A stretch of DNA of 12,672 nt from UHGV virus genome UHGV-0126747. One strand, 5' to 3'. Of this stretch, positions 1 to 12,672 are shown piece after piece (position 1 is the stretch's first letter; each line of letters begins with the position of its first letter). This stretch comes from a virus. The translations under genes and the position numbers were made by a program. Under the pieces are notes generated by a model that saw nothing but the letters and a program-made list of their open reading frames with translations, was not told the origin of the DNA and made no database searches.

Positions 1-442
1 CATAGCGAAGTCCTTTCTTTCCTACCAGCATGTTTACTGCATCGCGTAGCGGTGTTCTTTCCTCAACAGTGGTTTTCTTTCCTTTTACATACTCGCCATG
101 TTTGCGAATTGAAGGCAGAACTTCTGCTGTTACCCACTTGCGGAATTTGTGCGGGACTGAACCTTTATTGACTGCATCGCGGCAGCGCAGAACCAATGTA
201 TACATACCTGATTCGCTCACAATGCTTAGATTCTGCTCACCACCAAGGGTGTAACTTAAAGTTACTCCCTTTTCATCGTCATCAAGTGCAGTAAGCGCCT
301 TGCGTGAGTTAGTCAAATCTAAAGCATCACAAACATCTTTAGCTACAAACCACAGCTCACCGCACTTGTTGATGACGCGGATTTCACTGTCGCCGAATTT
401 GAAGATGGTGAAATCGTTTTGTGCCTTTGCTATACTTTTCAT
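1..442 (-). CDS. ant: Antirepressor Ant, N-terminal 147 codons; the gene continues past the left edge of the window
   Basis: Hand translation of the minus strand from ATG at 442-440 gives MKSIAKAQNDFTIFKFGDSEIRVINKCGELWFVAKDVCDALDL... with no stop down to position 2. AGGAAA Shine-Dalgarno lies 8 nt upstream. It sits directly downstream of arc, as in the P22 immI operon. It is absent from the ORF track because it has no in-window stop. Confidence 0.8.
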   Translation of the reverse strand, partial: MKSIAKAQNDFTIFKFGDSEIRVINKCGELWFVAKDVCDALDLTNSRKALTALDDDEKGVTLSYTLGGEQNLSIVSESGMYTLVLRCRDAVNKGSVPHKFRKWVTAEVLPSIRKHGEYVKGKKTTVEERTPLRDAVNMLVGKKGLRY

Positions 443-510
443 GTCAATATTTCCTAATCCGATTTGTTGATGCCGAAGCCCTGACTGTTACAGCAGTTGG
501 GGCTTCAACT
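443..510 (+). ncRNA. sar: Candidate sar-like antisense RNA, complementary to the ant ribosome-binding site and the arc-ant intercistronic region
   Basis: Plus-strand extended -10 TGcTATACT at 428-436 would start transcription near 443, antisense to the ant SD and start codon. A hairpin (stem 475-481 with 500-506) followed by a short T run at 510-512 sits about 68 nt downstream. P22 is known to make a 68-69 nt sar RNA in this position. No strong -35 is seen and the 3' U-tract is weak. Confidence 0.4.
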
Positions 511-672
511 TTACGCACCAATGCGCCCTTCCTTCTTAAAGCTTTCCATTACTCGCTGATAAATCTCAGAATTAACAGACCGACCATTTTCTTCCGCCAC
601 CTTGCGTACCAAATCCAATACTTCTTTAGGCCACCGCAAATTGAACTGTGGCATTTTGCTCATTCCTTTCAT
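511..672 (-). CDS. arc: Arc repressor (ribbon-helix-helix), 53 aa
   Basis: Internal ATG of the 74-aa track ORF gives MKGMSKMPQFNLRWPKEVLDLVRKVAEENGRSVNSEIYQRVMESFKKEGRIGA, which I recognise as P22 Arc with at most one or two substitutions. GAGGTG Shine-Dalgarno lies just upstream. The part of the track ORF upstream of this ATG overlaps the operators and is not coding. Confidence 0.9.
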   Translation of the reverse strand: MKGMSKMPQFNLRWPKEVLDLVRKVAEENGRSVNSEIYQRVMESFKKEGRIGA

Positions 673-686
673 GTTCACCTCACAAT

Positions 687-707
687 ATAGGTCCACGGTG
701 GACCTAT
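687..707. promoter_or_regulatory. Mnt operator, a perfect 21-bp palindrome ATAGGTCCACGGTGGACCTAT
   Basis: The palindrome is read directly from the sequence and matches the P22 Mnt operator as I recall it. It overlaps the predicted Pant transcription start. Confidence 0.85.
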
Positions 708-740
708 TGAGAATATAGTAGAGTGCTTCTATCATGTCAA
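704..740 (-). promoter_or_regulatory. Pant promoter: -35 TTGACA (735-740), 17-bp spacer, -10 TATATT (712-717) on the minus strand; start predicted near 704-706
   Basis: Consensus -35 and near-consensus -10 with ideal spacing, read from the reverse complement. The Arc operator fills the spacer and the Mnt operator covers the start site, which is the known P22 arrangement. Confidence 0.75.
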
Positions 741-743
741 TAC
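707..743 (+). promoter_or_regulatory. Pmnt promoter: -35 TTGAGA (707-712), 17-bp spacer, -10 TATCAT (730-735); divergent from and overlapping Pant
   Basis: Sigma70-like hexamers with 17-bp spacing about 28 nt upstream of the mnt start. Its -35 overlaps the Pant -10 and its -10 overlaps the Pant -35, giving face-to-face promoters. Confidence 0.55.
715..735. promoter_or_regulatory. Arc operator (plus strand ATAGTAGAGTGCTTCTATCAT, reverse complement ATGATAGAAGCACTCTACTAT)
   Basis: Read directly; matches the 21-bp P22 arc operator from memory. Located between the -35 and -10 of Pant. Confidence 0.85.
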
Positions 744-762
744 ACTAACTTGGAGTGATGGC

Positions 763-1017
763 ATGGCTAGAGATGATCCGCACTTTAACTTCCGTATGCC
801 TTTGGAAGTAAGAGAAAAATTGAAATTAAGAGCCGAGGCTAACGGAAGGTCAATGAACTCTGAGTTATTACAAATCGTTCAGGATGCACTATCAAAACCA
901 TCACCGATTACAGGATATCGCGACGAAGCTGAACGCTTGGCTGATCAGCAGGCTGAGCAGTTCAAGGCTATAGTGTTTGAGACACTTAAAAAGATTTATG
1001 AAAAGGATTTGAAATGA
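763..1017 (+). CDS. mnt: Mnt repressor (maintenance of lysogeny; represses Pant)
   Basis: Track ORF MARDDPHFNFRMPLEVREKLKLRAEANGRSMNSELLQIVQDALSKPSPITGYR... is recognisably P22 Mnt (RHH N-terminal domain, divergent C-terminal tail). GGAG Shine-Dalgarno at 752-755, 7 nt before the ATG. Confidence 0.9.
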   Translation: MARDDPHFNFRMPLEVREKLKLRAEANGRSMNSELLQIVQDALSKPSPITGYRDEAERLADQQAEQFKAIVFETLKKIYEKDLK

Positions 1018-1349
1018 GATTTCTATCACTGTTCTTGTTAGCAGTTGTCTCTTCTTCCAGTGCTGAGCTGCGCGAGCTTCAAACGGGTAATGACCTTCTT
1101 TACAACATTCAACAAGGTAAAAAGGGTGATGATTTTTCATCGCTTTACATTACTGGATATTTGCGCGGAGTAACTGACTCATTGATACTAATTGGTTCTC
1201 TATGTCCTCCTGATGGCGTTGACATGTATCAATACACCGATATCGTTGAGAAATATCTAAACAAAAACCCAGAATCAAGAAATGAGAGTGCAGTTATACT
1301 AACCGCCCTAGCAGTAGGAAAAACATTTCCGTGCAAAAAGAATCAATAA
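1014..1349 (+). CDS. Hypothetical small secreted protein (111 aa) with N-terminal signal peptide; moron, possible lysogenic-conversion or superinfection-exclusion function
   Basis: Start ATG overlaps the mnt stop (ATGA at 1014-1017), indicating translational coupling. N-terminus MRFLSLFLLAVVSSSSA is a typical Sec signal peptide without a lipobox. Two Cys residues in the mature part. The DNA is visibly more AT-rich than the flanking phage genes. Confidence 0.6.
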   Translation: MRFLSLFLLAVVSSSSAELRELQTGNDLLYNIQQGKKGDDFSSLYITGYLRGVTDSLILIGSLCPPDGVDMYQYTDIVEKYLNKNPESRNESAVILTALAVGKTFPCKKNQ

Positions 1350-1364
1350 CAATAAGGGCTTAAA

Positions 1365-1754
1365 ATGAAATTGATTATAGCAATGGCTTTCCTTGTCTTC
1401 TCTTTTTCTGTCTCAGCAGAGTGCTGGGTCGTTGGAGATATGCACGGAATAAGCTATTCAGAACGAAATAATTTTCAACCGGAAGAAGATGGTTTTAGTG
1501 GAACATTCATCATTAAGACAAACGGTGAAGATGCCAGTATCACATATTCTGGGACGGATGCGGGCGGCATGGCTTACAAAGCATTGTCTAAAAACTCCAT
1601 CATTGGAATCGGCGCGAATGGCGAAACTCAACGAGTTATCGACTCATGGGTAATACATCCTAATGGAACAGTTTTAATGTCGAAAACCATTTCTGGTTAT
1701 GGGAATATGGATTCAACCAAAGCTTTTGTTGGAAAAGTAAAAAGAAAATGTTAA
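1365..1754 (+). CDS. Hypothetical small secreted protein (129 aa) with N-terminal signal peptide; Gly/Ser/Thr-rich, likely beta-rich fold
   Basis: AAGGG Shine-Dalgarno about 7 nt upstream of the ATG, 15 nt after the previous stop. Signal peptide MKLIIAMAFLVFSFSVSA. Cys immediately after the predicted cleavage site and Cys as the last residue. AT-rich like the preceding ORF. Confidence 0.6.
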   Translation: MKLIIAMAFLVFSFSVSAECWVVGDMHGISYSERNNFQPEEDGFSGTFIIKTNGEDASITYSGTDAGGMAYKALSKNSIIGIGANGETQRVIDSWVIHPNGTVLMSKTISGYGNMDSTKAFVGKVKRKC

Positions 1755-1778
1755 CGATTGAATCCAATTCCCCATACG

Positions 1779-3617
1779 TTACTGCTGTGTTGCCTCAGTA
1801 GCAAGCAGCGGCCTGATGGCATTTGCAGCGTTACTCAACGCTCTTTCATAGGCTGGCGTTCCAGCTTTAGTGTTTGCCAGACGTAAGAGAGCATTCCTTG
1901 CTGCTTTGGACTCATACAAACGCATCATTGCACCAAAGCCAGCCTCAAGCCCCATTGATACACCAAGAGTCGCAGTTGCGCCAATCGTCCTTATCCTGTT
2001 GGCTTGTGATTGCCCCGTCTGAGTTACTACATTTGCGGTGTCTGACCTTGCTGTTTGCTGTAGAACTTCATGAAGAGCATCAAGCTCTTTCATGTGCTTT
2101 CCAGAAAAAATAGTGTTGTAAATTTCACCGCCTGACTGAGATTTCAGCTTATTAACTTCAGTGATGAACTTGGCTGGAGAGTCACCGGCCTTTTCCGCTA
2201 TTTTGCTGACGTAAGCTGCACGCATAGCATCTTTCCCTTTATCATCCATGGCGCTCCATATTCGTTTCACGTCAGATGGTTTTCTGCTTAATACAACGGT
2301 ATTTATAAGTTCAGGACTGGCTTCACTGCTTGCCTTGTTGAGCTTGTTAGCAATGTTTTTATTAAGCACCTTATTATAAACGTTTGCATAATCGGAATTT
2401 GCTTTAAGGTATTTTGCTGCGTCTGATGCACCGAGGTTTTTAGCAACTGCGTTACGAAGGTCTTTTGACATTGCATTCTCTACCATATTGGTAGCTGCTT
2501 TTGCCTGGTTGGGGAAGACCATAGCATCTCCCTGAACATTAGATCTAAATGCTGTTCTGTGCTGACGCAAGAGATCAAACGTAACATCCAAATCAGTTGC
2601 AGGGTTTGCTAATTCTTCACGTAGGTTACGCAAGGATGTAAGCAGGCTTTGATTGGCAGACGTCCCAAGCCGTTCCTGTCTTGCGATCGCTGTATTCAGA
2701 GCATTCATGGTATTTGTGGTATCAACTGCGGCATTACCCATTTTATTGGTGACGTCATTGATAACAGCGCCAGCGGCATCCTTCCGCCCCCTTAACGTGG
2801 TGGTAAGAGATTTCACCACATCATCAGGGTTGTACTCACCAAAACGGTCAAAATAATTACTTACCAGCTTACTACGCGTTGCATATTGCTCCGCTCGCTT
2901 TGAGCCTGTCCCGAGCAAAGCCCCCTCGGCATCCTGAGTTAGGCCGCGAGTGAAAGCATTTTTCGGCGGGATAACATCAGATGTCATTGGTGTCACGCCC
3001 ATCGATTCTGATGTGGCAATTTTCTTCGCCACTTCTGGCGCAATATCACCTTTTATAGCCGTTATTCCACGCCCTATTCCCTTTGCTGCTGCGGAAAGAA
3101 CACCCTGAGTGGCAAGGTTAACTCCGGCATTTTTAGCTGCATTTTGTGCGAAATCGCCTTTCTGATTTGCGGCCTCTGCCAGTGATCCAATAGCCATGCT
3201 TCCTGCCGTTCCAACTCCTGGAACTAAATACCCACCAATTGTTTCACCGGCTTGCGCGTAGGGGTCTGTCGGTCTGTCTACTGGACGATAAACATCATCC
3301 AAAACCTTGGGTCCACCAAGCCCCTGACTGATTGCATTAATCAGACTTGCGCCGCCCTGCAATACGTCAAATGGTATGTTTACCAGACCACGACCAGCCT
3401 GTTCTGCAATTTGCCCTGCACTTTGACCACCAGTGAGCCAATCGCCAGCTTGTTGCATCAATGATGATTCTTCCCGTGTTGGTGCATTATTGGCCTGATT
3501 AACTGTTTGTTGCTGAACAGCCTGACCAGCAAAATACTCATCAATGGCGGTGCCAATATCTTCGGTGCTCGTACCATCAGGAAAGGTAAATGTCTTACCG
3601 TTTGCAGTTACTTTCAT
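1779..3617 (-). CDS. Ejection (DNA-transfer) protein, gp16-like by position and size; 612 aa from the second of two tandem ATGs
   Basis: Long open frame ending 24 bp from the convergent plus-strand cassette. The start overlaps the upstream stop in ATGATGA, with GGTGG upstream better spaced for the second ATG. Ala/Gln/Asn/Gly-rich composition typical of podovirus ejection proteins. It is the last late-operon gene before the immunity region, as gene 16 (609 aa as I recall) is in P22. The product call is by synteny and size, not by recognised sequence. Confidence 0.7.
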
Positions 3618-5203
3618 CATTCCACCGTAAATTGAATGCCTGATTTTGAGGTATATGATCCAACCTGATTCCGTGGTTCTCCTGAAGGTGTCGAATCTTG
3701 TGCTGGCGCTGCGTCAGTATTCATTGACATATACCGCTTAACGGCACTCCCCAATGATTCACCTTTTTTAACATCCAACCCCAATATCTGACCGCCATTA
3801 CGCGATTGTCCAGGGTTGCCATTCGCGCTCATCCACTCGGCTTTAAACTCATTAAACTGCGCGTTTCGTCGCTCAAGGTTTGCCATTGCATCAAGCCATC
3901 TTGCGACCGTCTCAGGGTTATCCATGTCAGTTGGCGCACCCTGTCGAACGATCTCAACGTCTTTATCCGTTGCTGGGCCGGGAGGTAGGAATTTAAGAAC
4001 CTGACTGTTAACAAGGGCATTTTGGCGAATGCGCAAATCACGCAATGTTGTATCGCTTCCGGTAAGTTTTGCGAACATGTTCTGTGCGTTACCGAACAAA
4101 CCTGTCGTTGGTTTTTCTGCTCTGAACTGTTGAGCAAGCGCACTCATAGAATTGGCTGAGTTTGATGATGCTGTAGCATTGTTTACAGCCGTCTCGATGC
4201 CTTTTTCCATGTTTACTGACAGCTTAGGTGCTTCGCTAATCAACTGCTGAGCCTTTTCCTGCGCTTGCTGCATCTTAAACCCGAACTCTTGCTGATCCAG
4301 AGCCAAGCGTTGTGCTGCGATATTGTGCCCAGTCATTGCTGACTGATAGGAAAGGTTTTGCCCTCTCGCCTGAAGTGCTTCACCAGCCTGATTGCTGCGG
4401 ATTGTCTCTGCCAGCCTGCCTCGGTCAATTTCACGACCAGCCATATTATCCTGAACAGCAAACGCCTTTTCTGGTCCAAGCGCACCGAGAGACATAGTAG
4501 TCAGCATGTGTGATAGCTGCTCTGGATTCTGGATAACATACAAAGCGGCACCAACGGTGGTTGCACCTGTCAGGGAAAAATATTCAATCGTCGATGAACC
4601 AAAGCAGACGATAAAGTCTCGCCATGTACCTATGCCGATGATGCCGTCAGGCTGCGATTCTGCACGATATTGTGCGCTGTAGCGGTCAGGGTGCGATTCG
4701 TCTTCAAGGTCAGTGATAAACCATGAATCCGTGCCGTCTTTTGACCACGCATAACGCCCACGTAAACGCGTAATGTCGCGAACCGAACCTAACTCATACT
4801 GAGTGAATCCGCTGTCTGTAGGCCAGTTTGAGACTGTTTTAACCGTTCCATCATAGCGATACTCGACCAGTTGACCATTAACGCCTACCGCCTGAGATGT
4901 TCGACCATGCGCCATTGATACGCGACCACTTCCGGCAACATCACCGACCTCGCTTTCGCCCTTATACAACTTGCCACCGCAAACGCGATAAACAGCATTC
5001 TGCGCCATGTTGTACTCGACACCGCGCGATACACCATTCACATCAGAGCGTTTGGCAATGCCAGGGAATGAGCGAAGATATCCACTGCTGTTGAGGATTT
5101 CTTTGGGGGTTGCCAGCATATTCACTGGCAGATAGTCGATATAGTCAGCGTTTCTAAAGTCTTTGCCGACACCTTTCATAAGCGGAAGTTGCTGAATCGG
5201 CAT
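3617..5203 (-). CDS. Chimeric 528-aa protein: first ~220 residues resemble the N-terminal part of P22 gp10 (tail accessory factor); the remaining ~300 residues are unrelated to gp10, possibly the C-terminal part of an ejection protein (gp20-like)
   Basis: Start ATG overlaps the gp4 stop (TAATG). N-terminus [46 protein letters not shown]... matches my recollection of P22 gp10 up to about ...[14 protein letters not shown], then diverges into a Gln/Ala-rich sequence. The stop overlaps the start of the next ORF. Confidence 0.8.
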
Positions 5204-5680
5204 TATTCGCTCCCGTTATCGCAAGGTTCCTTTCGCTGGAAGTAATTCCAGCCGTTCCACTTCGCCAACTGGTTACCACTACCAACAGGCATACGGTTTG
5301 GATAACCGGACTTACATTTAGCGGCTTTTGCTCTGTCCATTGCAGACAGTTTGACGAGTCTCTCTTTCCCGTATCTGGCAGTGGTTATAAGTTTTGCAGA
5401 CGCTTCCAGCGCATAATCCGGAGCAATGCGGCAGGCAAGGTTGAAAATGACGGCATTGATAGCGTTATTTGATAAACCGTGCTCATCGCCCGGATCTGGA
5501 GCGACATCTGCATCAGCGAAAATGTAGCCAACGTTGATACCAGGTGACACATCACCGCCAAGCCATTCAGCCATCATCATTTCAAGGTCGTTGACGCCGT
5601 CTTCCATAGACTGCGGTTCGACATCGGTTAACGTGGCATTTGATGCCACACCGAGCTTACGTAATGCCGCAAGAACTAAA

Positions 5681-5703
<23 letters not shown>
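5203..5703 (-). CDS. 4: Tail accessory factor gp4-like (portal-binding, peptidoglycan-hydrolase family), 166 aa
   Basis: From the internal ATG at 5703: [47 protein letters not shown]... parallels P22 gp4 ([33 protein letters not shown]...) and gives the same length I recall for gp4. The longer 204-aa track ORF is an upstream extension through the repeat and was not taken as the start. Confidence 0.8.
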
Positions 5704-5953
<250 letters not shown>

Positions 5954-5965
5954 GCTTGTCTCCAG

Positions 5966-5989
5966 ATAAAAAAGGGAGCCGAAGCTCCC
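5966..5989 (-). terminator. Rho-independent terminator just downstream of the coat gene: stem GGGAGC/GCUCCC, UUCG tetraloop, U6 tract
   Basis: Minus-strand reading of 5989-5966 is GGGAGCTTCGGCTCCCTTTTTTAT: a 6-bp GC-rich stem with a UUCG loop followed by six T, starting 9 nt after the coat stop codon. Confidence 0.8.
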
Positions 5990-5997
5990 TCTGGTTA

Positions 5998-7293
5998 TCA
6001 CGCAGTCTGGTTAGGCAGACCAACACCAATTGCCTCTGGTCGTACAGCACATGCTGAATACCACACAGCAATACGGCACTTACCAGACAGAGTGTTGATA
6101 TCACCCTGCGTTGCGAAGATGCCGTTAACACCAATACCTGGAATGCTGAAGGAAGAAGTTTTCATGCCAGCAAACAGTTCATGGGTTACCGGAATCGGCT
6201 GAGACAGCAGGCGGATTGAGTCATCAGCCCAGAACACGTTAGCGGTGGTTGTTGCCACGTTCAGAACGTTTACCGGAGTGGTATTAGCAAGAGAGGTGTT
6301 TACGTTAGCGTAAGCCTTCTCTTCTTTTGTCAGTGACGCGTCATCCAGCGCAATCGGCTTCGGCGTGATTTCGATGTGAGTACTATCGATCACTCGGGTG
6401 ATTGAGAAAGTCGCATCATCAGTCAGCACGTTCTTCGCCATCTGAGACAGGAATTTCACACCAGTGAAGCTGATTTTGTCGCCGCGCTTAAATCCGGTGG
6501 TGGAGGATACGGTCACCGTTGCAACACGGTTGTCGACGTTCTCCTTGTTACCATCGGTATCAATGGTGTATGCCTGCGGCTTAAACTTCTGCGCTCCAGA
6601 CACAGTTACACCAGTAGCGGTTGACTTGGTAACTGCCGGAAGTTTCGGTGAGCGAAGAATTTCATCAAAGCCAGCAATCTGACGCTGAATAGTACCGTTG
6701 CGATACGCTTCTTCAGGAACGCGACCGAAGATGTCACCATCTACCAGGTTGCGGCCTGCTTTGCGGTAATCGTCAGGATTCAGGAAGTAACTGATGCCCA
6801 TATCGCGGTTTAGCTCACGGGAGAACATCAGTCGCTCTGCATCAGACACAAAATCCCATCCAGACAGGCCAGTAGATGGACCAATTGCGCGGGTATCGTG
6901 AACAACAAGCGAGCCCATTTCAGTTGCCTGTTTGGCAATTGCTGACTCAATGTTATTCGCCAGTTTTTTGGCGGATGCCTGGATGCGGCGACGGTAAGAA
7001 CGCTCATCACGCAGGTCATCTGCACGAAGCTCGAAGAAATCGTTATCCGGATCGCCCATGTTGCATTTCACGGAGAGTTCCAGAATCCCGGTTGCGTTGT
7101 CAGTTAAATCCCAGCCAGTCTGGGTTGGCGCTTCCTGCTCAACAGGCATCCACACGGTGTTGCTTGAACGCTGCATTGATTCTGCCGGAGGGGTGTATTT
7201 TGTCACTTTGGACGCCATTGGCGTCAGGTTCTGGACGGTTTCGATGATTTCATCCAGAGCATATGTGACCAGTTGACCTTCATTTAATGCCAT
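5998..7293 (-). CDS. 5: Major coat (capsid) protein, HK97 fold, P22 gp5-like, 431 aa
   Basis: MALNEGQ.VT.A.DEIIET... with full-length resemblance to P22 coat protein as I recall it. The start overlaps the scaffold stop (ATAATG). Confidence 0.95.
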
Positions 7294-8204
7294 TATCGAA
7301 TTCCTTTATTCAGTTGCGCCTTAAGCTTGCGGTACGTCTCTACATCCCCTTTGTTTGCTGCCGCTTCCATCTGCTTTTCAATCGCAGAGATATTTGCAGC
7401 AACAGCGTGTCCCTGAATGGGTTCATCAGGTAACGGGGCTTCTGAAACAGGCTTTGCTCGAGGCTTGAGAGTTAAACGTTCTGACAGTCGAGTGAGTTCA
7501 ATCAGCGCGGATTGCCCGTCCATCGCCAGCAACTGGCGTGTTTTCTCAGGATTAGCACCAAGGTGATACATGAGAGCAGCGGATTTCTCCGGGAAGAGGC
7601 GCATGATGTCGGCACCGACTGCTGGCGGCACCAGTTGCATGAATGCATCCTCTTTCTCCTGATAGTCAGGGATATTGAGCTTTTCCGCTGCGTCGTAGTG
7701 CTTACGGGCTGCCTCGACGTATTGCGCTGATTGCTGGGTGAACTCCTGAGTTTTGCGACCCTGCTCGGCGACAGCCTGGCTTCGTGCGTCCATAGCCTTG
7801 ATCTGCCATTCACTGTTTGCCTGCTGGAAGGCAGCCAGTGCGCGGCTCTGGTCATAGTCGTACTTAGCCAGTGCATCTTCGGAAAGATAATCGTTAGGGT
7901 CTGGTTGTTTCGGTAACTCAGGGTTCACCCGCAGGTGCTCCGGCAATTCTCCACGCTTAACCGCTTCCATCTGCTGCTCAAGCTCACGCTGGCGTTTGCG
8001 TTCGATGCGGCGACGGGCAAATTCAGCATTAGTTGCCGGGTCTTGTTTTGGTTTCTCATCGTCTTTCAGGACAATCTCGAAGCCTTCTTCCTGACCTGTG
8101 TTATCGTTGGCATTATCGACAACTAAGCCATCAGCAGATGCCGCTGCATGATTGCCGGACATGGTTAATTCTTCAGAAGCCTGAATGTCGGTGGTTTGGT
8201 CCAT
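7293..8204 (-). CDS. 8: Scaffolding protein, P22 gp8-like, 303 aa
   Basis: Same length as P22 gp8. Charged, helical sequence with the conserved C-terminal coat-binding region ...[17 protein letters not shown]. Located between portal and coat. Confidence 0.95.
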
Positions 8205-8217
8205 GATTAACTCTCTC

Positions 8218-10383
8218 TTATTGAGGTGTCTCGGCTACTCCGCCGGAGGGGATTTGAACTTGACGCATAAGATTCGCGAAATCCATGCGTTGTGAATGAG
8301 TCTGGTCTGCATCTTTAAGAAGCAGCTCAGCGTTAGCGCGAGCATCTTTGCTGCGCTGTTGCTGGAATTGACCTACGAGCTTGAGGTACTCACGCAGTTC
8401 TGCCTGCTTGTCGAGGTCCATATTGTTGAAGATTTCTGCAATCTTCGCGGCGTTGAGTTGGTTTTGGGCTTCAACCTTGGCAGCTTCAACCTGAATCTGC
8501 GCCTGTTGGTTCTCTGCCTTGAGCAATTCAGCCTGACCTTGCAGAAGGATGCCCTGCGCCTGAATTTGCTCTGCTGATGGCTGCTGCGGCTGTTGTTGTG
8601 CCTGCTGCACCATCTCCATCTCTTCAGGTGTTTCTGGTTTCTTCAGCCCCATCATCACCAGTTGCTTGTTCGCGTACTCTCGCATCATCTCGACGCCTTT
8701 ACCGTCAAGCAGCGTGAAGTATTGCAGCATCAGCATCTGGAACTCTGGAGTACCTTGCGGAACCTTGGTGAGTAACTCCTGAATCTCTGCGCGGTTCTGT
8801 TCCTTCATGCTCTGGAAGGATGGTCCAACTCCTATATAGCACTCGTAGCGACCGCGAATGTCGTTGAGTGTGACCACATTACCGGACTGGTAATCGACAA
8901 CTTGCGCGTAGAGTTGAACGTCTTTCTCGCTTCCATCTTCAAGTGTCAGCGTTACATGACGAGGGATGTCATAAATATCATTGACCATTGAGGCATAAAT
9001 CTCGCCATCACGCCGCATTGCGGTAGCCAGGTTATCCTGAAACACGTATGTCTCAAGGTCTGACCGCATGTTCAGTTGATTGACGGTATCGAAAGAGACC
9101 TGAGAGTTTGCTGCCTGTGCATCCACGCCAAGACTAGCCACCTCTTTCACTGCGTTGGTGGCAGCCTCAAGCATGTAAGCGTTGGCTTGCGGCACTTCAG
9201 GGTTTTCCATGTAGGAGATTGGACCAATCGGCAGGTCGTTACCGTTTTCATCAGTCCTGTTCTGGAGATAGTACGGATAGTCATCATTTCCACCGTACAT
9301 GTATTCGTAGCCTTCGATTTGCTCAGGGAAGAAGGTCGGTTTCTTCTTCGGTGAACGACCAACAATATCGGCGTTGAATGACATGATCATGTTACGAAGG
9401 CGTTGACCGTCTTTCGTCAGCCTTACCACTCCTTCGTAGCACTCCTTGTCACCAGCGAATGACCATTCGCCATACACTGGAACGATTGGAATATGCTCTC
9501 CTGCTATCTTCTCGCGGTCTTTCAGTATCTGCGTGCAGGTGATGATCGACTTATACACACGCCGACGCTTCACCTTGCGCTCTGCTACCTTAATGAATCC
9601 ACGATTAGCCAGGTCGTCGATGACGTCTTTAATATCCTGCTGGTAATAGCTGACCGGCTCACCTGTCAGCGGGTCGCGGTAGATGAAGACTTTCTCCTTC
9701 TTCTCTTCTACCTCGTAATACTCAGCGACGTAGACGACATCATTCGATACCCACGGAAACAGCCATGTGTCGTTCGGATTCTGGAAAGATGGCAAGGTGT
9801 CCGGATCAATACCGTAATCCTCTGCGAACTCTTTCCAGCCATTGCGTGACAAGGCGTTAATCACCGTGCAGTGCTTAGCGTCGCTCTTATCCATCTGCTT
9901 GCTGTTGGCGTCCCATATGACGTGTGAGCAGGCCTCATGGATTGGCAGGCGTCTGATTACCTGATTGTTGCTTGTTGGGTCGTTGTCTTCGTACTGTGTG
10001 ACCAGACGCCATGCACCAACGCCGGACTCTATCTGCTCACGAACGCCAACGTTAACGGCAATCTTTGCCGTGTTATGGCGCATATCAGTACGATACATCC
10101 CCATCAACACATCGGCTGCATCAGGATTAGCGCCGTCTTTGGGTCGGAAGAGAACGTCGATAGGGTTCCGGCGCATCTCTGCGACCAGTTTCCTGACCAC
10201 TGGGCGAACAACATCGAATTGTCCGCGATATTGCAGGGTGGTGTAGTTTGATAGCCAGTCATCCCATTGCGACACTCGGCTAAAAAACAGGTCATTTGTC
10301 GCCTCGGTTCTGGCTTCATCGCTCGCCATCCAGTCTGCGTCAAACTTACACAGAATGGAATTGAGTCTGTTTTCGTCGGCCAT
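8218..10383 (-). CDS. 1: Portal protein, P22 gp1-like, 721 aa
   Basis: [38 protein letters not shown]... and a long Gln-rich C-terminal helical barrel region, as in the P22 portal. The start abuts the terL stop (TAAATG). Confidence 0.95.
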
Positions 10384-11883
10384 TTAAGTTCTCCGTGCGA
10401 TGGGCCTGATTGGGGCTGGTATCTTTTTCTCTTTTGGTTTTTTGATGTCGCGCATCATTTTGGCGAAGCGGCGCATCATGTATGCATAGCGAACGGCTGA
10501 GAGAACGTCGTCGTTAAGCTTGACGATCTTCCCGTTTTCATCACGGTGATAGAGGCGGAACTCCTCAAAGAATGGCTCACAGGTGTTGAATACTTTGAAG
10601 CGACCATCGAGCATCATGTCGCGCAATTCAGTGATGCCAGGCTCAACAGCATTACCGCCATCAGGCCATGTCGCATGCTCCTGCAACATCATAAAACCAG
10701 CATCTGCATACTGCCCTTTGAGCTGCTCACCGCCGCCCTTCTCATGCTGGTTTCCGTCATGAGGCCATGCTGTTGGCACTTTATGCGCCCATGATTTAAC
10801 AGCTCCCCATGCCTGAACGGCTGTTTTTTCTTTCGCCTTCCACACGCGTGAAACGTAGATTGTGTCTGCGTCCTTATCCCACCAAAGCTGAACCTGCGCC
10901 TGCGGGTGATCCCATCCGAAATCCATCCCGCCAATTACGTAGAAGTGATCAGGGCACTCAAACGGCTGACACTTAATCGTCTCTTCCGGTATCTGGAAGA
11001 TTCGCCCGCTACCCATCGTAGGAATACCGCGAGCACGCGCCTCTCTCTCATGCTCAGGATAGGATGCGATGATTTGCTCTTTCTGCTCGTCGGTGTAGTG
11101 CTCAGCGTCATAGATGGTCATGTTGACCACTTTCTGCGACTTGCTGGGATTCTTCAGGAACTTGGTAACAACGTCAGACATCCCCATCAGCGGGGTAAAC
11201 GTCAGAATTGAGAATTGCCCGTATTTGTTGGTACGGGTAAGCCCTTCGCCATAAATGCTGTATGGTGGCTCTTCATCAAACCACACGCCGTGGATTGTGT
11301 CACCCTGCCAGCGAGCACGGCCTTGCGAGTATGGTTTGAAGTAGCAGATTGAAATGCCATCTTCAACGCCATCAGCCGTGTGATGCTTAACCAGAAGATG
11401 ATCAACAAGGTTCGGAAAGAAAGGAGACTTCTTCCAGCTAATGATGTCCTCTTTCGGTATGGAACCGTAGCCTGGCTCACCATTCTCTTCGATACGACCG
11501 CACAGGATGCGTTGAGTCGTTTTGGTTACCGTCTCGTTTGTCTCGCCACCAATCCAGAAGACAACAGGCTCATAGAAACGCTTACCTTTCCACTCCCCAC
11601 CATATTTACCATCAGCAGGATAGCCTTTTGTGCCCGGATAACGCCCTGTAAGGTGAAACGCGACTTCAGCAGCACCAGTAAATGACTTACCAAGCTGGTT
11701 ACCAGCCATAAAACAGCGCTCTGGATAGTCATGCCCGGCGTCGATGAACTCACGCTGTTTGCTGTATGGCGTAAATTCATATAGCAGGTGTGTGTTCCGG
11801 TAGTTCTCTTCTTCTTCGAGTAGCTCGAGCAATTCGATTTGCTCTTCGTCGCTCAGGTTATCAAGAATCGCGTCCAGTTCCAC
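10384..11883 (-). CDS. 2: Terminase large subunit (ATPase and nuclease), P22 gp2-like, 499 aa
   Basis: [37 protein letters not shown]... recognised as P22 gp2, with the same length. Walker A-like NQLGKSF. Overlaps the terS 3' end by 23 nt. Confidence 0.95.
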
Positions 11884-12349
11884 GGTTGAATAGCTCCTTG
11901 ATACGAGAGCGTCGCTTATCGCGATCTCCCTTATCAGGTGTCACGTCTTCAACTTGCGACTGCTCTTTGAGGCCCAAATCACGGGCGATGATGTTAGCGT
12001 TGAGAAGGTCAGCGGCTGCGCCAGAGAATTTCTGGTCGTAGATGATGTCTTCCGCTCGTGATGTGACGTCAGAAAAACCTTCCATTGACCGGAAGGTTCC
12101 CCATGTTTGCCTGGTGATATCAAGGAAGGTACACAATCCTGAAATAGTCATGGCTCGCATCTTAGGGACATTAGCCTTAATTATTTCTCCCTGATATGAA
12201 AATACCTTACCCTCCCATAGCGGGTTATCATCAGCCCACTCGAAGTATTCACAACAAGCTGCCCACAGCGCCTCAGGCGATTCGAATTTAGGATTTCGCC
12301 CATGACTACTGCGGGCCTCCCAAAATCGGTTGCCCTTTGGTGCTGCCAT
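11861..12349 (-). CDS. 3: Terminase small subunit, P22 gp3-like, 162 aa from the second ATG
   Basis: [38 protein letters not shown]... matches the P22 gp3 N-terminus, and C-terminus ...[23 protein letters not shown]. The track ORF begins two codons earlier (MNM) but that ATG has no spaced Shine-Dalgarno. Confidence 0.9.
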
Positions 12350-12384
12350 ATTCATCTCACTTAATCGTTATTTCAGGTTGAGCA

Positions 12385-12627
12385 TCATGCTCCGGTGGTG
12401 AACAGGTCTAACGCCTCCTTCGATTTACGCACCGCTTCGATTGTGCGGGTCGTGATATCTGAATTAGCGCCACCTGACTGGAAGTGAATTTTGAATAGCT
12501 CAAGCTTCAGCTCGTCAGTGCCAATGAACTGAAATGCTTCTTCTGCGGCTGCGTTCTGGTTCATGACCAGTTTGTAAATCTCTAACTGGAATTTCTGTTC
12601 TTCAGTCATGGGAATAATCTCTGCCAT
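12385..12627 (-). CDS. Small hypothetical protein (80 aa) immediately upstream of the small terminase gene; occupies the position of P22 orf80
   Basis: GGAG with a 6-nt spacer before the ATG at 12627. Acidic helical sequence MAEIIPMTEEQKFQLEIYKLVMNQ... The same length and position as the unnamed ORF I recall upstream of gene 3 in P22. Confidence 0.55.
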   Translation of the reverse strand: MAEIIPMTEEQKFQLEIYKLVMNQNAAAEEAFQFIGTDELKLELFKIHFQSGGANSDITTRTIEAVRKSKEALDLFTTGA

Positions 12628-12672
12628 TGTTGGCTCCGTTTATCCGTTAAAAGGGATATCAGTTAAGTTATC

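What the first reader, a model, noticed from the sequence alone, without database searches (positions are those of the whole stretch)
1014..1754. AT-rich two-gene cassette of small secreted proteins coupled to mnt, at the sieA position
Two ORFs (111 and 129 aa) follow mnt on the plus strand. The first start overlaps the mnt stop (ATGA), so both are probably expressed from Pmnt in the lysogen. Their DNA is visibly more AT-rich than the flanking phage genes, suggesting horizontal acquisition. In P22 this slot holds the superinfection-exclusion gene sieA. These are therefore candidates for a periplasm-acting exclusion or lysogenic-conversion module that I do not recognise.
Basis: partly seen in the sequence, partly recalled or inferred. 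Interest (0 to 1): 0.7.

Follow-up and report, generated by a model that had tools for sequence, protein, structure and literature searches.

The report
Two exported prophage defence proteins
Right after the mnt repressor gene of an E. coli P22-like prophage lie two genes for small exported proteins, one a type VI secretion amidase-immunity protein (Rap1a/Tai4 family) and the other a relative of phage 434's P22-excluding Hex protein, so the lysogen is probably protected in its periplasm against bacterial and phage attack; both families were already known.

Summary
ORFs of 111 aa (1014-1349) and 129 aa (1365-1754) follow mnt, the first overlapping the mnt stop (ATGA). Both have Sec-type signal peptides and conserved Cys pairs. 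They fill the orf59a/sieA slot of P22, facing gene 16. GC is 39% against 50% for the structural genes, but mnt is equally AT-rich.

Both proteins belong to recognisable families. ORF1 is a Rap1a/Tai4-family T6SS amidase-immunity protein (Pfam 55 bits against a cutoff of 28). Its AlphaFold model's top seven PDB hits are all Rap1a or Tai4, and RefSeq already gives it that name. No effector gene is nearby, so it is an orphan immunity gene coupled to mnt.

ORF2 belongs to the family of phage 434 Hex / Sf6 gp38 (same PHROG; 29% identity over the full length). Hex is the lysogen-expressed "heterologous exclusion" gene that blocks P22. The family (137 clusters) is uniformly signal-peptide-bearing, with an invariant N-terminal Cys and a C-terminal Cys, and is predicted to be a beta-barrel. 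This conflicts with the published cytoplasmic RecA/repressor mechanism.

The pair recurs at 65%/49% identity in other P22-like prophages, but ORF2 usually occurs without ORF1. Verdict: new members of known kinds in a known moron slot, of moderate interest.

The parts
707..740 (.). Divergent, overlapping Pmnt (+, 707-735) and Pant (-, 740-712) promoter-like sites. Pmnt is the presumed promoter of mnt-ORF1-ORF2.
   Evidence: 10/12 and 11/12 matches to the sigma-70 consensus. Same relative layout as the annotated Pmnt/Pant of P22.
763..1017 (+). mnt repressor gene. Its stop overlaps the ORF1 start (ATGA at 1014-1017).
   Evidence: Pfam Arc E 3.7e-28 and Repressor_Mnt E 1.3e-11; sequence.
1014..1349 (+). 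ORF1, 111 aa: orphan Rap1a/Tai4-family T6SS amidase-immunity protein, phage clade (phrog_3870).
   Evidence: PF18602 55.3 bits against cutoff 27.7, model positions 1-90 of 90. AF2 model pLDDT 80.8 with 4 helices. The Foldseek top 7 are all Rap1a or Tai4, TM 0.66-0.78. RefSeq name.
1014..1064 (+). Predicted Sec signal peptide of ORF1 (MRFLSLFLLAVVSSSSA | ELRE).
   Evidence: Hydrophobicity and the -3/-1 rule. Conserved in homologs, and the Pfam match starts at residue 24.
1365..1754 (+). ORF2, 129 aa: member of the phage 434 Hex / Sf6 gp38 family (phrog_2651), a predicted exported 8-9-strand beta-barrel with a Cys20...Cys129 pair.
   Evidence: phrog_2651 E 2.3e-60, and Hex hits the same PHROG at E 1.4e-58. 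BLASTP to Hex: 29% identity, E 8e-15. AF2 pLDDT 84.9. 137 family clusters.
1365..1418 (+). Predicted Sec signal peptide of ORF2 (MKLIIAMAFLVFSFSVSA | ECW). The RefSeq start at 1440 removes it.
   Evidence: family-wide; variant with a diverged signal peptide of equal length; RefSeq start.
1414..1414 (.). Mosaic boundary. DNA identity to the widespread ORF2-only prophages and to phage Emek (95-97%) begins here, at the end of the signal-peptide codons.
1779..3620 (-). Gene 16-type ejection (DNA transfer) protein, convergent with ORF2. It is the landmark of the sieA slot and a possible target class for exclusion.
   Evidence: phrog_770 E 1.6e-278; P22 layout; PMC10883804 (SieA escape mutations map to gp16 and gp20).

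Best explanation
The mnt-gene 16 interval of this defective E. coli P22-like prophage is a cargo slot. It holds two unrelated genes for small, Sec-exported, disulfide-bonded periplasmic proteins, transcribed with mnt from Pmnt in the lysogen.

ORF1 is an orphan Rap1a/Tai4-family immunity protein. It most likely binds and blocks Tae4/Ssp-type peptidoglycan DL-endopeptidase effectors injected into the periplasm by the type VI secretion systems of competing bacteria.

ORF2 is a Hex-family beta-barrel. Its one studied relative, phage 434 Hex, makes lysogens exclude phage P22. ORF2 most likely acts in the periplasm as a superinfection-exclusion factor, plausibly by interfering with DNA delivery by P22-like phages. 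It occupies the very place where P22 keeps sieA.

Shown here: the genes, their family memberships, the export signals, the coupling to mnt, the recurrent synteny and the absence of a partner effector gene. Inferred: expression from Pmnt, periplasmic location, and both molecular activities and their targets.
For: ORF1:
- Pfam Rap1a above the gathering score, over the full model length.
- All-alpha model whose top 7 PDB matches are Rap1a (3zfi, rmsd 1.8 A), Ssp1-Rap1a (4bi8) and A. tumefaciens Tai4 / Tae4-Tai4 (6ije, 6ijf). After these the hits drop to TM 0.33.
- The two invariant Cys (C64, C107) align with the Cys of Tai4. Rap structure depends on a disulfide (PMC6099711).
- Signal peptide.
- In every context seen the gene directly follows mnt in a P22-like prophage, usually with overlapping stop/start, and no effector gene is nearby: E. 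coli, Serratia sp., S. fonticola, Silvania and 16/16 IMG/VR loci.

ORF2:
- Same PHROG as 434 Hex, with full-length 29% identity and shared motifs.
- Hex sits directly after cI with a 4-nt overlap on the PRM transcript (PMC3564112), the same repressor-coupled, lysogen-expressed logic.
- Hex was defined by exclusion of P22 (PMC3564112, citing Susskind & Botstein 1980).
- Family-wide export features: 114/114 have a hydrophobic leader, 105/114 a small residue at -1, 112/114 a C-terminal Cys, and 112/114 an even Cys count.
- The signal peptide is kept at equal length although its codons diverged.
- 77 of 80 viral loci have the gene abutting gene 16, the slot of sieA.

Retention in decayed prophages suggests benefit to the host.
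Against: - No experiment exists on either protein.
- ORF1 is only 24-26% identical to characterised Rap1a/Tai4, and those proteins are effector-specific, so the target effector cannot be named. ORF1 does not hit the separate Pfam Tai4 family of the Salmonella/Enterobacter type.
- The only biochemical paper on Hex assigns it a cytoplasmic role, blocking RecA-stimulated repressor cleavage (PMC3564112). If that is correct, ORF2 would be a lysogeny stabiliser.
- ORF2 is 29% identical to Hex, so specificity and even function may differ.
- Several distant family members are chromosomal singletons with no phage context, which a purely anti-phage role does not obviously explain.
- The fold search gives only a generic beta-barrel.
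- Expression from Pmnt is inferred from consensus matches and the P22 analogy.
Confidence: 0.6

Rival explanations
1. ORF2 is a second periplasmic immunity or inhibitor protein against an incoming antibacterial toxin (a T6SS effector, bacteriocin or lysozyme-type enzyme), so the pair forms an immunity-gene array.
Against: None of 8 distant contexts has a neighbouring T6SS, toxin or effector gene. There is no Pfam, NCBIfam or PADLOC match, including MliC. No solved immunity protein is among the significant structural hits. The only studied member, Hex, has a phage-exclusion phenotype (PMC3564112). ORF2 mostly occurs without ORF1.
Confidence: 0.15
2. ORF2 works as published for Hex: in the cytoplasm it shields the prophage's LexA-like C2 repressor from RecA-stimulated autocleavage, lowering spontaneous induction.
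For: PMC3564112: deleting hex raises spontaneous induction 30-fold in recA+ cells but not in recA- cells. A refolded fragment (sHex) inhibits cleavage of the 434 and P22 repressors in vitro. ORF2 resides in a P22-like prophage.
Against: All 114 family members analysed carry a signal-peptide-like leader and paired Cys. The paper never considers export: 'signal', 'periplasm' and 'membrane' each occur 0 times. sHex starts exactly at the predicted signal-peptidase site, E43 = ANS|E, and comprises only about half of the predicted barrel. Full-length Hex was toxic on overexpression, and complementation was partial. Family members occur in chromosomes with no prophage or repressor nearby and in a repressor-less remnant. 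The present prophage copy is defective, so stabilising it brings little benefit.
Confidence: 0.12
3. ORF1 is not anti-T6SS. It is a phage-directed exclusion factor that inhibits a virion-borne cell-wall hydrolase of superinfecting phages, so both genes form one anti-phage module.
For: ORF1 sits in the superinfection-exclusion slot next to a Hex-like gene. This clade has been seen only in P22-like prophages. Some gene 16 proteins in these phages carry an SLT lytic transglycosylase domain. A Tai4-like gene also occurs in an unrelated phage.
Against: The characterised family members inhibit Tae4/Ssp cysteine amidases, not transglycosylases (PMC6099711). No Tae4-like domain was seen in the ejection proteins here. 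ORF1 and ORF2 occur independently of each other.
Confidence: 0.1
4. The two genes are neutral hitchhikers or decaying cargo without current function.
For: The prophage copy is defective, and the DNA is AT-rich and mosaic.
Against: The reading frames, signal peptides and Cys pairs are conserved at 49-67% identity. The genes are retained when most of the prophage is deleted. 25 E. coli genomes carry the cassette at 99% identity or more, with no disruptions noted.
Confidence: 0.03

Closest known systems
Rap1a (Serratia marcescens SMA2260) and Tai4 (Agrobacterium tumefaciens), T6SS amidase-immunity proteins, Pfam PF18602
   Same: ORF1 matches the family HMM over its full length and has the same all-alpha fold (TM 0.66-0.78). 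It has a signal peptide, the two conserved Cys, and a mature size of about 95 aa.
   Different: Identity is 24-26%. ORF1 is not encoded next to a Tae4/Ssp effector or in a T6SS cluster. It is translationally coupled to the mnt repressor of a P22-like prophage, so it is an orphan immunity gene carried as a phage moron. Its target effector is unknown.
Phage 434 Hex (= Sf6 gene 38 protein; 'repressor protection protein'), phrog_2651
   Same: ORF2 is in the same PHROG and aligns over its full length at 29% identity. It shares the leader, the 'ECW' start of the mature protein, the 'ETW' motif and the C-terminal 'VG-x-V-x-G-x-C'. Both lie in a lysogen-expressed operon downstream of a repressor gene.
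   Different: Hex follows cI in the immC region, whereas ORF2 lies in immI after mnt (and after ORF1), abutting gene 16. Hex's published mechanism is cytoplasmic (PMC3564112), which the family's export features contradict. Whether ORF2 excludes any phage is untested.
P22 SieA, an inner-membrane superinfection-exclusion protein
   Same: ORF2 has the same genomic position and orientation, convergent with gene 16 and on the mnt strand. [quoted passage not shown]
   Different: There is no sequence similarity. SieA has three transmembrane segments, no signal peptide and its own promoter (PMC10883804). ORF2 is a soluble exported barrel with no hydrophobic segment in the mature part.
Orphan T6SS immunity genes and acquired interbacterial defence clusters on mobile elements (for example Bacteroidales orphan Tdi, PMC10470768; the putative Salmonella Typhi immunity islet, PMC7400221)
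   Same: An immunity gene without its effector, carried on a mobile element and expected to protect against non-kin attackers.
   Different: Here the carrier is a temperate phage, and expression is wired to a phage repressor gene. I found no paper that mentions both Rap1a and prophages in this sense.
Periplasm- or envelope-acting phage exclusion proteins such as P1 Sim, T4 Sp and T5 Llp (from my own knowledge, not tested here)
   Same: Small exported or envelope proteins made by a resident phage that block entry of incoming phage DNA. This is what ORF2 is proposed to work like.
   Different: No homology was tested or expected. This is a functional analogy only.
MliC/PliC-type periplasmic lysozyme inhibitors
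   Same: Small exported 8-stranded beta-barrels that often occur as stand-alone genes.

Membership tests
Rap1a/Tai4 immunity proteins (PF18602) | Matches the family profile above the curated threshold over most of its length | tested here: met
   55.3 bits against a cutoff of 27.7, E 9.7e-15, model positions 1-90 of 90.
Rap1a/Tai4 immunity proteins (PF18602) | Compact all-alpha fold superposable on solved Rap1a/Tai4 | tested here: met
   AF2 pLDDT 80.8 with 4 helices. The top 7 Foldseek hits are 3zfi, 4bi8, 6ije and 6ijf at TM 0.65-0.78, and the next hit has TM 0.33. E-values are modest (1.4e-3).
Rap1a/Tai4 immunity proteins (PF18602) | Periplasmic: cleavable signal peptide and a structural disulfide | tested here: met
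   Leader MRFLSLFLLAVVSSSSA|E. C64 and C107 are invariant in the clade and align with the Tai4 Cys. This is a sequence-level test only; localisation was not measured.
Rap1a/Tai4 immunity proteins (PF18602) | Encoded next to its cognate Tae4/Ssp effector, in or near a T6SS cluster | tested here: not met
   No effector or T6SS gene is in the window or in any homolog context. It is therefore an orphan immunity gene.
Rap1a/Tai4 immunity proteins (PF18602) | Binds and neutralises a Tae4-family DL-endopeptidase | not testable with these tools
   Needs binding and competition assays.
Hex family (phage 434 Hex / Sf6 gp38; phrog_2651) | Sequence membership in the same family as Hex | tested here: met
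   ORF2 hits phrog_2651 at E 2.3e-60 and Hex at E 1.4e-58. BLASTP gives 29% identity, E 8e-15, over the full length. Hex-type sequences appear among the profile hits (P0135).
Hex family (phage 434 Hex / Sf6 gp38; phrog_2651) | Lysogen-expressed: co-transcribed with a prophage repressor gene | tested here: inconclusive
   The arrangement fits: Pmnt-like promoter, no terminator, a 15-nt gap after ORF1, and an ATGA overlap between mnt and ORF1. Hex overlaps cI in the same way. Transcription was not measured.
Hex family (phage 434 Hex / Sf6 gp38; phrog_2651) | Excludes superinfecting P22 (the defining phenotype) | not testable with these tools
   Needs phage challenge of cells expressing ORF2.
Hex family (phage 434 Hex / Sf6 gp38; phrog_2651) | Inhibits RecA-stimulated repressor autocleavage in the cytoplasm (published activity) | not testable with these tools
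   The sequence features argue against a cytoplasmic location, but the activity was not tested.
SieA superinfection-exclusion proteins | Homology to P22 SieA and an integral inner-membrane topology | tested here: not met
   BLASTP E 3.2. No hydrophobic segment in the mature ORF2 family: median maximum 19-residue KD of 0.8. Only the genomic position is shared.
MliC/PliC lysozyme inhibitors | Profile match or specific structural match | tested here: not met
Catalogued anti-phage defence systems (PADLOC) | Match to any PADLOC model | tested here: not met
   No hit for either protein.

The most novel reading that the evidence does not exclude
Hex-family proteins, 434 Hex included, are Sec-exported, disulfide-locked periplasmic beta-barrels that block entry of P22-like phages in the periplasm. 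The published cytoplasmic RecA/repressor mechanism would then be secondary or an artefact of using a refolded half-barrel fragment. In this prophage lineage the Hex-like gene is paired with an orphan Rap1a immunity gene, so a single repressor-driven transcript gives the lysogen a periplasmic shield against both phage DNA delivery and T6SS cell-wall effectors. The shield is useful enough to survive decay of the prophage.
Probability: 0.35. Interest if true: 0.65.

Novelty: new member of a known kind. Interest (0 to 1): 0.48.

Why it matters
If ORF1 works as its family predicts, temperate P22-like phages of E. coli and Serratia spread resistance to contact-dependent killing by type VI secretion. 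That would be a form of lysogenic conversion relevant to competition in the gut and in food-animal isolates, which are the sources of the genomes carrying the cassette. I could not find this described for this phage group.

If ORF2 works like Hex and is periplasmic, two things follow. First, P22-like phages have a second, SieA-independent way of guarding the same step, encoded in the same slot. Second, the 45-year-old hex phenotype becomes mechanistically testable, and the one published mechanism needs re-examination.

Practically, RefSeq start calls for ORF2 (104 and 122 aa) remove the signal peptide and hide the nature of this family.

Tried and rejected
- **Libraries with no hits:** NCBIfam and PADLOC found nothing for either protein.
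- **PDB sequence searches:** ORF2 as a single sequence and as a 114-member profile gave only chance-level hits. ORF1 by sequence gave only weak Tai4 hits at E ~0.1, so a structure-based test was needed.
- **AFDB50** was not available.
- **Genome scan with the ORF1 profile:** returned one locus, which proved useful.
- **Lysozyme-inhibitor idea for ORF2:** rejected for lack of any profile or specific structural match.
- **T6SS-immunity idea for ORF2:** tested through 8 neighbourhoods, none with a toxin gene. Kept as a minor rival.
- **Homology to SieA/orf59a:** rejected.
- **Relatedness of ORF1 and ORF2 to each other:** hhalign aligns only the signal peptides.
- **Literature:** searches for phage-borne Rap1a/Tai4 found nothing specific.
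Full report
**What the window is.** The 12.7-kb window is the immI region plus the late and structural genes of a P22-like (Lederbergvirus-type) prophage of Escherichia coli. On the minus strand lie terminase, portal, scaffold, coat, gp4-like, a gp10/gp20 fusion and a gene 16-type ejection protein, then arc and the start of ant. mnt is on the plus strand. The 741-nt interval of the finding is 100% identical to a prophage at the tRNA-Arg/yfdC site of E. coli 20AR0300, and 99% or more identical in 23 further complete genomes.

**Checking the observation.** The two ORFs are at the stated coordinates (1014-1349, 111 aa; 1365-1754, 129 aa).
- The ORF1 ATG overlaps the mnt TGA as ATGA.
- A Pmnt-like promoter (707-735) faces a Pant-like promoter (740-712). 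No terminator-like element separates mnt from the end of ORF2, and only 15 nt separate ORF1 from ORF2.
- Both N-termini look like Sec signal peptides, with A-x-A-type sites SSA|E and VSA|E.
- The cassette is 39.1% GC (GC3 0.32 and 0.35) against 49.7% for the structural genes, lower than any 741-nt window there (minimum 42.8%). However, mnt is 40.8%, so the low-GC block includes mnt.
- In P22 the order is gene 16 | sieA (own promoter) | terminator | orf59a | mnt. ORF1 therefore takes the place of orf59a and ORF2 that of sieA, ending 24 nt from the gene 16 stop.

**ORF1 is a Rap1a/Tai4-family immunity protein.**
- Pfam PF18602 matches over the full model length at 55.3 bits against a gathering score of 27.7. 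RefSeq already calls the protein 'Rap1a/Tai family immunity protein'.
- Sequence-only comparison with the PDB is weak (Tai4, E ~0.1), but it aligns both Cys residues.
- An AlphaFold model (pLDDT 80.8) has four helices after the leader. Its seven best Foldseek matches are all Rap1a or Tai4, free or bound to Ssp1 or Tae4, at TM 0.65-0.78. The hits then drop sharply to TM 0.33.
- Rap proteins are periplasmic, disulfide-dependent inhibitors of the Tae4-family peptidoglycan endopeptidases Ssp1 and Ssp2, and they are effector-specific (PMC6099711).
- ORF1 has no effector gene beside it, so it is an orphan immunity gene.
- ORF1 does not hit the separate Pfam family of the Salmonella/Enterobacter Tai4 type. 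At 24-26% identity to solved members its target cannot be named.

**Where the ORF1 clade lives.** Every relative found (60-98% identity) sits immediately after mnt in a P22-like prophage, usually with overlapping stop and start.

| Source | Arrangement |
|---|---|
| Serratia sp. JSRIV002 | mnt-Rap1a-gene 16 |
| Serratia fonticola | mnt-Rap1a-Rap1a paralog-gene 16 |
| Another E. coli prophage | mnt-Rap1a-ORF2-like-gene 16, at 65% and 49% identity |
| Silvania confinis | decayed island keeping only an mnt fragment, Rap1a, an ORF2-like gene and a gene 16 remnant beside an integrase |
| IMG/VR viral contigs | 16 of 16 loci read mnt-Rap1a-Hex-like |

**ORF2 belongs to the Hex family.**
- ORF2 has no Pfam, NCBIfam or PADLOC match. 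It falls in phrog_2651 ('unknown function', E 2.3e-60).
- An exhaustive profile search found 137 clusters, nearly all 120-140 aa.
- tblastn against sequenced phages revealed full-length 29%-identical homologs in Sf6 (gene 38), HK633, HK446, Sf101, phage 434 and lambda imm434. In all of these the gene directly follows the cI repressor, and in 434 it is annotated 'repressor protection protein'. That gene is hex.
- Pairwise BLASTP gives E 8e-15, and Hex hits the same PHROG at E 1.4e-58.
- According to PMC3564112, Hex is co-transcribed with cI from PRM. It was named for 'heterologous exclusion' because lambda imm434 lysogens of Salmonella exclude P22 and hex mutants do not.
- The same paper reports that a refolded 6-kDa fragment (sHex) inhibits RecA-stimulated cleavage of the 434 and P22 repressors.

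**Hex-family proteins look exported.** In 114 aligned members:
- all 114 have a strongly hydrophobic segment (minimum mean KD 2.3) in the ~20 residues before an invariant Cys;
- 105 have A, S, G or T at the predicted -1 position;
- 106 have K or R in the n-region;
- 112 end in a conserved Cys;
- 112 have an even number of Cys (2 or 4) in the mature part;
- only 5 have a lipobox-like string, and the mature part has no transmembrane-like segment.

The AlphaFold model of ORF2 (pLDDT 84.9) is a 9-strand, all-beta barrel. The invariant Cys lies at the start of the first strand and the C-terminal Cys at the end of the last, so a disulfide could close the barrel. That is an inference, because the coordinates were not inspected.

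Structure searches find only generic barrels.

The common ORF2-only variant starts at a GTG behind AAGGAGG. It encodes a leader of the same length with diverged codons, and DNA identity rises to near 100% exactly at the cleavage site. This points to selection for export.

The Hex paper never mentions a signal sequence, periplasm or membrane, and it modelled a 158-aa ORF. Its sHex fragment begins at E43, which is the first residue after the predicted signal-peptidase site ANS|ECW. Full-length Hex was toxic when overexpressed. The sequence evidence therefore conflicts with a cytoplasmic site of action, although it does not disprove the reported activity.

**Relationship between the two genes.**
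- They are unrelated in sequence; profile-profile comparison aligns only the leaders.
- ORF2 is the commoner occupant of the slot. 148 of 5,426 complete E. coli genomes have it, but only 25 also have ORF1.
- Of 80 viral loci seeded with ORF2, 14 have Rap1a, 53 have mnt, a variable 0.4-1.9 kb insert and then the Hex-like gene, and 77 abut gene 16.
- Other prophages put different genes between mnt and ORF2.
- The 'cassette' is thus two independent modules that have nonetheless travelled together in at least two diverged versions.

**Is ORF2 a toxin-linked immunity protein?** Eight neighbourhoods of distant family members were examined.
- About five are in phage or mobile-element DNA. One of these lies just downstream of a putative repressor, opposite a Cro-like gene.
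- Three are chromosomal singletons.
- None is next to a T6SS or toxin gene.

This disfavours a cognate-immunity role but does not exclude an orphan-inhibitor role.

**Most likely mechanism.** In the lysogen, Pmnt drives mnt-ORF1-ORF2. This is inferred by analogy with P22, where mnt is a lysogen-expressed gene; the promoter layout matches. Both products are exported.
- ORF1 neutralises incoming Tae4/Ssp-type amidases (a family inference).
- ORF2 acts as a Hex-like exclusion factor in the periplasm, plausibly against the trans-periplasmic DNA-delivery apparatus of P22-like phages. That is the step SieA targets from the inner membrane (PMC10883804).

I put about 0.6 on this composite. Each family assignment stands at roughly 0.95, ORF1's anti-T6SS role at roughly 0.6-0.65, and ORF2's periplasmic exclusion role at roughly 0.4-0.45.

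**Novelty and interest.** Both proteins are new members of known families in a known cargo slot, and ORF1 is already named in RefSeq. Four points appear to be undescribed in the literature I could search:
- a T6SS immunity gene translationally coupled to mnt in P22-like prophages;
- the link between the sieA-slot 'hypothetical protein' and Hex;
- the family-wide export signature of Hex proteins;
- the retention of the pair in decayed prophages.

Interest is moderate (0.48).

Noticed in passing
window 3617-5203 (-): The 528-aa ORF is a fusion of the N-terminal half of gp10 (Phage_stabilise, model positions 1-223 of 469) with the C-terminal end of gp20 (Inj_translocase, positions 155-217 of 218). 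The genes for the gp10 C-terminus, needle gp26, gp14, gp7 and the gp20 N-terminus are missing. The best E. coli match spans 15.9 kb for this 12.7-kb window. This prophage copy should be unable to make infectious virions.
   Followed up: partly
window 444-510 (+): A sar antisense RNA (Rfam RF00262, 65.6 bits against a gathering score of 43, full length) lies between arc and ant, so the immI regulatory circuit is complete.
   Followed up: yes
window 1365-1440; L012/L013 3452-3473: RefSeq start calls for ORF2 and its variants (104 aa from ATG 1440; 122 aa from an internal ATG) cut off the signal peptide and, in the first case, the invariant Cys-Trp. The likely starts are ATG 1365 and a GTG behind AAGGAGG, both giving 129 aa.
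   Followed up: yes
window ~5752-5808 (-): The gp4-like tail accessory protein starts with a run of nine Ser-Gln repeats, MMLQ(SQ)9KK. This hexanucleotide repeat also creates long repeat-encoded ORFs in other frames, with (GS)n, (EP)n and (LW)n. It is a possible slippage-prone tract.
   Followed up: no
L019 2429-2905 (phage 434): The N-terminus of the published 'sHex' fragment (E43 of the 158-aa ORF model) coincides exactly with the predicted signal-peptidase cleavage site of Hex. Its C-terminus (N103) falls mid-barrel, so the assayed fragment is about half of the predicted domain.
   Followed up: partly
L018 7001-7715 (Serratia fonticola prophage): Two tandem, diverged Rap1a-family genes (112 and 119 aa) fill the mnt-gene 16 slot. 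This is an immunity-gene array on a phage.
   Followed up: partly
L011 2518-9008 (Silvania confinis): An island keeps only an mnt fragment, Rap1a, a Hex-like gene and a 268-aa gene 16 remnant. It is flanked by a 1080-aa SNF2-type helicase-like ORF and an integrase. It looks like a domesticated remnant, possibly inside a defence island.
   Followed up: partly
L014 2653-4058 (E. coli LR-25); L013 2916-3335: There are other occupants of the same slot: a 193-aa protein (phrog_23516) overlapping the mnt stop, a YobH-family gene between the Hex-like gene and gene 16, and a 138-aa minus-strand ORF (phrog_6823, weak PEGA hit). All are of unknown function.
   Followed up: no
L021 2932-3258 (phage DSL-LC04): A non-P22-like freshwater phage carries a Tai4/Rap1a-like gene (30% identity to ORF1) within a cluster of small early genes. 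Phage carriage of this immunity family is therefore not confined to P22-like phages.
   Followed up: no
L009 7214-8285 (metagenomic prophage): A distant Hex-family gene overlaps the stop of a 121-aa ORF that is divergent from a Cro/YdaS-like gene. This is another repressor-coupled placement of the family in an unrelated prophage.
   Followed up: no

Follow-up and report, generated by a model that had tools for sequence, protein, structure and literature searches.

An inherited gene 10-to-gene 20 deletion scar beside head genes of a second type in a P22-like sequence

In P22-like phages (Lederbergvirus), the late operon has the order 3-2-1-8-5-4-10-26-14-7-20-16, as in P22, HZ41, IME10, APC_JM3.2, N7 and Bas106. 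The virus sequence UHGV-0126747 (12,672 nucleotides; the whole stretch is hereafter called the window) has the gene order and orientation of this operon, with 96–100% nucleotide identity from terS until 668 nt into gene 10 and 98–99% over gene 16 and the final two thirds of gene 20. Unlike the operon, however, it is without genes 26, 14 and 7 as well as the 3' half of gene 10 and the 5' third of gene 20, and the two stumps are fused into one open reading frame (ORF). How did this arrangement arise, and do the scar and the head genes next to it belong to one element? An earlier note, made from the sequence alone, had proposed an in-frame deletion in a defective prophage able to build and fill heads, with an undescribed natural tail module or an assembly artefact as alternatives.

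On the minus strand, the window carries in order terS, terL, portal, scaffold, coat, a 90-aa ORF, gp4, a 528-aa ORF and gp16. The genes terS (11861–12355), terL (10384–11883), portal (8218–10383), scaffold (7293–8204) and coat (5998–7293) are intact, have the ORF lengths of their relatives and show 100% nucleotide identity to L016, an intact prophage of GCA_024768325.1 with the normal order 4-10-26-14-7-20-16. Between coat and gp4, the 90-aa ORF (5681–5953, minus strand) contains the repeat (GCCAGA)9, encoding (EP)n, at 5751–5808 (Tandem Repeats Finder); its copy number in the counterparts of relatives ranges from 0 to 20. The exact 90-aa protein occurs on at least 24 contigs, each time flanked by coat and gp4, and all relatives read that have an identical portal or an identical 90-aa ORF are intact prophages ordered 4-10-26-14-7-20-16. 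The gene for gp4 (166 aa; 5203–5703, minus strand; PF11650, E = 2.8e-58) is intact and its product is 98.8% identical to gp4 of prophage L019 over the full length. The 528-aa ORF (3617–5203, minus strand) follows, coupled to gp4 by TAATG, in which the gp4 stop TAA and the start ATG have one base in common. Its TGA stop is overlapped by the start of gp16 in ATGATGA. The gp16 ejection protein (1779–3620, minus strand) is intact, with a length of 613 aa, or 612 aa if the second ATG is used, and is 98.2% identical to residues 1–612 of L019 gp16; PF26808 is recorded for a gene of another locus (L006) that is identical to it. This layout agrees with the earlier note, which had placed a single 528-aa ORF between gp4 and gp16.

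Comparison with known proteins confirmed that the 528-aa ORF consists of gp10 residues 1–223 fused in frame to gp20 residues 167–471. Residues 1–225 of the fusion are 97.8–98.7% identical to gp10 residues 1–225 (BLASTP and TBLASTN), and residues 224–528 are 99.3% identical to gp20 residues 167–471 of prophage L019 (BLASTP), in keeping with the earlier note, to which the first ~220 residues looked like gp10 and the rest did not. At the nucleotide level, the gene-10-derived 5' part (4536–5203, minus strand) comprises gp10 codons 1–222 and the first two bases of codon 223, while the gene-20-derived 3' part (3617–4535, minus strand) comprises the third base of gp20 codon 166, residues 167–471 and the stop, and is 98.7% identical to gene 20 of phage N7. 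The hybrid codon at the junction, GT/T, still encodes Val223. The Pfam domains of both parents are cut at this point: PF11134 (Phage_stabilise) covers fusion residues 4–226 with only profile positions 1–223 of 469, and PF16928 (Inj_translocase) covers residues 223–285 with only positions 155–217 of 218. Likewise, the P22 gp10 tail hub (PF11134; PDB 8tvr, 8u10, 7sg7) aligns to residues 1–226 (E = 1e-145 to 1e-150), the alignments of chains 8tvr_S and 7sg7_T being restricted to these residues, whereas its C-terminal 246 residues are replaced by gp20 sequence. The fusion contains neither the full PF11134 domain (~469 positions, in a 472-aa hub protein) nor a complete N-terminal PF16928 domain together with the gp20 C-terminal region. 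The N-terminal part of gp20 serves its incorporation into procapsids (PMC8402733). The fusion protein has neither this part nor the C-terminal half of gp10, the hub, and is most likely a by-product without function.

The missing sequences were not found elsewhere in the window. In six-frame TBLASTN searches of the window, neither gp14 nor the gp26 needle, represented by two types (233 aa and 317 aa), gave anything better than E = 0.1, as anticipated from the sequence for the needle. For gp7 and for gp20 residues 1–166 there were zero matches in the window up to a limit of E = 10, and the C-terminal half of gp10 had no significant match there, only residues 1–225 being matched. Genes 26, 14 and 7 lie between gene 10 and gene 20 in all relatives read. 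They may be present elsewhere in the same genome.

The junction, mapped against five relatives, is blunt and lies at 4535/4536: all parental alignments either end at 4535 or begin at 4536, with zero overlap. In phage HZ41, window position 4535 corresponds to 38526 and 4536 to 34856, so that 3,669 bp, or 1,223 codons, are absent from the window. Base-by-base comparison, with HZ41 as the stand-in parent, revealed no microhomology or repeats at the deletion endpoints. This confirms a single in-frame deletion of ~3.7 kb that reaches from codon 223 of gene 10 to codon 166 of gene 20; the earlier note had estimated an interval ~3 kb too short and endpoints near 4500–4540. The in-frame outcome has a prior chance of one in three and is therefore no evidence of selection. 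Likewise, the 13 synonymous differences in the gp10 part of the fusion reflect past selection on phage gp10, not on the fusion.

The same base-exact junction is present in independent assemblies, including a finished genome. At least 21 other contigs, drawn from isolates, metagenomes and SRA assemblies, encode a protein identical to the fusion, and three more encode a 528-aa variant of it. Among 5,426 complete E. coli genomes, 1,444 have one or both of the junction-region halves, always apart except in a single fused case: the finished chromosome of 20AR0300, which is 99.8% identical to the window across 4336–4735. The deletion scar is an inherited, real allele, and these occurrences dispose of the suggestion that the fusion itself is an assembly artefact. 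All 24 carrier contigs that were read (24/24) hold a decayed remnant at argW from which the head genes are gone up to dsdX; in each of them the scar-bearing element lies between argW/intS and the dsd genes, and none of the 24 has a full-length scar-bearing prophage. One provirus in IMG/VR has the junction; it is of the remnant type and ends at the start codon of the fusion. The 36-mer spanning the junction is absent from GTDB species representatives and from JGI metagenomes, and no phage record carries the junction. Among the contigs examined, no other assembly has a full gp4 adjoining the fusion, and this arrangement is known from a single sequence, the window.

The two sides of the window have different closest relatives. 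Positions 1–4729, which include the 5' part of ant, arc, mnt, a Rap1a-like ORF, a 129-aa ORF, gp16 and most of the fusion, are 100% identical to the argW remnant of 20AR0300. Over 1–5309 the window and this remnant are 99.68% identical, with zero mismatches in the first 4,729 nt and all 17 mismatches within 4730–5305; the alignment stops at 5309, where the remnant runs on into dsdX. Positions 4730–12672, with the 5' end of gene 10, gp4, the 90-aa ORF, the genes from coat to terS and a DUF2560 ORF, are of the L016 type: 5751–12672 is 100.000% identical to L016 over 6,922 nt and, repeat copy number aside, 4730–5808 differs from it only at 5147 and 5155. At informative sites, the window has the remnant allele in 12/12 cases between 4565 and 4707 and the L016 allele in 12/12 cases between 4730 and 5116. 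The switch from remnant type to L016 type is thus confined to 4708–4729, and the same allele switch is seen against ten further loci of the L016 family (L027–L031 and L033–L037). It is abrupt and falls in a region homologous in both parents, a 774-bp segment (4536–5309, minus strand) composed of the 5' part of gene 10 and the last 106 nt of gene 4. This segment is the only high-identity homology remaining between the argW remnant and intact P22-like phages; the remnant and MS14385 are 96.0% identical over the 774 bp and at most about 94% in other, shorter shared stretches.

Neither the window's nor the remnant's 774-bp haplotype was found in an intact phage among the 5,426 complete genomes, the best matches being 98.2% for the former and 96.4% for the latter, so sequence alone cannot tell which of the two is the recombinant. 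The scar and the head genes probably do not have one common history. The deletion proposed in the earlier note stands, then, while its single self-contained defective prophage, building and filling heads, finds no support in that form: the window is a hybrid at 4708–4729, in which the scar-side block matches a remnant without head genes and the head genes are of the intact type. Within the L016-type block, a patch of two sites (5147–5155) has the remnant allele, which could stem from heteroduplex repair or from a parent on the right-hand side that was slightly unlike L016. A simple single crossover with L016 itself leaves this patch unexplained.

We consider it probable that two separate events were involved, namely a deletion in an argW prophage and a later recombination with a second P22-like genome. 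It is unlikely that the second joint is instead an assembly chimera, in which the sample contained the argW remnant as well as an independent intact prophage of L016 type, or else two metagenomic strains, and the assembler passed from one to the other via the 774-bp near-repeat; the fusion gene would then be real, but not its position beside gp4, coat and terminase. A mis-join requires a switch within the shared 774 bp, and this is where it lies; none of the other contigs examined has the arrangement, several carriers of the fusion are metagenome assemblies, and the patch at 5147–5155 could be consensus noise from mixed reads. However, the switch took place in only 22 identical bases (4708–4729), although an identical stretch of 164 bp (4884–5047) was available, and it is there that one would expect graph assemblers to cross at k of 55 or more. 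The allele blocks, moreover, are long and clean (12, 12, 2, and then 5 or more sites) and not a random mixture.

Quite improbable is the view that the window represents a self-contained, full-length prophage with the 10-to-20 deletion that was the direct ancestor of the truncated remnants. Such an element would have made and filled heads from which the DNA leaked out without hub or needle; in the absence of gp26, packaging is normal and the DNA then falls back out of the unplugged capsid (PMC3741392). The late genes present are all intact, and the remnant matches the window without a difference at the junction and over the 4.7 kb to the left of it, as for ancestor and descendant. Yet the differences in 4730–5305 would have to be ascribed to later gene conversion in one lineage, or to replacement of the right arm by a double crossover, which is one recombination event more than a single-crossover model needs. 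Homology extends over at least 8 kb, and the boundary of that event must also have fallen, by chance, within the 774 bp of it that the remnant still has. Full-length scar-bearing prophages are lacking among the 24 carriers, and the 100% identity of the right arm to a circulating intact phage points to a very recent origin. A natural tail and ejection module, with a single 528-aa protein in place of gp10, gp26, gp14, gp7 and gp20, can be given virtually no credence. Its ORF is intact and in frame, with translational coupling to its neighbors, but the two halves, which meet at a base-exact break, are 98–99% identical to ordinary parts of gp10 and gp20, and the Pfam domains are cut mid-profile. 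The absence of the junction from phage records, the carriers being remnants without head genes, and the separation of its halves in all but one of the complete E. coli genomes that carry them also speak against such a module.

Under the preferred two-event reading, a P22-like prophage of E. coli at argW first underwent one illegitimate, microhomology-free deletion of 3,669 bp, in which it lost genes 26, 14 and 7 entirely, the 3' half of gene 10 and codons 1–166 of gene 20. The product was in frame by chance and kept its translational coupling to gp4 on the upstream side and to gp16 on the downstream side. The scar was then inherited unchanged and, in the carriers read, the prophage from gp4 onwards was later lost up to dsdX. 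In the second event, another P22-like genome, of a type represented by L016 and MS14385, appears to have recombined with a scar-bearing copy, by a crossover at 4708–4729 within the 774 bp of gene 10/gene 4 homology. A complete modern head and packaging module would thereby have come to lie beside the old scar. A crossover inside the 774 bp is required if the truncated remnant was the partner, and is otherwise one of many possible sites. Among the genes of the L016-type phage are those for an anti-RecBCD protein and a Rad52-family recombinase; recombinases of this class reportedly promote exchanges of temperate phages with defective prophages (PMC3945230).

The most economical topology would be a single crossover by which a circular intact phage genome was inserted into the remnant. 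In that case, an intact 10-26-14-7-20 segment would lie one phage length further on, adjoining dsdX, and the prophage as a whole would not be structurally defective. An exchange within one chromosome, between an L016-type prophage at sbcB/dacD and the remnant at argW, was considered and put aside: judging from the two records and the K-12 map, these elements are probably in the same orientation, so that the exchange would be expected to delete ~380 kb unless it came about as a tandem duplication. That an intact P22-like phage became a lysogen independently of att, by a single homologous crossover into the 774-bp remnant stump at argW, is a tentative and somewhat doubtful proposal. If it held, direct gene 10/gene 4 repeats would bracket the prophage, and homologous recombination would be its only way out. 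Pac site and terminase would face the host DNA beyond the fusion, gp16, intS and argW, and adjacent host genes could be packaged in situ (lateral transduction). The truncated gp10::gp20 protein would be expressed on induction and might compete with the normal hub.

Apart from its joining to the head genes of a second phage, the scar is ordinary prophage decay, and neither the deletion, the decay series nor the hybrid challenges current understanding. The live P22-like phage Kapi1 integrates at argW between yfdC and dsdC, in a hypervariable region rich in prophage genes (PMC8787464). The scar-bearing element resembles Kapi1 in lying at argW next to the dsd genes. In having two deletions of its own, 10-to-20 and gp4-to-dsdX, the remnant differs from CPS-53/KpLE1 of K-12, a decayed prophage at the variable argW–dsdCXA island. 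Together, these deletions provide a clean, datable decay series at the argW–dsd hot spot, in which an internal deletion was followed by loss of the whole left arm into dsdX. The window also offers a base-resolved example of recombination between a remnant and a modern phage via less than 1 kb of homology. It resembles the relaxed homologous recombination between phages and defective prophages described by De Paepe et al. (2014, PMC3945230) in its short ~96% homology, in the joining of a remnant to an intact lambdoid or P22-like genome, and in an intact partner type with a Rad52-family recombinase. In that study, however, the phage gains remnant DNA and stays a phage, whereas here the product is known from chromosomal sequence alone.

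Exact-protein searches with ORF versions of 106 aa and 204 aa matched nothing on record. In RefSeq, the fusion protein (WP_327744661.1) bears the name "packaged DNA stabilization protein", a label for what is really half gp10 and half gp20. With terminase, portal, coat, gp4, "gp10" and gp16 in a row, prophage callers would score such a region as intact, although it is without the needle plug and two ejection proteins.

Between 1779 and 12627, every long ORF is encoded on the minus strand, and together these ORFs make up a P22-like (Lederbergvirus) late operon: a DUF2560 ORF (12385-12627), terS (11861-12355), terL (10384-11883), portal (8218-10383), scaffold (7293-8204), coat (5998-7293), a 90-aa ORF (5681-5953) containing a hexanucleotide repeat, gp4 (5203-5703), a 528-aa ORF (3617-5203) and gp16 (1779-3620). 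Left of gp16, mnt, a Rap1a-family ORF and a 129-aa ORF are on the plus strand, and arc and the 5' part of ant are on the minus strand. A megablast search of 50,697 phage records returned many close relatives (HZ41, IME10, APC_JM3.2, Bas106) and no record covering 80% of the window; a whole set of phage alignments stopped at exactly 4536.

Window positions 4109-4535 align to 38952-38526 of phage HZ41 at 99% identity, and 4536-12672 to 34856-26744 at 97.2%. Therefore, 3,669 bp (1,223 codons) are missing relative to HZ41 at 4535|4536, which refines the in-frame deletion of about 3 kb, from gene 10 to gene 20, proposed in the earlier note. In the coordinates of phage N7, the last gene 10 base kept is the second of codon 223 and the first gene 20 base kept is the third of codon 166. 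The hybrid codon, GT|T, still encodes valine; thus the protein is gp10(1-223)::gp20(167-471), with 223 + 305 = 528 residues. When the junction was aligned to the two parental sites of HZ41, no base at the joint was common to both, and the BLAST alignments all abut at 4535/4536 with zero overlap. The deletion was thus illegitimate and microhomology-free. Translational coupling is kept on both sides, through the overlaps of the fusion with gp4 (TAATG) and gp16 (ATGATGA). The in-frame result was not counted as a sign of selection, since its prior probability is one in three.

Both domains of the fusion are broken in mid-profile. In Pfam, PF11134 (gp10, "Phage_stabilise") matches residues 4-226 with profile positions 1-223 of 469 only, and PF16928 (gp20, "Inj_translocase") matches residues 223-285 with positions 155-217 of 218 only. 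The BLASTP comparison of the split protein, suggested earlier, assigned the front to gp10 (residues 1-225 against gp10 1-225, 97.8-98.7% identity) and the rear to gp20 (residues 224-528 against 167-471 of gp20 from an intact reference prophage, L019, 99.3%). The solved gp10 structures 8tvr, 8u10 and 7sg7 align to residues 1-226 only. In a six-frame TBLASTN search of the window, two needle types (233 and 317 aa), gp14 and the C-terminal half of gp10 gave no match better than E = 0.1, and gp7 and the first 166 residues of gp20 gave zero matches. Together, Pfam, BLASTP and TBLASTN bear out a single 528-aa ORF after gp4, with no gp26, gp14 or gp7 in the window. In RefSeq, the fusion (WP_327744661.1; 12618-14204 of the E. 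coli 20AR0300 locus) is named "packaged DNA stabilization protein", as though it were a normal gp10. At 90% clustering it groups with partial gp20 proteins, including some Salmonella records labelled "acyltransferase".

Next, we determined where else this joint occurs. One or both halves of a 400-bp junction probe were present in 1,444 of 5,426 complete E. coli genomes; they were joined in one, 20AR0300, at 99.8% identity. The exact 528-aa protein was found on at least 21 contigs of the protein collection, and three more carry a variant of the same length; in the contig index the protein is listed in 47 blocks. The 24 carrier contigs read were drawn from assemblies of isolates, of gut metagenomes and of SRA data, and all had the order evgS-evgA-emrKY-dsdA-dsdX' | fusion-gp16-ORF129-Rap1a-mnt-arc-ant-tailspike-ORF105-intS-(argW)-yfdC-mlaA. 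Since the same joint recurs in the same neighbourhood across independent contigs, the scar is a genuine allele and has been inherited. An assembly artefact was thereby rejected as the source of the fusion, given its joined state in 20AR0300 and the shared neighbourhood in 24/24 contigs. A natural new tail module was rejected as well: the halves are joined in 1/5,426 genomes, and all 24 carrier contigs read hold the scar in a remnant. All contigs read that carry the window's exact portal or exact 90-aa ORF had the canonical order 4-10-26-14-7-20-16, with sizes of 166, 472, 233-317, 151, 230-233 and 431-471 aa for 4, 10, 26, 14, 7 and 20.

The home of the scar is a prophage remnant, deleted twice, at the argW-dsd locus, which PMC8787464 describes as hypervariable and at which the P22-like phage Kapi1 integrates. 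The annotation of 20AR0300 has a gp4 fragment of 38 codons fused to a 5'-truncated dsdX. In this remnant (L003, 14204-15397), and likewise in every other carrier read (L006-L015 among them), a second deletion has left gp4 with its final 38 codons, joined to a 5'-truncated dsdX, and none of these contigs has dsdC. Thus, D-serine uptake and catabolism are probably not inducible in these strains.

The P22-like tail body consists of gp4 and gp10, with the channel plugged by the gp26 N-terminus; without this plug, DNA is packaged and then falls back out (PMC3741392). DNA delivery needs gp7, gp16 and gp20, and the N-terminal portion of gp20 mediates incorporation into procapsids (PMC8402733). Of gp10 the fusion retains no more than the first 47%, and the N-terminal part of gp20 is missing from it, so a role as hub or as ejection protein is hardly to be expected. 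The remnant copies are probably silent, since the upstream late operon is lost there and the truncated dsdX is divergently oriented. In the window, a full late operon once more precedes the fusion, and induction would be expected to yield the protein, which might conceivably, as a speculation, compete for gp4 with the normal gp10.

The window is a hybrid. Against the 20AR0300 remnant it aligns over 1-5309 with 17 mismatches, all in 4730-5305 and none in 1-4729; against the intact prophage L016 (GCA_024768325.1), the 6,922 nt of 5751-12672 are 100.000% identical, and the window differs at 12 sites in 4565-4707 and also at 5147 and 5155. We scored informative sites in the 774 bp (4536-5309) common to all three. 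The window has the remnant allele at 12 sites in 4565-4707, the L016 allele at 12 sites in 4730-5116, the remnant allele at 5147 and 5155, and the L016 allele at five sites in 5198-5305; ten more L016-family loci (nine plus the finished genome MS14385) gave the same pattern. This switch points to homologous exchange, and its position puts the crossover at 4708-4729, some 175-195 nt away from the deletion joint. Within the fusion ORF, window and remnant differ at 13 sites, all of them synonymous, and both encode the identical protein; the pattern fits two gp10 alleles whose divergence, under purifying selection, took place in functional phages before they came to these elements. Because the joint is base-identical and the 4.7 kb left of it do not differ in sequence between window and remnants, the deletion took place once. 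The in-frame deletion of the earlier note stands, but its conclusion of one defective, head-filling prophage is not secured, because the scar and the head genes probably have separate histories.

Since the right side of the window is L016-type and the scar side remnant-type, a second event would be needed, after the deletion, to join scar-bearing DNA to an L016-type genome. We favour a single crossover by which a circular, intact phage genome would have inserted into the remnant. The two share about 96% identity only in the 774-bp stretch, within which the crossover lies; their other common stretches (tailspike/ant, arc/mnt and a short piece by intS) reach at most about 94%. If the truncated remnant was the partner, this crossover site is obligatory, whereas it is merely one possibility if both partners were full-length. 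Double-crossover replacement, or the self-contained ancestor of the earlier note followed by gene conversion, would each require one extra event. Alternatively, an assembly mis-join through the 774-bp near-repeat could have placed the scar beside the head genes, and the fusion with a full head-gene arrangement was indeed seen in the window alone among the contigs examined; however, the switch falls in a 22-base identical stretch although one of 164 bases was on offer. No intact phage among the 5,426 genomes has either 774-bp haplotype, the window's or the remnant's, so that, on the sequences alone, either lineage may be the recombinant.

If single-crossover insertion is true, intact genes 10-26-14-7-20 are predicted one phage length beyond the right end of the window, and structurally the element as a whole would not be defective. 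In E. coli MS14385, the L016-type phage is present as a complete prophage (L037), located at sbcB/dacD, with a cluster of Rad52-family recombinase, SSB and anti-RecBCD genes (42264-43788); PMC3945230 reports that recombinases of this class promote exchanges of temperate phages with defective prophages. The case as a whole is ordinary prophage decay and ordinary phage-remnant recombination, and is not surprising; its use is as an annotation warning and a neat worked example.

The MS14385 prophage also has tRNA-Thr and tRNA-Asn genes upstream of the holin (30310-30465). The hexanucleotide repeat of the 90-aa ORF is perfect, reads (GCCAGA)9 in coding orientation, lies at 5751-5808 and encodes (EP)n; it varies from 0 to 20 copies across 26 related loci, and copy number (9 versus 20) is the sole difference between 5751-12672 and L016. 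Read in another frame, the repeat gives an (SQ)n N-terminal extension to a mechanical 204-aa "gp4" ORF, which is probably spurious. Between mnt and gene 16, two small plus-strand ORFs with signal peptides (1014-1349 and 1365-1754) occupy the interval that holds a SieA-family gene in L019 and two other loci (L020, L021). The 129-aa product had zero Pfam matches and the 111-aa product matched PF18602 (Rap1a, a type VI secretion immunity family; E = 9.7e-15); the two may be a moron pair that accounts for retention of the remnant.
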